The notes below the pieces were generated by a model. That model ran no database searches, was not told the origin of the DNA, and saw only the letters and a program-made list of their open reading frames with translations. From a bacterium (GTDB lineage Bacteria; SAR324; NAC60-12), in contig CBDDTI010000745.1 of NCBI GenBank assembly GCA_965233585.1, forward strand, positions 480,001 through 544,000: a DNA stretch of 64,000 bases, written 5' to 3'. A program made the position numbers and the translations under genes. Shown one piece after another: positions 1 to 64,000 of the stretch (position 1 is the stretch's first letter; every line of letters begins with the position of its first letter).

Positions 1-1441
1 GATAGGGTTGCAAAATCATGCACTCCATCACTTTTTTTCCGCTAATTGGTCGTTTTTTAGCGAAACTGGAAAAGGTACGCTATACAACACGTTTATATCT
101 ATTATGCCGGGTATTGGACAAGCGATACAAAATACAGCTGCACTTTCTTCCTCTTTTTTACAATTCCTCACTTTTCTTATCATACCTTTCAGTATTTCAT
201 GGCAAATGAGTAGCATTGCTGTTCTCTGTGGTTTGGTTGCAAGTATGCCCATTACATTCATCAGCAAATTGAGTTACAAAATAGGTATCAAAAGCGCTCA
301 ATTGGGAAACGATCGCTCGTCATCTTTAGAAGAATTGCTAGGAGGTTCAAAGATTGTGCTAGGCTACGGTAAAGTCAAACTTTTCACTAGCCATTACCTA
401 CAAAAATATAAAGACTTGTTGAATTTAGAATTAAACCGTGACACAGCAAATGTAGGAGTTGGATTGATGTACGAACCACTAGCTCTTATCTCCTTGATGA
501 TAGCAATTTTTTTGGCTCTCCGTTGGAATTATGCTGTTTCAGAAATTGCGATTGCTTTTTTTTCGCTAAAACATGCACTGGATCATTTCAAAACAATACT
601 TCACAATAAAAATGCACTTGCAGGAATGCGTGGATGCTACATCCAGTATCAAAAACTGGCACGAAAGGCTCAGACATTCAAACAAAAGACGGGAAGTATC
701 CCTTTTTCTTCTTTTCAAAAATCTATTATTTTTCAAGACCTTTCATTCTCCTATCCTAGTACCGATACAGGTGTCAAGAACATATCCATCAATATTCTCA
801 AAGGAAAAACAATCGCTTTGATTGGAAGTTCAGGTGCAGGAAAATCTACAATAATTGACTTATTGATTGGTTTTTATGAACCTTCTCAAGGTGCTGTTTT
901 GGTTGATGGAACTCCTTTACATGATTTTGACATTGCATCGTATCGCCAAAAACTAGGATACGTCCCGCAAGACCCAGTTTTATTGAACAGGAGTATTAAA
1001 GACAATTTACTCTGGGTCAAAGAAGATGCAACAGATCAAGAATTACTTGACGCTTGCCGAAAAGCCAATGTCATGGAGTTCATGGACAAACTAGAACAAG
1101 GTATGGATACCATAATTGGAGACAGGGGGGTCAGGCTTTCAGGGGGTCAATGCCAGCGGATTGCATTAGCAAGAGCCTTAGTCGTTCAACCTCAACTTTT
1201 AATATTAGATGAAGCAACAAGTGCATTGGATACAGAATCTGAACGTTTCATTCAAAATTCTATTGAGGAACTTTCAAGCAGCACAACTATCGTAATCATT
1301 GCCCATAGACTCTCCACCATCACCAAAGCAGACTACATCTACGTCCTGAATGAAGGTCAAATCGTAGAGGAAGGGACCTATGAACAACTCAGGAAAGAAA
1401 GCAGCCGTTTTTCAAAAATGTTACAAATGCAAAATCTTTAA
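1..1441 (+). CDS. ABC exporter, fused permease/ATPase (MsbA/HepA-like glycan or lipid exporter); probably 5'-partial
   Basis: TM N-terminus, Walker A GSSGAGKS, LSGGQ signature, LLILDEATSALD, IAHRLST; the frame is open to the window edge. Confidence 0.9.
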   Translation, partial: IGLQNHALHHFFSANWSFFSETGKGTLYNTFISIMPGIGQAIQNTAALSSSFLQFLTFLIIPFSISWQMSSIAVLCGLVASMPITFISKLSYKIGIKSAQLGNDRSSSLEELLGGSKIVLGYGKVKLFTSHYLQKYKDLLNLELNRDTANVGVGLMYEPLALISLMIAIFLALRWNYAVSEIAIAFFSLKHALDHFKTILHNKNALAGMRGCYIQYQKLARKAQTFKQKTGSIPFSSFQKSIIFQDLSFSYPSTDTGVKNISINILKGKTIALIGSSGAGKSTIIDLLIGFYEPSQGAVLVDGTPLHDFDIASYRQKLGYVPQDPVLLNRSIKDNLLWVKEDATDQELLDACRKANVMEFMDKLEQGMDTIIGDRGVRLSGGQCQRIALARALVVQPQLLILDEATSALDTESERFIQNSIEELSSSTTIVIIAHRLSTITKADYIYVLNEGQIVEEGTYEQLRKESSRFSKMLQMQNL

Positions 1442-1467
1442 CTAACCCACTAAAAATAAAGGTTTCG

Positions 1468-2052
1468 ATGATTGATTTTTCTCAACCTGTCAACTTATAT
1501 TTGGAGAAACTTAACAAATCTCTCCATCTCATTTCACAACAAGAGATCAATGTTTTTTATGACCTAATTTTGCAAGCCTACCAACAACAAAAACAGATTT
1601 TTGTGATGGGAAATGGAGGGAGTGCGTCAACCGCCTCGCATATGGCATGTGACTTCAATAAGGGCATGTCTTACAGGCAATCACAAAAATTCAGAATGAT
1701 TTGCTTAAATGACAATATCCCAACTATGATGGCACTCTCAAATGATGTTGGTTATCACGTTGTTTTTTTAGAGCAGCTCAAAAACTTGATGAACGAGGGG
1801 GATATGGTCATTGGAATTTCAGGAAGTGGCAACTCAGAAAATGTCATTCAAGCCATTCAATATGCCAACCAACACCGTGGCATCACCGTTGGAATTTGTG
1901 GTTACGATGGTGGAAAATTGAAAGAGTTTGCAAAATATCCTGTACATATTCCTGTCAATGATATGCAAATCGTAGAAGATATTCATCTCGTCATTAACCA
2001 CATGACAATGAGAGTCATTGGTCAACATCTTGGGTCCACTGGCTGTTGTTAA
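1468..2052 (+). CDS. gmhA: Phosphoheptose isomerase (SIS domain)
   Basis: GNGGSASTASH, ALSNDVGY, ISGSGNSENV, GYDGGKL motifs. Confidence 0.85.
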   Translation: MIDFSQPVNLYLEKLNKSLHLISQQEINVFYDLILQAYQQQKQIFVMGNGGSASTASHMACDFNKGMSYRQSQKFRMICLNDNIPTMMALSNDVGYHVVFLEQLKNLMNEGDMVIGISGSGNSENVIQAIQYANQHRGITVGICGYDGGKLKEFAKYPVHIPVNDMQIVEDIHLVINHMTMRVIGQHLGSTGCC

Positions 2053-2720
2053 AAACTCACTCCAAGATAAAGCCCGCGATAGTAAAAGGAATGAAGAGCA
2101 TAATAGTTAAAGGCGTCTCCTGATTTTAAAGTATAGACAACTTCTTGCTGAAATTTGCCATACCTGAGTCCAACAAGAAAATGATCTAGCACCTCATAGG
2201 TTGCTTCAAGTGCAATCAGTCCATAATCCTTATCTAAAATTTTCTTATTTTGTCCCACTTGTAGTGTTGATCTGCCTTGAGACGGGGAACTCCCTTGCAC
2301 TATAAAAGTCCAATGATTGACACGAATTGAATATCCTACACTCCCCAAATATCCAGAGGCTGTGTAGCGGTATTTGACCGTTTCGTTTGTTTCTACTCCC
2401 ACTCCTCCCCTCAAACTCACTAATTTAGTTGACAAGCTAGCAGATAAATCCATGTAAAAATCAGAAACTCCTATGACAAGTCCATGATTTTCTCCGAAGA
2501 TGTATGACAAGGACGTCAGATACGCCTTGCCTCTCAAAACACCATTGACTTCTGAATGACTATCTCTAATGGTTTGTACGTAACTAAAAGCCTCCCCTTG
2601 AAAAATACTGAACCTTGCTTCTGAATGTGCAAAATAAGGACTCAAAACAATCGTCAAAAATATTAAAAACTTAGGTAAACTTCTCTTGAGCCATTCAAAA
2701 GATGATAGTGCTGTCCCCAT
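2049..2720 (-). CDS. Hypothetical exported protein, probable outer-membrane beta-barrel
   Basis: Signal-peptide-like segment ending AHS-E, amphipathic strands, C-terminal YLGVSF; start uncertain because the ORF-track start at 2795 overlaps queA by about 100 bp. Confidence 0.55.
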   Translation of the reverse strand: MGTALSSFEWLKRSLPKFLIFLTIVLSPYFAHSEARFSIFQGEAFSYVQTIRDSHSEVNGVLRGKAYLTSLSYIFGENHGLVIGVSDFYMDLSASLSTKLVSLRGGVGVETNETVKYRYTASGYLGSVGYSIRVNHWTFIVQGSSPSQGRSTLQVGQNKKILDKDYGLIALEATYEVLDHFLVGLRYGKFQQEVVYTLKSGDAFNYYALHSFYYRGLYLGVSF

Positions 2721-3738
2721 AGCTAAAAAAACGATACCCTTCATGGATTGCGGTCTGATATGCAGAAAATGTCTTTTCCTTACCATAAAACGCACAAATG
2801 AGCAGAAACAATGTGGATTTGGGCATGTGAAAATTGGTAATGATACCCTGTGTCCAATGAAATTGATAAGGGGGGTAAATATACAAATTAGTCCAGCCCG
2901 AACGTGATAGTTCTCGTTGCTTTGCCAAAGTCTCTAAAACACGCAATGATGTTGTGCCAACTGCAATGACCCGTTTTCTTTCTGCTATGGCTTCCTGAAG
3001 TTGCTCAAAGGCATCTTGTGTAATTTCAAAATATTCTGAGTGCATCTGATGCTGTCTAATATCTAAACAACGGATTGGTGAAAATGTCCCAAATCCTACA
3101 TGTAAGGTGACTTCAATGACTGGAATATGACGTTTTTTAACTCGTTCTAGGAGAGAAGAGGTAAAATGCAGACCGGCTGTCGGAGCCGCAACCGCACCGC
3201 GACTTTTAGCAAAACATGTCTGATAGGATTCACGATGGCTCGCTGCCTCTGTATTTTCTATGTACGGGGGTAACGGAACAACCCCATATTTTTCAAGTTT
3301 TTTCTCCAAACATTCTGGATTTTCAAATTCTAATAGATGCGTATCACTCCCTGATTGCTCCAGCAATTTTGCACGTATCTGCCCGCCTGCAAACTCCAAT
3401 ATCTCACCTTTTTTAATTCGTTTGGAACGTCTAATCAGTGCCTCCCACACCCCCTCCTTAACGGAATGCGAAAGTAATGCCTCTATTTGACCACCACTGG
3501 GACGTTTTCCAATCAAACGTGCCGGCAAAACCCGTGTGTTATTGACAATTAAAACCGTCTCTTTCGGTAAAATCTCTGGCAAGTCATAAAAATGAAAATG
3601 CTCTTGACTGTGATTTTGTAAAGAAAGTTTTAAAAGTTTGGAATGGTCTCTTGGAAAACAGGGAGTTTGGGCGACAACATTCGTAGGAATCTCAAGATGG
3701 TATGAATTGATGTGATACTCTTCGGGAATCTTTGACAT
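2695..3738 (-). CDS. queA: S-adenosylmethionine:tRNA ribosyltransferase-isomerase
   Basis: NNTRVLPARL, PLPPYI, AAPTAGLHF, VGTTSLR, TNFH, YRFFSYGD. Confidence 0.97.
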   Translation of the reverse strand: MSKIPEEYHINSYHLEIPTNVVAQTPCFPRDHSKLLKLSLQNHSQEHFHFYDLPEILPKETVLIVNNTRVLPARLIGKRPSGGQIEALLSHSVKEGVWEALIRRSKRIKKGEILEFAGGQIRAKLLEQSGSDTHLLEFENPECLEKKLEKYGVVPLPPYIENTEAASHRESYQTCFAKSRGAVAAPTAGLHFTSSLLERVKKRHIPVIEVTLHVGFGTFSPIRCLDIRQHQMHSEYFEITQDAFEQLQEAIAERKRVIAVGTTSLRVLETLAKQRELSRSGWTNLYIYPPYQFHWTQGIITNFHMPKSTLFLLICAFYGKEKTFSAYQTAIHEGYRFFSYGDSTIIF

Positions 3739-3750
3739 CTACAAATCATT

Positions 3751-4899
3751 TTAAGAAAGTCTCATTTTATAATCTTCAAAATGAAATTGACGTACTACTT
3801 CCAAATCTCCTCGTTCTGTATAAATTGCAATAGATGGCATCGCAACACCATTAAATATAGTATTTTTGACCATTGTGTAATGGAGCATGTCTTCAAAAAT
3901 CAGGCAATCGCCAACTTGCAAAGGATTTTGGAACGAATAATCCCCAATCACATCACCAGCCAAACAAGTATTGCCTGCCAAGCGATATTGATGCGTAAAC
4001 TCCTCTGCTTGCCCTGCTGAATGGACATCAGGACGATACGGCATTTCTAAAACATCAGGCATGTGTGCAGAGGCAGACACATCAAGAATAGCAATCTTTT
4101 TCTCGTTTTCAACAATATCCAAAACAGACCCAACTAGTACCCCTGCATTCAATGCAAATGCTTCACCGGGTTCTAAAATGATCTTCACCTCATATTCATC
4201 GGCAAAGTTTTTTAAAATTTGACAAAGACTTTCACGGTCATAATTTGTTGCAGTGATCTGATGACCTCCTCCCAAATTCAACCATGAAATTTGCTGAAGT
4301 AACCAAGCATGCTTTTGTTCTAAAAGAGTCAGTGTTTTTTGGAGAGAAGGAAACTGCCCTCCACAATGGTTGTGAATATGAATGCCTGTTAAGCCCTGAT
4401 TTAGCAATCCCTTAAGGATTTCTGTCGTCAAACTGGACAAAGGCACTCCCAACCTTGAAAATTTAGCACAAGGGTCATACATTTCTGTCTCAACTTCAGA
4501 ATACTGCGGGTTGATACGGATGCCACAGGAGACTTTAGACTTCAAAGCAGTTGGTGCAAAAGTTTGAAATTGAGAAAGAGAATTGAATGTTACGTGACTT
4601 GCGTATTTTAGAATCTGTTCAAATTCACTTCTTTTGTAACCGGGCGAATAAACGTGAACTTTGTGACCAAACCCTTCAAAACCCAACCTTGCCTCATTAA
4701 GAGAGCTTGCTGTGGTGGTCGTAATATATTTTTTGATTAAAGGAAACAAGCTAAACATGGCAAATCCCTTTAAAGCAAGAATCATCTCACAGCCACTTTG
4801 CTTCTGAACACGAGCTAAAACTTCCAGATTTTGCCTAAGCTTTGCTTCTTCACAAATGTAAAGAGGAGTTTGTTTTGCTAGGTTTTCTTTGAAAATCAT
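3751..4899 (-). CDS. nspC: Carboxynorspermidine/carboxyspermidine decarboxylase
   Basis: LALKGF (PLP Lys), YDPC..SRLG, EPGEA, HMPDVLEMPYRP, CLAGD, HYTMVKN..FNG. Confidence 0.95.
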   Translation of the reverse strand: MIFKENLAKQTPLYICEEAKLRQNLEVLARVQKQSGCEMILALKGFAMFSLFPLIKKYITTTTASSLNEARLGFEGFGHKVHVYSPGYKRSEFEQILKYASHVTFNSLSQFQTFAPTALKSKVSCGIRINPQYSEVETEMYDPCAKFSRLGVPLSSLTTEILKGLLNQGLTGIHIHNHCGGQFPSLQKTLTLLEQKHAWLLQQISWLNLGGGHQITATNYDRESLCQILKNFADEYEVKIILEPGEAFALNAGVLVGSVLDIVENEKKIAILDVSASAHMPDVLEMPYRPDVHSAGQAEEFTHQYRLAGNTCLAGDVIGDYSFQNPLQVGDCLIFEDMLHYTMVKNTIFNGVAMPSIAIYTERGDLEVVRQFHFEDYKMRLS

Positions 4900-4928
4900 T
4901 GGGATTGCTGGTGACGAAGGAAGATTAA

Positions 4929-5660
4929 TTAAATGTCTGTTCTTTTAAAGAAAAACTCAGGTATTACCCTAATGAGGGACATGATCCCAAACCAGAACCA
5001 TTTAGTGTAGATAATATCTTTTTTCTTTTGTTGTGCCTGATAAATATCCATTGCCACTTCCTCTGGAAGTGCTGTTAATTTTTTTGGCAACTTCATGTGT
5101 TGTGTCATTTGTGTTGCAACAAACCCTGGCTTCACAGTTAAAACGTGAACACTAGATTTGTAAAGTCTATTTCTTAAGCCCGATAAGTAAACCTCCAAAC
5201 CAGATTTCGCTGAACCATAACAATAATTACTTGCTCGTCCTCTATCACCCGCCACAGACCCCAATCCGACAATAAAACCAGATTTTTTCGCTAAAAAATC
5301 ATTAGCAACAATGCTCAATAGGCTAACTACCCCTGTATAATTAGTATCTATAATTTTTTGAACTTCTCCAAAATCAGTTTCAGCTTTTTTTTGATCTCCA
5401 AGATATCCAACACAACAAATTATCCCCAAAGGTTTTTCTTCTAAAGATTCATAAAATTGCTGGTGTGATTGATAGTCTAAAATATCCAATTCCAAGCATT
5501 GAACACAGCTGTCAAAACGTATAGAAATATCTTTCGCAAATTTTTGTAAAGAATTGCTGTTTCTTGCAGCTAAATAAAGATCATAACCTTCTTTTGCATA
5601 TTTTATTGCAAGAGCTTTAGCTATATCACTTTTTGCTCCAATAATTAAGATGAACTTCAT
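4929..5660 (-). CDS. SDR oxidoreductase, DprE2-like (polyprenyl-phospho-2-ketopentose reductase)
   Basis: GAKSDIA, SVAGDRGRASNYCYGSAK, KPGFV; directly downstream of the DprE1-like gene. Confidence 0.85.
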   Translation of the reverse strand: MKFILIIGAKSDIAKALAIKYAKEGYDLYLAARNSNSLQKFAKDISIRFDSCVQCLELDILDYQSHQQFYESLEEKPLGIICCVGYLGDQKKAETDFGEVQKIIDTNYTGVVSLLSIVANDFLAKKSGFIVGLGSVAGDRGRASNYCYGSAKSGLEVYLSGLRNRLYKSSVHVLTVKPGFVATQMTQHMKLPKKLTALPEEVAMDIYQAQQKKKDIIYTKWFWFGIMSLIRVIPEFFFKRTDI

Positions 5661-6955
5661 ATATCTAAACGGATTGATTGTAACGAGTTGAACTTTTCAT
5701 TCATGGAGTATTTTTTTCTTATTTTTCTAAATTGATTAATTTCAGGATAACCTTGTTCAAAAACCTCTTGACTCACACGAGAGTCCTTAGACAAATAGAT
5801 ACGACCTCTATACTTTACAACGATTTTATCTAAACGATTTAGCAATTCAAAAATTCCTGTTTCCATTTTAAAATCTAAGGCTAAGCTGTATCCTTTCATT
5901 GGAAAAGATAAGTAATTTTGATTTGCTTCACCGTAAAGTTTAAGAACAGCTAAAAACGACCCCTTCCCAGATTTTGAAATTTCTTTTAGTATTTGTTCTA
6001 ATCCTATGAAACTAGCATCTTTTGGTAAAATAAATTGGTATTGTATAAAACCATTCTTGCCATAAATTCTATTCCAATGAGCAATAGAATCTAAAGGAAA
6101 AAAGAATTTATCTATGTCAATTTTTTGATTTGATATAGGTGTCTCCATTCTAGAGTAATACAAATAATTAAAAGCTTTCACTGTCAATGAATTTAGAAAA
6201 AAAGAAGAGAAATAAAATGGGATGCTGATCTTTTTTTTCACTTGATAATCCAATACACCATCACTACTAAAATCACCTACCATTAACAAACACCTTCCTA
6301 GATTAAAGCCCTTTGCCAAACAGTCAATCCATGCAACAGAATAAGACGCATTCTTATATTTTTCAAATGCCTCAAATGTCTCCTTTAAATTTTCAGTTTT
6401 GATTGTTTGTTGGTTAATATACTTTGACTGAATTTTTGTAAGTTGAATCTTAGCATCAAGAATAACACCAGTTAAGCCCATACCTCCACAGGTTGCAAGA
6501 AATAGCTCTAAGTTTTCTTTTCTGCTACATCTAACAACACTTCCGTCTGGCAACATGAGATGAAACATCTCCACGCACTCACTAAAACAGCCTTCTCTGT
6601 GATGATTTTTACCATGAATATCACTAGCGATTGCCCCTCCGATAGTAACAAATTTTGTGCCTGGTACAATTTTTAAAAACCAACCCTTTGAAATAAAACT
6701 ATCAAGAATTTCCGAAAGTAAAACACCAGACTGAACATGTAATATTCCAGAAAGTTTATCAAACTCAAGAAATAATTTATTCGGTCTCATTTGAATCTGT
6801 TTTTTACTTAATGCACTATCTCCATAACTTCTACCATAACCATAAGAGATAAGATTATGATTTTTTTTAATAATGCAACTTAAATCTTGATAATTATTAA
6901 AGTTTAGAATTTGACTATTAATTTTGGGATAATTACCCCAACTTTTTAAGGACAT
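5657..6955 (-). CDS. FAD-dependent oxidoreductase, DprE1-like (polyprenyl-phosphoribose 2'-oxidase)
   Basis: GRSYGD, PGTKFVTIGGAIASDIHGKNHH, GGMGLTG, WNRIYG..GFIQYQ, GRIYLSKDS. Confidence 0.9.
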   Translation of the reverse strand: MSLKSWGNYPKINSQILNFNNYQDLSCIIKKNHNLISYGYGRSYGDSALSKKQIQMRPNKLFLEFDKLSGILHVQSGVLLSEILDSFISKGWFLKIVPGTKFVTIGGAIASDIHGKNHHREGCFSECVEMFHLMLPDGSVVRCSRKENLELFLATCGGMGLTGVILDAKIQLTKIQSKYINQQTIKTENLKETFEAFEKYKNASYSVAWIDCLAKGFNLGRCLLMVGDFSSDGVLDYQVKKKISIPFYFSSFFLNSLTVKAFNYLYYSRMETPISNQKIDIDKFFFPLDSIAHWNRIYGKNGFIQYQFILPKDASFIGLEQILKEISKSGKGSFLAVLKLYGEANQNYLSFPMKGYSLALDFKMETGIFELLNRLDKIVVKYRGRIYLSKDSRVSQEVFEQGYPEINQFRKIRKKYSMNEKFNSLQSIRLDI

Positions 6956-6962
6956 AACACTT

Positions 6963-7853
6963 TTAAAAATAAATAATAAATGTGAAAGAAACTACCCATA
7001 GCATTAAATTAATTTGTGTAAATCTATCATAAAATAAAATTTTTACAGGAGAGGCACTTTTTTCTTGTACAAAAGTTATTTGGAGATAATTCATAAATCC
7101 TAAAATAACAAAAAATGATGTTAAATATAGGTATTGATGTTTTACATTTAGCAAAACATCATTTGAAATAGTATAAATAATATAAGAAATGATTGTAACC
7201 GATGCTGAAATACTTATAAGTGAGTCAATAAATTTTAAATTATAACCATTTAAAGAAACTCTTATTTGTTCATTGCTTTTTAAAAAATAAACAACATCAT
7301 CTCTACGTTTTGTTAATGCTAAAAATAAAGAAAGCAAGAAAGTCATAATCACAATCCATTTGGACAAATCCACAGAAGATACTAATGACCCAACAAAAAG
7401 CCTTAAAATAAATCCAATAGCAATTATTGTAATATCCAACAAAGCTATTCTTTTTAAATAATAGCTGTATAAAAAATTTAACACAACGTAACCAATAAAC
7501 AATATCAATACTTCATATGATAGAAATATCCCTGTAATAGTTAAGCTAATAGTGAGTATTAAAAAAGAACAACTTAATGCTAAGCGTATAGAAATTTGAC
7601 CAGATACTAAAGGGCGATATTTTTTAATAGGATGTAATTGATCTGAATCAATATCACAATAATCATTAAAAATATAAATAGCACTTGCTACCAGAGAAAA
7701 TAAAACAAATGCCATTCCAACATTGAAGATAGATTCAAATACAACTATTTGACCACTAAAAAACACGGGAACAATAATAAATACATTTTTAGAATAATGA
7801 GAAACTCTCATTATTCTAAGTAAAGGTTTTAAAGTATCTTTTGACTTTTTCAT
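6963..7853 (-). CDS. UbiA-family polyprenyl-phosphate phosphoribosyltransferase (DPPR synthase/NoeC-like)
   Basis: R..HYSKN, YIFNDYCDIDSDQLHPIKKYRPLVSG, LALTKRR; multi-TM. Confidence 0.88.
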   Translation of the reverse strand: MKKSKDTLKPLLRIMRVSHYSKNVFIIVPVFFSGQIVVFESIFNVGMAFVLFSLVASAIYIFNDYCDIDSDQLHPIKKYRPLVSGQISIRLALSCSFLILTISLTITGIFLSYEVLILFIGYVVLNFLYSYYLKRIALLDITIIAIGFILRLFVGSLVSSVDLSKWIVIMTFLLSLFLALTKRRDDVVYFLKSNEQIRVSLNGYNLKFIDSLISISASVTIISYIIYTISNDVLLNVKHQYLYLTSFFVILGFMNYLQITFVQEKSASPVKILFYDRFTQINLMLWVVSFTFIIYF

Positions 7854-7906
7854 AACATCAACACACCATATTTACTTTTCAATTTAGGATATTTTGAATT
7901 AGGGAT

Positions 7907-9394
7907 TTAATAGTCATAATTCGGAAAACATTGATTTTCTATCAACCCAAATTGTACAGACACTAAAAAAGGATTTGTAATTTGAGGTCTATCACCAGGC
8001 AGAATATTTTTTATACGGTAATATTTATCTTTTTTTATATCTAGTGTATTTGATTCTTGAAAACATCTAGAGACATCCTTATAAAGTTGTAAAATTTCCT
8101 CATATCTATCATCATTTATAGATCCTTGATATGTTTTAATTAGGTAAACATATTGTCCTTTGTCTATTGATAATCTAGATTTCACGTTGGATACGTAATA
8201 AGTTTTATAATTTTTACTACTAAAATGAAAGTATATCGTAGGATCATATGTTACAATTATTTTATTTTTTGAGTTCCCTATCAATTGGAATAATTCAAAT
8301 ATTGGCAAATTATAAGAATTTTTTCCTGTATTTGACCTTGTAACTAAGTTTATTACCGAAACTACTGATAGTAGCAACGCAGAAACAAAACATATTTTTC
8401 TAAAGGTAGCTTGTTTAACACAAGAAAAAAAGTAAGATATTGTGAAGTAAAAAGGTACTGAAAGCGAGATACTATTGCGATATTTTCCTCCAATGCCTGA
8501 TATAATCATCAACAAAGACATAACTAAAATTAAAATCAAACTTTGTGTGATGACCAAAGGTCTATTTTGACTATAATTTGATAGTCCTGATATTACAACT
8601 AAAAAAATTAATATTACAAAAGCAAAAAAATATGGATTTGCTATAAAAACACTACCTCCATTTACTATTCCATAAGCAACATTGAATATAGAACTTAATA
8701 AGCTAGAAGTTTGACCCTGATTATTATTGAGATGAATGTCAAAAAAAATATATATCTGATAAGAACATAAAAAAATATATAAAATGGATAAAATTAAAAT
8801 ATTGTGGATAGTTAAATCATATCTTCTTACAAATAAAAAAAGAAAAAATAGAGATATTAAAAGAATAAAAGTTAAGTAGCTAATGTATGTCATCAGAGAC
8901 AAAATAACCCCTATAACAATAATATTTTTAGGTTTCAGATATTGATTTTTTAGTAAATATACATATAGCACGATAAAGAGAGCCACCCAATAGGAGTACC
9001 ATCTCATGCTATTCGTCCATAGTAGCAATCCCCCATTTAAAAAAGTAAAAATCAGAAGTAAAATTTTTGCATCATTACCTTTCAATTTATTTTCTGAAAA
9101 ATTATAAAAATAACAAATTGCACTAATGTTACAAAACATGGAAAACACTAAAATAGCTTTGTAAGACGAAAACAATTCATATATTAGCTTGTTTAAGATA
9201 TAAGATAATGGAGGGTGAACATCAGATTTTTGGAGATAAATCAACATATCACTCCAAGATTGTGATATGACTTGAATGTTAAAAACTTCATCGTCATAGT
9301 AGTGATGACGAAAGAAAATGATGGAACACGAAACCGATAAGTAAAGCGAAGCTCCTACGAACAGTAGTTTCTTAGGAGAAAGTGTAGGGACCAT
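7907..9394 (-). CDS. GT-C superfamily polytopic membrane glycosyltransferase (ArnT/PMT-like)
   Basis: YYDDE after TM1, DVHPPLSY, RWYS motifs, many TM segments; start moved to ATG 9394. Confidence 0.75.
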   Translation of the reverse strand: MVPTLSPKKLLFVGASLYLSVSCSIIFFRHHYYDDEVFNIQVISQSWSDMLIYLQKSDVHPPLSYILNKLIYELFSSYKAILVFSMFCNISAICYFYNFSENKLKGNDAKILLLIFTFLNGGLLLWTNSMRWYSYWVALFIVLYVYLLKNQYLKPKNIIVIGVILSLMTYISYLTFILLISLFFLFLFVRRYDLTIHNILILSILYIFLCSYQIYIFFDIHLNNNQGQTSSLLSSIFNVAYGIVNGGSVFIANPYFFAFVILIFLVVISGLSNYSQNRPLVITQSLILILVMSLLMIISGIGGKYRNSISLSVPFYFTISYFFSCVKQATFRKICFVSALLLSVVSVINLVTRSNTGKNSYNLPIFELFQLIGNSKNKIIVTYDPTIYFHFSSKNYKTYYVSNVKSRLSIDKGQYVYLIKTYQGSINDDRYEEILQLYKDVSRCFQESNTLDIKKDKYYRIKNILPGDRPQITNPFLVSVQFGLIENQCFPNYDY

Positions 9395-9408
9395 TGACTT
9401 ATCGTGTC

Positions 9409-10644
9409 TCAAATATATTCTTCCACCCAAGGTAATCCGTAACGATTTAAATCCTCCATGTAGGGGTCAGGGTCAAACTCCTCCACATTATAAACTCCTG
9501 CTTGTTTCCATTGACCTTCTAGTAAAAGTTTTGCCCCAATCATCATTGGAACACCTGTTGTGTAAGAGACAGCTTGTGCCCCAAGCTCTTTAAAGCAGTC
9601 TTGGTGATTACATACATTGTAAATATACAATTTTTTCTTTTGACCATTTTTTTGCCCTTCAATCATACAACCTATGCAAGTTTTACCGACCGTTGACTCT
9701 CCCAGAGATGAAGGAGCAGGCAAGACCGCTTTGAGAAATTGCAATGGAACAATGCGATGTCCTTCATAGTTGATTGGCACGATGGAGGTCATACCAACGT
9801 CTTGCAGGACAGAAAGGAATTTGAGGTATTGGTCTGAAAAAGTCATCCAAAAACGAATCCTTTGAATTTCAGGGTAATTTTTGACCAATGATTCCAGTTC
9901 TTCATGGTAAATCAAGTACATGGAACGTTTCCCTATTTGTGGAAAATCAAAAACCTCCTTCATCTCAAAAGGCTCTGTTTCAACCCACTTGCCAGCCCCC
10001 TGATAAGGTCCTCCCTCTGCGAATTTTGCAAAACGTTTGCTTGATGGAAATTGGTCGTAATACATTCCATTTTGAGTGACCTCTCTGATGTTAATTTCAG
10101 GGTTAAAATTAGTCGCAAAAGGTTTGCCGTGGTCTCCACCATTAGCATCCATGATGTCAATATAGTCCATGGTGTCAAAGTGATGTTTTTTAGCATAAGC
10201 ACAGAAGACGCCAGTGACTCCGGGGTCAAATCCTGAACCTAAAATAGCAGTCAATCCTTTTTCACGGAATTTATCAAAATAGTCCCACTGTGTGCCATAA
10301 AAAAAGGTGGGTTTATCAGGATGTTCATAGCTTGCAGAATCAATATAATGCGTCCCTGTTTCAAGGCAAGCGTCCATGATGGTCAGATTGTGGTAAGGCA
10401 TGCCTGTATGAATCACAAGCTGGGGTTGTTGAGCCTGAAATAAAGCAACCAGTTCTCTAGTGTTGGAAGCATCTACTTGAGCAGTTGTAATATTGGGATG
10501 CCTGAGACAGCTTTTGACTTCCTCACAGCTTTCTATCCTACGGCTTGCCAAACAAATCTTTGAAAAGACATCAGGCAGTCCTGCACATTTTTTGGCTGCC
10601 ACACTTCCCACTCCACCAATCCCAATAATAACAACTGAACTCAT
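9409..10644 (-). CDS. Carboxynorspermidine dehydrogenase/synthase (saccharopine dehydrogenase family)
   Basis: IGIGGVG, GSGFDPGVT, FATNFNPEINIRE, YHEELESL, QAVSYTTGVP, EEFDPDP. Confidence 0.93.
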   Translation of the reverse strand: MSSVVIIGIGGVGSVAAKKCAGLPDVFSKICLASRRIESCEEVKSCLRHPNITTAQVDASNTRELVALFQAQQPQLVIHTGMPYHNLTIMDACLETGTHYIDSASYEHPDKPTFFYGTQWDYFDKFREKGLTAILGSGFDPGVTGVFCAYAKKHHFDTMDYIDIMDANGGDHGKPFATNFNPEINIREVTQNGMYYDQFPSSKRFAKFAEGGPYQGAGKWVETEPFEMKEVFDFPQIGKRSMYLIYHEELESLVKNYPEIQRIRFWMTFSDQYLKFLSVLQDVGMTSIVPINYEGHRIVPLQFLKAVLPAPSSLGESTVGKTCIGCMIEGQKNGQKKKLYIYNVCNHQDCFKELGAQAVSYTTGVPMMIGAKLLLEGQWKQAGVYNVEEFDPDPYMEDLNRYGLPWVEEYI

Positions 10645-10748
10645 CGCTTATCTCCTTGAAAACTGAGTTTAAAAATAAATAAAAGACTTCAATCAAATTA
10701 AGTCATTCAATCACACCACTTTCTGAAATTTTTCTTACCCTAACCAAT

Positions 10749-11648
10749 CTATTCAATATGCAACCATTTCTTACGTCGTTCATTCAAAGCATTTAAAAGC
10801 GGATACTTTTGTTTAAGGGGCTTTAAAAACTTTTCTTTAAACCTCACATAATAGCTTTTTTGAACATCATGGCTGTGTGCTTTATCAAAGTTTATGCCTT
10901 CTTGATAAGGTAGGTTATCCTGATGAGGAAGATTTTCTTTGGGACGTGCATGCCATACTGACAAAAAATCATCGTATTGATAATTTTCAGGAACTGTAGA
11001 GTAATAGTAAAGAGCAACAGACTTTCTAGTTCGTTCGGGAGGGCAAGTCAAAGGGTCAGGGTGTCCGTGATAGCTAAACTTGTCTGTGTTAAAAATGACG
11101 CAACGATTAAAAATCGGAGAGATACGATGATGGCATTTTTGCATCTGTGAATCCCATAATTCCAAATGTCCCCCATACTCTTCTTGCCATTCAGAATTGA
11201 GGTAAATTAACAAGTTAATTTTTCGTTCCAAATTAGGCAGATAAGTATGTTTAGTAAAATCGTGATGCACTTTTAGAAAACCTCCTTGTCCAATTTGATG
11301 GATTCCTCCCCCCAAATAGTACGGGTCACTAACTAGCCCCTTAAGTCCTGTTAATTTTTCTAAAAAACGCAAGGTCACAAGAGAATTTAATTCAAATAGC
11401 AAAGTTCTCAATGGCTCGTTCAAATATTCTACATCGCTGAAACCTGTTTTTGATTTTTGAAAAGTGTCATCTCCTTTTCTCCATTCAATGACATCATTTT
11501 GTGAAGGAAATATCTCTTCAACTTGTTTCAAAGGTTCTTCTGGCAAAAAATGATCTATCACCACATGCGGAAAAGGTTCTGCAGACTGATACTGCTTTTG
11601 GTATTTTTTGACAATCTCATTAAGGTTATTTGTATTGAGAAAAAGCAT
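10749..11648 (-). CDS. 2OG-Fe(II) oxygenase (prolyl-hydroxylase-like)
   Basis: PFPHVVID, GGGIH, HHD (HxD), GGHLELWD, SYHG, RKS. Confidence 0.88.
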   Translation of the reverse strand: MLFLNTNNLNEIVKKYQKQYQSAEPFPHVVIDHFLPEEPLKQVEEIFPSQNDVIEWRKGDDTFQKSKTGFSDVEYLNEPLRTLLFELNSLVTLRFLEKLTGLKGLVSDPYYLGGGIHQIGQGGFLKVHHDFTKHTYLPNLERKINLLIYLNSEWQEEYGGHLELWDSQMQKCHHRISPIFNRCVIFNTDKFSYHGHPDPLTCPPERTRKSVALYYYSTVPENYQYDDFLSVWHARPKENLPHQDNLPYQEGINFDKAHSHDVQKSYYVRFKEKFLKPLKQKYPLLNALNERRKKWLHIE

Positions 11649-11871
11649 ATTCAGTCAAAGATGATGGTTATCAAAGGAAGCATTCATTTTCAAATTTTAA
11701 GAACAAACAGGGTATAGGAACTCTTTTGGAGTGTCAAATTGATTGCGTTCCACTAAAGACGGGCAAATTCCTATTTTCCTACACCAGCTGACTTAGGAAG
11801 TCATTTTTCAAAAAATGCTGAATAAATAATTTTTTCAAATGCCAATTTTCTGTAAATTCAGCAAAAAGCAC

Positions 11872-11900
11872 TTGACAACAAAACAAGACTTCTCTAACCT
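11872..11900 (+). promoter_or_regulatory. Putative sigma70 promoter for dppA
   Basis: TTGACA (11872-11877), 17-bp spacer, TAACCT (11895-11900). Confidence 0.55.
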
Positions 11901-11978
11901 TTCCTAATCGTTTTTTAACCCTGCCTTATTTGATAGGGCAATTTTTAATCTATCTTAAACCCATAACAAAAAGGTTTT

Positions 11979-13556
11979 ATGAAAAAAAGTCTCTCTGGTG
12001 TTGCATGTTTTCTTGCTCTTGGAGCATCACAAGCAGCATTTGGCAAAACGTTAGTCTACTGTTCTGAAGGAAGCCCTGAAGGATTCACCCCTGCACTTTT
12101 CACTGCAGGAACAACCTTTGATGCGTCCTCAAGGAACGTCTTCAATCGTCTTTCTGAATTTAAAAACGGCTCAACCCAAGTGATTCCTGCACTTGCTAAA
12201 TCGTGGAAAATTTCTGAAGATGGAAAAACTTACACTTTCAATTTGCGAAAAGGTGTGAAGTTTCACAGCACTAAGTACTTTAAACCAACAAGGGATTTCA
12301 ATGCCGATGATGTTCTTTTCACATTCAATCGTCAAAGGCTAGAAAGCCACCCCTACCACAAAGTGTCCAATGCCACTTATGAATATTTTGGTGCAATGGA
12401 TATGGGTGATCTTATCAAAGACATCGTCAAAGTTGATGACTATACCGTCCGCTTTGAATTGAACTACCCAGAAGCACCATTCATTGCAAATATGGCAATG
12501 GACTTTGCGTCAATTCACTCAAAAGAATACGCAGACAAAATGTCTGATGCTGGGACAAAAGAAATGTTTGACCAAATGCCTATTGGCACAGGTCCCTTTG
12601 CTTTCGTCACCTACAAAAAAGACGCTTTAATCCGCTACAAAGCACATAAGCAGTACTTCCGAGGTAAGTCAAAAATTGACAACCTCGTCTTTGCAATCAC
12701 TCCTGACAACTCTGTACGTTACCAGAAACTCAAAAAAGGAGAATGCCACATTATGCCCTATCCCAACCCTGCTGACATTGCCAGTATGAGGAAAGATAAG
12801 CAGTTGAAGATGATGGAACAAGAGGGACTGAACGTAGGTTACTTGGCTTATAACACGCAGAAAAAACCCTTTGACAATCCCAAAGTCAGAAAAGCATTGA
12901 ATCATGCGATTGACAAGCAAGCTATCATTGATGCTGTCTTTCAGGGTTCTGGGAAAATTGCCAAAAATCCTATTCCTCCTACTATGTGGTCGTACAATAA
13001 CGCAGTCAAAGATGACGAATACAATCCAGCCGAAGCAAGGCGTTTGCTGAAAGAAGCAGGGATTAAAAATTTGAAAACGAACATCTGGGCAATGCCTGTG
13101 CAACGACCATATAACCCGAACGCAAGACGTATGGCAGAATTGATTCAGTCCGATTGGAAAAAAGTTGGGGTTGATGCAGAAATCGTCAGCTACGAGTGGG
13201 GAGAATACCTGAAACGTTCCAAAGACCTTGAGCATGAAACGCTTTTGCTTGGTTGGACTGGAGACAATGGAGACCCTGATAACTTCCTACAAGTTTTGCT
13301 TGGTTGTGGCTCGCCTGCTAATCGTGCAGGATGGTGTGATGAAAAGTTTGACAGCTTGACCAAAAAAGCAAAAACAATCTCTGACGTCAAACAACGCACA
13401 AAACTCTACAAAGAAGCACAACTTGTCTTCAAAAAAGAAGCTCCTTGGGCAACCATTGCTCACTCTGTCGTGTACATGCCAATGAGAAAGGAAGTCGTGG
13501 GATACAAAGTTGATCCCCTTGGTGGTCATGCCTTCTATGAACTAGACTTGCGTTAA
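11979..13556 (+). CDS. dppA: Dipeptide ABC transporter periplasmic binding protein
   Basis: Signal peptide, KTLVYCSEGSPEGF, MPVQRPYNPNARRMAE, GWTGDNGDPDNF. Confidence 0.96.
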   Translation: MKKSLSGVACFLALGASQAAFGKTLVYCSEGSPEGFTPALFTAGTTFDASSRNVFNRLSEFKNGSTQVIPALAKSWKISEDGKTYTFNLRKGVKFHSTKYFKPTRDFNADDVLFTFNRQRLESHPYHKVSNATYEYFGAMDMGDLIKDIVKVDDYTVRFELNYPEAPFIANMAMDFASIHSKEYADKMSDAGTKEMFDQMPIGTGPFAFVTYKKDALIRYKAHKQYFRGKSKIDNLVFAITPDNSVRYQKLKKGECHIMPYPNPADIASMRKDKQLKMMEQEGLNVGYLAYNTQKKPFDNPKVRKALNHAIDKQAIIDAVFQGSGKIAKNPIPPTMWSYNNAVKDDEYNPAEARRLLKEAGIKNLKTNIWAMPVQRPYNPNARRMAELIQSDWKKVGVDAEIVSYEWGEYLKRSKDLEHETLLLGWTGDNGDPDNFLQVLLGCGSPANRAGWCDEKFDSLTKKAKTISDVKQRTKLYKEAQLVFKKEAPWATIAHSVVYMPMRKEVVGYKVDPLGGHAFYELDLR

Positions 13557-13568
13557 ATTTTCTCTCCC

Positions 13569-13602
13569 AAAGCTAGGCTCATATTTTTTGAGTCTGGCTT
13601 TT
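13569..13602 (+). terminator. Stem-loop after dppA
   Basis: AAAGCTAGGCTCA / TGAGTCTGGCTTT stem with G-U pairs. Confidence 0.6.
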
Positions 13603-13714
13603 CTCCCCTGAAAACTAACCCCCTTGAAAATCATGAAAGATGTTGCAATCATATCTTTGGTGTTTCGCAATATAGTCTAAAAATGGGTTTGGTAGAAGAG
13701 ACCTTCAAAACAGA

Positions 13715-14626
13715 ATGGAATATTTTTTACAGCAGTTAATCAATGGTCTTGCACTGGGTGGTGTTTACGGATTGATTGCAGTAGGTTACACCATGGTTTA
13801 TGGAATTATCGGCATGATCAATTTTGCTCATGGTGATATTTTCATGGTTGGTGGATTTCTCTCATTGATTGCCATTTTGTTTGTTTCAGCATTGGGGTCA
13901 TGGGTTTTGTTTTCCGTTGCTGCAGCACTTGTTTTTTCCATTGCCGTCACTAGTTTATATGGTTGGGCGGTGGAACGGGTGGCGTATCGTCCTTTAAGAC
14001 ATTCTTTCAGACTTGCTCCTTTGCTGTCTGCGATTGGCATGTCCATCTTTCTTCAAAATTATGTCCAAATCGCTCAAGGGGCAAGAAGTAAGCCTTTAGC
14101 TCCTGTTCTACCGGGTGGCGTGACACTCATTCCTAGTGATGTTTTCCCCGTCCAAATTAGCTATCTTCAAATTGCGATTTTTCTCATCACCATTGTTGTC
14201 ATGTCCGTTTTTTCATGGGTTATTACAGGTACCAAATTGGGACGCGCCCAAAGAGCGTGTGAACAAGATATGCGAATGGCAGAGTTATGCGGAGTTCCAG
14301 TAGACCGTGTCATTTCACTGGCTTTTGTCATGGGTTCAGGATTGGCAGCAGTGGCAGGAGCAATTTTTTTGCTTTACTATGGGGTGGTTGATTTTTTCAT
14401 CGGCTTTCTTGCAGGTGTGAAGGCATTTACTGCGGCTGTGCTGGGAGGAATTGGCTCGTTACCCGGTGCTGTGCTGGGAGGAATATTGATTGGATTGATT
14501 GAGACATTCTGGTCTGCCTATTTTTCCACAGAGTACAAAGACGTCGCAGCGTTTTCAATTTTAGTGTTAGTTTTAATTTTTAAGCCCACAGGGTTTCTTG
14601 GTAAGCCAGAAGTAGAGAAAGTATGA
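13715..14626 (+). CDS. livH: Branched-chain amino acid ABC permease
   Basis: QQLINGL, GYTMVYGIIGMINFAHG, KAFTAAVLGGIGS. Confidence 0.96.
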   Translation: MEYFLQQLINGLALGGVYGLIAVGYTMVYGIIGMINFAHGDIFMVGGFLSLIAILFVSALGSWVLFSVAAALVFSIAVTSLYGWAVERVAYRPLRHSFRLAPLLSAIGMSIFLQNYVQIAQGARSKPLAPVLPGGVTLIPSDVFPVQISYLQIAIFLITIVVMSVFSWVITGTKLGRAQRACEQDMRMAELCGVPVDRVISLAFVMGSGLAAVAGAIFLLYYGVVDFFIGFLAGVKAFTAAVLGGIGSLPGAVLGGILIGLIETFWSAYFSTEYKDVAAFSILVLVLIFKPTGFLGKPEVEKV

Positions 14627-15900
14627 GCGATTCGTCCCAAAACAAACTCAAAATTAAAGAATCTCTTCAAAATGCGCTGCTTACCTCAACCATTGTTTTA
14701 GTACTGGCATTCCCCATCGTTGGCATGAGGACAGTAGACCAGCAAGCGAAACTCATCATTCAATATGAATGGGAACGAGTTGGCATTTTGGTGTTAGCCG
14801 CCTTCATTGGTCGCTTCATTGTGAATGTAATCTATTCTTCAGGTGCTTTTAAAAACATCTCTTTCCAAATCTTGCCCAAACACTCTAAAACATGGGACAA
14901 ACAGCATCTTTTGATTGCTTTAGGTAGTGTTTTGGTTGTCTTCAGTCTCTTGTTGCCTGTGCTTCCTTTCTCTTCACGTTACGTGATTGATGTTGCCATT
15001 CTTGCCTTAACCTATGTCATGTTGGGCTGGGGGTTGAATGTTGTCGTTGGGCTGGCAGGGTTGCTTGACCTTGGTTATGCAGGATTTTATGCAGTGGGTG
15101 CGTATGGCTATGCGCTACTTGCACAGTACTTTGATTTTACGTTTTGGCAAGCTCTTCCTATTGCGGGATTATTTGCGGCATTTTCTGGTCTTTTGCTTGG
15201 TTTTCCTGTTTTAAGACTCAGGGGTGATTACCTTGCCATTGTCACACTTGGATTTGGTGAGATCATTCGCGTTGTCTTGTTGAATTGGTATGACTTGACC
15301 AACGGACCTGATGGTGTTTCAGGGATTCCAAGACCCAGTTTTTTTGGATTAGAGTTTAAGAGAAGAGTCAGAGAAGGGGAAACGTTCCATGAGTTTTTTG
15401 GGTTAGAATACTCGCCTATACACCGATTAATTTTTCTATATTATGTCATCTTAATTCTTGCACTTTTGGTAAACTTCCTGACAATTAAGTTAAGAAAATT
15501 GCCTGCTGGCAGAGCATGGGAAGCATTGCGTGAAGATGAAATTGCATGCCGTTCTCTTGGTGTCAATCCCACCAACACCAAACTCACAGCATTTGCGTTG
15601 GGTGCTACCTTTGCAGGATTTGGTGGTGCTTTTTTTGCCACGAAGCAAGGATTTATCTCGCCCGAAAGTTTTACATTCATTGAATCAGCCATCATTTTAG
15701 CTATTGTGGTTCTTGGTGGAATGGGTAGCCAACTTGGTGTTGCCATCGCCGCCATCGTGTTAATAGGAGGCACAGAGCTTTTTAGAGAATTAGAAGAATA
15801 CCGCATGTTGACTTTTGGTTTGCTCATGGTCGTCATGATGGTCTGGAAGCCCACAGGATTTGTAGGGAAACGAGAGCCTTCAATCAAATTAAAAATTTAA
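14623..15900 (+). CDS. livM: Branched-chain amino acid ABC permease
   Basis: GLAGLLDLGY, LRLRGDYLAIVTLGFGEI, ALREDEIA. Confidence 0.96.
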   Translation: MSDSSQNKLKIKESLQNALLTSTIVLVLAFPIVGMRTVDQQAKLIIQYEWERVGILVLAAFIGRFIVNVIYSSGAFKNISFQILPKHSKTWDKQHLLIALGSVLVVFSLLLPVLPFSSRYVIDVAILALTYVMLGWGLNVVVGLAGLLDLGYAGFYAVGAYGYALLAQYFDFTFWQALPIAGLFAAFSGLLLGFPVLRLRGDYLAIVTLGFGEIIRVVLLNWYDLTNGPDGVSGIPRPSFFGLEFKRRVREGETFHEFFGLEYSPIHRLIFLYYVILILALLVNFLTIKLRKLPAGRAWEALREDEIACRSLGVNPTNTKLTAFALGATFAGFGGAFFATKQGFISPESFTFIESAIILAIVVLGGMGSQLGVAIAAIVLIGGTELFRELEEYRMLTFGLLMVVMMVWKPTGFVGKREPSIKLKI

Positions 15901-15908
15901 AACTCAAC

Positions 15909-16715
15909 ATGAGTGAGCAAACAGTCTTAAATGTCCAACATCTAAGCATGCACTTTGGAGGGTTAGCTGCCATTGATGACGTTTCGTTCTCTGCAAGTCT
16001 CGGAAAGATTACAGCAGTCATTGGTCCAAATGGAGCAGGCAAGACCACACTTTTTAATTGCTTGACAGGTTTCTATCGTCCCACACAAGGTTGCCTAGCA
16101 GTCTCAAGAGACAATCAAACCTTTTACTTAGAACAAATGAACGGGGTAGAAATCGCCAAAAAAGCAAAGATTGCAAGAACCTTTCAAAATATCCGACTTT
16201 TTTCTAAAATGACTGCACTTGAAAATTTAGTCGTGGCTCAACATAACCGCTTAATGAAGCAGTCGGGATACAACATTTACGGAATTTTAGGCTTAAAACG
16301 TTACAAAGATGCAGAAAGACAAGCGATTGAAAAAGCAAGATACTGGCTTGAAACTGTGGGAATTGATTTAAAACTCGCCAACACAGAAGCAGGTAGCTTT
16401 CCCTATGGAGAACAAAGAAAGTTAGAGATTGCACGTGCCATGTGTACCGAACCGATTTTGCTTTGTCTTGACGAACCTGCTGCGGGTTTGAACCCCAAAG
16501 AATCCAAAGGCTTGAATGAACTCTTGCTAAACATCGTGGACAAGCATCAAATCTCTGCACTTTTGATAGAGCATGACATGGACGTTGTGATGAATATATC
16601 AGACCACATTGTCGTTTTAGATTATGGTCAAAAAATCTCTGACGGCACACCAGACTTTATCAAAAATGACCCTGCTGTCATTAAAGCCTATCTTGGAGAA
16701 GAGGCAGTTGAATGA
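15909..16715 (+). CDS. livG: Branched-chain amino acid ABC ATPase
   Basis: GPNGAGKTT, ARTFQNIRLF, LDEPAAG, IEHDM. Confidence 0.96.
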   Translation: MSEQTVLNVQHLSMHFGGLAAIDDVSFSASLGKITAVIGPNGAGKTTLFNCLTGFYRPTQGCLAVSRDNQTFYLEQMNGVEIAKKAKIARTFQNIRLFSKMTALENLVVAQHNRLMKQSGYNIYGILGLKRYKDAERQAIEKARYWLETVGIDLKLANTEAGSFPYGEQRKLEIARAMCTEPILLCLDEPAAGLNPKESKGLNELLLNIVDKHQISALLIEHDMDVVMNISDHIVVLDYGQKISDGTPDFIKNDPAVIKAYLGEEAVE

Positions 16716-17425
16716 AGTCCTTGCAAATTTCAAATTTAGTGGCACACTATGGCAACATTCAAGCATTGTCAGGAGTCAACCTAGAGGTCAATGCTGGTGA
16801 GATTGTCACCTTGATTGGTGCAAATGGAGCAGGCAAGTCCACTTTATTAATGAACATTTGTGGAGTCGTGAGGGCATCAAAAGGCAGTGTGATTTATGAG
16901 GGTCAGGACATCACCCAAAAACCAGTGCATCAGATTATCAAGTTAGGCATTCGGCAATCTCCAGAAGGCAGACGCATTTTTCCACATATGAGCGTTTTGG
17001 AAAATTTAAAAATGGGAGCATTCATTACCAACCCAGAGTTTTTTGAAGAAGACCTGCAACATGTCTTTGAACTTTTCCCAAGGCTCAAAGAACGAGAATC
17101 ACAAAGGGGAGGAACGCTTTCAGGTGGAGAACAACAAATGCTAGCCATTGCACGTGCTTTGATGGGACGCCCTCATTTGTTGTTACTTGATGAACCTTCA
17201 TTGGGGCTAGCTCCGCTCATCGTTAAACAAATTTTTGAGATTATTGAACGCATCAACAAAGAAAACAAGATGACAATTTTTCTGGTAGAACAAAATGCAT
17301 TCCATGCACTGCGTCTGGCAGACCGTGCCTATGTCTTGGCTCATGGTGAAGTCATTCGTAGTGGTTCAGGCAAAGAATTACTCAACGATTCAGAAATCAA
17401 AGCAGCTTATTTGGGAGGACATTGA
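16712..17425 (+). CDS. livF: Branched-chain amino acid ABC ATPase
   Basis: GANGAGKS, PEGRRIF, LSGGEQQMLA, LDEPSLGLAP. Confidence 0.96.
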   Translation: MKSLQISNLVAHYGNIQALSGVNLEVNAGEIVTLIGANGAGKSTLLMNICGVVRASKGSVIYEGQDITQKPVHQIIKLGIRQSPEGRRIFPHMSVLENLKMGAFITNPEFFEEDLQHVFELFPRLKERESQRGGTLSGGEQQMLAIARALMGRPHLLLLDEPSLGLAPLIVKQIFEIIERINKENKMTIFLVEQNAFHALRLADRAYVLAHGEVIRSGSGKELLNDSEIKAAYLGGH

Positions 17426-17784
17426 GTATGGAAAAAGACGCACTCATCTTTGGAATCTTGGTTGAAAACTATTTGATTTTGTTGTGTATCATGGGTTGGA
17501 TTGCATACATGATTGGTCAGTCGTTAGCATCTCAATGGCGTACATGGCAACAAGCAATCCCGTATTGCCTTTTACTTTCGTGTTCAAATAATTTTTTAAT
17601 TCACGCTCTCTTTGAGGGCGAATTACTTTCTTTTTCTGCATTTTTGGTCACAGGTGTCGTTCTCATCACGGTTGCATGCGTCTCTTATCGCGTTTGCTAC
17701 GTGAAAAAAATGACCACTCAATATTGGTGGTTGTATGAAAAAACATCACCTCTTCAATTTTGCAAAAAAGAAAGCTCTCTTTGA
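17422..17784 (+). CDS. Small membrane protein of liv operons (DUF6867-like)
   Basis: Three TM segments, GQSLASQWR, FLIHALF, MTTQYWWLY; located between livF and the binding-protein gene. Confidence 0.65.
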   Translation: MSMEKDALIFGILVENYLILLCIMGWIAYMIGQSLASQWRTWQQAIPYCLLLSCSNNFLIHALFEGELLSFSAFLVTGVVLITVACVSYRVCYVKKMTTQYWWLYEKTSPLQFCKKESSL

Positions 17785-17808
17785 GCTTTGGTACAAAGCT
17801 CTTTTTTT
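17783..17808 (+). terminator. Intrinsic-terminator-like hairpin upstream of livK
   Basis: GAGCTTTG-gta-CAAAGCTC followed by T7. Confidence 0.55.
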
Positions 17809-17828
17809 AACCTTTCTATAAATGGAAA

Positions 17829-18965
17829 ATGATGATGAAATCTTGGGTCAAATATGCCCAATCAACATTGGTGTTGATGGCATTAGGTGCTTCAGCGGCT
17901 TATGCTGAAAAAGAAATTGCAATGGCAGGTCCATTGACAGGTCAACTTGCCTCTTTTGGCGAACAACTGACACGTGGGGCAGAACTAGCTGTCAAACATG
18001 TCAATGAATCTGGTGGCGTGCTTGGTGAAAAGCTGTCTCTCTATCCAGGGGACGATGCTTGCGATCCCAAGCAAGCAGTTTCTGTTGCAAATAAAATTGC
18101 AACCAGAGGAATAGAATTTGTGGCAGGGCATTTCTGTTCAGGTTCTTCCATTCCTGCCTCTGCAGTGTATGCAGAAAATGGTGTCTTGATGATTACCCCC
18201 GCATCAACCAGTCCTAAATTGACTGATGATGCTTATGACAATGGCTGGGACACGATCTTGCGTGTGGCAGGTCGCGATGATAAGCAAGGAGAAACAGCAG
18301 GTGCATTTATCATCAAAAACTTCAAAGACAAAAATATTGCCATTTTGCATGATAAATCTGCCTTTGGTAAGGGTGTTGCTGATGAAACCCGCAAATACAT
18401 ACGAAGCAAAGGAAAAAAAGAAACCATGTATGAAGCCTACACTTCAGGCGAAAAGGACTTTTCTGCTCTTGTTTCTAAAATGAAACAGAAAAGAATCGGA
18501 GTCATTTATCTGGGTGGATACCATACAGAAGGAGGTTTGTTGTTACGTCAAGCCCGTTCACAAGGTTTGAAAGCCATGTTGATTGGACCTGATGCCCTAA
18601 ATAGCTCAGAATTTTGGAGCATCACAGGTGAATCAGGAGAAGGTGCATTGTTTACTTTTGCCCCTGACCCACGAGACAACAAAGAAGCACGCAAGATTGT
18701 CAAAGAATTTCAAGATTCTGGATATGATCCTGAAGGCTATACTTTGTACTCCTACATTGCAATCCGCTTGTGGGCTGATGCCGCAAACCGTGCAGGCACA
18801 ACTGATGCCTACAAACTTGCAGAGTTTCTAAGAGAAAACTCCTTCAAGTCCGTACTAGGAAAAATTGCATTTGACAAAAAAGGAGACATGAAAAACTTTC
18901 CTTTTGTTGTTTACAAGTGGACTAACGGAAAAACTGAACTTTATAAAGACAAATCTGGTTATTAG
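17829..18965 (+). CDS. livK: Branched-chain amino acid ABC binding protein (LivJ/LivK)
   Basis: Signal peptide, DDACDPKQAV, GHFCSGSS, GRDDKQG, GGYHTE. Confidence 0.93.
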   Translation: MMMKSWVKYAQSTLVLMALGASAAYAEKEIAMAGPLTGQLASFGEQLTRGAELAVKHVNESGGVLGEKLSLYPGDDACDPKQAVSVANKIATRGIEFVAGHFCSGSSIPASAVYAENGVLMITPASTSPKLTDDAYDNGWDTILRVAGRDDKQGETAGAFIIKNFKDKNIAILHDKSAFGKGVADETRKYIRSKGKKETMYEAYTSGEKDFSALVSKMKQKRIGVIYLGGYHTEGGLLLRQARSQGLKAMLIGPDALNSSEFWSITGESGEGALFTFAPDPRDNKEARKIVKEFQDSGYDPEGYTLYSYIAIRLWADAANRAGTTDAYKLAEFLRENSFKSVLGKIAFDKKGDMKNFPFVVYKWTNGKTELYKDKSGY

Positions 18966-18976
18966 GCATCTCAATT

Positions 18977-19010
18977 CTTTCTCTTCTGCTCATATTGGCA
19001 GAGGAGAAAG
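18977..19010 (+). terminator. Stem-loop after livK
   Basis: CTTTCTCTTCTGCT / GGCAGAGGAGAAAG 14-bp stem with G-U pairs. Confidence 0.65.
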
Positions 19011-19135
19011 CTAACGACAAATCCTTTGCCATTCTACATTCCATCGTTGATTTATATTAACGAAAATGTTGTTGCTCATCCCTCTTGTTTTTAAAATGAT
19101 CATCACCTTCCTAAAAAACATTTTAGTTTAAAGCC

Positions 19136-20146
19136 ATGTCTAAATTCTTAATCAAACGTTTGAGTGTTTTAATTCCAGCTCTTTTAGGGGTTACGATTGC
19201 TTCTTTTGCATTTATTAGAATGCTACCGGGCGACCCTGTCTTGCTTATTGGTGGAGAACGAGGTCTTTCTGGCGAACGTTACGAACAGATCAAAATCCAA
19301 TATGGGTTTGACAAACCTATTTGGCAACAATACTTGATTTATTTGGGGAATTTATTTCAAGGAGATTTAGGCAAATCTATTGTGACTAAACAACCTGTCA
19401 TGGACGAGTTTTTTTCACTTTTTCCTGCAACAGTTGAAGTCTCTCTTGTTGCCTTAGTGCTTGCCGCTTTCATTGGCATTCCGCTAGGCGTTATTGCCGC
19501 TGTCAAAAAAGGAACAGTTTGGGATTATAGTGTGATGACCTTTTCACTGACAGGATTTTCTATGCCCATTTTCTGGTGGGCATTGTTATTGATTGTTCTA
19601 GTTTCAGGAATGTGGGGTTTGACTCCTGTTTCAGGCAGAATCAGTGTTTTGTTTTATGTAGAAGAAGTGACAGGATTTTTGACCATTGACAGCCTACTTA
19701 GCGATGAAGAAGGTGCGTTTTTGTCAACATTGCATCATCTAATCTTGCCATCAATCGTCTTGGCAACAATTCCAATGGCTTCTATTGCAAGGCAGACACG
19801 CTCTGCCATGTTGGAATCTCTACAAGAAGATTTTGTCAAAACAGCACGTTCCAAAGGAATCCCAGAATGGCGAGTGACCTATGTTCACTGCCTACGTAAC
19901 GCCATGGTACCAATCGTCACAGTACTGGGGTTGTCTATCAATGTCTTGTTTGCAGGTGCAGTCCTGACCGAAACCATCTTTTCGTGGCCCGGCATCGGTA
20001 AATGGATGGTTGATGCCATCTACCGCAGAGACTACCCTTCAGTACAAGGTGGGCTTCTCTTAATTGCTTGTATCACTATTTTTATGAATCTACTAGTTGA
20101 TCTTTCTTATGGCTTAATCAACCCGCGTATCCGTGAAATGAAGTGA
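19136..20146 (+). CDS. dppB: Dipeptide ABC permease
   Basis: LPGDPV, GDLGKS, FPATVE, SMPIFWW, TARSKG, RRDYPSVQG. Confidence 0.95.
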   Translation: MSKFLIKRLSVLIPALLGVTIASFAFIRMLPGDPVLLIGGERGLSGERYEQIKIQYGFDKPIWQQYLIYLGNLFQGDLGKSIVTKQPVMDEFFSLFPATVEVSLVALVLAAFIGIPLGVIAAVKKGTVWDYSVMTFSLTGFSMPIFWWALLLIVLVSGMWGLTPVSGRISVLFYVEEVTGFLTIDSLLSDEEGAFLSTLHHLILPSIVLATIPMASIARQTRSAMLESLQEDFVKTARSKGIPEWRVTYVHCLRNAMVPIVTVLGLSINVLFAGAVLTETIFSWPGIGKWMVDAIYRRDYPSVQGGLLLIACITIFMNLLVDLSYGLINPRIREMK

Positions 20147-20155
20147 TTTTTTGAT

Positions 20156-21130
20156 ATGGAACAACAAGACTTTGACTTTTCTAAGTGTCTTTCCTTTGAA
20201 GACAAGAAAGCCAATTTGTTGTTAAGCCTTCAAGGTCACAGGTCAAAATATAAACGATTGGCATTGTCTCCGATACGTTATGCAGGTGGCAAAAGTTTGG
20301 CAGTTGGCTATGTGATAGAGGAACTTCCTCAAGTCAAAAGAATCATCTCTCCATTTTTTGGTGGGGGCAGTGTGGAAATTGCCATTGCCCAAAAATTAGG
20401 TATTGAGGTCATTGGTAGTGACATTAACATAGACTTGGCGAATTATTGGCATCATCAAATCAATGAACCTGCAGTACTTTATGAAGGACTAAATAATCTT
20501 GAACCCACTAAAAAAGAATATAATCGTGTCAAAGAAATTTGCAAATTACATAGAAAAGGTCAACTTGAATTGTCTAAGTTAGACCAAGCTGTTTATTTTT
20601 TCTTCAATCATAATTTGTCCTATGGACCTTCTTACATAGGTTGGGCATCAAATGTTTACTTGAATGAAGGCAAGTATCAAAAAATGCTAGAAAAGGTAAG
20701 AGATTTTGATGCGACTATTCAAGTTACTTGTGAGACTTTTGAAGTCATGTTTCAAAAATACCCAAATGACTTTTTCTATTGTGATCCTCCTTACTTTCTA
20801 AAACAAGATGATTCAACTAGCCAAATGTTTGCAGGAATTTACCCAGAACGTAATAATCCTTTTCATCATAAAAATTTTGACCATGAAAAACTGCGAGATT
20901 TATTAAATCAACATCAAGGAGGCTTCATTGTTTCTTATAACGATTGCTCAAAAAGTAGAGAGTATTATAAAGACTATACTTTAAAGTATCCTTCTTGGCA
21001 GTACACGATGGGGCAGGGAGAAACCAGAATCTCAAAAATTCTAGGAAACAGAGATATTGAAAACAATCATTCTCATATTAAAAAATCACACGAAGTACTG
21101 ATACTTTCCTCATTGGAAGCTCTCCGATAA
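20156..21130 (+). CDS. DNA adenine methyltransferase (Dam/D12 class)
   Basis: RYAGGKS, motif I SPFFGGGSV, motif IV YCDPPY, SYND. Confidence 0.92.
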   Translation: MEQQDFDFSKCLSFEDKKANLLLSLQGHRSKYKRLALSPIRYAGGKSLAVGYVIEELPQVKRIISPFFGGGSVEIAIAQKLGIEVIGSDINIDLANYWHHQINEPAVLYEGLNNLEPTKKEYNRVKEICKLHRKGQLELSKLDQAVYFFFNHNLSYGPSYIGWASNVYLNEGKYQKMLEKVRDFDATIQVTCETFEVMFQKYPNDFFYCDPPYFLKQDDSTSQMFAGIYPERNNPFHHKNFDHEKLRDLLNQHQGGFIVSYNDCSKSREYYKDYTLKYPSWQYTMGQGETRISKILGNRDIENNHSHIKKSHEVLILSSLEALR

Positions 21131-22125
21131 TGCAAAAAAATTATGATTGTCTTGTCTTCATTGGCAGATTCCAGATTTTTCATCATGGACATCTGCAAGT
21201 CGTCAAAGAAGCCTTCCAACACACTCATCACCTCCTGATTCTGATTGGTTCTGTGAACATGCCACGGACTGCAAGAAACCCCTTTACATTTGAGGAACGC
21301 AAAGAGATGCTTTTGAACACATGTGCGTCCTTCAAACAACAACTGACTATTTTGCCACTGGAAGACTGCCTGTACAACGAAGCCAAATGGATTTGCCAAG
21401 TGCAAAAACTCATTGCAGAGTATTCCAAAGGGGAGAGAATCGGTTTGATTGGTCATCGGCAAAAAAACACAGCATTCTTTCATCGTTTGTTCCCTGATTT
21501 AGAATCAGTGGAGGCTTCTCATGTGGAAGGGGTCAGCTCTGCCTCTTTGCGAAAAATGTTTTTAGAAGGTCATTTGCCTGATTGTGTTCCTGATGCGGTT
21601 AAGTTACTCCTTGCTCAATTCTTAAAAACAGAACATTACCAGCAAATCCAAGAAGATTATCAATTTGTCCAAAGCTATGACAAGGTTTGGGAAACTGCCC
21701 CTTATGTGCCTATCTTCATCACTGTAGATTCACTTGTTGTGCAATCAGGGTATTTGTTATTGGTAGAAAGAAGGTCTCGTCCGGGTGTGGGATTATGGTC
21801 ATTGCCCGGTCGGTTTTTACAGTCCAAGCAAACGGTTCTTGAATCCGCTCTTTCTCATTTAAAAGATGACGTCCGTTTGAAAGTTCCAATTCCTGTCTTG
21901 AAAGGGTCTCATCACACTTCACGTGTATTTGATGACCCCCATCGCTCAACAAAAGGTCGTGCCATCTCACATACATTGATGTTTGCATTGCATAATGAGA
22001 CGTCCCTGCCTAAAGTCAAAGGCAAACATTCCAAAGTATTCTGGGCAAAATTAAGTGACGTCTCTCGTCAAAAAATGTTTGATGACCACTATGACATCAT
22101 TCAAAATATGCTTCCTTTACTTTAG
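21130..22125 (+). CDS. nadM: Bifunctional NMN adenylyltransferase / Nudix-fold protein (NadM-Nudix) with degenerate Nudix box
   Basis: FIGRFQIFHHGH, RNPFTFEER, APYVPIFITVD, FDDPHRS..GR, FDDHYDII. Confidence 0.85.
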   Translation: MQKNYDCLVFIGRFQIFHHGHLQVVKEAFQHTHHLLILIGSVNMPRTARNPFTFEERKEMLLNTCASFKQQLTILPLEDCLYNEAKWICQVQKLIAEYSKGERIGLIGHRQKNTAFFHRLFPDLESVEASHVEGVSSASLRKMFLEGHLPDCVPDAVKLLLAQFLKTEHYQQIQEDYQFVQSYDKVWETAPYVPIFITVDSLVVQSGYLLLVERRSRPGVGLWSLPGRFLQSKQTVLESALSHLKDDVRLKVPIPVLKGSHHTSRVFDDPHRSTKGRAISHTLMFALHNETSLPKVKGKHSKVFWAKLSDVSRQKMFDDHYDIIQNMLPLL

Positions 22126-22223
22126 TCATCAAGTCAAAAAAATGTTTGATGAATCTCAAGTGTTGTTAGTGAAATGAGACCCTTCACAACAACAAACGTT
22201 ATCTTAAAAAGTTGTCTTACTCA

Positions 22224-23681
22224 ATGACAAGCAAACTATTATTTGAGACTAAAAACTTGGGGCTGTTCCGTAAAAAATGGATTCTACGCAACGTCTCTTG
22301 GCAGGTGAATCGTGGTGAACATTGGGCAGTCATTGGTCATAACGGCAGCGGTAAATCTTCATTACTCAAAGTCCTCAAAGGCTCTTTGTATTATTCTGAA
22401 GGTTCATTGCAAAAATGCGAAAACCTGCATCACCAAACCAAACTTCTTTCCTTTGACACCCAACTCCAGTTACTGCAAAAAACCATGATTGACGACCAAG
22501 CCAAAGCATTTTCTGAATCCTTTCAAGACATTCAGGTCAATGATGTTTTGCAAAAGGAATCCACATGCAAATTGGTTGAGAAATTTGCCATTCATCATTT
22601 GCTACAACAACCCATCACAGCATTATCCAATGGAGAAACCCGAAAAGTCTTAATTGTCAAAGCGTTATTCAATTCTCCCAAATTAGTCATACTAGATGAA
22701 CCCTTTGAGGGATTAGATACTTCATCTCAAAAAGATTTTGCGAAATGGCTAGAAGGTATGGTTCACACCACAACCTTTATTTTGGCTTCACATCGCTTTG
22801 ATGACATTCCTGCTTTTTTGACGCATGCTCTGTGTCTGAAACAAGGACAAGTTTATGACCAAGGGAATCGCGACAAAATTTTGCAAAAGACAAGAATTGC
22901 AGAGTTTTACGGAGAACCTCAGCAAGTGGCTAGTCTTGACATTCCCAAGCCATTACAACATATTGACAAATCAACTTTAGTAGAGATGATTAATGTCAAT
23001 GTGTCTTATGGTCAAAAAAGTATTTTGAAGGATTTTAATTGGAGGGTTTCTTCAGGCGACCAGTGGCAAATCATTGGAGCAAATGGCACAGGCAAATCCA
23101 CATTGGTCAAGTTAATTTATGGCAGTTGTTTACAAGTTCATTCAAACGAAGTTTACCTTTTTGGCAAGAGAAGAGGCAAAGGCGAGTCTCTTGAAGAATT
23201 ACGGTCAAGCATAGGTTTGTTGTCTCCTGAACTTCATTTGACATACGATGCTCATGTTCCCACTCAAACCTCTATTTACGCTGTCATTTTGTCTGGTTTT
23301 TTTGACTCCATTGGACTTTATCAAACGCCAAACAACAAACAACAAGAAATCGCAAATCAATGGTTGGAAGTTTTTCAACTTTTAGACTGGAAAAAAGAAA
23401 GGTTTTCACAGCTTTCATACGGTCAAAAGATGTTGTGCTTGCTCGTACGTGCATTGGTCAAAAGCCCCAAACTTTTAATCCTTGACGAACCTTGTCAGGG
23501 AATGGACTACGCAACACGCACACAAGTCTTACAAAAAATTGACCTTGCCATTGCGACTTTTAGCCTCACAACCCTCTACATCACTCACAACAGAGAAGAC
23601 CAACTACAAAGCACCAATCAATATCTTCATTTGACCAAATCAAACACGAAAACTTTTGGAGATTCTCATCACCTCAACTAG
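22224..23681 (+). CDS. modF: Dual-domain ABC ATPase, ModF-like
   Basis: Two Walker A motifs (GHNGSGKS, GANGTGKS), LSNGETRK, LFGKRRGKGES, SGFFDSIGLY, LDEPCQG. Confidence 0.8.
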   Translation: MTSKLLFETKNLGLFRKKWILRNVSWQVNRGEHWAVIGHNGSGKSSLLKVLKGSLYYSEGSLQKCENLHHQTKLLSFDTQLQLLQKTMIDDQAKAFSESFQDIQVNDVLQKESTCKLVEKFAIHHLLQQPITALSNGETRKVLIVKALFNSPKLVILDEPFEGLDTSSQKDFAKWLEGMVHTTTFILASHRFDDIPAFLTHALCLKQGQVYDQGNRDKILQKTRIAEFYGEPQQVASLDIPKPLQHIDKSTLVEMINVNVSYGQKSILKDFNWRVSSGDQWQIIGANGTGKSTLVKLIYGSCLQVHSNEVYLFGKRRGKGESLEELRSSIGLLSPELHLTYDAHVPTQTSIYAVILSGFFDSIGLYQTPNNKQQEIANQWLEVFQLLDWKKERFSQLSYGQKMLCLLVRALVKSPKLLILDEPCQGMDYATRTQVLQKIDLAIATFSLTTLYITHNREDQLQSTNQYLHLTKSNTKTFGDSHHLN

Positions 23682-23687
23682 ACAACT

Positions 23688-23775
23688 AAAAGCGTATTTG
23701 ATAAAATGGGCACCTCCCAAATTTTGAGGCAAAAGCGTATTTGATAAAATGGGCACCTCCCAAATTTTGAGGCAA
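23688..23775. repeat. Perfect 43-bp tandem duplication (2 copies)
   Basis: AAAAGCGTATTTGATAAAATGGGCACCTCCCAAATTTTGAGGC at 23688-23730 and 23731-23773. Confidence 0.95.
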
Positions 23776-23817
23776 GAGTCGTTTTTAGGTCATTTTAAAT
23801 TTAGAAGTCATTGAATC

Positions 23818-24603
23818 ATGTTTGTACTAACATTTTTTGAAAGATACACATATCCAAAAGCGATAGCGTTTTCTTTCGTGACTGCAGTTTTGTTGATACC
23901 CGCGTTTTTAGGCGGACAAGCTCTTTTCGGAAAGGGTGTAACTTTTGGTCTTTGGTTACTGTCGGTGAAATTTGTCATGGCATTTGGATTCGGATTAATG
24001 CTATACAAAGCCAATGTATTGGGAGTGCTAAACAACTGGTCATTTAATAAACGGCAGTTGTTGGTCATTGCTCTTCCTTTTTTGGCAATCCTTTTACCTG
24101 CATTTTTAGTCAATGGTTGGAGTATTCGTGAAGGACGTCCTATCTTCATTGTCTTATTGTCCAATCAATCCACAGGATTTTTAGAAGAACTTCAATTCCG
24201 TGCAGTCTTATTGCTAGCAATGTTTTATGTTTATTTAAAATCGGGTGATGAAAAGTGCATTGTGAAAGTTGTGCTTGTAACTGCAGTGGGGTTTGGAGTG
24301 ATGCACAGCATGAATATACTAGCTGGCATGCCATTGTCACATGTTCTTTATCAGGTCACTTTTACTACTGCTATGGGAATCGCTTATGCAATCTTTGTGG
24401 TGATCACACGTAATATTTGGATTATTGCAGTTTATCATGGTCTGTCTAACAGTTTAGACCCCGATGGAGCTTTTCCATTTATACCAGAAGAACATAACAC
24501 TTTGATTTTGAGCATCACTTTGGCAATATTGATGTTCGCACTATATGAACCACAAGACGCAAGGACAATTTTTGCTAAACTGAAATCAAGAGTCAAAATA
24601 TAA
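23818..24603 (+). CDS. CPBP (CAAX protease/Abi) family intramembrane metalloprotease
   Basis: EELQFR, FGVMH, YHGLSN motifs; multi-TM. Confidence 0.88.
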   Translation: MFVLTFFERYTYPKAIAFSFVTAVLLIPAFLGGQALFGKGVTFGLWLLSVKFVMAFGFGLMLYKANVLGVLNNWSFNKRQLLVIALPFLAILLPAFLVNGWSIREGRPIFIVLLSNQSTGFLEELQFRAVLLLAMFYVYLKSGDEKCIVKVVLVTAVGFGVMHSMNILAGMPLSHVLYQVTFTTAMGIAYAIFVVITRNIWIIAVYHGLSNSLDPDGAFPFIPEEHNTLILSITLAILMFALYEPQDARTIFAKLKSRVKI

Positions 24604-24695
24604 ATGTAGAGCAAGCCTGCAATGCTCAAAACAAGTTCTTCTCAAATTCATTTCACAATACAAAACTTGCGTTTTAGTCAATCTGACTAATATCC

Positions 24696-24724
24696 TAGAC
24701 ATTTTTGATTCTTCAAATTATAAT
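24696..24724 (+). promoter_or_regulatory. Putative sigma70 promoter for tRNA-Leu
   Basis: TAGACA, 17-bp spacer, TATAAT ending 13 bp before the tRNA. Confidence 0.6.
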
Positions 24725-24737
24725 GTCTTCCTTTTAG

Positions 24738-24819
24738 GCGAGAGTGGCGGAATTGGTAGACGCACCAGATTTAGGATCTGGCGCCGCAAGGTGTGGGAGT
24801 TCGAGTCTCCCCTCTCGTA
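24738..24819 (+). tRNA. tRNA-Leu(TAG)
   Basis: Acceptor GCGAGAG/CTCTCGT plus discriminator A, D-arm GGCGGAATTGGTAGACGC, anticodon arm CCAGA-TTTAGGA-TCTGG, long variable arm, GTTCGAG T-loop; CCA not encoded. Confidence 0.97.
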
Positions 24820-24822
24820 TTT

Positions 24823-25182
24823 TCAACGTCGTGTTTTTCTTCTGCAACGTTTGTCCCAGTTGTCTCCTTCAATGCAGGGAGGATGCAGACTCCTGCCGTC
24901 ACAATAGAGTGATTTAGAATGTGGTAAAGAGTTTTGAATAGGCAAAGCGGCGATGTGTCCATTCAGAAAAAAAACAATCACGCCTTTCTCGGTGGCAACA
25001 ATCTTTGAAATTGGTGACTGCCTTGCATTCCCTAGCAAAACAGCATATTCAGGTTCATAAACAAGCTCACAGACTCGTCTTGCCTCTTGTTCTTCTGCCA
25101 GTGGGTAAAGATAGACAGGTGAACCACCAGAAGACGAACACCCAACTATGACCAATCCCACCAAATGAAATCTTATGTTCAA
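24823..25182 (-). CDS. Hypothetical lipoprotein
   Basis: Possible TTG start at 25182 gives RFHLVGLVIVG-C lipobox; converges on the tRNA. Confidence 0.4.
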   Translation of the reverse strand: MNIRFHLVGLVIVGCSSSGGSPVYLYPLAEEQEARRVCELVYEPEYAVLLGNARQSPISKIVATEKGVIVFFLNGHIAALPIQNSLPHSKSLYCDGRSLHPPCIEGDNWDKRCRRKTRR

Positions 25183-25369
25183 CGACCTTGACCCTCGTGA
25201 AAAAAAAGCGTTGATTATTTTCTTTGCGTTACTTGCTCTCATTGTCACCTACTTGGGAACACATAACATTGAATTTGAAAACACCGAAAGTCTGTTGGAA
25301 GAGCAAGACAGCTTGCAACAGTTCCCACCACCAACTGACCAACCCCGTTCATACGAAAGCTATTTATAA
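25175..25369 (+). CDS. Small single-TM hypothetical protein
   Basis: KK followed by a hydrophobic helix and an acidic tail. Confidence 0.4.
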   Translation: MFNDLDPREKKALIIFFALLALIVTYLGTHNIEFENTESLLEEQDSLQQFPPPTDQPRSYESYL

Positions 25370-25392
25370 AAAGTAGTTGTTTTGGGTTTATT

Positions 25393-26040
25393 TTATTTGC
25401 ATTCAACAGTTTGACCAGACTTATTTAATAGTTCCTTCCAATTTTCCATATGATGATTTTTAATTTCTGTTGAAGATTTTGCATCATTGATTAAGTTCTT
25501 AGTATACGTATCTAAAAATATTTTATAATCATCTATAAATCTCAAATAGTATTTAATGCTCATTAAAATACCATTAGCAATAATATCAATATTTTGAGTC
25601 ATTTTAATCTCCAAAATCAAATCATTTACCTCATTTTCAATTTTCTCATTTGCAAATCCATTTTTAAAAGTAGTCAAAATGTAGTAACGATCTACTTGAA
25701 CATTTTCTAATTTTTTGACAATATCCAAAATCAAATCTTTTGTAATAGGAATATTGTGCTTGATCTCAATGATTTCAAAAGGATTATCTTCGTAATCATA
25801 GATTTCTATATCTCCAAAGCTGTGTTTATCAGAGGCTGTATGAACTTCTAAAGGGATTAGCTTTTTGTACTTATATCTGGAGAGAACTGGAATTAAAATT
25901 TCATAAATAGAATAAATTGCAATCACAGGTAATCTTGAACTGGTTTTATTGCTAAAGTGTTTATCTAGCATTTCAAGAACCCCGTTAATATTTAAAGCCT
26001 CTTTAAGTTCTATTTTCTCAAGAGATTTAAAATTTTTTTC
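25393..26040 (-). pseudogene. Restriction-endonuclease-like PD-(D/E)XK nuclease, 5'-truncated by IS1
   Basis: GDIEI...IEIKH motif, very AT-rich; the frame is open from 26040 (EKNFKSLEKIELKEALNINGVLEM...) up to the IS end and hits TAG inside the IS terminal repeat. Confidence 0.65.
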
Positions 26041-26800
26041 GGTATTGTTAAACTATAAGTGATATGCGATATTAAGTTCATTTAATTGAATTGATAGTCA
26101 TGGTGTAGCAATGAAGTCGTGTCCTAGATGTGAAAGTGAGAAGATGGTTAAGAATGGTTTTTTATATGGTAAACCGAGGAGGCGTTGCAATGCCTGCAAC
26201 TATCAATATACCAAGTCCTATCGTGGTCAAATCTCACCACAGATCAAAAGAAGAGCATTAGAGTTGTATTTGGAGGGTCTTGGTTTCAGGTCAATCGGTC
26301 GTTTGCTGAATTGTTCTCATGTTTCAGTTTATAATTGGGTCTGTAGTTTTGGCGAACAGCTCAAGGCATTAAGAAAGGACACAGACATTGAAATTATGGA
26401 AATTGATGAAATGCACACCTACATCCAGTCAAAAAAAACTACTGCTGGCTCTGGATTGCTGTTGATAGATGTGGGAAGCAATTTATCAATTGTGTGCTTG
26501 GAAACAGAGACTCAAAAGCCTGTAGGCATTTATGGGACAAGGTCAAGGAAACAAAACCTCTTCAGGTGATGACTGATCACTGCAAGGCTTACAAACAAGT
26601 CATTCCCAAAGAAATTCATACATGTTCCAAGGCAGAAACATACACGATAGAAGGGTATAATTCTCTCTTGAGACATTTCTTGGCAAGAATGAGAAGGAAA
26701 ACCAAATGTTACAGCAAGTCTCTTAAAGCATTACAATATTCTGTTCTTTTGTTCATGGCAAAACGGAATAATCAGCTATCACTTATTACTTAACAATGCC
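26041..26800 (+). mobile_element. IS1-family insertion sequence, 760 bp, apparently intact
   Basis: IRL GGTATTGTTAAACTATAAGTGATA, IRR reverse complement GGCATTGTTAAGTAATAAGTGATA; insA/insB ORFs; second copy at 60026. Confidence 0.95.
26111..26793 (+). CDS. IS1-family transposase InsAB via -1 frameshift
   Basis: Zn finger CPRC..CNAC, HTH, EIDEMHTY; A8C at 26431-26439 links to NYCWLWIAVDR...MTDH...IEGYNSLLRH. Confidence 0.9.
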
Positions 26801-26822
26801 TATATTTTTAAGGAGACAAACA

Positions 26823-27503
26823 ATGACTGATGAAGAATTAAAAGAGCTGGTTGCTTCTAATGCAAAGGCAATCGCAGAGCTGACAAAGAAGCAAGAAGAA
26901 AATGCCAAACGACAAGAGGAAAACAGCAGGCAGTTGGAAGAACTGACAAAAAAGCAAGAAGAAAATGCCAAACAGCAAGCCGAAACCACTTTGCAACTTC
27001 AAGAACTCAGACCAGCAGTTGCCAGCATGATGCGGGGCATTCAGAAGATGGAAAACTTCATCAGCAATACTTCAGAGATTTTAGAAAATCGTCTGCGCCG
27101 TTCTGTGGAACAAGTTATAGAAAAAAATGGTTTCATTGAAATTGGTGGCATTCGCTACGACGAAGTGGAACAAAACCTCAAAGGGAAAGATAATGGCATC
27201 ACGGCTCAATATGACCTCGTACTGTTCAGTAAAACAAAGCATCTGCTTTTGATAGAAGTCAAACGTAAGCCTCATGTTAAGGATTTCCAACAAGTGTTTC
27301 GGCAGAAAGAGACCTTCCCTAAATTGTTTCCAAGTTATCAAGACTATACAATTCACTGTGGTTTAGCTGGAGAAATCTTTTATGAGGAACTCATCAGTGA
27401 GGCAGAAGAAGAAGGCATTTATCTTTTTCAAGAACAAGCGGGAGAATTACAGGTCATTACTTCTTCTTCGCTGCAGCTACAGCTGGAGGCAATAGAATCC
27501 TGA
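26823..27503 (+). CDS. Coiled-coil plus PD-(D/E)XK nuclease-fold protein (DUF3782-like)
   Basis: RBS AAGGAG before ATG 26823; 21-aa-period repeat ELTKKQEENAK; QYDLV...IEVK; FPKLFPSY, GLAGE, GIYLFQ. Confidence 0.75.
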   Translation: MTDEELKELVASNAKAIAELTKKQEENAKRQEENSRQLEELTKKQEENAKQQAETTLQLQELRPAVASMMRGIQKMENFISNTSEILENRLRRSVEQVIEKNGFIEIGGIRYDEVEQNLKGKDNGITAQYDLVLFSKTKHLLLIEVKRKPHVKDFQQVFRQKETFPKLFPSYQDYTIHCGLAGEIFYEELISEAEEEGIYLFQEQAGELQVITSSSLQLQLEAIES

Positions 27504-27529
27504 AAATTCGTTTTCTGCTAGGGAGAGGT

Positions 27530-27739
27530 TTGCAAATGGTTCTCACCAAAACATGAACTGAAGAGCTTGGTTCGTATCTTTTACAGACCAAAGCAGATGA
27601 AGTAGAGGTAATTTGTCCTTCTCACAAAAGCACCTCCAAAGAACAACAACAGAGATATAGAACAAGTCTAAATGAGCAAGTAGAAGAAGTTTTTAATGAA
27701 TTTTTGGATCAACGAATTTCAAGGAAAAAAGAAAGATGA
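27530..27739 (+). pseudogene. C-terminal fragment A of a DUF3782-like paralog
   Basis: LTKT*TEELGSYLLQTKADEVEVI aligns with ISEAEEEGIYLFQEQAGELQVI; the frame ends at TGA 27737-27739, overlapping the rpn ATG. Confidence 0.6.
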
Positions 27740-28626
27740 TGCGATTTTTAGACATGAAGACAGATTATGCCTTCAAGATGGTGTTTGGCAGTGAGCAGAA
27801 CAAAGACATTTTAATCAGCTTGCTCAATTCTATTGTTCACTTTGAAAATGACCACAAAATCAAAGACTTAACTTTGCAAGACCCCTACAATCTGCCTTTG
27901 TTAGAGGGCATGAAAAACTCCTTTGTAGATGTCAAAGCAAGGTTAGACAACGGCAAGTTAGTCATTATTGAGATGCAGGTGCTGAAACATGAAGGTTTTG
28001 AGCAACGAATCCTTTACAATGCCTGTAAGAATTATTCTGCACAACTCCAAGAAGGAGACCCCTACCAGCTCATCAATCCTGTCATTGCTTTGAACTTTGT
28101 CAATTTTGTCATGTTTGCAGAAAATGAGCAGCTGATTAATCACTTTCAGTTATTAGAAAAAACACTTTTCACCCGTTATTCTGGAGACATTGAACTGATT
28201 TTTGTAGAATTGCCAAAATTCCAGAAAAGATTAGAAGAGTTGCGAGAATTGAAAGAGCAATGGATTTATTTTGTCAAAAATGCAGAACTGCTGCATGACA
28301 TTCCAGAAAATCTTGATTCGCACATCCAAAAAGCATTGGTGCAAGTTAATACTGCTGCAATGACACCACAAGAATTGGAGAGAATCTATAAGCGGAGAGA
28401 ATTTTCTGTCGTCATCAACAGTGTTAAACATCAGAGCTTTCAAGAAGGCAGAGAGGAAGGGCTTGAGAAAGGCAGAGAAGAAGGTAGAGAAGAAGGGCTT
28501 GAGAAAGGCAGAGAAGAAGGTCTTGAGAAAGGAAAACTTGAGATTGCCCACAAAATGTTGGCATCTGGCACCGATTTAGAGACTGTTTGCCATTTGACAG
28601 GACTCACCAAACAACAACTTAAATAA
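27736..28626 (+). CDS. Rpn family recombination-promoting nuclease / putative transposase (PDDEXK_2)
   Basis: DYAFKMVFG, DVKARL, IIEMQ, FVELPKF, C-terminal EEG repeats, TGLT end. Confidence 0.93.
   Translation: MMRFLDMKTDYAFKMVFGSEQNKDILISLLNSIVHFENDHKIKDLTLQDPYNLPLLEGMKNSFVDVKARLDNGKLVIIEMQVLKHEGFEQRILYNACKNYSAQLQEGDPYQLINPVIALNFVNFVMFAENEQLINHFQLLEKTLFTRYSGDIELIFVELPKFQKRLEELRELKEQWIYFVKNAELLHDIPENLDSHIQKALVQVNTAAMTPQELERIYKRREFSVVINSVKHQSFQEGREEGLEKGREEGREEGLEKGREEGLEKGKLEIAHKMLASGTDLETVCHLTGLTKQQLK
28444..28540 (+). repeat. 12-bp-period coding repeat (EGRE/EGLE/KGRE) in rpn
   Basis: GAAGGCAGAGAG, GAAGGGCTTGAG, AAAGGCAGAGAA and variants, about 8 units. Confidence 0.85.
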
Positions 28627-28666
28627 TAAACTCACTTATGAAGCGTCAGACAATGTAGTGCTGTAA

Positions 28667-28845
28667 CTGAACGATTTTGGACAACTGCTTAAAAAAAGAG
28701 AAAGTTTTGTCAAGATTTTCAAAGATTACGAAGGGTTTCAGGTTCATCTGGGATTAGCAGAAGAGACTCTTTGTGAGGAGCTTTTGACAAAAGCTGAAGA
28801 GCTTGTGTCTATCTTTTGCAGACTCAAGCAGATGAGATAGAAACG
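28667..28845 (+). pseudogene. C-terminal fragment B of a DUF3782-like paralog
   Basis: LNDFGQLLKKRESFVKIFKDYEGFQVHLGLAEETLCEELLTKAEEL, frameshift, VYLLQTQADEIE; aligns to the C-terminus of 26823-27503. Confidence 0.75.
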
Positions 28846-28909
28846 TCATTTTTCAACTCGTCTTTGACATCTGTGCCTCTTTTTTACGTTTTAACCTCAA
28901 ACTAAAAAT

Positions 28910-29112
28910 GTAGAGGTCAAAAAAATGACATTGACCGGATTTTAAAACAAAAGCAAACCTTCCCTGTTGTGTTTCCTCACTTCAAAAATTTTACCTTTCA
29001 TTCAGGATTAGCCAGTGAATCTTTTGACAAAGATTTGATGCAAGAAGCCAAAGCCAACCAGATTTACCTAATGCAAGAAAAAGCAGGAGTCATTCAAATC
29101 ATTGCTACTTAA
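28910..29112 (+). pseudogene. C-terminal fragment C of a DUF3782-like paralog
   Basis: VEVKK, frameshift in an A-tract, NDIDRILKQKQTFPVVFPHFKNFTFHSGLASESFDKDLMQEAKANQIYLMQEKAGVIQIIAT*. Confidence 0.8.
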
Positions 29113-29150
29113 TAGTTTACTCTCATTCCTTCCCCCATTCACTACACATG

Positions 29151-30413
29151 CTACATACGAAAACTTTTGAGTGTTTTTGAATTGAATGACTCCTTGTCTT
29201 CGTATGCCTGATTGAGTCTGTCCATACAAGACCTAAAAACCTTACCGACAGCAGATGCGGGGTGGATTCTGTGGTCATGGTTAAAATTGACCAAAAACGT
29301 CATATATTCTCCAAATTTCTCTAGCTCTTGAAAATAGAGATGAATCAAAGCAACCAATAAAGTTGCTCGCATGTAGGAAGCAGGGTTGAGTTCAGGCAAA
29401 ATCTCTTTTAAAAGATTCAATGTTGTTCTGAGGTCTGCCTCTGCCTCTTTTTTAGAGCCTTGCTCCATGAACAATTCTGCACGAATGAGCAGTAAAAAAA
29501 TCAGCTTTCTTTTCTCTTTAATATTTTGTGAAAGTTCAAAACACAAAGTGTGAGCCTCTATTGCAAATTGATAGGCACAAACAGCACTCTGAAGGTCACG
29601 TTGGTCTGAAAATAAGTTTTCTTGTATCCCTTGAATTTGGGACTCTCTTTGAGAATACTGACCTGTCCACTTTTTTGTAAATGCTTGTAAATAAGATTCC
29701 CAACGGATTGAAGGAATATCTTGGTAATCTTTTTTAAATAAAAACCAAGAGTCTGTTGCAAACAAGCATTGAGGACACACCAAAACTCTCAAAAAATTAT
29801 AATTGCAAAAATCAAAATCTTTGATGGCTTTTAAGTAAACAGGAATCCCAAAAATATTTTGACCTGTCAGGATAGACTTCACCCGAAGTTTCCAATAAAC
29901 GACATTTTCAGATTGACAAAGAGGACAAACCACATATCTTGGTATCAAGGAAGATAAAGTACATGGTGGCTTTCTGATGGTTTTGGCAATAAAAAGCTCT
30001 GGGTTGAGAATGCGGGGGACGCCTTGTTCTGGGTGAACATATTGCCGAAAATGCAGTTCAATCAAGAATGTATGACCTTGATGGTTTTTAATGTTGGCTA
30101 CTCGTGTAGAAATGATTTCATACCATTCTTGTTCTAAATCTTCTGAATCAGGAGTTTTAGCAAGTCGGATTTGTACAACAGACTTGCGATTTAACACTTG
30201 TTTGCAAATCAAAACACACGCCTCCCTTGACAACTGAACGCAGATAGCTTTTGCCTTTATCGCATTGTAAAAAACTTGTGTTGGAATAGATTCTACATCT
30301 TGAAGGTTATCCCAAATTCTCTGTTGCTTGGCGTCCAATTCTGATTGATTAGAGCTTAAGCTCAGCTTGATAGAATCCTTTTTATTTTGTCCCATAAAAT
30401 ACTCTTTTTGCAA
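29151..30413 (-). CDS. DUF2225-like protein (two CxxC pairs plus helical/TPR-like region) with N-terminal extension
   Basis: VVCPLC...VLVCPQCLFA, followed by helical repeats. Confidence 0.6.
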   Translation of the reverse strand: MQKEYFMGQNKKDSIKLSLSSNQSELDAKQQRIWDNLQDVESIPTQVFYNAIKAKAICVQLSREACVLICKQVLNRKSVVQIRLAKTPDSEDLEQEWYEIISTRVANIKNHQGHTFLIELHFRQYVHPEQGVPRILNPELFIAKTIRKPPCTLSSLIPRYVVCPLCQSENVVYWKLRVKSILTGQNIFGIPVYLKAIKDFDFCNYNFLRVLVCPQCLFATDSWFLFKKDYQDIPSIRWESYLQAFTKKWTGQYSQRESQIQGIQENLFSDQRDLQSAVCAYQFAIEAHTLCFELSQNIKEKRKLIFLLLIRAELFMEQGSKKEAEADLRTTLNLLKEILPELNPASYMRATLLVALIHLYFQELEKFGEYMTFLVNFNHDHRIHPASAVGKVFRSCMDRLNQAYEDKESFNSKTLKSFRM

Positions 30414-30558
30414 AAAGGAATTATGGCATCAATGAGTGTTGAATCCAAGACTTTTTCATGTCTACTTTGATTTTTTGATTGAAAGATGCAAGAATGTCTG
30501 CCTCTTTTAGCTGATGTCTCATAGACTGATTTAATTTCTACTTTTTTGTACTTTGAAG

Positions 30559-31518
30559 ATGATGAAACCACCCGTTGTCGTTTTTATGGGGACTCCAGAA
30601 ATGGCAGTTCCTGTTTTGGACAAGTTATACCATTTTGAAAGATTAGGCAAAATTGAATTGCGTGCTGTTTACACTCAAGCACCGAGTGGAAGAAGAGCAG
30701 ACCAGCTGACACCTGTTCATCAGTTTGCTCAATCTCACGGCACAAAAGTTTTTGTTCCAACCACTTTCAAAACACAGGAACAATACCAGCATTTTTTACA
30801 GCTTCAACCCGACCTGAACCTTGTTTGTGCTTACGGTCAAATTTTACCCCAAAAGATTCTTAACGTCCCTTCTGTTGGTAGCTTTAACCTGCATTACTCA
30901 CTACTTCCACGATGGAGGGGGGCAAGTCCTATTCAGTCTTCTATCTTGCATGGAGACTCAACAACAGGGGTCTCTTTACAAAAAATGGTCAAAGAATTAG
31001 ATGCGGGTGCTATCGTGGCTTCCTCTGGTCATCTTTCCATTCAGTCAGATGACACCTATTTAAGTTTATCTAGCAAATTAAGTGATGCAGCGGCTGACTT
31101 GCTGGAACAAACCCTTCCAAATCTTCTTTCTCAACAATTTACTCTCCAAGCACAAGATTCTTCCTTGGTGACACATTGTTCAAAAATCGTGAAACACGAT
31201 GGCTTGATTGATTGGCAGTCTGAAACTGCTGAGGTGATAGAACGGAAGGTTCGTGCCTTCTTGCCTTGGCCTTGTGCATTTACTTTTCTGGGGGGCAAAA
31301 GGATTCAGCTCATGCAGGTTTCCATTCTTAAAGAATCCATTGAGGCAGGTCGGATTGAAAAAAGAGGTCAGGATATGATTGTCGGCACTAAAACAAAGGC
31401 ATTGAGGTTGGAACGTTTGAAACCAGAAGGCAAATCAGAGATGCAGGGGTCGTCATTCCTTCGGGGATATTCTAGTGCGATTGGAGCTTCTTTTTTAGTA
31501 CCAAAAAATGAGATCTAA
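30559..31518 (+). CDS. fmt: Methionyl-tRNA formyltransferase
   Basis: FMGTPE, AYGQIL, NLHYSLLPRWRGASPIQ, LDAG, PWP. Confidence 0.95.
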   Translation: MMKPPVVVFMGTPEMAVPVLDKLYHFERLGKIELRAVYTQAPSGRRADQLTPVHQFAQSHGTKVFVPTTFKTQEQYQHFLQLQPDLNLVCAYGQILPQKILNVPSVGSFNLHYSLLPRWRGASPIQSSILHGDSTTGVSLQKMVKELDAGAIVASSGHLSIQSDDTYLSLSSKLSDAAADLLEQTLPNLLSQQFTLQAQDSSLVTHCSKIVKHDGLIDWQSETAEVIERKVRAFLPWPCAFTFLGGKRIQLMQVSILKESIEAGRIEKRGQDMIVGTKTKALRLERLKPEGKSEMQGSSFLRGYSSAIGASFLVPKNEI

Positions 31519-32516
31519 TACTTGCAAATGTGTTCAAACAGATGTTGAAGTCTTTGTTTGGCATGGACTGCATGAAACTTTAGGGGAATGTCCATTTTGG
31601 CAAGTTGATTGATCGTAAAAAATAATTCTTTGTGAGAAAAAAGCCTTGCTTGTGCAATCATACGTTTCCCTAAAAAAGGGTGCAAGCCAAGCGATTTAAG
31701 GATGTCAGACTCGGCAGTGTGACACTGTAAAGCACAAGCAATCTGGGTTAATTTACGGAATTGCCTTGCTATCAAAGTAAAAAGCAACGCATGTTCGTTG
31801 GGTGATTGCCCAAGCACTTGGTCTAATGTTTCCAATGCAGGGGTCAGCTTTCTTTCAGACAAGGATTGAGTGATTCGGAAAATGGAAAATTCTGTGCCTC
31901 CACGAATGTTTTCTAATAAAGTGCCTTGCGTCACTGTGGCACCTTGGGGAAGCAATAAAGACAACTTTTCTAACTCTGAACCAAGCCTTGCCAGCTGATT
32001 ACCAGCCAGAGAAATCAACAACAATGCCGATGGTTTGGGAAGGATTAAGCCCAGTTTTTTCGCACGATTCATACACCATTGGTCTGGAGTTGCATCATCG
32101 TAGGTGACAAATTTATGAACCTTGCCTGATGCTTTAATCAATTTAAGCAAGGCAGCAGGTAGGTCTTGCTCTTTATTCATTTGTGCGGTGAGTATGACCC
32201 ATGTATCAGAACTTTTGGTGATAGATTCCAAGATGCCAGCAAGTTTTGAAATCAAATCTTTATGAGCTTTGATGGCTTCTAAATGGGAGAGAATGAAAAT
32301 TTGACAATCTATCAAAAAAGGTGGAGTTTGGAGGGTCAATAAGAATTGTTCAATTTGGTTTCCTTCTTGAGAAGATTTAAGCAATTCTTGCATGTTAAAA
32401 GATTGCACGCCAAGACCAGAATCACGTCCTGCTAAAAGATGCGATTCATAACGTGCTTGTTCTTCTTCAATCAGCACTTTGTTATTTCCATAAATCAAAA
32501 CCAGTCTTTCTTTCAT
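31515..32516 (-). CDS. holA: DNA polymerase III delta subunit
   Basis: LIYG start, TPPFL, ELEKL, SIFRI, GLHPF. Confidence 0.85.
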   Translation of the reverse strand: MKERLVLIYGNNKVLIEEEQARYESHLLAGRDSGLGVQSFNMQELLKSSQEGNQIEQFLLTLQTPPFLIDCQIFILSHLEAIKAHKDLISKLAGILESITKSSDTWVILTAQMNKEQDLPAALLKLIKASGKVHKFVTYDDATPDQWCMNRAKKLGLILPKPSALLLISLAGNQLARLGSELEKLSLLLPQGATVTQGTLLENIRGGTEFSIFRITQSLSERKLTPALETLDQVLGQSPNEHALLFTLIARQFRKLTQIACALQCHTAESDILKSLGLHPFLGKRMIAQARLFSHKELFFTINQLAKMDIPLKFHAVHAKQRLQHLFEHICKY

Positions 32517-32584
32517 TCTTAATTGTTTCTATTAAGTTTTTAGATTAAATTTTTGGCAGTTCTGCTTTTTTAAAATCCTTCAAA

Positions 32585-33754
32585 TCAAAAATACTCTGCC
32601 GTGCTGAAAATAGGAAGATAGATTGAAACTAAAGCAAACAAGACTCCACATGCTACAACCAAAATAGACACTGGTTCAATAAAAGACGTCACTAAATTCA
32701 TACGTCTTTCTAACCATTCTTGGTTGACCTCAACGATATGTTCAAAGGCTGATTCCAAATTGCCAACAGACTCTCCCATTGCCACTAAATGCACAAACAC
32801 TGGTGAAAATAGCTTTGAATCTGAATAGGCTTTTGCCAATGGTTCGCCATAATTGATTTTATAGTGGATATTTTGGACTTCGTTTAAAAAATCCTTTGAG
32901 ATGATGGATTCTGCCAGCTTTAATGATGTTCCAAAGTTTAAGCCTGCTTGAGTGGTCAAAGTCAATGACCTTGCATAAAACAATGTTTGGGTAGATTGTT
33001 CCATTTTTGAAAAGATAGGAATCCACCTTAAAAAGATGCTTAAACCCAGATATTGATGCCAAATTTTTCCAATCACTCCAATCATCACAACTGCCAATAA
33101 CCACACCAAAGGATAGGTTCTTAAAGACGAACTGAACATCATCACAACTTGTGTCGTGAAAGGGAGGTCATTTTTAAAAGAGCCAAAAAGGTTTTCAAAC
33201 ATCGGCACAATAAAAATCAAGATGGCTAAAAAAATCAGACTTGACAACGCTGAGACAATCACAGGATAAAGCAACATCTTTTGTCTTTGTTTTGAGATAT
33301 TTAGACGTGTTTCAAAGAAGACAAAAAGTTGTTTTAAGATGATAGGAAGTTGGTCTGAATATTCTGCAACGCTCATTAATTTCAAGAAGAGAGGAGGCCA
33401 ATATTTTTCAAATCGTTCAAAAGCAAATTGTAGCGAACGTCCTTCTTTCAAATCTTCTCTAATTTGGCAAAGGATATATGCAAAAGTTGGATTTCTTTGG
33501 TATCGGATTATGAAGTTTAAAGATTCAAGAAAGCCAATGCCAGAGGCTAGCATCTTTTGAAGCTGAAGGAGAAAGTCAACTAACAGTTGAATGGAGATAG
33601 GAATTTTAAGTTGACTGGAGGCAATGTATCGGATTTTCGTCATGAAGATATTTTGTTGCTTAAGTTGAAGTTTCAGAGAATTAGGGTTTGTTAAATCGCT
33701 GATTCCTTCATATTCTTGACCTTCTATGTCAAGACCACTCCAAAAATAGGGCAT
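32585..33754 (-). CDS. Type II secretion F / type IV pilus platform protein (PilC-like)
   Basis: QLQKMLASG, LKEGRSL, LYP..V, IVPMF, GESVGNL, IEP, IYLPIF. Confidence 0.88.
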   Translation of the reverse strand: MPYFWSGLDIEGQEYEGISDLTNPNSLKLQLKQQNIFMTKIRYIASSQLKIPISIQLLVDFLLQLQKMLASGIGFLESLNFIIRYQRNPTFAYILCQIREDLKEGRSLQFAFERFEKYWPPLFLKLMSVAEYSDQLPIILKQLFVFFETRLNISKQRQKMLLYPVIVSALSSLIFLAILIFIVPMFENLFGSFKNDLPFTTQVVMMFSSSLRTYPLVWLLAVVMIGVIGKIWHQYLGLSIFLRWIPIFSKMEQSTQTLFYARSLTLTTQAGLNFGTSLKLAESIISKDFLNEVQNIHYKINYGEPLAKAYSDSKLFSPVFVHLVAMGESVGNLESAFEHIVEVNQEWLERRMNLVTSFIEPVSILVVACGVLFALVSIYLPIFSTAEYF

Positions 33755-35070
33755 TACTTCTTTTTAGGTTGTCTCTTTCGTTTTCTCCAAACAACTTGGA
33801 TTGGAACACCTTCAAAGCCAAAATGATAACGCAATTTATTAATCATGTAACGTTGGTAAGATGTATCAATGGCTTGGGGTTGATTAGAAACAAAGGCAAA
33901 TTTTGGAGGGGCAGAAGCAATTTGACTTCCGTAATAGACTGATGTGCTTTTTCCTAACTTTGCAGGGGGGGCATGCCTCATTAAAATCTCTTTTAGAGCT
34001 AAATTGACATGATAGGTGGAGATGCGTTTGGAATATTGTTGCCAAATCCACTCTGCTTGTTCAAAAGCCTTATCAAGTCCTTTGCCAGTTTTGGCAGAAA
34101 CACAAACGATTGGAACATGTTCTAAAAAGGTCAAAGAGTGATGAATTTGTTTTTCTAGTTGATTTTGTGATGTTTTCAATAAATCTATTTTATTGCATAA
34201 AATGACAACAGGTTTGTTTTTTTTGCAAAGCAAGTCAGCCAGCTTGGCTGTTTGATTGCAAACTCCCTCAGTAGAATCAACGACTAAAAACACAAGATTT
34301 GCTTGTTCTGCAGAACGAAGACTTGAAGACACACAAAATTGCTCTATTTTTTCATGGACTTTGTTTTTTCTGCGAACTCCTGCTGTGTCAATCAGGCTGT
34401 AGCTTTTTCCTTTTCTGGTGATGATAGACTCCACAGAATCTCTAGTGGTGCCTGGTACATCATCAACAATCATTCTCTCCCTACCAAGCAGACAATTCAC
34501 CAAAGAGGATTTTCCTGCGTTAGGCTTTCCAAGTAATGTCAGCTTTAAAGTAGGATTTGCTGGTTTAGAAGTTTGTGAGTGATTGAAAGAGGCAAAAACG
34601 TTTTTCAGGAGGGAATCTATACCAAGATTATGTTCTGCAGAGATAGGAAAAATTTTTGATGCACCAGAGCGATAAAAGTCATAAGTCAAGTCATTCAATT
34701 TGTCAGAATCAGTTTTATTGATTGCAAAATAAAAAGGTTTGCCAGAACATCTGACCTGATGAAAAATTTGTTTGTCTTCATCTAAAAAACCATCTCTGAC
34801 ATCGGTCAAAAAGATGATGGCATCAGATTCCTTGATGGCACTTTCAACCTGTTCTCTAATTTTGGAACTCATTTGGCTTGAATGAAAATCAAGCCCCCCT
34901 GTGTCAATGAGTCTTGCTTTTGAACCCAAAAAATCCATAATGCTCTCATTTCTATCGCGTGTGACACCGGGCTGATTATTGACAATCGCCTTACGACTTT
35001 GGACAAGGCGATTGAAAAGGGTTGACTTCCCTACGTTAGGTCTCCCAACGATAGCGATACAAGGGAGCAT
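33754..35070 (-). CDS. der: Ribosome biogenesis GTPase Der
   Basis: Two G domains: GRPNVGKS/DTGG/NKTD and GKPNAGKS/DTAG/NKID. Confidence 0.97.
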   Translation of the reverse strand: MLPCIAIVGRPNVGKSTLFNRLVQSRKAIVNNQPGVTRDRNESIMDFLGSKARLIDTGGLDFHSSQMSSKIREQVESAIKESDAIIFLTDVRDGFLDEDKQIFHQVRCSGKPFYFAINKTDSDKLNDLTYDFYRSGASKIFPISAEHNLGIDSLLKNVFASFNHSQTSKPANPTLKLTLLGKPNAGKSSLVNCLLGRERMIVDDVPGTTRDSVESIITRKGKSYSLIDTAGVRRKNKVHEKIEQFCVSSSLRSAEQANLVFLVVDSTEGVCNQTAKLADLLCKKNKPVVILCNKIDLLKTSQNQLEKQIHHSLTFLEHVPIVCVSAKTGKGLDKAFEQAEWIWQQYSKRISTYHVNLALKEILMRHAPPAKLGKSTSVYYGSQIASAPPKFAFVSNQPQAIDTSYQRYMINKLRYHFGFEGVPIQVVWRKRKRQPKKK

Positions 35071-35071
35071 G

Positions 35072-37486
<2,415 letters not shown>

Positions 37487-37515
37487 TTATTAGAAAAGTC
37501 ATTACATAGTCAGGA

Positions 37516-38594
37516 TCAATCGTGATGAACCACACCTTGTCTGATGGCAAGATGTTGACCTTCATTTTTAAACTGATCTGGAAAATTGGTTGAAGTGATA
37601 AAAATTTGATTTGGTATGTCAGCAAAAAACTGCATAATCTGATTGCAAACAGACCTATCAAATTCTGAAAATAAGTCGTCAAAAATTAAAATAGAATTTG
37701 TTTGACAACTTTCCGAGATTAAATCATTAATTGCTATTTTTAAAGCAAGAGTCGTGATTTTCATCTCTCCTTGTGAAAAAAACTCTTTGTCTCCTTTTTC
37801 ATCTAAAAACAATTTGAAGTCATCACGATGCGCTCCAAAGCAGGAATAGCCATAGTCTTTCTCTCTTTGTTTCTGCTTCTCTAGTTTTTCAAAAATAGCT
37901 TTCTCACAACTTAGGGTCTCTTTTGCCAAACAAGGAAGATACTTTAAAGACAACTTTTCGTGACGTAATGTCATCTTCTGAAAAAGCAAAGTCAATTTAA
38001 GATTCAACTTCTCAATATATTCTTGACGAAACTTGCAAATGTTCATGGTAATTTGAGCAAGGATTTGATTCCAGTAAGAAATTTGAGAGAGGTCTTTGTG
38101 TTTCAGTAAAGCATTTTTTTGCTCTAAAACCTGCTTGAGTCTTTGAACTTCTAAAAAATAATCAGATGAGATGAAAGAAAAGGTTCTATCAAAAAAACGT
38201 CTTCTCTCGCTGGGAGAAAAACGAAAAAGGTTGACGTCTGAAGGCGTGAATGCAATTACAAAAAAAAACGGACAAAATCGGAGGCTTTGTGGCAAATTTT
38301 ATCATCAAGAAACACTTGCTTTCCTTTAGTCGTTAACAAAGTTCTCACTTTATGGAATACGCCATCTTTCGCAATAGTTGCCCAAATGTTTGAAAACTCT
38401 TTGCCATGAAGAGTCAACAAATGAGTTTTGAAAGGTCGGAAAGAATCCAAAGAACAGGCATAGTAAATGGCTTCTACTAAGCTTGTCTTACCCGCACCAT
38501 TCAAACCTGAAATTAAGTTCAAGTTTGGGGAAAATGTCATGCTTTGGTCTTCATAAAGCCTAAAGTTCAACAGCCTCATCTCTTTGACTACCAT
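37516..38594 (-). pseudogene. recF: RecF, frameshifted in a T9 tract (38260-38268)
   Basis: N-part NFR, GLNGAGKTS, SFR; C-part P.ERRRFFD, GAHRDD, SQGE, FDDLFSEFD; located between dnaN and gyrB. Confidence 0.9.
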
Positions 38595-39709
38595 TCAATC
38601 CTCAAAGGCATCAACACTGATAAAAATTCAGAAGAATCAGCATCTTTGACCAAAGCTGCTGCCATTGCATCATTTTTAAAGAAAAGATGCACAGTGTCAC
38701 CTTCTATCACATTCAAAACATCAAGAAGATACTTTGCATTAAATCCAATTTGAAAGGTATCGCCTTCATATTCAATACCAATTTCATCAGTAATTTCACC
38801 ATACTCACCTTTTTCACTTTCCAAGATGAGCTTATCATTCATCAATGTTAGTTTAATGGGTTTGATTTTCTCATAACTAATCAAGGACACAATTTTAATT
38901 GCAGAAATCAGCTCCTCTTTGCGTGCTTTGAATTGGAGTTCACAATCAGACTCCTTTGGAATGATTGGGTCGCAGTTTGGAAACTTCCCATCAATCAATC
39001 TTGTTTTAAAAATGATATTTTCACCAACGAATTGAAGAGACATTTCATCAAACAAAATTTGCAATTCAGCACCAAACAAAGGCAAAGCACGTATAATCTC
39101 TTGAAGTGCATCGCGTGGCACAATAATCTCTTGCAACTCTTCATATTCAATGGATTCATTAGTTGAGAGGACTTGAGCAAGCCGATGCCCGTCCGTTGCA
39201 ATCCAACGAGACGTATTCTGGTCTAAAGTAGAAAGGCAAACTCCCATCAAATTACGCCTAGATTCATTCATTTGCGATGCAAACAAAGTCATATTTGCAC
39301 AACGTTTCAGGTTTTGTGCAGATATTGTAATTTTGGAGGAGAAGTCACTTTGTTCAATTTTTGGGTAAAGTTCTGCATCAATGGAGGCAAGTTTTAATTT
39401 TGTATTTCCATTAACAATTTCAATCCATAGGTCAGAAAGCGATGTAATAGACACTGTAGCCTCTTTAAATTCACGACAAGCATCGTAAAGACGTTTAGCA
39501 TTGACGCAAATCACACCTTCTTCCAAAATCTCTGCCTTAAATTTTCCTATGACAGATAATTCATAATTGGTTGCAGAAACTTCTATGATGTCTTTCTCTG
39601 TCTTAATCAAGAAATTAGCAAGAATGGGCTTCATGCCACTCTTATCCGAAATGGCTGTTACAATTTGTAAAACTTCTATGAGTGTTTCTTTTTGAATATT
39701 TATTTTCAT
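38588..39709 (-). CDS. dnaN: DNA polymerase III beta clamp
   Basis: PILANF, ATDGHRL, RLIDGKFP, IGFNAKYLLD, VLMPLR. Confidence 0.97.
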   Translation of the reverse strand: MKINIQKETLIEVLQIVTAISDKSGMKPILANFLIKTEKDIIEVSATNYELSVIGKFKAEILEEGVICVNAKRLYDACREFKEATVSITSLSDLWIEIVNGNTKLKLASIDAELYPKIEQSDFSSKITISAQNLKRCANMTLFASQMNESRRNLMGVCLSTLDQNTSRWIATDGHRLAQVLSTNESIEYEELQEIIVPRDALQEIIRALPLFGAELQILFDEMSLQFVGENIIFKTRLIDGKFPNCDPIIPKESDCELQFKARKEELISAIKIVSLISYEKIKPIKLTLMNDKLILESEKGEYGEITDEIGIEYEGDTFQIGFNAKYLLDVLNVIEGDTVHLFFKNDAMAAALVKDADSSEFLSVLMPLRIEW

Positions 39710-39937
39710 AACTTCTTTATTTAGTAATCTTAATAGGACATTGAAAGTTTAAAAAATGATGACGTCCCTTGTGAACACAACATTTTTTTAATTTGAGAGA
39801 TGATTTAAAAGACAACAAAATTTTGCAGAATTTTTGTGAGAAAGAGCATCAGACTCGTCAAGTTGCAAAATTTTGCAACTTTGTTAATCTAGCAACGTCA
39901 ATTTTGTTAACTTATTGATTTTATTGATTTTATATTG
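39710..39937. other. Candidate replication origin (oriC) / dnaN upstream region
   Basis: Minus-strand GTCC-TAT-TAA-GAT-TAC-TAA next to dnaN, degenerate DnaA-box-like TGTGAGAAA and TGTGAACAC, 22-bp palindrome at 39860-39881, gene orientation switch nearby. Confidence 0.45.
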
Positions 39938-40561
39938 TTAGTCATTGAGTAAGTTTTGAATTTCAGAAAACCCCTTGCCTTCTCTAACCACTTTGGGATT
40001 TGATTCTGTAAAATCTACAATGGTAGAGTGTTCGGCAAAAATAATTCCCCCATTGATGACCAAATCAACTTGATTTTTATATTCTTCATAAAGTTCTTCT
40101 GGATTGTTGTAGAGTATGTCATCTGAATTTTTAAGGCTAACACTTAACATGGGGTTGCCCAAACTTTTAACAAGGTCTGTAGCAATGATGTGATTTGGAA
40201 AGCGGCAACCAATTTTTTTTCGCTTGTGTAAAATATTCTTCGGATTTGCTTTGGAGGCTTCAAAAATCAAGGTATAGGGTCCTGGCAGGATTTTTCTCAT
40301 AATTTTAAAAGTCGCATTGGAAATTCCTGATGAATACGTCTGGATTTCTCTTTCGCTAGAACAAATGAGAGAAAGAGGTTTTTGTTCGTCAAGTTTTCTG
40401 ATTCTACGAAGTTTGTCTATTGCTTTTTTGCTTAAAATATTGCAGCCCAGCCCATAAACGGTGTCTGTGGGGTAAATAATCACACCATCGTTATTGAGAA
40501 TGTCAATAGCCTTTTGAATGAGTCTTGGCGGAGGTGTTTCTGGGTGAATTTTCAACAACAT
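39938..40561 (-). CDS. Sua5/YciO/YrdC family protein (YciO-like)
   Basis: IHPETP..RLI, YPTDTVYGLGC, PGPYT, STIVD. Confidence 0.9.
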   Translation of the reverse strand: MLLKIHPETPPPRLIQKAIDILNNDGVIIYPTDTVYGLGCNILSKKAIDKLRRIRKLDEQKPLSLICSSEREIQTYSSGISNATFKIMRKILPGPYTLIFEASKANPKNILHKRKKIGCRFPNHIIATDLVKSLGNPMLSVSLKNSDDILYNNPEELYEEYKNQVDLVINGGIIFAEHSTIVDFTESNPKVVREGKGFSEIQNLLND

Positions 40562-40719
40562 GTCTCAAAGTCAAAAGCAAAACCCAGAATTGTAACATTG
40601 TTCTTAAAAAATCGTAAACAATAATTGAAACATGAAGAAGTGAGGAATTTGGAAGAATTTGAGGTTACGGTAAAATGGCTTTTAATCTAGTTTTGATCCT
40701 TTTCCCAAATTGATGGTTG

Positions 40720-41760
40720 TCATGCCAACTCAATGAGCTGATCTAGCAGGTCTGGATATTGTAAACCTGATGCCTCCCAAAGTTTGGGATACATACTAAT
40801 TTCTGTAAATCCGGGTAGAGTGTTGACTTCATTGATAAAAAAAGAACCATCTGGTTTGAGAAAAAAATCTACTCTTGCCAATCCTTGACATTCCAGACAT
40901 TGAAAAGCTGAAACAGCACATTGACGGATTTTTTGTAACAACTTTTCAGAAAGATCAGATTTAATCACGACATCGCTGCTATTGATGTATTTATTTTCGT
41001 AAGAGTAAAACTGATTTGGCTCTAATATGACTTCTCCAATCACATCGCTGGCTTTGGGAGTATGATTGCCAAGCACAGCACATTCAATCTCTTGGGCTTT
41101 GATGAAGGGTTCAATGATGATTTTCTTATCGTGCTGAAATGCCGTTGCGACAGCCTCTTTAAACTCATCTGAATTAGAGGCTTTGGAAACCCCAACAGCA
41201 GAACCCAGACGACAAGGTTTGACAAATAAAATGTTTGACCCCAATTCTTTCACTGCTTGTTCAAAAGGAAGGTGGTCTTTGAATCTCAATGGTAAAAAAG
41301 GGACAATGGGAAGCTGATTGTCTCTTAAAAGACGCTTTGTCATCTCTTTGTCATTGGCAATGGCAGAACTCAAGGTTTGGCTACCGACAAATGGAACTTC
41401 CAAAAATTGTAAAAAACCTTGTAAAATGCCGTCTTCCCCTGTTGTTCCGTGAATAATGGGGAAGGCAACATCAATTTTTTCTATTGGTGATGATGTTGCT
41501 TTGTCAAGAAGGTGTCCACCCTTGACCAGATAAACTTCAGGTTTGTTAGAATTGATTTGAATATCCTTGACATTTTGACCAATCAAACCATCATCAGTTA
41601 AACTTAATCTCCATGTCCCGTTATATTCAACTGCGATAGTAATGATGCGATATTTGTTTTTATCAAGTCGCGAAATAATATTTTTTGCTGAAACCAGAGA
41701 AACTTGATGCTCACAGCTTCTTCCTCCACAAATCACAGCAACGTTTTTCAGTTGGTTCAT
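40720..41760 (-). CDS. ddl: D-alanine--D-alanine ligase
   Basis: GGRSCEHQVS, HGTTGEDG, FYSYENKY, EVNTLPGFT..SMYP. Confidence 0.96.
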   Translation of the reverse strand: MNQLKNVAVICGGRSCEHQVSLVSAKNIISRLDKNKYRIITIAVEYNGTWRLSLTDDGLIGQNVKDIQINSNKPEVYLVKGGHLLDKATSSPIEKIDVAFPIIHGTTGEDGILQGFLQFLEVPFVGSQTLSSAIANDKEMTKRLLRDNQLPIVPFLPLRFKDHLPFEQAVKELGSNILFVKPCRLGSAVGVSKASNSDEFKEAVATAFQHDKKIIIEPFIKAQEIECAVLGNHTPKASDVIGEVILEPNQFYSYENKYINSSDVVIKSDLSEKLLQKIRQCAVSAFQCLECQGLARVDFFLKPDGSFFINEVNTLPGFTEISMYPKLWEASGLQYPDLLDQLIELA

Positions 41761-41798
41761 GTTAAATGTTTTTTGGTTGAAAAAATTTATTTTAATCT

Positions 41799-42026
41799 AT
41801 GAAGTCATCTTATTCCAGACTTTTACTGCTAAGCTCAATGGGGTTAGAGTTGGGCTTGTCTGTCATTGTTGGTTCTTTCATTGGTTTGTATCTTGATGAG
41901 AAATTTGGGACAGATCCTTGGCTGTTGCTATTGTTTGTCATTTTTGGAATCATTGCTGGTTATCGCAGCTTGTATAGAGTTTTAAAAAAAATGTTAAAAG
42001 AGGACAAAAAAGATGAATCAGGTTAG
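41799..42026 (+). CDS. atpZ: AtpZ / ATP synthase gene-1 protein
   Basis: GLYLDEKFGTDPW, two TM segments, first gene of the F0 operon. Confidence 0.85.
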   Translation: MKSSYSRLLLLSSMGLELGLSVIVGSFIGLYLDEKFGTDPWLLLLFVIFGIIAGYRSLYRVLKKMLKEDKKDESG

Positions 42027-42378
42027 TATGCAAAACTCTGTGAAAGAAATTGAGTATGTGCTTTGGGGAGTTGGAGGACTTGGGGTGTTGGCTTCAATTT
42101 GGCATAGTGTGAATTTTGCGACATCAGTTTTGTTAGGGGTTCTGGTGATTGCACTCAATTTTGCTTTGACAAAGAAGGCTGTGGTGAAGATTCTAGCTGG
42201 TGAAAGTCATGCTAAAAATAAAATGTTGTTCCTATACTTGCTTAAAATTGGAACGTCTGCTATCCTGATATATTTTGCTATTTTTAGCTTTGGAATATCA
42301 GCGATAGGGTTGTTGCTGGGTCTTTCAAGTCTTTTTGTTGCTATTGTTTTTCACACAGCCAAACGTATTTTATTTTGA
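42013..42378 (+). CDS. atpI: ATP synthase protein I
   Basis: Four TM segments, located upstream of atpB. Confidence 0.75.
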   Translation: MNQVSMQNSVKEIEYVLWGVGGLGVLASIWHSVNFATSVLLGVLVIALNFALTKKAVVKILAGESHAKNKMLFLYLLKIGTSAILIYFAIFSFGISAIGLLLGLSSLFVAIVFHTAKRILF

Positions 42379-42384
42379 ATAACT

Positions 42385-43158
42385 ATGAAAGGTAGGGTTA
42401 TTTTTTTAGTATTTTCTATACTGATTCCATTTTCTGCATTTGCTGCGGGAGGATTGACTTGGTCTGGTCTCCTCTTAGGATTTTTAGAGCAACCACTTGC
42501 ACGGATGGGAGTTGATCCCTTGCCTATTTTAGATATGCTATTGGTTTGTGCATTACTGATTATTTTTGCTTATATTGTGGGAAAGCCTTTTCGTCGGGCA
42601 GTTGTTGAACCCTCTGGAAAATTGGATCGCAATTATGTTGTGGAGTTTGTGATAGGTGGCATTGACCGATTCTTGTCTGGAATTATTAGACATGGTCAGG
42701 GAAGTCGCCCTGTTTTTGCTTTGCTTGCAACTTACGCATTCTTCATTTTGTCCCTGAATTTATCAGGGTTGGTTCCCGGATTTAATCCCCCGACAGATCA
42801 GTTTAATGTCACAATCACACTGGGCGTTGTTGTCTTTGTGGTGACCCATTATATGGGGTTTAAAACTCATGGTGCTGGCTATATAAAACAGTTTTTGGGA
42901 CCCTATTTGCCTTTAGCGTGGCTGATGTTCCCAATAGAATTGATTAGTCATTGCGTTCGTCCTCTTTCTCTTGCGATTCGTTTGTTTGGAAATATGACAG
43001 GCGATCACAAAGTAGTTGTGGTGTTTACATCAATCTTTGCAGTAGCTTTGCCTGTTCCCTTTATGGGTCTGGGTGTTCTGGTTTCTGTATTGCAAGCATT
43101 CGTGTTTGTTTTGTTGTCTGCAATTTACTTTGAATCAGCGGTTAGTGAGCCTCACTAA
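42385..43158 (+). CDS. atpB: ATP synthase F0 subunit a
   Basis: NLSGLVPG, PIELISH..RPLSLAIRLFGNM..DH, LQAFVF. Confidence 0.96.
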   Translation: MKGRVIFLVFSILIPFSAFAAGGLTWSGLLLGFLEQPLARMGVDPLPILDMLLVCALLIIFAYIVGKPFRRAVVEPSGKLDRNYVVEFVIGGIDRFLSGIIRHGQGSRPVFALLATYAFFILSLNLSGLVPGFNPPTDQFNVTITLGVVVFVVTHYMGFKTHGAGYIKQFLGPYLPLAWLMFPIELISHCVRPLSLAIRLFGNMTGDHKVVVVFTSIFAVALPVPFMGLGVLVSVLQAFVFVLLSAIYFESAVSEPH

Positions 43159-43204
43159 TCGCCATTTTGTTAACTTTAATTTAGATTAAATAAATAGGTT
43201 TCTT

Positions 43205-43510
43205 ATGAAAAAAAGTTTGGTTACTTTGCTCTTCACTATTGCTTCTGCTCCCCTTTATGCGACACAGCAGTTATATGGAGAGTTGGGAGTGTTTGGAATT
43301 GCACTTGGTGCGGGATTAGCTATTTCTGTTGCTGCGTTAGGTGGTGGAATTGGTCAAGGGATTGCGGTGAGTTCTGCGTTAGAAGGAATTGCACGAAATC
43401 CAAATGCTTCTGATAAAATCTTTACTCCAATGATTGTTGGTTTAGCGTTGATTGAGTCTTTAGTCATCTATGGACTTGTGATTGCATTCATTTTGCAGGC
43501 TAAAATCTAG
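43205..43510 (+). CDS. atpE: ATP synthase F0 subunit c
   Basis: GGGIGQG, ARNP loop, [10 protein letters not shown]. Confidence 0.97.
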
Positions 43511-43518
43511 CATGATTT

Positions 43519-43544
43519 TTTGCGTCAATTTATGTTGACGCAAA
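43519..43544 (+). terminator. Stem-loop after atpE
   Basis: TTTGCGTCAA-tttatg-TTGACGCAAA, perfect 10-bp stem. Confidence 0.55.
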
Positions 43545-43579
43545 CCCTGTGTTGTCTTTCTAATTTCCTTCGCCTGTCT

Positions 43580-44803
43580 ATGTGGGACTTTTCTCCTCCT
43601 AGTCTTTCCGACTTATCTGACAGAGACGTCTCGTTATCTTCCGATAGTTTAAAGTTTAAAAAATTGGCAGTTCTGATGACCGCAAGTATTGCAGCATACA
43701 GAATGGTTGATTTTGTAAGGGAATTGAGAAGGCAAGGTGCTGACGTTTGGGTATTTGCAACACATGAAGCACTGGAATATGTGTCAAAAAGGTCTCTTGA
43801 GTGGGCATCTTTGCATCAAGTGATAGATTCATTTTCTGCAGAGTCTCCTCATTTGTCCTATGATTTTGATTTGTATCTTGTCATTCCAGCGACATACAAT
43901 ACTCTCAATAAAATGGCGAATGGTGTTGCAGACAATGTGGTGTTAACACTGTTTGCATCGGCATTGGGAAAACTAGAAAAGCAGAAAAGCCAAATAATGG
44001 TTGCTCCTGCCATGCACGGAACGATGCACAACTCCATTTTGACTCAATCATTACAAAAATTGGCTAGTCTTGGTGTTGAAGTTTTGAAACCAAGACAAGA
44101 AAATGGAAAAAACAATTTACCTGCTTTTGAAGTGATTATCGCTGAAGCAATTAGGCTTTTGACTCCTCAAAAATTTGCAGAGAAGACAATTTTGATCACG
44201 GGAGGAGCCACTCCCGTTTGCCTTGATAGCATTAGAAGAGTGACAAATTGCTTTACAGGTCGTCTTGCCATTGAGATTGCCAAAGAGTCCTACTTTCAAG
44301 GAGCAAAAGTTATTTTACTTCTTGGGGAAGGTTCTGATAGTCCACCTTCCTACTTGGAATACGAACAAATCTCTTCCTATGAAGAATATGACAGGGTCGT
44401 TTTTGAAAAGTTATCTTCCCAAAATGTAGATATAGGCATTTTTTCAGCTTCTGTGGCAGATTATCAACCAAAAGAAAAATTTGAAGGAAAGATGCCAAGT
44501 GGTCGGGAGTGGACGATTCAAATGACTCCTTTGCCAAAAGTGATTGCAAAAGTTTGTCAAAAGTTTTCATCACTGAAAATGGTCGCTTTCAAGTATGAAG
44601 AGTCGGCTGATTTTGTTGAATTGGAGATGAAAGCAAAAGAGTATTTGAAAAAGGGGTATTCTTATCTTGTGGCAAATTCTGGACAGGAGTGTCAAAGGCA
44701 AGGTCAGCAAGTCGCCTATATTTTCAATGAGACTTTTCCTCATGTCAAGGCAGTAGGAAAGTCTGAAATTGCAAAAACTCTTTTAAAAGTTTTGTCAGTT
44801 TGA
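43580..44803 (+). CDS. coaBC: Phosphopantothenoylcysteine decarboxylase/ligase
   Basis: TASIAAY, PATYNTLNKMANGVADN, PAMH, ITGGAT...D.IR..TN..TG, ASVADY, VAFKYE. Confidence 0.9.
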   Translation: MWDFSPPSLSDLSDRDVSLSSDSLKFKKLAVLMTASIAAYRMVDFVRELRRQGADVWVFATHEALEYVSKRSLEWASLHQVIDSFSAESPHLSYDFDLYLVIPATYNTLNKMANGVADNVVLTLFASALGKLEKQKSQIMVAPAMHGTMHNSILTQSLQKLASLGVEVLKPRQENGKNNLPAFEVIIAEAIRLLTPQKFAEKTILITGGATPVCLDSIRRVTNCFTGRLAIEIAKESYFQGAKVILLLGEGSDSPPSYLEYEQISSYEEYDRVVFEKLSSQNVDIGIFSASVADYQPKEKFEGKMPSGREWTIQMTPLPKVIAKVCQKFSSLKMVAFKYEESADFVELEMKAKEYLKKGYSYLVANSGQECQRQGQQVAYIFNETFPHVKAVGKSEIAKTLLKVLSV

Positions 44804-44902
44804 AAAATATTGCAATTTTTTATCTAAAAAATGTTAGACTCAATGAGTTTAATGACAGAGTTCGTTGTCACAATCAATCCTAACTTAATTTATGAGGAAT
44901 AG

Positions 44903-45532
44903 ATGATAAAAACAATCGTAGCAGTTTTGTTGATTTGCTTGCCGATAGGTGTGGCTTTTTCTGATGAAATGGAAAAGAGAGGAAAATTGTTGTTTGAGAA
45001 TTGCGTAGCATGTCATGGAGATAATGGAGCTGGTAAGAAAACATTTGGTGCCCCGAACATTACGGGACAAGAAGAATGGTACCTTGAAAGACAGCTAACG
45101 CACTTTAAAAAAGGGATTAGAGGAACTCATGTTGAAGATATTTATGGGGCACAAATGCTACCCATCACGTCAGTTCTCAAAGGTGAGTCGGACATTAAGG
45201 CGGTTGCAAAATATGTTGCTTCTTTGCCCGTTTATTCTCATCAAGATCTCATCAAAGGCAATCCTGAAGCTGGTAAACAAAGCTATGCCCTCTGTGCGTC
45301 TTGCCATGGTGATAAAGCTCAAGGAAATAAGTTGTTGAATGCTCCTCAATTAGCCAATCTTCAAACTTGGTACACAGTCAGGCAACTTAAAAACTTTAAA
45401 AAAGGAAAGAGAGGAGGAAGCCTCAACGATATATATGGTTTGCAAATGCGTCCTATGGCAATGACATTACAAGATGAGCAAGCAATGCAAAACATTGCTG
45501 CATATATCGCAACTCTTAAACCTTCCAAATAA
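44903..45532 (+). CDS. Periplasmic diheme cytochrome c (c4/c553-like)
   Basis: Signal peptide, CVACH and CASCH, internally duplicated domain with QM distal ligand. Confidence 0.92.
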   Translation: MIKTIVAVLLICLPIGVAFSDEMEKRGKLLFENCVACHGDNGAGKKTFGAPNITGQEEWYLERQLTHFKKGIRGTHVEDIYGAQMLPITSVLKGESDIKAVAKYVASLPVYSHQDLIKGNPEAGKQSYALCASCHGDKAQGNKLLNAPQLANLQTWYTVRQLKNFKKGKRGGSLNDIYGLQMRPMAMTLQDEQAMQNIAAYIATLKPSK

Positions 45533-45537
45533 AAATA

Positions 45538-45561
45538 GGGTTACACCATCGTGTAACCTTT
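45538..45561. terminator. Hairpin between convergent genes
   Basis: GGTTACAC-catc-GTGTAACC. Confidence 0.55.
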
Positions 45562-45582
45562 CCCACTTTTCTAACCAATCTT

Positions 45583-47076
45583 CTAAACATAGACTCTTTG
45601 AATAGTTTTTTTGAACTCCTGCGAAGATTGCATAAAATCTTGCTTCGTTGGTGAATAGAATTTAGAAAGATGGTGAATCAGAGAAAGGATTGCATCATCT
45701 ATCAGTTGACTTTTTACGTCAGAGTCTAAATGAAATTCTTTGACATGTAATGTTAAATGTATCTGAAAAATATTTTTTGTATAAGTGATTTCATAATAAT
45801 CGTGTTGAGCAGGTGAATGAAACTCTGATTTTATAGTATTTTGATCTTTAATGCGGTAGGACACGACTTTCATTTGCTTTGCCCAAAATTTAAAACTCTT
45901 CAAAAGATCGTCAATAGATTCATCTTTTTCAAAAAAAATGTCTATGTTTTCTGTTAAAGTGTGAACGAAGGTTCTATTCTTTTTTAGAGAAGTTTTGTTT
46001 TTGATGATTTGCAAGGGTTTTCTGATTTCGTCATATTCCAAATAAACCAAAATAGCGTAGGCAAAAAGCAATGATATAAGCATCATAAATAAATATAAAT
46101 TAGGAAAATAAGTTCCAATCAGAGCTATACTTCCAAAACCGATTGCAAAGCTGTAAAGTTTGATAACAGCTCTACTAGTTGTGTTGCCTTTAGCAGTCAG
46201 TCTGTGGTGCAAATGATTTTTGTCTGCTGAATAAAAAGGAACCCCTTGTAAATACCTCCTGATAAATGCGAAAGCAGTGTCAAGAAGAGGTAAACCTAGA
46301 ATGACTGCTGTGAGTAAACTAAAAGGATAAAAATTCCCCTTAACATTGTTTAAAAGAGGTAAAATAGCCAAACAATACCCCAAAAAAAGACTCCCCGTGT
46401 CCCCCATGAAAATAGTTGCTTTAGGACGATTGAAAAGTAAAAATCCTGAATAAACCCCTATTAAAATTCCAGAAACAGATATAATTGTGAAGTAGCTTTT
46501 TAAAACTCCAACTATTGTTAAAAAAATAAGAGCAATAATCCCAACTCCTGCTGCTAATCCGTCCAGTCCATCAATTAAATTGACAGCGTTAATACAAGCG
46601 ACAATCCAAAAAAGAGTGAAAAGAAGAGACAAGTTGCCAAGTGGATAAAGACCGTAAACAGGTAGGTCAATAGAATGAATCCCATAACCAAAAAAAAGAT
46701 ATGGAAATGTGCAAATGATTTGACCTATAAATTTATATCTTGCTCTAATGTTAAATAAATCATCAATGAAACCGATGCAAGCTATTCCAGCACCTCCAAT
46801 CAGAAAAGGAATTAAGACATTGCCTACTCCAAATAAGGGATTTTGACTCGCAAAATTTGTTTTTTCTATTAGAAATCTTGATAAAAATAAAGTGCAAAAA
46901 AATGACAAAACGATGCAAATCCCTCCCATTTCTGAAACTTTTTCTGTTGCTAGCCTTCTGATTGAAAGGTGCTTCTTATTTTGTAAAATAAGATTTATTT
47001 TTGAATAAAAAATAATGACAATGGAAATGGAGCAGGTGATAAATCCAACGACAAGATTGAAAAAAAAAGTATTCAT
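45583..47076 (-). CDS. WecA/TagO-like undecaprenyl-phosphate sugar-1-P transferase (MraY family) with C-terminal extension
   Basis: GFIDD, NAVNLIDGLDGLA, FMGDTGS, ADKNHLHHRL. Confidence 0.92.
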   Translation of the reverse strand: MNTFFFNLVVGFITCSISIVIIFYSKINLILQNKKHLSIRRLATEKVSEMGGICIVLSFFCTLFLSRFLIEKTNFASQNPLFGVGNVLIPFLIGGAGIACIGFIDDLFNIRARYKFIGQIICTFPYLFFGYGIHSIDLPVYGLYPLGNLSLLFTLFWIVACINAVNLIDGLDGLAAGVGIIALIFLTIVGVLKSYFTIISVSGILIGVYSGFLLFNRPKATIFMGDTGSLFLGYCLAILPLLNNVKGNFYPFSLLTAVILGLPLLDTAFAFIRRYLQGVPFYSADKNHLHHRLTAKGNTTSRAVIKLYSFAIGFGSIALIGTYFPNLYLFMMLISLLFAYAILVYLEYDEIRKPLQIIKNKTSLKKNRTFVHTLTENIDIFFEKDESIDDLLKSFKFWAKQMKVVSYRIKDQNTIKSEFHSPAQHDYYEITYTKNIFQIHLTLHVKEFHLDSDVKSQLIDDAILSLIHHLSKFYSPTKQDFMQSSQEFKKTIQRVYV

Positions 47077-47200
47077 AAAAGCTCAAATCAATCAATTTAA
47101 AAACACGCTATTTTACCTATTTCTTAATAAATATGGTATAAGTATGCGGAGACGCTTCATTTGAAAAATAAAAGATTATCATTAGAAACAATTTTTATGG

Positions 47201-49006
47201 ATGGAAAAGAATAGTCAGAACATCAGAAATTTTTCAATCATTGCTCATATAGATCATGGAAAATCTACCCTTGCAGACCGCTTAATTGAATATGTTGGTG
47301 CAATCAACCAAAGGGAAACACAAGATCAGTTGTTGGACAATATGGACATTGAAAGGGAAAGAGGAATTACCATTAAGTCGCAAACGGTACGTTTGAATTA
47401 TCTAGCACAAGATGGAAAGCGATATGCACTCAATTTAATTGACACACCCGGTCATGTGGATTTTACTTATGAAGTGTCTCGTTCTTTGGCTTCATGTGAA
47501 GGGGCTTTGCTCATTGTTGATGCCTCTCAAGGTGTAGAGGCTCAAACTGTTGCTAATGTTTACATCGCATTGGAAAATGATTTGGAAATTATACCTGTTC
47601 TGAATAAAATTGATTTGCCAACAGCTGATATAGACAGAGTTTCAGAGGAAATAGAAACGATTATTGGACTAGACACAACCGATGTCATTTGCACTAGTGC
47701 AAAAACAGGAGAGGGCATTGAAAACATACTAGAAAGCGTTGTACATTTGATTCCTCCACCATCGGGAACTCCAGACCAGCCTTTGAGAGCTTTAATTTTT
47801 GACTCGTGGTTTGACTCTTACATGGGCGTGATGATGACTATTCGCATTGTAGATGGCACATTGTCTGTGGGGGATAAAATTAGACTTTTAGCAACGGGTA
47901 AGGACTATGAAGTGACCCAGCTAGGTATGTTCACTCCTTTCAAAGAAGTGTGTGAGACGTTAAACACCGGTGAGGTTGGTTTCGTTTGTGCCTCCATCAA
48001 GACCATTGGTCACATAAAAATTGGGGACACTATCACTTTGGTTGACAATCCTGCAACCGAACAGCTTCCGGGATACACAGAAGCTAAACCAATGGTTTTC
48101 AGTGGCATTTATCCCGTCAATGGTGACCAATATGACCAACTTAAAGTCGCTTTGAACAAGTTGGGGCTTAACGACTCTTCTTTTACTTATGAACCTGAAA
48201 CATCTCTTGCTTTAGGCTTTGGTTTTAGGTGTGGTTTTTTGGGATTGTTACACATGGAAATTGTGCAAGAAAGACTTGAGAGAGAATATCAGCTCAATTT
48301 AATCATCACTTCTCCCACTGTTGCCTATCGTGTTAATCTCAATTCTGGCAAGTCTATCATGGTAGATAATCCTTCACAGCTTCCTCCTCAAATGGAAATA
48401 GAATCTATTGATGAACCCTATGTGCGTGGGAAAATCTTAACCCCTCAGGAATTTGTAGGTTCATTGATGACGCTTTGCCAAAGTAAAAGAGGAGTCCAAG
48501 TGAGCATGGAGTATCCTTCTACCAACAGAGTGATGTTGGTCTATGATTTTCCTCTCAATGAAATTGTGATCAGCTTTTACGATCGTTTAAAGTCTATCTC
48601 ACGGGGTTATGCGTCATTTGACTATGAGTTGATTGACTATCAAAAAGGCAATTTAGTCAAGCTAGACATGCTCCTCAACGGAAGCTCTGTTGATGCACTT
48701 TCTTTGATTGTTCCAAAGGAAAATGCTTATGAACGAGGAAGAGACCTTGCGGCAAAAATCAAAAAGCTCATTCCAAGACAGATGTATGAAGTGGCAATCC
48801 AAGCCTCCATCGGTTCAAAGGTGATTGCAAGAGAAACACTTTCTGCTATGAGAAAAAATGTAACAGCCAAGTGCTACGGGGGCGACATTAGCCGAAAGCG
48901 GAAGCTTTTAGAAAGACAAAAAGAAGGAAAAAAACGTATGAAGCAACTGGGTTCTGTGGAAGTGCCTCAAGAGGCGTTCATGGCAGCATTGAAACTTGAT
49001 GACTGA
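47201..49006 (+). CDS. lepA: Elongation factor 4
   Basis: [50 protein letters not shown]. Confidence 0.99.
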
Positions 49007-49503
49007 TGTTGAATGTCTTTCGCTACATGATTTCGTTTGCTGGCACAACAACGGTTACTTTAGCAATCCTTTCATCAGACTTACGAGACCCAACATGGTT
49101 TCACCAGATTGTACCAACTGAAAAGGTTCAAAATTGGTTAGGAATTTTTGGTGCATTATTGGGAGGAACGTTGGTAGAATTGTTTGGCGTTTTAGCGTTT
49201 TGGTTTTGCATAGCATTTTTCGTCATGATCACACCTACGAAAAAGTCTTCTCATCGTCAAGGGAAAATGATTTTCTGGAGTGCTATTTTTTTATGGGCTT
49301 TGTCTGCTCTTCAAAATGTCTTTCCTTTGGATGGTGTGTCCTTTTCTTTGATTCTTCAACATAGCAGTCGTTTTGGATATATCAGTTTTGAGGGATTATC
49401 TGGCATCATTGGTTGGAATTTTGCCTCTGTGATGATTGGAACAGTTTGTTTCATTTCTTTGTATAAATGTTTAAGCCTTTTTTTAGTAAAAAATGATGGA
49501 TAG
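49006..49503 (+). CDS. Stand-alone FtsK 4TM-like membrane protein
   Basis: DPTW...VQNWLGIFGALLGGTLVELFG pattern of the FtsK N-domain; no motor domain. Confidence 0.6.
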   Translation: MLNVFRYMISFAGTTTVTLAILSSDLRDPTWFHQIVPTEKVQNWLGIFGALLGGTLVELFGVLAFWFCIAFFVMITPTKKSSHRQGKMIFWSAIFLWALSALQNVFPLDGVSFSLILQHSSRFGYISFEGLSGIIGWNFASVMIGTVCFISLYKCLSLFLVKNDG

Positions 49504-49798
49504 TATTGATGAAGCGGTTTTAGATAAGCCAAAAATAAAAATCACTACCCCCCCTATGTATCGTGTTTTGATACATAATGACGACGTAACAACGATGGAG
49601 TTTGTCGTCCACCTTTTGCAAGAAATCTTTTATAAAGATGAAAGTGAAGCGACTCGTATTATGATGCAAACTCATCACGACGGAATTGGAGAGTGTGGCG
49701 TTTTTGATTTTGAAATTGCTGAAACAAAAGTTGATGAAACACAAACTATGGCAAGAATGTTCGGGTTTCCTCTAAAATCTTCTATGGAAGAGGTGTAA
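49493..49798 (+). CDS. clpS: Clp protease adaptor
   Basis: PPMYRVLIHNDDVTTMEFVV, EIAETKV, FPL. Confidence 0.96.
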   Translation: MMDSIDEAVLDKPKIKITTPPMYRVLIHNDDVTTMEFVVHLLQEIFYKDESEATRIMMQTHHDGIGECGVFDFEIAETKVDETQTMARMFGFPLKSSMEEV

Positions 49799-52093
49799 AT
49801 GTTTACAAAAGACGCAAACCAATGTATCGCCATGGCAAAAAATGAAGCTACCATTAGAGGACATGAACATTTGAGGATTGAGCATTTGCTTTATAGTATT
49901 TTGTTATCAGAAAAGGGGCGTAGAATTATAGAAAGGTGTGGTGGTGATACGGCATCTATTCAAGGTAATTTAGAAGCATTTTTTGAGCAAGAACGGAAAA
50001 GATCTGATGTGAGAAGTGAGATTCAATTGACAATGGCATTACAAAGGATCTTGAATCTTTCTAATCTTTCTATGGTGCAACCAGATGGTCAGACTAAAAA
50101 TGCAGACCTAGAAGATTTACTAGTCTCAATCCACAGGGAGGCAAACACCCACGCTTCCCACTGTCTGACACAAGGTGGAGTTTCAAGAACTAATCTACTC
50201 AATTATATTCAGGATAAACAGCGTATCAGTCTCAATAAAGGAGACTTGCAAACTGCAGAAAGTCCGCTTCTAAAAAGAGTTCACCTTGCACAAGAGGCTT
50301 TTTCTGATCCAGATGACGAACTTAATCAACAGGAAAAATCACAAAAAGAATTCCTGAGCTTGTACACTGTCAATCTTTCACAACTTGCCAAAGAGTCTAA
50401 ACTAGACGCCCTTATTGGTAGGAAATTAGAGTTGGAACACATGATTCATATTCTGTGTAGACGTAGAAAAAACAATCCTATTTTGGTAGGAGAGCCTGGC
50501 GTTGGAAAAACAGCACTTGCAGAGGGTATTGCCTTGAAAATTCACGAAAAATCTGTTCCTAAAATTTTAGAAAACTGTGAGGTCTTTTCTTTGGATGTTG
50601 CTTCGTTGATAGCTGGTACAAAATACAGAGGGGAATTTGAACAACGTATGAAGCAGATTATGAATGCCTTAGAAAGTAGAAAAAATATTATTTTGATGAT
50701 TGATGAAATTCATAGCATTGTAGGGGCTGGGACAGCGACAAATGGTGTCTTAGATATTGCAAGTTTTTTAAAACCTAATCTTGCAAGAGGTGGTTTGCGT
50801 TGCATTGGGGCTACAACTTACTCAGAATATAAAGTTTTTTCAAAAGACAAAGCACTTTCAAGGAGATTCCAAAAAATAGACATCAATGAACCTTCTTTTG
50901 ATGAAACCATTGAAATTTTGAGTGGTGTGAAAGCTGAATATGAGTCTTTTCACAAAGTCAAGTATTCTCAAAAAATTTTGCAAAATATTGTTGAGTTTTC
51001 CAACAGGTATCTCAATGACCGCTTTCTTCCAGACAAGGCAATTGATGTCCTTGATGAATCAGGTGCTTTTGCACAAATTCAATTAGGTCAAGATCAAGAC
51101 GTTGTTGATGTTGAAGAAAAGCATGTCCTTGATGTCATTTCAAAAGCAGCAAATATTGAGGTGAACACCAAGACGACAAAAAATGACTTTCTAATGAATT
51201 TAGAAGCTGATTTGAAACAGCGGATTTTTGGTCAAGATGAAAGTATTGAGGTTTTAGTAACGTCAATCAAACGTTCAAAGGCAGGTTTAGGAGAACAACG
51301 AAAACCGATAGGCTGCTTTCTGATGGCAGGACCAACAGGTGTTGGCAAAACAGAATTAGCAAAACAGTTAGCGTCTTTATTAAATATTAGATTCCAGAGA
51401 TTTGATATGAGTGAGTATATGGAAAAACACTCGGTCTCTAGGCTCATTGGTTCGCCCCCGGGCTACGTTGGCTTTGAGCAAGGAGGTCTGCTTGTTGATG
51501 GTGTGCGCAAATTCCCCAACTGTGTCTTGTTACTTGATGAAATTGAAAAAGCACACCCTGATATTTTTAATATTTTGTTGCAGGTTATGGATCATGCCTC
51601 TTTGACTGACCATAACGGCACGGTTGCCGATTTTAGTAATGTCATTCTTTTGATGACTTCCAATGTTGGTGCAACAGAGATGAGTTCTACCCAAATTGGT
51701 TTTGGCAAAAATACTATGAAGTCTCCCAAACACGCGCTAGAAAAAGGATTTACGCCAGAGTTTAGAAACAGATTGGATAAAGTTTTATATTTTAATCCAC
51801 TCTCTCAAGAGTTGATTTTGAAAGTTGTTGATAAATTTATTAACCAGCTTAGAAATAAATTGCAGGAGAAATTAATTGTTTTAGAGTTAACAACTGAAGT
51901 CAAAGAATGGATTGCAAAAGAAGGATACAGTCCAGAATTTGGAGCACGTCCTATTCAAAGATTGATCCAAGAACATATTGAATCAGTTTTGGCAGATGAA
52001 GTCCTTTTTGGCAATCTAGCAGATGGTGGACATGTGCAAGTGAGTTTGCACAATGATGAACTTTCTTTTCATTATCAAGAAACAAGATTGTGA
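49799..52093 (+). CDS. clpA: Clp protease ATP-binding subunit
   Basis: Two AAA+ modules (GEPGVGKT, GPTGVGKT), RFDMSEYMEKH, no ClpB middle domain, follows clpS. Confidence 0.95.
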   Translation: MFTKDANQCIAMAKNEATIRGHEHLRIEHLLYSILLSEKGRRIIERCGGDTASIQGNLEAFFEQERKRSDVRSEIQLTMALQRILNLSNLSMVQPDGQTKNADLEDLLVSIHREANTHASHCLTQGGVSRTNLLNYIQDKQRISLNKGDLQTAESPLLKRVHLAQEAFSDPDDELNQQEKSQKEFLSLYTVNLSQLAKESKLDALIGRKLELEHMIHILCRRRKNNPILVGEPGVGKTALAEGIALKIHEKSVPKILENCEVFSLDVASLIAGTKYRGEFEQRMKQIMNALESRKNIILMIDEIHSIVGAGTATNGVLDIASFLKPNLARGGLRCIGATTYSEYKVFSKDKALSRRFQKIDINEPSFDETIEILSGVKAEYESFHKVKYSQKILQNIVEFSNRYLNDRFLPDKAIDVLDESGAFAQIQLGQDQDVVDVEEKHVLDVISKAANIEVNTKTTKNDFLMNLEADLKQRIFGQDESIEVLVTSIKRSKAGLGEQRKPIGCFLMAGPTGVGKTELAKQLASLLNIRFQRFDMSEYMEKHSVSRLIGSPPGYVGFEQGGLLVDGVRKFPNCVLLLDEIEKAHPDIFNILLQVMDHASLTDHNGTVADFSNVILLMTSNVGATEMSSTQIGFGKNTMKSPKHALEKGFTPEFRNRLDKVLYFNPLSQELILKVVDKFINQLRNKLQEKLIVLELTTEVKEWIAKEGYSPEFGARPIQRLIQEHIESVLADEVLFGNLADGGHVQVSLHNDELSFHYQETRL

Positions 52094-53745
52094 AGTATTA
52101 CCCAAGTGTGATAGAAAGACAGCAAAATGCTGTCAAAAAGTATGCAAAACGTCGTTTTTGTAGTGTTCAAAAATCTGGTCAAGCAGAGTGGGTCACTTAT
52201 GAAGAGTTTGGGAAACAAGTCAATCAAGTCAGGAGAAGCCTTGATGAGATGGGAGTTTCTGAAGGGAGCATTGTAGGAATTGTTGCTCCGAATGGTATTG
52301 AATGGGCTGTCTTTGCTTATGCTGTTTATGGTTTACAGGCAGTATTGGTCACGATGTTCCCTAAACAAAGACAAGAAGAGTTGGAGTTTATTTTAAACAA
52401 TGCTCAACCTTCTGTTATTTTTGCTGATAATTCTGTCTATCCCTTCATTTTATCCCAGACTCAAAAGGTTTCCTTCCCTCTAAAAATCATTACATCTTCT
52501 AAAGTTGATGAAACTTTGTGTTTTCAAGATTTGCTGAATCAAGGTGTTTCTAACCCTATGGAAGCAATCATGCCAAAGCCCAATCAACTGATGACGATTA
52601 CTTATACATCAGGGACATCAAACGACCCTAAAGGCGTTTGTTTGTCTCATCAAAATATTGCAAGCAATGTTGACAACTTGTTGGGTGTCATTCCTGCCAC
52701 ATGCCACGATCGCACAATGCCTCTTTTGCCTTGGTCACATTGTCTTGGACAGGTCATTGAGTTACATTCTATCATTGCGTGCGGGGGGTCTTTGTATATT
52801 GGGTCTGTTGCAACCTTTGCAGAAGATTTACAAAAATCAGAGCTGACAATTTTGGTCGGAGTTCCTCGTCTGTTCAACCAAATTTACCAAAACGTTTTAG
52901 AAAAAATTTCACAATCTATTTTACTTAAAGGTCTGTTTAAATTGGGCATGAATGCGGTGAAGTCCAATCATCAAATGACAGAAAAATTGTGCTATTGGAT
53001 TCTTTTTAGAAAAATAAAAAACAAGTTAGGAAAAAAACTTATTTTTGCAGCTTGTGGAGGTGCTGCACTGAATCAAGAGATAGAGGTTTTTTTTGATGCC
53101 TTAAGAGTTCCTTTAGTACAAGGTTACGGATTGAGTGAAACATCTCCTTTGGTTTCAGTCAACTCCCTAAACTCAAAACGTTATGGAAGTGTCGGAAAAG
53201 TTCTGGACAGTGTGAAAGTTGAATTTTTAGAAGATTCAGAAGATGAGATTGTGGTTCGTGGTCCAAATGTGATGCAAGGATACTATCAGCATCCAGAAGG
53301 AACGAAGGAGGTTTTGCAACAAGATGGCTCACTCAGGACAGGTGATTGTGGATATTTAGATGAAGATGGCTTTCTGTTTATTACAGGGAGGGTGAAAGAG
53401 TTTTATAAGTTAGACAACGGAAAATGGATTTCACCTGCGATTTTAGAAGAGTCTTTGCTCATCAGCCCTCTAATCAAACAAGTGATGGTTTATGGAGAAA
53501 ATCAACCTTACAATGTCGCTTTAATTGTTGCGGAGGGTCAGATTGACAATGATGAACTTCAAAAGCTAATCCAATCCGAAATAGATTTACATTCAAAAAA
53601 CTTTCCTAAGTATGAACAGATTAAGAAATTTGCCATCGTTCAGGAAGAATGGACTATTGAAAATGGTTTGATTACCTCAACACTCAAACTCAAAAGAAAT
53701 CTTATCCGAAATCATCACCAATCCACTTTAGACGCTCTTTATTGA
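52090..53745 (+). CDS. Long-chain fatty acid--CoA ligase
   Basis: YTSGTSNDPKG, GYGLSET, RTGD.G, GRVKE, TLKLKR. Confidence 0.9.
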   Translation: MKYYPSVIERQQNAVKKYAKRRFCSVQKSGQAEWVTYEEFGKQVNQVRRSLDEMGVSEGSIVGIVAPNGIEWAVFAYAVYGLQAVLVTMFPKQRQEELEFILNNAQPSVIFADNSVYPFILSQTQKVSFPLKIITSSKVDETLCFQDLLNQGVSNPMEAIMPKPNQLMTITYTSGTSNDPKGVCLSHQNIASNVDNLLGVIPATCHDRTMPLLPWSHCLGQVIELHSIIACGGSLYIGSVATFAEDLQKSELTILVGVPRLFNQIYQNVLEKISQSILLKGLFKLGMNAVKSNHQMTEKLCYWILFRKIKNKLGKKLIFAACGGAALNQEIEVFFDALRVPLVQGYGLSETSPLVSVNSLNSKRYGSVGKVLDSVKVEFLEDSEDEIVVRGPNVMQGYYQHPEGTKEVLQQDGSLRTGDCGYLDEDGFLFITGRVKEFYKLDNGKWISPAILEESLLISPLIKQVMVYGENQPYNVALIVAEGQIDNDELQKLIQSEIDLHSKNFPKYEQIKKFAIVQEEWTIENGLITSTLKLKRNLIRNHHQSTLDALY

Positions 53746-53754
53746 TCTTAAATT

Positions 53755-54855
53755 TTACACCCCAAAAAACTTTAAAAAAGAAGCTGATAGGTTCAAATCT
53801 AAAGTGCGGTTGAAGTAAAAAATGAAAGGGCGAAGAGCCTCTTTTAGGCATTGAAAATAAAATTTACGATCCACTTGATCGGCTTCCAAAACACAATACT
53901 CTCCATTACTTAAACGAAGCAACGGCTTGAGAGAAGCAACGGCTTGATTCAAACCAGCAGTTAAAGACTGAGTGAATGATTCATCATCAAAGCCACAAAT
54001 TAAATAAGTGAATCCATTGCCAAATCGGAATAAATGAAAGGGGGAAGACCCTCCAAACTTCTCACGCACAGCACTCAGTAGCTTTAATAATTGCCTTTGG
54101 TTTTCTTCTGTTTCCCAAAAATCTAAATGACTAATACAGAGAGTTTGATGTTTTGTAACATGAAATTGACGGAATTTTTCTAGGTCTTTGTATCTTAAAA
54201 TTTGAGGGGCTTCATGGAACTTTCCTTGCTTTTTGATGGAATCATAAGCAACTTCAAGGTCTTTACTGATTAATCTAATCTGGGAAGAGTGCCATTCTTC
54301 CACATGATTCTTTTGTCCCCATTCTTCAAGAAATTCTTCTTTTTTTTCAAGATAATTTTGAAACTCGTCAGAATCCGTAATGCGTCTGGTCAGAATGTCA
54401 AATTCACGAGGTGCAACTTGGACTAGCTTGCATAACTCATTAATCTGGCTTCGGAGACGTTTGAAATCGTGGCTAGGAAATGCTTTTTGAAGTTCTTCTA
54501 AATTGAGCAATGTCCTTTGCGCTTTAAGTAATGTTCTTGACTGATGAATTTTTTCAGAACACTTTAAAACTTGGCTAGGAACGAAAACAGCATAATCTAA
54601 CTTGGAGTGATTAGGTCCTTCAAGGCTTGTGAAGTATAAAGGATTGTCAATCAAGCGAATGTTTTGATAGGCAGAATCTATGAGCTTGGCTCTTTTGACA
54701 GGAAATGCTTTTTTTAGAAAATGACGGTCAGGAAGTTGAGATTTTGCATTCTGTAAAGCCTCTAAACTTTTTGCAATGGTTTGGCATTTTCTATCAGACA
54801 AGCCAACAGGTAAATGCCATGAAAGGTCTGTTTGCATCACAGATGAAAGGGTCAA
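53755..54855 (-). CDS. Hypothetical protein
   Basis: 366-codon ORF filling the gap; no motif recognised. Confidence 0.65.
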   Translation of the reverse strand: MTLSSVMQTDLSWHLPVGLSDRKCQTIAKSLEALQNAKSQLPDRHFLKKAFPVKRAKLIDSAYQNIRLIDNPLYFTSLEGPNHSKLDYAVFVPSQVLKCSEKIHQSRTLLKAQRTLLNLEELQKAFPSHDFKRLRSQINELCKLVQVAPREFDILTRRITDSDEFQNYLEKKEEFLEEWGQKNHVEEWHSSQIRLISKDLEVAYDSIKKQGKFHEAPQILRYKDLEKFRQFHVTKHQTLCISHLDFWETEENQRQLLKLLSAVREKFGGSSPFHLFRFGNGFTYLICGFDDESFTQSLTAGLNQAVASLKPLLRLSNGEYCVLEADQVDRKFYFQCLKEALRPFIFYFNRTLDLNLSASFLKFFGV

Positions 54856-54960
54856 AAAGATTCAACACAACCTTGCTATCTTTTCATAAATGATGCCAAA
54901 TTAACACAACCTTATGATGTCTTGCTCCTCAGCTTACTTATTTTTGGTGAATAGAGATAC

Positions 54961-56697
54961 TTACTTTGGAGAAATTTTTTGATAATTCTTTTTAGAAAAT
55001 AAATCTCCTATGACCTCATAAAATTCAATGTTTTCATAATTTTTAATACTTGCAAAATCTTTAGGCCATCCTACTGTGCTTGTTATAAATCTTCTTTGAG
55101 TTTTAGGGTTTTTAAAAGGATTATTTCCTTTATACTGGGGACATCCCCCAATGGCGATACAAGCAACAGCAGGTGTATCAGAATTAATTACTCTAGCATT
55201 AGACTGTCTAAGCTTTCCTCTTGATTCAAAAGGTTTAACAGCAAAGATAATGTTTGATCCGAATGGTGCATTATCTGGTGCGTGATTTGCGTGATCCGAA
55301 ACAATAATAATCATAGTTTGGTCATATATTTTAAGATGCTTTAGTTGATTAATAATATTTTTAAATAAAAGAGTTTGACATGACACTACATTATAATTTC
55401 CTTCAGCACTATTCACATGGTATTTATTTCCCCTTGTAGAACAGTCTGGTTGTGAATAATAAGGAGAATGAGTGAACATTGTATGGATATAATGAATGAC
55501 AGGTTTGTCAGATTCCAAATTAGCATATTCTAGCCAACCCTTAAAATATGCGAGCAATCCATAATGATGGCGTGTGTTAGATTGTATAGTTTCTTTTGTT
55601 AGTTGAGAAATATCTTTACTATTGCTTTGAAAAGAAGTTTTGGATTGGTGATTTGGAAGTAACCACAATCCATTTCTATAAATATTTGGCTTGATAAAAA
55701 GAGGTGATATTTGAAAAAGTATAAAACTGGTAACTTTTACTAATTCAGCTTGACTAAAGCGAGATTTAGAAACATGATCTGTCTGACCTAATAAATGATC
55801 TAATGGGAATTGATAAGTTTGTCTTTTTCCAGAATCTCCTTGGTGATTGGGAGTGTGGCTAACTTTGACCACCTTCCAGTTATTTTTTTCAAAGTCGTCA
55901 AGAAATGATGGTGCGTGGTTTTGCCAGTACTCCACTAGTGTCATGTCTCTTGGTTTGTTTTTCATAATTTGCAGAGGGGTTCCTAATTCCCCTCCTTGAA
56001 TTGCATGAACAGAAGTGTGGGTTGTATTCCCTACTGCAATAGCATTTGGAAAGAGTGTAAAGCCATCTAAACTTGCAATCAAATCAGGTTGCTTTTCAAG
56101 GACTTTTTGGAAATAGACACCAGACATCATATCTGGCATAAAAACTAGAACGTTTCTACTAGGAGACAATGTATAAATATCTTTAAATTCTTCTGTTTTT
56201 TTAATTATTTGTGTGTTAGATTCTTTCATTTCCAAATAAACGTTATTTATTTCTGTCACCAAGCTAGAAAAATATGTAATATGAATAAATATTAATAAAA
56301 TATGAATGACTTTATTTTTTAATCGCTCTTTAATTAAAAAAATTACTATTAGTAAGATTAGAAAAGCTAATAATTCTATTTTCTGTTCTAGTTTTGTAGA
56401 TAGAATTAAATTTTCAAAGTTTGAAAAAATCCAATCATCAAATTTGCCATAGTTGTACTTTGATACTAAAGGATAAAGAGCAACCCAAATAGTGATAGCA
56501 ATTAGTACATTAAATAATCTTTTCATTCCTAATAGTTTATGAAAAAATTGTATGATAAAAATAAAAAGCAATCCTAATGAGTAAAATGCGATTAAATTGT
56601 ATATATGATGCTGTCCATATTCTTCAAAATTTTTTAAGTAAAAAAGACTTGGTAAGTAGAAAAAGAAGATGGATGAAAAAGTGATAGCTATTTTCAT
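54961..56697 (-). CDS. Membrane-anchored alkaline phosphatase/sulfatase-superfamily protein (LTA synthase / phospho-group transferase-like)
   Basis: N-terminal TM segments, VLVFMPD, GNTTHTS (Thr nucleophile position), HSPY, IVSDH. Confidence 0.75.
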   Translation of the reverse strand: MKIAITFSSIFFFYLPSLFYLKNFEEYGQHHIYNLIAFYSLGLLFIFIIQFFHKLLGMKRLFNVLIAITIWVALYPLVSKYNYGKFDDWIFSNFENLILSTKLEQKIELLAFLILLIVIFLIKERLKNKVIHILLIFIHITYFSSLVTEINNVYLEMKESNTQIIKKTEEFKDIYTLSPSRNVLVFMPDMMSGVYFQKVLEKQPDLIASLDGFTLFPNAIAVGNTTHTSVHAIQGGELGTPLQIMKNKPRDMTLVEYWQNHAPSFLDDFEKNNWKVVKVSHTPNHQGDSGKRQTYQFPLDHLLGQTDHVSKSRFSQAELVKVTSFILFQISPLFIKPNIYRNGLWLLPNHQSKTSFQSNSKDISQLTKETIQSNTRHHYGLLAYFKGWLEYANLESDKPVIHYIHTMFTHSPYYSQPDCSTRGNKYHVNSAEGNYNVVSCQTLLFKNIINQLKHLKIYDQTMIIIVSDHANHAPDNAPFGSNIIFAVKPFESRGKLRQSNARVINSDTPAVACIAIGGCPQYKGNNPFKNPKTQRRFITSTVGWPKDFASIKNYENIEFYEVIGDLFSKKNYQKISPK

Positions 56698-56955
56698 ATT
56701 TTTAAAATTATAAAGAAGGCTTAAACTTGGTCATAGTAATCTGAATTTTCTAAAAAATCAACCTTGTGAAATGATTTTATTTATAACGACTTAAAATTGA
56801 ACAACCTTTAGAGATTCTTTTTTATATTTATAATTTGACTTTGTTTACTAATCAAATATAATAGTCGTGTCAGCTTCAGCTTTCATTTCACAATGGATAT
56901 GCCACCTTCTGACTTCAATTCTTTTCAACATTTCATTCAGGAAATCAATTAAAAT

Positions 56956-58809
56956 ATGGGGTTTCAAAAGGCTTCCCAAGATCAGCCTTTTCAGGAGTTG
57001 GAAACAGCAATCATTCGTTTTGCTGGAGACTCAGGTGACGGCATTCAAACCACAGGGAATCAGCTGACCAATACGTCTGCACAGATGGGAAATGATGTGA
57101 ATACTTTCCCTGATTTTCCAGCAGAAATCAGAGCGCCAAGTGGCACATTAGCAGGTGTCTCGGGGTTTCAGTTAAGTTTTTCAAAGCATCTTATTCACAC
57201 TCATGGCGATAGTGTGCAAACATTGGTAGCTATGAATCCTGCCGCATTGAAGGTCAACTTGTCCAGTGTAGATGAAGGGGGCATTATCATTTTAAATTCT
57301 GACCGTTTTGGTAAAAATGACCTCCGTAAAGCAGAGCTTGAAAACAACCCTCTTGAAACAGGTGAGCTTGATGCCTTTCGTGTTGTTTCTATTCCCATGT
57401 CTAGTTTGTCTATCAAAGCAGTAGAAGAACTTGGTATGCCGAAGAGTCAGGCAGAAAAATGTAAAAATATGTTTGCATTAGGTGTCGTGTCGTGGCTTTA
57501 CGAAAGAGATTTAAAACCAACGTTAGATTGGATTCAAAATAAGTTTAAAAAAGAAGTTGCAGAAGCCAACACAGCAGCTTTTCAAGCGGGATATTCTTAT
57601 GCACTTTCGTCAGAGCTTTTTCATGTTCGTTATCACGTAAAATCTGCTCCACTGAAGGCAGACGGGTACCAACAAGTGACAGGGAATCAAGCGATTGTTT
57701 GGGGCATGACTGCGTCATCAATCCTTGCGGAAACTCCGATGCTGTTTTCAGGCTACCCTATCACTCCTGCATCTGACCTTTTGCACGAGCTTTCAAAGTT
57801 GAGCCATTTAGGGATTGCAACATTTCAGGCAGAAGATGAAATAGCGGCAATGGCGGCATCTGTTGGGGCATCTTTTGGAGGACGTCTTGCGGCGACAGCA
57901 ACGAGCGGACCGGGTTTTGTTTTGAAAAGTGAGGGGCTAAACCTTGCTGTGATGACAGAGTTACCTTTAGTCCTCATTGACGTTCAAAGGGCGGGTCCTT
58001 CTACGGGCATGCCTACTAAAACAGAACAATCAGACCTTTTGTTTGCAGCATTTGGCAGACATGGCGACTCTCATTTACCTGTGATTGCTCCAACAAGTCC
58101 CAGCGACTGCTTTTATATCATCATAGAAGCTTTTCGTTTAGCCTTGAAGTATATGACTCCTGTCATTGTTTTAAGCGATGGCTCTCTTGCGAATGGTGCA
58201 TCTCTTTGGTCTCCTCCAAATCTCAAGGATTTACCCTGCCTCAAACCTCATTATGAAACCAACCCAGAAGTGTCTCCTTATTCCAGAGATCAAAAAACGT
58301 TTGCGAGACCTTGGGTGATTCCCGGCACTGCAGGATTGGAGCATCGCATTGGTGGCTTGGAAAAAGACAAGGAAACAGGAGGTGTCAGTTATGATGCTTT
58401 GAACCATGAACTCATGACACAAATCCGTTCAGAAAAAATTGCACGTGTTGCTGATGATATTCCAGCCCTTGAAGTCTATGGGCAGGCACAAGGTGATTTG
58501 CTGATTCTTGGTTGGGGGGGGACATGTGGTTCAATCATGGAGGCAACTCAAGCTTTGAAAAAAGAAGGTTATCTGGTTTCATGTGCTTTTTTGCGTTATT
58601 TAAACCCTCTGCCAAAAAATTTGCCCGATGTGTTCAAGTCATTTCAAAAAATTCTTTTGCCTGAAATGAATTTGGGGCAACTTGCTTTTTTGCTACGTGG
58701 TCAAATTCAAGCAGATTTGATCTCTTTTCCCAAGGTGCAGGGGAAGCCTTTTTTTATCAAAGAAATTAAAGAACGTGCGATTCAAATTTTAAAATGTCAG
58801 TTGCATTAG
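56956..58809 (+). CDS. korA: 2-oxoacid:ferredoxin oxidoreductase alpha subunit
   Basis: RFAGDSGDG, PAEIRAP, YPITPAS, QAEDEIA, TSGPG, QRAGPSTG.PTK. Confidence 0.95.
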   Translation: MGFQKASQDQPFQELETAIIRFAGDSGDGIQTTGNQLTNTSAQMGNDVNTFPDFPAEIRAPSGTLAGVSGFQLSFSKHLIHTHGDSVQTLVAMNPAALKVNLSSVDEGGIIILNSDRFGKNDLRKAELENNPLETGELDAFRVVSIPMSSLSIKAVEELGMPKSQAEKCKNMFALGVVSWLYERDLKPTLDWIQNKFKKEVAEANTAAFQAGYSYALSSELFHVRYHVKSAPLKADGYQQVTGNQAIVWGMTASSILAETPMLFSGYPITPASDLLHELSKLSHLGIATFQAEDEIAAMAASVGASFGGRLAATATSGPGFVLKSEGLNLAVMTELPLVLIDVQRAGPSTGMPTKTEQSDLLFAAFGRHGDSHLPVIAPTSPSDCFYIIIEAFRLALKYMTPVIVLSDGSLANGASLWSPPNLKDLPCLKPHYETNPEVSPYSRDQKTFARPWVIPGTAGLEHRIGGLEKDKETGGVSYDALNHELMTQIRSEKIARVADDIPALEVYGQAQGDLLILGWGGTCGSIMEATQALKKEGYLVSCAFLRYLNPLPKNLPDVFKSFQKILLPEMNLGQLAFLLRGQIQADLISFPKVQGKPFFIKEIKERAIQILKCQLH

Positions 58810-59801
58810 AAGAAGCGAAACAACTTACTAAAACAGACTTTGTATCAGGACAAACAATTCGTTGGTGTCCAGGGTGTGGAGACTATGCCATCTTGGCATC
58901 AGTTCAAAGAGCATTGCCAGAAATCGGAGTGAAACGAGAAGATATTGTTTTTGTGGCAGGCATTGGTTGTTCAAGTCGTTTTCCATACTACATGAACACC
59001 TATGGTATTCATAGCATTCACGGACGAGCACCTGCTGTTGCAACAGGATTAAAACTAGCAAGACCAGAGCTTTCTGTGTGGGTTGTGACTGGTGATGGTG
59101 ATGCTTTGAGTATTGGTGGAAATCACATTTTGCATACTTTAAGACGAAATCTTGACCTTAATATCCTATTGTTCAATAACAGAATTTATGGACTGACTAA
59201 AGGACAATATTCTCCAACCTCTGAACTAGGAAAGGTAACAAAAAGCACTCCCAAGGGGTCTTTTGACACTCCTCTTGAACCTCTGCAAATTGCTTTTCAT
59301 GCAGGGGCTTCTTTTATTGCAAGAAGCTGGGATACTGCTAAAGATTTGCCTTCTATTTTAAAGGCATCACATGCACATCGTGGGACATCTTTTATTGAGA
59401 TTTATCAGAATTGTAATATTTTCAACGATCATGCTTTTGAGCATTTGGTGCATAAAAACCAACGAGCAGACAATTTGCTAATTTTGGAAGCAGGTCAACC
59501 GATTGTTTTTGGGAAAGAACAAGAATTGACAATTTGCATCTATAAGGCACAACCTCATGTTGTCAAACGTGCAGATGTAGAGGAGTCTGAAATTTTAGTG
59601 CATGATCCGCATGATAGTTGGGTTGCTTCGGTTTTAACACAGCTGAAGAATCCTGACTTTCCTGTTCCAATGGGTATTTTATATGCCAGCGAACGTCCTT
59701 GTTATGAAGACCAAGCAGGTTTACAAGATGAGCCGATGTTTTCTTCAAAAGATATTCAACAACGTCAAGAGATTTTTCAAAACATACTTTCTGGTATTTG
59801 A
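58794..59801 (+). CDS. korB: 2-oxoacid:ferredoxin oxidoreductase beta subunit
   Basis: WCPGCGD, GIGCSSR, HGRA, GDGD...NNRIYGLTKGQ. Confidence 0.95.
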   Translation: MSVALEEAKQLTKTDFVSGQTIRWCPGCGDYAILASVQRALPEIGVKREDIVFVAGIGCSSRFPYYMNTYGIHSIHGRAPAVATGLKLARPELSVWVVTGDGDALSIGGNHILHTLRRNLDLNILLFNNRIYGLTKGQYSPTSELGKVTKSTPKGSFDTPLEPLQIAFHAGASFIARSWDTAKDLPSILKASHAHRGTSFIEIYQNCNIFNDHAFEHLVHKNQRADNLLILEAGQPIVFGKEQELTICIYKAQPHVVKRADVEESEILVHDPHDSWVASVLTQLKNPDFPVPMGILYASERPCYEDQAGLQDEPMFSSKDIQQRQEIFQNILSGI

Positions 59802-60025
59802 TAAAGATTAGTTGGAGTTTTTATGATTAAAACTAATCAAATTGATACTATCAATGTTGTGATTAATTTCAATATTTTTACTGTCAAATAATAGTTGAAA
59901 AATTAACTCAAAAAATATCAAATTTTTTGTGACTTGATCTGTTTTGTGAAGTTTAAAAAATCCTGAAAAAAAGAAAAAATATATTTTTTGTGATAATTTC
60001 TGTTATTTTTAAATATTCTTAAATT

Positions 60026-60691
60026 GGTATTGTTAAACTATAAGTGATATGCGATATTAAGTTCATTTAATTGAATTGATAGTCATGGTGTAGCAATGAA
60101 GTCGTGTCCTATCGTGGTCAAATCTCACCACAGATCAAAAGAAGAGCATTAGAGTTGTATTTGGAGGGTCTTGGTTTCAGGTCAATCGGTCGTTTGCTGA
60201 ATTGTTCTCATGTTTCAGTTTATAATTGGGTCTGTAGTTTTGGCGAACAGCTCAAGGCATTAAGAAAGGACACAGACATTGAAATTATGGAAATTGATGA
60301 AATGCACACCTACATCCAGTCAAAAAAAACTACTGCTGGCTCTGGATTGCTGTTGATAGATGTGGGAAGCAATTTATCAATTGTGTGCTTGGAAACAGAG
60401 ACTCAAAAGCCTGTAGGCATTTATGGGACAAGGTCAAGGAAACAAAACCTCTTCAGGTGATGACTGATCACTGCAAGGCTTACAAACAAGTCATTCCCAA
60501 AGAAATTCATACATGTTCCAAGGCAGAAACATACACGATAGAAGGGTATAATTCTCTCTTGAGACATTTCTTGGCAAGAATGAGAAGGAAAACCAAATGT
60601 TACAGCAAGTCTCTTAAAGCATTACAATATTCTGTTCTTTTGTTCATGGCAAAACGGAATAATCAGCTATCACTTATTACTTAACAATGTC
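60026..60691 (+). mobile_element. IS1-family element, defective copy (666 bp) with 8-bp target duplication
   Basis: Matches 26041-26800 apart from a 94-bp deletion in insA and a C>T at the penultimate base; CTTAAATT at 60018-60025 and 60692-60699. Confidence 0.95.
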
Positions 60692-60829
60692 CTTAAATTT
60701 AATTTTTATGACAAAAATTAAAAAACTAATTTCCGCTTTGCCTTTAAAGTCAAGTAAAAAACTCTTGATTAGCTTTTGAATATCTTGTAGCATAATAGCC
60801 TTTGATTAACCCTAGAATGTATAAAATGT

Positions 60830-62415
<1,586 letters not shown>

Positions 62416-62416
62416 T

Positions 62417-63157
62417 TCAAAATGGTCCTTCTACCTGTCCATGAATGAATTGCTGTAAAATGGGATTGTCCACTTGATCCACTTCATCTGGAGTGGCTTC
62501 TGCAATAATTTTCCCTTGATAAAGCATTGCCAGTTTGTCTGCGATTCTTTTGGAGTTAGGAATGTGATGCGAGATAGAAAGGCATGTCATGTTAAATTGG
62601 TCTCGCATTTCTACCATTAAGTCTCCAATAGCTGTTGTTGTAATGGGGTCAAGTCCAGACTCAGGCTCATCAAAAATCATGATTTTGGGGTCAAGCATGA
62701 CAGAGCGAGCCACCCCCACACGTTTTCTCATTCCTCCTGAAAGCTCTGCGGGGCTTTTGTCTTCAATATCGTAAAGTCCAAGTCGGTTCAGCATTGAGGT
62801 GACTCTTTTTTCAATTTCTTGCTTGCTCATGTCTTTTCTATGCTCACGTAACGCAAAGGCAACGTTGTCAAAGACACTCATTGAGTCAAACAGGGCTGAG
62901 TATTGAAAGCACATGCCAATTTTTTTAAGCATTTCTGTTCTCATTTTTTTATCTAGTGTCAGCAAATTTTTGCCATCAATAATAATCTCACCTTCTTCAG
63001 GGGTGATAAAACCTAAAATAAGTTTGATAATTGTTGATTTTCCGTGACCTGAACCGCCAATGACTACTGTAATTTTATTCTCAGGAATTTCCAAACTTAA
63101 GCGATCAATGACAGTTTTGTTTCCAAAACTTTTGGTAATATTGGTTAACGAGATCAT
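62417..63157 (-). CDS. mlaF: MlaF/Mkl-like ABC ATPase
   Basis: GGSGHGKS, FQYSALFDSM, ELSGGMRKRV, FDEPESGLDP, QFIHG..EGP. Confidence 0.88.
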   Translation of the reverse strand: MISLTNITKSFGNKTVIDRLSLEIPENKITVVIGGSGHGKSTIIKLILGFITPEEGEIIIDGKNLLTLDKKMRTEMLKKIGMCFQYSALFDSMSVFDNVAFALREHRKDMSKQEIEKRVTSMLNRLGLYDIEDKSPAELSGGMRKRVGVARSVMLDPKIMIFDEPESGLDPITTTAIGDLMVEMRDQFNMTCLSISHHIPNSKRIADKLAMLYQGKIIAEATPDEVDQVDNPILQQFIHGQVEGPF

Positions 63158-63169
63158 ATTGTTAATTTT

Positions 63170-63679
63170 TTAAAAGTTGACAAAAATCTCTTCATAAACG
63201 CGTGTTGCAAATTTTTTTGCAATATCATCTACCCCACGCGATTGGGTTGTCACATCTTGACTGAATTGACTATCATCGTACGACAATTCATTGCGAACAA
63301 TGAACTGTTCTTTTTCCCAAAGTACTTGGACACCTTTATCCAATCGCAAACTTCCTGTTAAGCTCCATTCTGAAGCTGTCGTTTGACCAACTTCTGAAAG
63401 TGTAGTTTGTGTGGTTTCTAATGTTTTCAGATGGATGAACAACACAAGGTCAGCTTCTTTTTCAGGTGCAATGACCACAGAATCATTGTTTTGCAAAGCT
63501 AGTTGTAAATATCGGTAAATTCTTGTCTCTAGTGAGGCACGAAAGGTGTCGTTTATAATTGGAGCAACTGCAATAGTATTTGCCTGTTCTGGTAATGGAG
63601 GGCTTAGTGATTCAAAACGATAGCCACATGAAGAGACTATGGATAATGTCAATAACAGCAAATAGGTCTTGAATTTCAT
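63170..63679 (-). CDS. lptE: LPS assembly lipoprotein LptE-like
   Basis: Lipobox VSS-CGY.F, TIAVAPIINDT, ADLVL, C-terminal F. Confidence 0.75.
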   Translation of the reverse strand: MKFKTYLLLLTLSIVSSCGYRFESLSPPLPEQANTIAVAPIINDTFRASLETRIYRYLQLALQNNDSVVIAPEKEADLVLFIHLKTLETTQTTLSEVGQTTASEWSLTGSLRLDKGVQVLWEKEQFIVRNELSYDDSQFSQDVTTQSRGVDDIAKKFATRVYEEIFVNF

Positions 63680-64000
63680 AAATAAAAAAGTAGCAAAATC
63701 CCTGTGTAAACGTACAGTTGCATAGATTCTTGGTACCTCGCAAATTGAAAACTTCCTTGTAACCCAATTAGAGGGATAGAACCAAACTTGTTTTGAATAG
63801 CTTGGGCATCTATGTGTGGTTTTTGATAAAGCTGTTCACCACGACCTGCGCAATTTAGATAAATCCCGAAGCTAGGTTTTTCATCAATAAAATCAAGTTC
63901 TGCTAACATGGTTTCTAATGCGTCTATTGCCGTGTAAGGGGAGCAGTGAATAAAGCTAAAAATGTCAGAAGGCTTAATCATCTGCGGTAAAATAAGCCCT
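63676..64000 (-). CDS. FIST C-terminal domain protein (5'-partial)
   Basis: FGIYLNCAGRG, PLIG, YTGIL; the frame is open to the window end. Confidence 0.75.
   Translation of the reverse strand, partial: GLILPQMIKPSDIFSFIHCSPYTAIDALETMLAELDFIDEKPSFGIYLNCAGRGEQLYQKPHIDAQAIQNKFGSIPLIGLQGSFQFARYQESMQLYVYTGILLLFYL

Follow-up and report, generated by a model that had tools for sequence, protein, structure and literature searches.

Tail-only paralog fragments behind a coiled-coil PD-(D/E)XK nuclease gene, probably dead remnants of a multi-copy family

To our knowledge, no function has been described for the coiled-coil PD-(D/E)XK (DUF3782-associated) endonuclease family. Expanded paralog families in bacterial genomes rich in insertion sequences (IS) leave pseudogene remnants, and Rhs/CdiA polymorphic toxin loci contain co-oriented stacks of orphan 3' ends behind a full-length gene, which arise by displacement of resident tails; phase-variable hsdS shufflons rely on inverted repeats together with a site-specific recombinase. 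According to the relevant passages of Hartmann et al. (eLife 2016, PMC4786415), the coiled-coil segments of coiled-coil PD-(D/E)XK endonucleases are grouped by Pfam as DUF3782, and the corresponding model, PF12644, covers these segments only. For the Rpn toxins, sections of a study in PNAS (2023, PMC10400941) report intragenic RpnS antitoxins and downstream RpnSs copies, and also state that rpn genes carry 12-nt (4-aa) repeats, which the rpn gene of the present locus has too.

This locus lies in a window of 64 kb, i.e. the whole stretch of DNA that was analysed, and its features are collected in Table 1. Its intact nuclease gene resembles the DUF3782-associated endonucleases by encoding a long helix at the N-terminus and a PD-(D/E)XK fold at the C-terminus, but departs from that group in that its product is without any Pfam match and in that the family, expanded into several subfamilies in this lineage, occurs many times in each genome. 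Behind the intact gene stand three tail-only pieces, here termed fragments A, B and C. As is typical of pseudogene remnants, these are truncated, frame-broken and start-less pieces of a multi-copy family with an IS and a tRNA gene close by, whereas, unlike the usual remnants, they come preferentially from the final third of the gene, and in-frame homology begins at almost the same point in B and C. We consider it probable that each of the three is the dead 3' remnant of a different paralog within a multi-copy nuclease family.

Table 1. Features of the locus and its surroundings, with positions in the 64-kb window.
Feature	Position	Strand	Basis or remark
tRNA-Leu, left landmark of the variable stretch	24738..24819	+	ARAGORN; Rfam tRNA, 56.6 bits
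192-aa ORF in low-GC patch	25393..25971	-	ORF list
IS1-family element, copy 1	26041..26800	+	Inverted repeats, Pfam
Intact family gene, N-terminal coiled coil and PD-(D/E)XK nuclease domain	26823..27503	+	ORF, AF2 model, Foldseek
Fragment A, from a B-type paralog (last ~22 codons)	27551..27625	+	tblastn, profile, DNA identity to B
Intact Rpn-family gene (rpn), 296 aa	27736..28626	+	PDDEXK_2, TIGR01784
Fragment B, from a B-type paralog (codons ~152-208)	28667..28841	+	tblastn and profile
Spacer between B and C, 68 nt	28842..28909	n/a	
Fragment C, tail of a C-type paralog	28910..29112	+	tblastn and profile
IS1-family element, copy 2	60026..60691	+	blastn, tblastn

The intact gene is preceded by the sequence AAGGAG (26811-26816) and contains a 63-nt tandem duplication at 26876-27001, with K/E/Q-rich repeats in the encoded coiled coil. 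In the AF2 model of its product (mean pLDDT 79.5), a single helix spanning residues 3-102 is followed by an alpha/beta domain, in which the tail of the nuclease fold consists of a helix (152-168) and strands (176-212). Comparison of this model with the PDB by Foldseek gave nine matches at E<=0.001, the top ones being XisH (2inb), VC1899, the nuclease domains of Can2/Card1 and NucS/EndoMS. A catalytic motif of the form D ... E-x-K is present, in which, according to the family alignment, D131 and K147 are invariant and E145 is nearly so. As modelled, the product is predicted to combine the two attributes of the DUF3782-associated endonuclease family, a coiled-coil stalk and a PD-(D/E)XK fold; PF12644 itself gave no match in the intact protein even at E<=1, no other Pfam model was reached either, and PADLOC assigned neither this gene nor the 192-aa ORF to a defence system.

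The family is multi-copy, with 41 proteins at E<=1e-10, and its profile retrieves 2761 cluster representatives at E<=0.001. Contigs of 1,073,512 and 830,719 bp hold six to seven members apiece, while P0006 and P0169, both from a contig of 620,666 bp, are single-member clusters; PF12644 is carried by the distant homologue P0015 only, with E values of 0.47 for P0018 and 0.17 for P0026. Within the family, it is the 5' coiled coil that varies and not the tail: the eight closest paralogs show 91-98% identity over the entire stretch 3' of the coiled coil, tail included, and their N-terminal coiled coils measure from 23 to 81 aa, a variability that recalls the length-tuned helices of Rpn and of type I restriction enzymes. 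The leaders are mosaic, the same three N-terminal types being found on subfamily-1, subfamily-2, B-type and C-type cores, and therefore 5' exchange between paralogs does happen. A search of contigs for related loci with one family alignment yielded 15 pattern matches, none of which was confirmed, and a search with another alignment yielded 33 pattern matches and three distant loci, all in MAGs; in the stretches of these three that were examined, tblastn detected neither an rpn resembling that of the window nor any additional, separate copy or tail of the family. At one of them (L003), the single family copy is split over two frames. Plasmid sequences, searched with tblastn, yielded no match.

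An earlier note, prepared from the DNA letters and a list of open reading frames, had described three co-oriented stretches missing from that list, each encoding only the C-terminus of the intact gene. When the 226-aa product of this gene was used as a tblastn query against the window, three extra matches were obtained, all tail-only and co-oriented with it, namely C (28927-29109, 44% identity over 61 aa, E 4.6e-15), B (28667-28801, 42% over 45 aa, E 3.0e-8) and A (27557-27622, 50% over 22 aa, E 0.34), the last not being significant alone, as the top unrelated match of the same search had an E value of 0.023. A profile of 30 family members (194 positions), run over the 3035 stop-to-stop six-frame pieces of the window, recovered the intact gene (E 1e-79), C (E 3.8e-27, positions 132-193), B (E 8.7e-15, positions 132-176), A (E 0.0099, positions 175-194) and, at E 0.23, the out-of-frame end of B. 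The three fragments are thus real, and their restriction to the C-terminus holds because the profile found no N-terminal or core remnant of the family in the whole 64 kb. Fragment A is accepted as a member on account of a DNA repeat that it shares with the end of B across rpn (27558-27606 versus 28794-28841, 83.7% identity over 49 nt, E 1.8e-7), which also bears out the proposal that A and B are DNA-level direct repeats flanking rpn. The placing of the starts of B and C on the E-V-K motif or directly behind it is roughly correct, since the in-frame homology of both starts from profile position 132, equivalent to about residue 152; the 5' ends of homology differ among the fragments, lying at about codons 144, 152 and 192.

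None of the three fragments (0/3) preserves an intact family reading frame. They are devoid of the catalytic half. A and B each lack a start codon, and the ORF list contains no ATG-, GTG- or TTG-initiated ORF of at least 30 aa in the frame of either. Fragment A shares 60% identity with the end of P0017. An in-frame TGA on its 5' border (27554-27556) corresponds to AAA in B, and the frame of A remains open as far as a second TGA (27737-27739), which overlaps the ATG of rpn; a search for its parent gene with this open frame returned 16 candidates, none of them at E<=0.01. In B, the alignment with A shows a gap of 1 nt near 28803, which shifts the frame and is followed by a premature stop; the homology ends at 28841 and the fragment's own 3' end is missing. 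It is 60% identical to P0170/P0171, as against 42% to the intact neighbour. Fragment C, 92% identical to P0016 (55/60) and 78% to P0169, as against 44% to the intact gene, has V-E-V-K (28910-28921) in one frame and the remainder in another, the switch occurring at a run of seven A (28919-28925); it is about 4-5 codons short relative to P0016 and retains the natural C-terminus and stop codon. On the basis of these identities, each fragment is assigned to a subfamily other than that of the intact neighbour. Read-through or frameshifting from the intact gene into A is excluded, as the frames differ and a stop intervenes, and so is the possibility that B and C form a single gene, as a stop, frame breaks and an unrelated spacer lie between them. 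For this spacer, no similarity was detected by self-comparison of the window, by comparison with the fragment DNA or by the family profile.

The arrangement recalls that of Rpn, RpnS and RpnSs, in that a PD-(D/E)XK nuclease gene is followed by tail-only homologues, and it may be asked whether tail-only peptides regulate or inhibit the full-length nuclease, as RpnS/RpnSs antitoxins do for Rpn toxins. Parts of the PNAS study deal with small proteins that correspond to the C-terminus of a PD-(D/E)XK toxin, and with further tail-only copies located 3' of rpn genes (PMC10400941), and C keeps a 47-aa ORF with a GTG start (28969-29112), the sole ORF in this fragment, which reaches the natural stop and, by analogy, could even act as an RpnS-like inhibitor. 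Such a role for the tails is nevertheless very unlikely. Unlike RpnSs, the tails in the window belong to another nuclease family, are start-less (A and B) or frame-broken (B and C), and derive from other subfamilies than the sole intact copy nearby; B is cut at both ends, and no Shine-Dalgarno-like sequence was seen by eye ahead of the GTG of C.

The gene lying between A and B encodes an Rpn-family product by its full-length matches to PF12784 (PDDEXK_2; 6e-48, positions 2-218 of 229) and TIGR01784 (160.5 bits versus a cut-off of 52.1, positions 1-271 of 273), and its periodic repeats are located at 28442-28537. The 49-nt direct repeats on both sides of this gene, together with the overlap between the stop of the A frame and the ATG of rpn, would suit a target duplication generated by insertion of an rpn-bearing segment within the tail of a single B-type gene. 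This origin of the A/B repeat is, however, highly improbable: sections of the above work describe Rpn genes as not autonomously mobile (PMC10400941), and upstream of A stands not a B-type 5' part but a subfamily-1 gene that is complete, including its stop. Furthermore, four of the seven A/B substitutions in 15 aligned codons are synonymous by eye, which, in a sample too small to decide, fits two once-functional paralogs better than the neutral drift of a duplicated dead piece.

The genomic setting is unstable, as an IS1-family copy without target duplication abuts the intact gene, and a low-GC patch and the tRNA-Leu gene are adjacent. This copy is bounded by terminal inverted repeats (26041-26064 and 26777-26800), encodes HTH_23 and DDE_Tnp_IS1 (9.1e-10) in two overlapping frames and ends 22 nt upstream of the ATG of the intact gene; the second copy in the window, 99% identical to the first with an 88-nt internal gap relative to it, has an 8-bp target-site duplication. 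The GC content of the patch around the 192-aa ORF is about 29%, as compared to 37.5% for the window, and this ORF has no match in Pfam, NCBIfam, PADLOC or PDB sequences. An Rfam scan returned nothing besides the tRNA, and scans for promoters and terminators were at chance level (8 promoter-like sequences versus 6.9 expected, and 1 terminator-like sequence versus 2.5). The gene after C is convergent and DUF2225-like, and B and C are only 68 nt apart.

Two readings of the fragments had been offered in the earlier note, a decaying tandem array, which fits the data, and a store of silent 3' cassettes for exchange onto the expressed gene, which finds no support. In the latter, stored tails would be recombined onto the expressed gene and alter its C-terminus, and the clustering of co-oriented, divergent variants of one region, with the gene for a recombination-promoting nuclease among them, is in keeping with this idea. 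Partial copies of the variable part of a gene lie near the expressed gene in hsdS shufflons as well. RecA-type exchange requires roughly 20-30 nt or more, but exact DNA matches between the intact tail and any fragment do not exceed 8-9 nt, and there is no conserved junction block. Unlike the copies in hsdS shufflons, those in the window are all on the + strand, and therefore recombination among them would delete DNA, not shuffle it, and an exchange in direct orientation would delete rpn. No invertase or integrase family, nor any other recombinase family, was found among the 26 window proteins scanned with Pfam, a subset of the window ORFs composed of 10 proteins (cluster products, B, C and flanking ORFs) and 16 selected ORFs elsewhere, the families recognised within the cluster being confined to the IS1-family transposase and rpn. 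The donors would themselves be defective, B and C by their frame breaks, A and B by the lack of a start and A by its reduction to the last ~22 codons; the swapped piece would be half of one nuclease fold and no separate module in the AF2 model. Core and tail identities among 30 relatives are closely correlated (Pearson 0.946), with 0/435 pairs discordant, i.e. without a swapped tail, and the near identity of the eight closest paralogs extends through the tail. A cassette reservoir is thus extremely unlikely. Random breakpoints, decay and a lack of chimeric alleles had been proposed as the signature of ordinary pseudogene debris, and this is largely the picture obtained, with differing breakpoints, decay and no chimeras among the 30 relatives.

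If the fragments are dead remnants, as we favour, the lost paralogs would once have stood beside the surviving copy and rpn, presumably as a tandem array at this site, in a rearrangement-prone stretch after tRNA-Leu. Their 5' parts may have been lost via illegitimate or short-repeat deletions, or via IS-linked rearrangement. Short-repeat deletions do leave tails in this family, as follows from P0179, a relative of 61 aa in which a subfamily-2 gene is missing about 85 codons between two K-E-T sites. The intact neighbours, i.e. the family copy and rpn, may have been spared because damage to them was selected against, and the fragments would have neither a function of their own nor a role as donors for the expressed gene. 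Several observations count against this remnant reading. All three fragments, and P0179 as well, retain just the last third of the gene, B and C share the profile position at which their in-frame homology begins, and no N-terminal debris is left in 64 kb, whereas uniformly random deletions would leave longer or 5' pieces more often. Moreover, each fragment starts only about 35-70 nt past the end or stop of the preceding element. Near-invariant family residues (F165, F169 and G180-L181-A182) are kept and stops are few, so that the fragments are either young or constrained.

Part of this pattern recalls the orphans of Rhs/CdiA loci, since the window likewise shows co-oriented 3' ends stacked behind a full-length gene. 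An incoming copy, once together with rpn, could have replaced the 5' part of the resident gene and pushed its tail downstream, through recombination in shared 5' leader or coiled-coil DNA and illegitimate joining on the right side, and the stack C, B, A would record successive replacements without any reuse of the tails. The survival of tails only, their short distances from the preceding element, their derivation from different subfamilies and the 5' exchange between paralogs evident from the mosaic leaders are consistent with such a displacement. On the other hand, the copy that would have displaced C must already have been incomplete, because B lacks its 3' end, and deletions in a tandem array give the same layout; displacement of this kind is therefore unlikely. 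In contrast to Rhs/CdiA loci, no conserved homology block precedes the fragments (the longest exact match being 8-9 nt), no candidate immunity gene is located between them, with no ORF of note intervening, and each fragment forms part of one fold in the AF2 model and not a separate toxin domain. A further elaboration, that the tails are a record of repeated gene replacement with joins just past the E-x-K codons, in an Rhs/CdiA-like turnover that the nuclease or Rpn might drive, is quite unlikely.

Should the remnant reading be true, the three stretches would have to be annotated as remnants of separate paralogs, and not as genes or cassettes, the value of the finding lying mainly in annotation. 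Two results on the family as a whole may be more useful: a widespread and uncharacterised group of coiled-coil PD-(D/E)XK proteins is seen here to have expanded into several subfamilies, and the variable coiled coil, with its mosaic leaders, is the place for a functional study of this family to look.

The locus most likely descends from a group of paralogs that once stood together with rpn and of which three would have been shorn of their 5' parts. It lies in chromosomal DNA (37.5% GC across the window, which encodes gyrB, dnaN, der, fmt and holA), in a variable stretch that begins after a tRNA-Leu gene and is laid out in the table below.

Features of the nuclease locus in gene order, with tblastn matches of the intact protein to the window
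Feature	Position	Description	tblastn match
tRNA-Leu	24738-24819
Two minus-strand ORFs	second at 25393-25971	after tRNA-Leu; no family matches
IS1-family element	26041-26800	terminal inverted repeats; HTH and DDE_Tnp_IS1 in two overlapping frames
Intact gene	26823-27503	AAGGAG eleven bases before ATG
Fragment A	27551-27625	between intact gene and rpn	27557-27622, 50% over 22 aa, E 0.34
rpn, intact	27736-28626	PDDEXK_2 6e-48; TIGR01784 160.5 bits (cut-off 52.1)
Fragment B	28667-28841	3' of rpn; followed by a 68-nt spacer	28667-28801, 42% over 45 aa, E 3.0e-8
Fragment C	28910-29112	3' of rpn, after the spacer	28927-29109, 44% over 61 aa, E 4.6e-15
DUF2225-like gene	29151-30413	convergent; after fragment C

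Searches of Pfam, NCBIfam, PADLOC and the PDB sequences with the second minus-strand ORF (192 aa, in a patch of about 29% GC) gave no hit, and since a D...E-x-K-like stretch can be seen in it by eye, it may encode another nuclease, of foreign origin. Further upstream, 20156-21127 encodes a D12-class adenine methyltransferase (PADLOC MTase_II, 1.4e-91); the handful of neighbouring ORFs that were scanned included no recognisable partner endonuclease. The IS1-family element is 99% identical to a second copy at 60026-60691, which is missing 88 nt (those at 26127-26214 of the first) and is flanked by a target duplication of 8 bp; no such duplication borders the copy that abuts the intact nuclease gene, and this difference suggests that at least one IS-linked rearrangement touched the spot beside that gene. 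At the other border, the ends of fragment C and of the DUF2225-like gene have between them a 34-nt inverted repeat (29085-29118 and 29161-29194; 42-nt loop, 76% complementary) that may be a terminator common to both sides.

The intact protein scores below the cut-off of every Pfam and NCBIfam model. In an AlphaFold model built on a 13-sequence alignment (mean pLDDT 79.5) it consists of a single helix, residues 3-102, followed by an alpha/beta domain. Among PDB structures, Foldseek placed XisH (2inb), VC1899, the Can2 and Card1 nuclease domains and AF1548 at the head of nine matches with E<=0.001; NucS/EndoMS came next (E 0.004-0.02), and all of these have PD-(D/E)XK folds. In the alignment D131 and K147 never vary, and E145 hardly does. 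The gene matches the description of prokaryotic PD-(D/E)XK endonucleases with N-terminal coiled coils, the coiled-coil segments being grouped as DUF3782 in Pfam (Hartmann et al. 2016, PMC4786415), and the distant homologue P0015 carries DUF3782. A profile search of 1.84 billion representatives yielded 2761 proteins with E<=0.001, of which 1186 had E<=1e-10; this is a widespread, functionally uncharacterised family.

The earlier note had described three tail-only fragments beside the intact gene, and that description is correct. In tblastn the top unrelated match had an E value of 0.023. A profile of 30 family members, run on all 3035 stop-to-stop pieces in the six frames of the window, recovered the intact gene, fragment C (3.8e-27, positions 132-193 of 194), fragment B (8.7e-15, positions 132-176), fragment A (0.0099, positions 175-194) and the frame-shifted end of B (E 0.23), and no N-terminal or core remnant of the family among these pieces. 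Taken by itself, fragment A is a weak match, supported by its DNA likeness to the end of B (83.7% identity over 49 nt, E 1.8e-7); the two flank rpn as direct repeats, as had been noticed. None of the three is an undamaged piece of a gene. Fragment A has TGA at 27554-27556 where B reads AAA. Relative to A, B is one base short near 28803, and its original frame then meets a stop; its similarity to A and to the family reaches no further than 28841, so that its last codons have been lost. The frames of A and B hold no ORF of at least 30 aa. In C, V-E-V-K (28910-28921) is in one frame and the remainder in another, the switch falling within seven consecutive A (28919-28925), and C is about 4-5 codons shorter here than P0016, a full-length relative. 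Mapped on the AlphaFold model, the fragments cover only helix 152-168 plus the following strands and helix, all of which come after the catalytic strand in the fold, so that they cannot act as nucleases. Elsewhere, a distant family copy in a Sulfurimonas MAG (L003, 2751-3111) matches as two adjoining pieces in different frames and so appears to be frame-shifted too.

Close relatives are few, lie on few contigs and are divided into subfamilies. Fragment C shares 92% identity (55/60) with the tail of P0016, 78% with P0169 and 44% with its intact neighbour; for B the values are 60% with P0170/P0171 and 42% with the neighbour; and A is nearest the ends of P0017, P0168 and P0018. Since each is nearer other family proteins than the neighbour, they are best read as the ends of three different paralogs, not as the neighbour's own end in diverged copies. 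Two single-member clusters, P0169 and P0006, come from a 620,666-bp contig, the length also given for that of the window's own protein, and presumably sit elsewhere on the window's contig; the two members of the P0016 cluster are on separate contigs, of which the longest is again 620,666 bp, and contigs of 1,073,512 and 830,719 bp carry six to seven family members each. On the former of these, P0179, an annotated ORF of 61 aa, is a subfamily-2 gene minus about 85 codons, lost in frame between two K-E-T sites. This deletion, which kept the tail and lies in another genome, shows that loss between short repeats does leave tails in this family.

The alternative that the tails form a silent reservoir of 3' cassettes swapped onto the intact gene is not supported. 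The tail of the intact gene shares no exact DNA match longer than 8-9 nt with A, B or C, and DNA comparison revealed no conserved block ahead of the fragments; homologous exchange requires at least some 20-30 nt. The pieces are all co-oriented with the intact gene, as had been observed, so that exchange would delete the intervening DNA, including rpn, and no invertase or integrase family was found in the gene products of the cluster or in 16 further window ORFs. The identities of core (residues 80-150) and tail (151-213) move together (Pearson 0.946 over 435 pairs of 30 family members), and no pair combines at least 70% identity in either part with less than 55% in the remaining one. The decaying array offered in the earlier note is supported. 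The N-terminal coiled coil of the family is hypervariable: eight subfamily-1 proteins (P0001-P0008) are 91-98% identical after it (mean 94%, 28 pairs), whereas the coiled coil itself ranges from 23 to 81 aa, and the window gene contains a 63-nt tandem duplication (26876-27001). Three leader types are common to subfamily-1, subfamily-2, B-type and C-type cores, so paralogs do exchange 5' parts. Together with the uniform stretch behind the coiled coil and the lack of tail swaps, this places diversification and exchange, as judged from sequence comparison, at the 5' end and not the 3' end.

Past the point where the family usually ends, the frame of A (27557-27739) runs on for another 39 codons, up to a TGA that overlaps the ATG of rpn (ATGA). 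The chance of such an open stretch at this base composition is roughly 0.07 by our own arithmetic, and a search found no parent protein with this extension; a former operon of A's gene with rpn is therefore kept as a possibility only. Over the 15 aligned codons of the A/B repeat, a count by eye gave 4 synonymous against 3 non-synonymous differences (a sample too small to decide), so that we lean towards A and B having been two once-functional paralogs over a duplication at rpn's arrival. Residues 233-280 of Rpn match a PADLOC model labelled 'putative invertase' (8.4e-8). Rpn proteins are the subject of Kingston et al. 2017 (PMC5350276). According to PMC10400941, small C-terminal proteins translated inside rpn genes block the full-length toxin, additional tail-only copies lie downstream of some rpn genes, and four-amino-acid repeats vary in number, being reported as hypervariable in RpnL/RpnS; its authors suggest that recombination of this kind may be initiated by Rpn itself. 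In the window, rpn carries such repeats, of 12-nt (four-amino-acid) units, at 28442-28537. Unlike the tails described there, however, those of the window belong to another nuclease family, not to rpn, lack start codons or an unbroken frame, and come from subfamilies other than that of the intact copy.

Three features of the locus do not simply follow if decay was random: of each fragment gene only the final third survives, the in-frame homology of B and C begins at the identical profile position, and every piece starts about 35-70 nt past the preceding element. They keep alive a rival account, which we consider improbable, whereby incoming copies would recombine via the common 5' region and push the resident's tail downstream.
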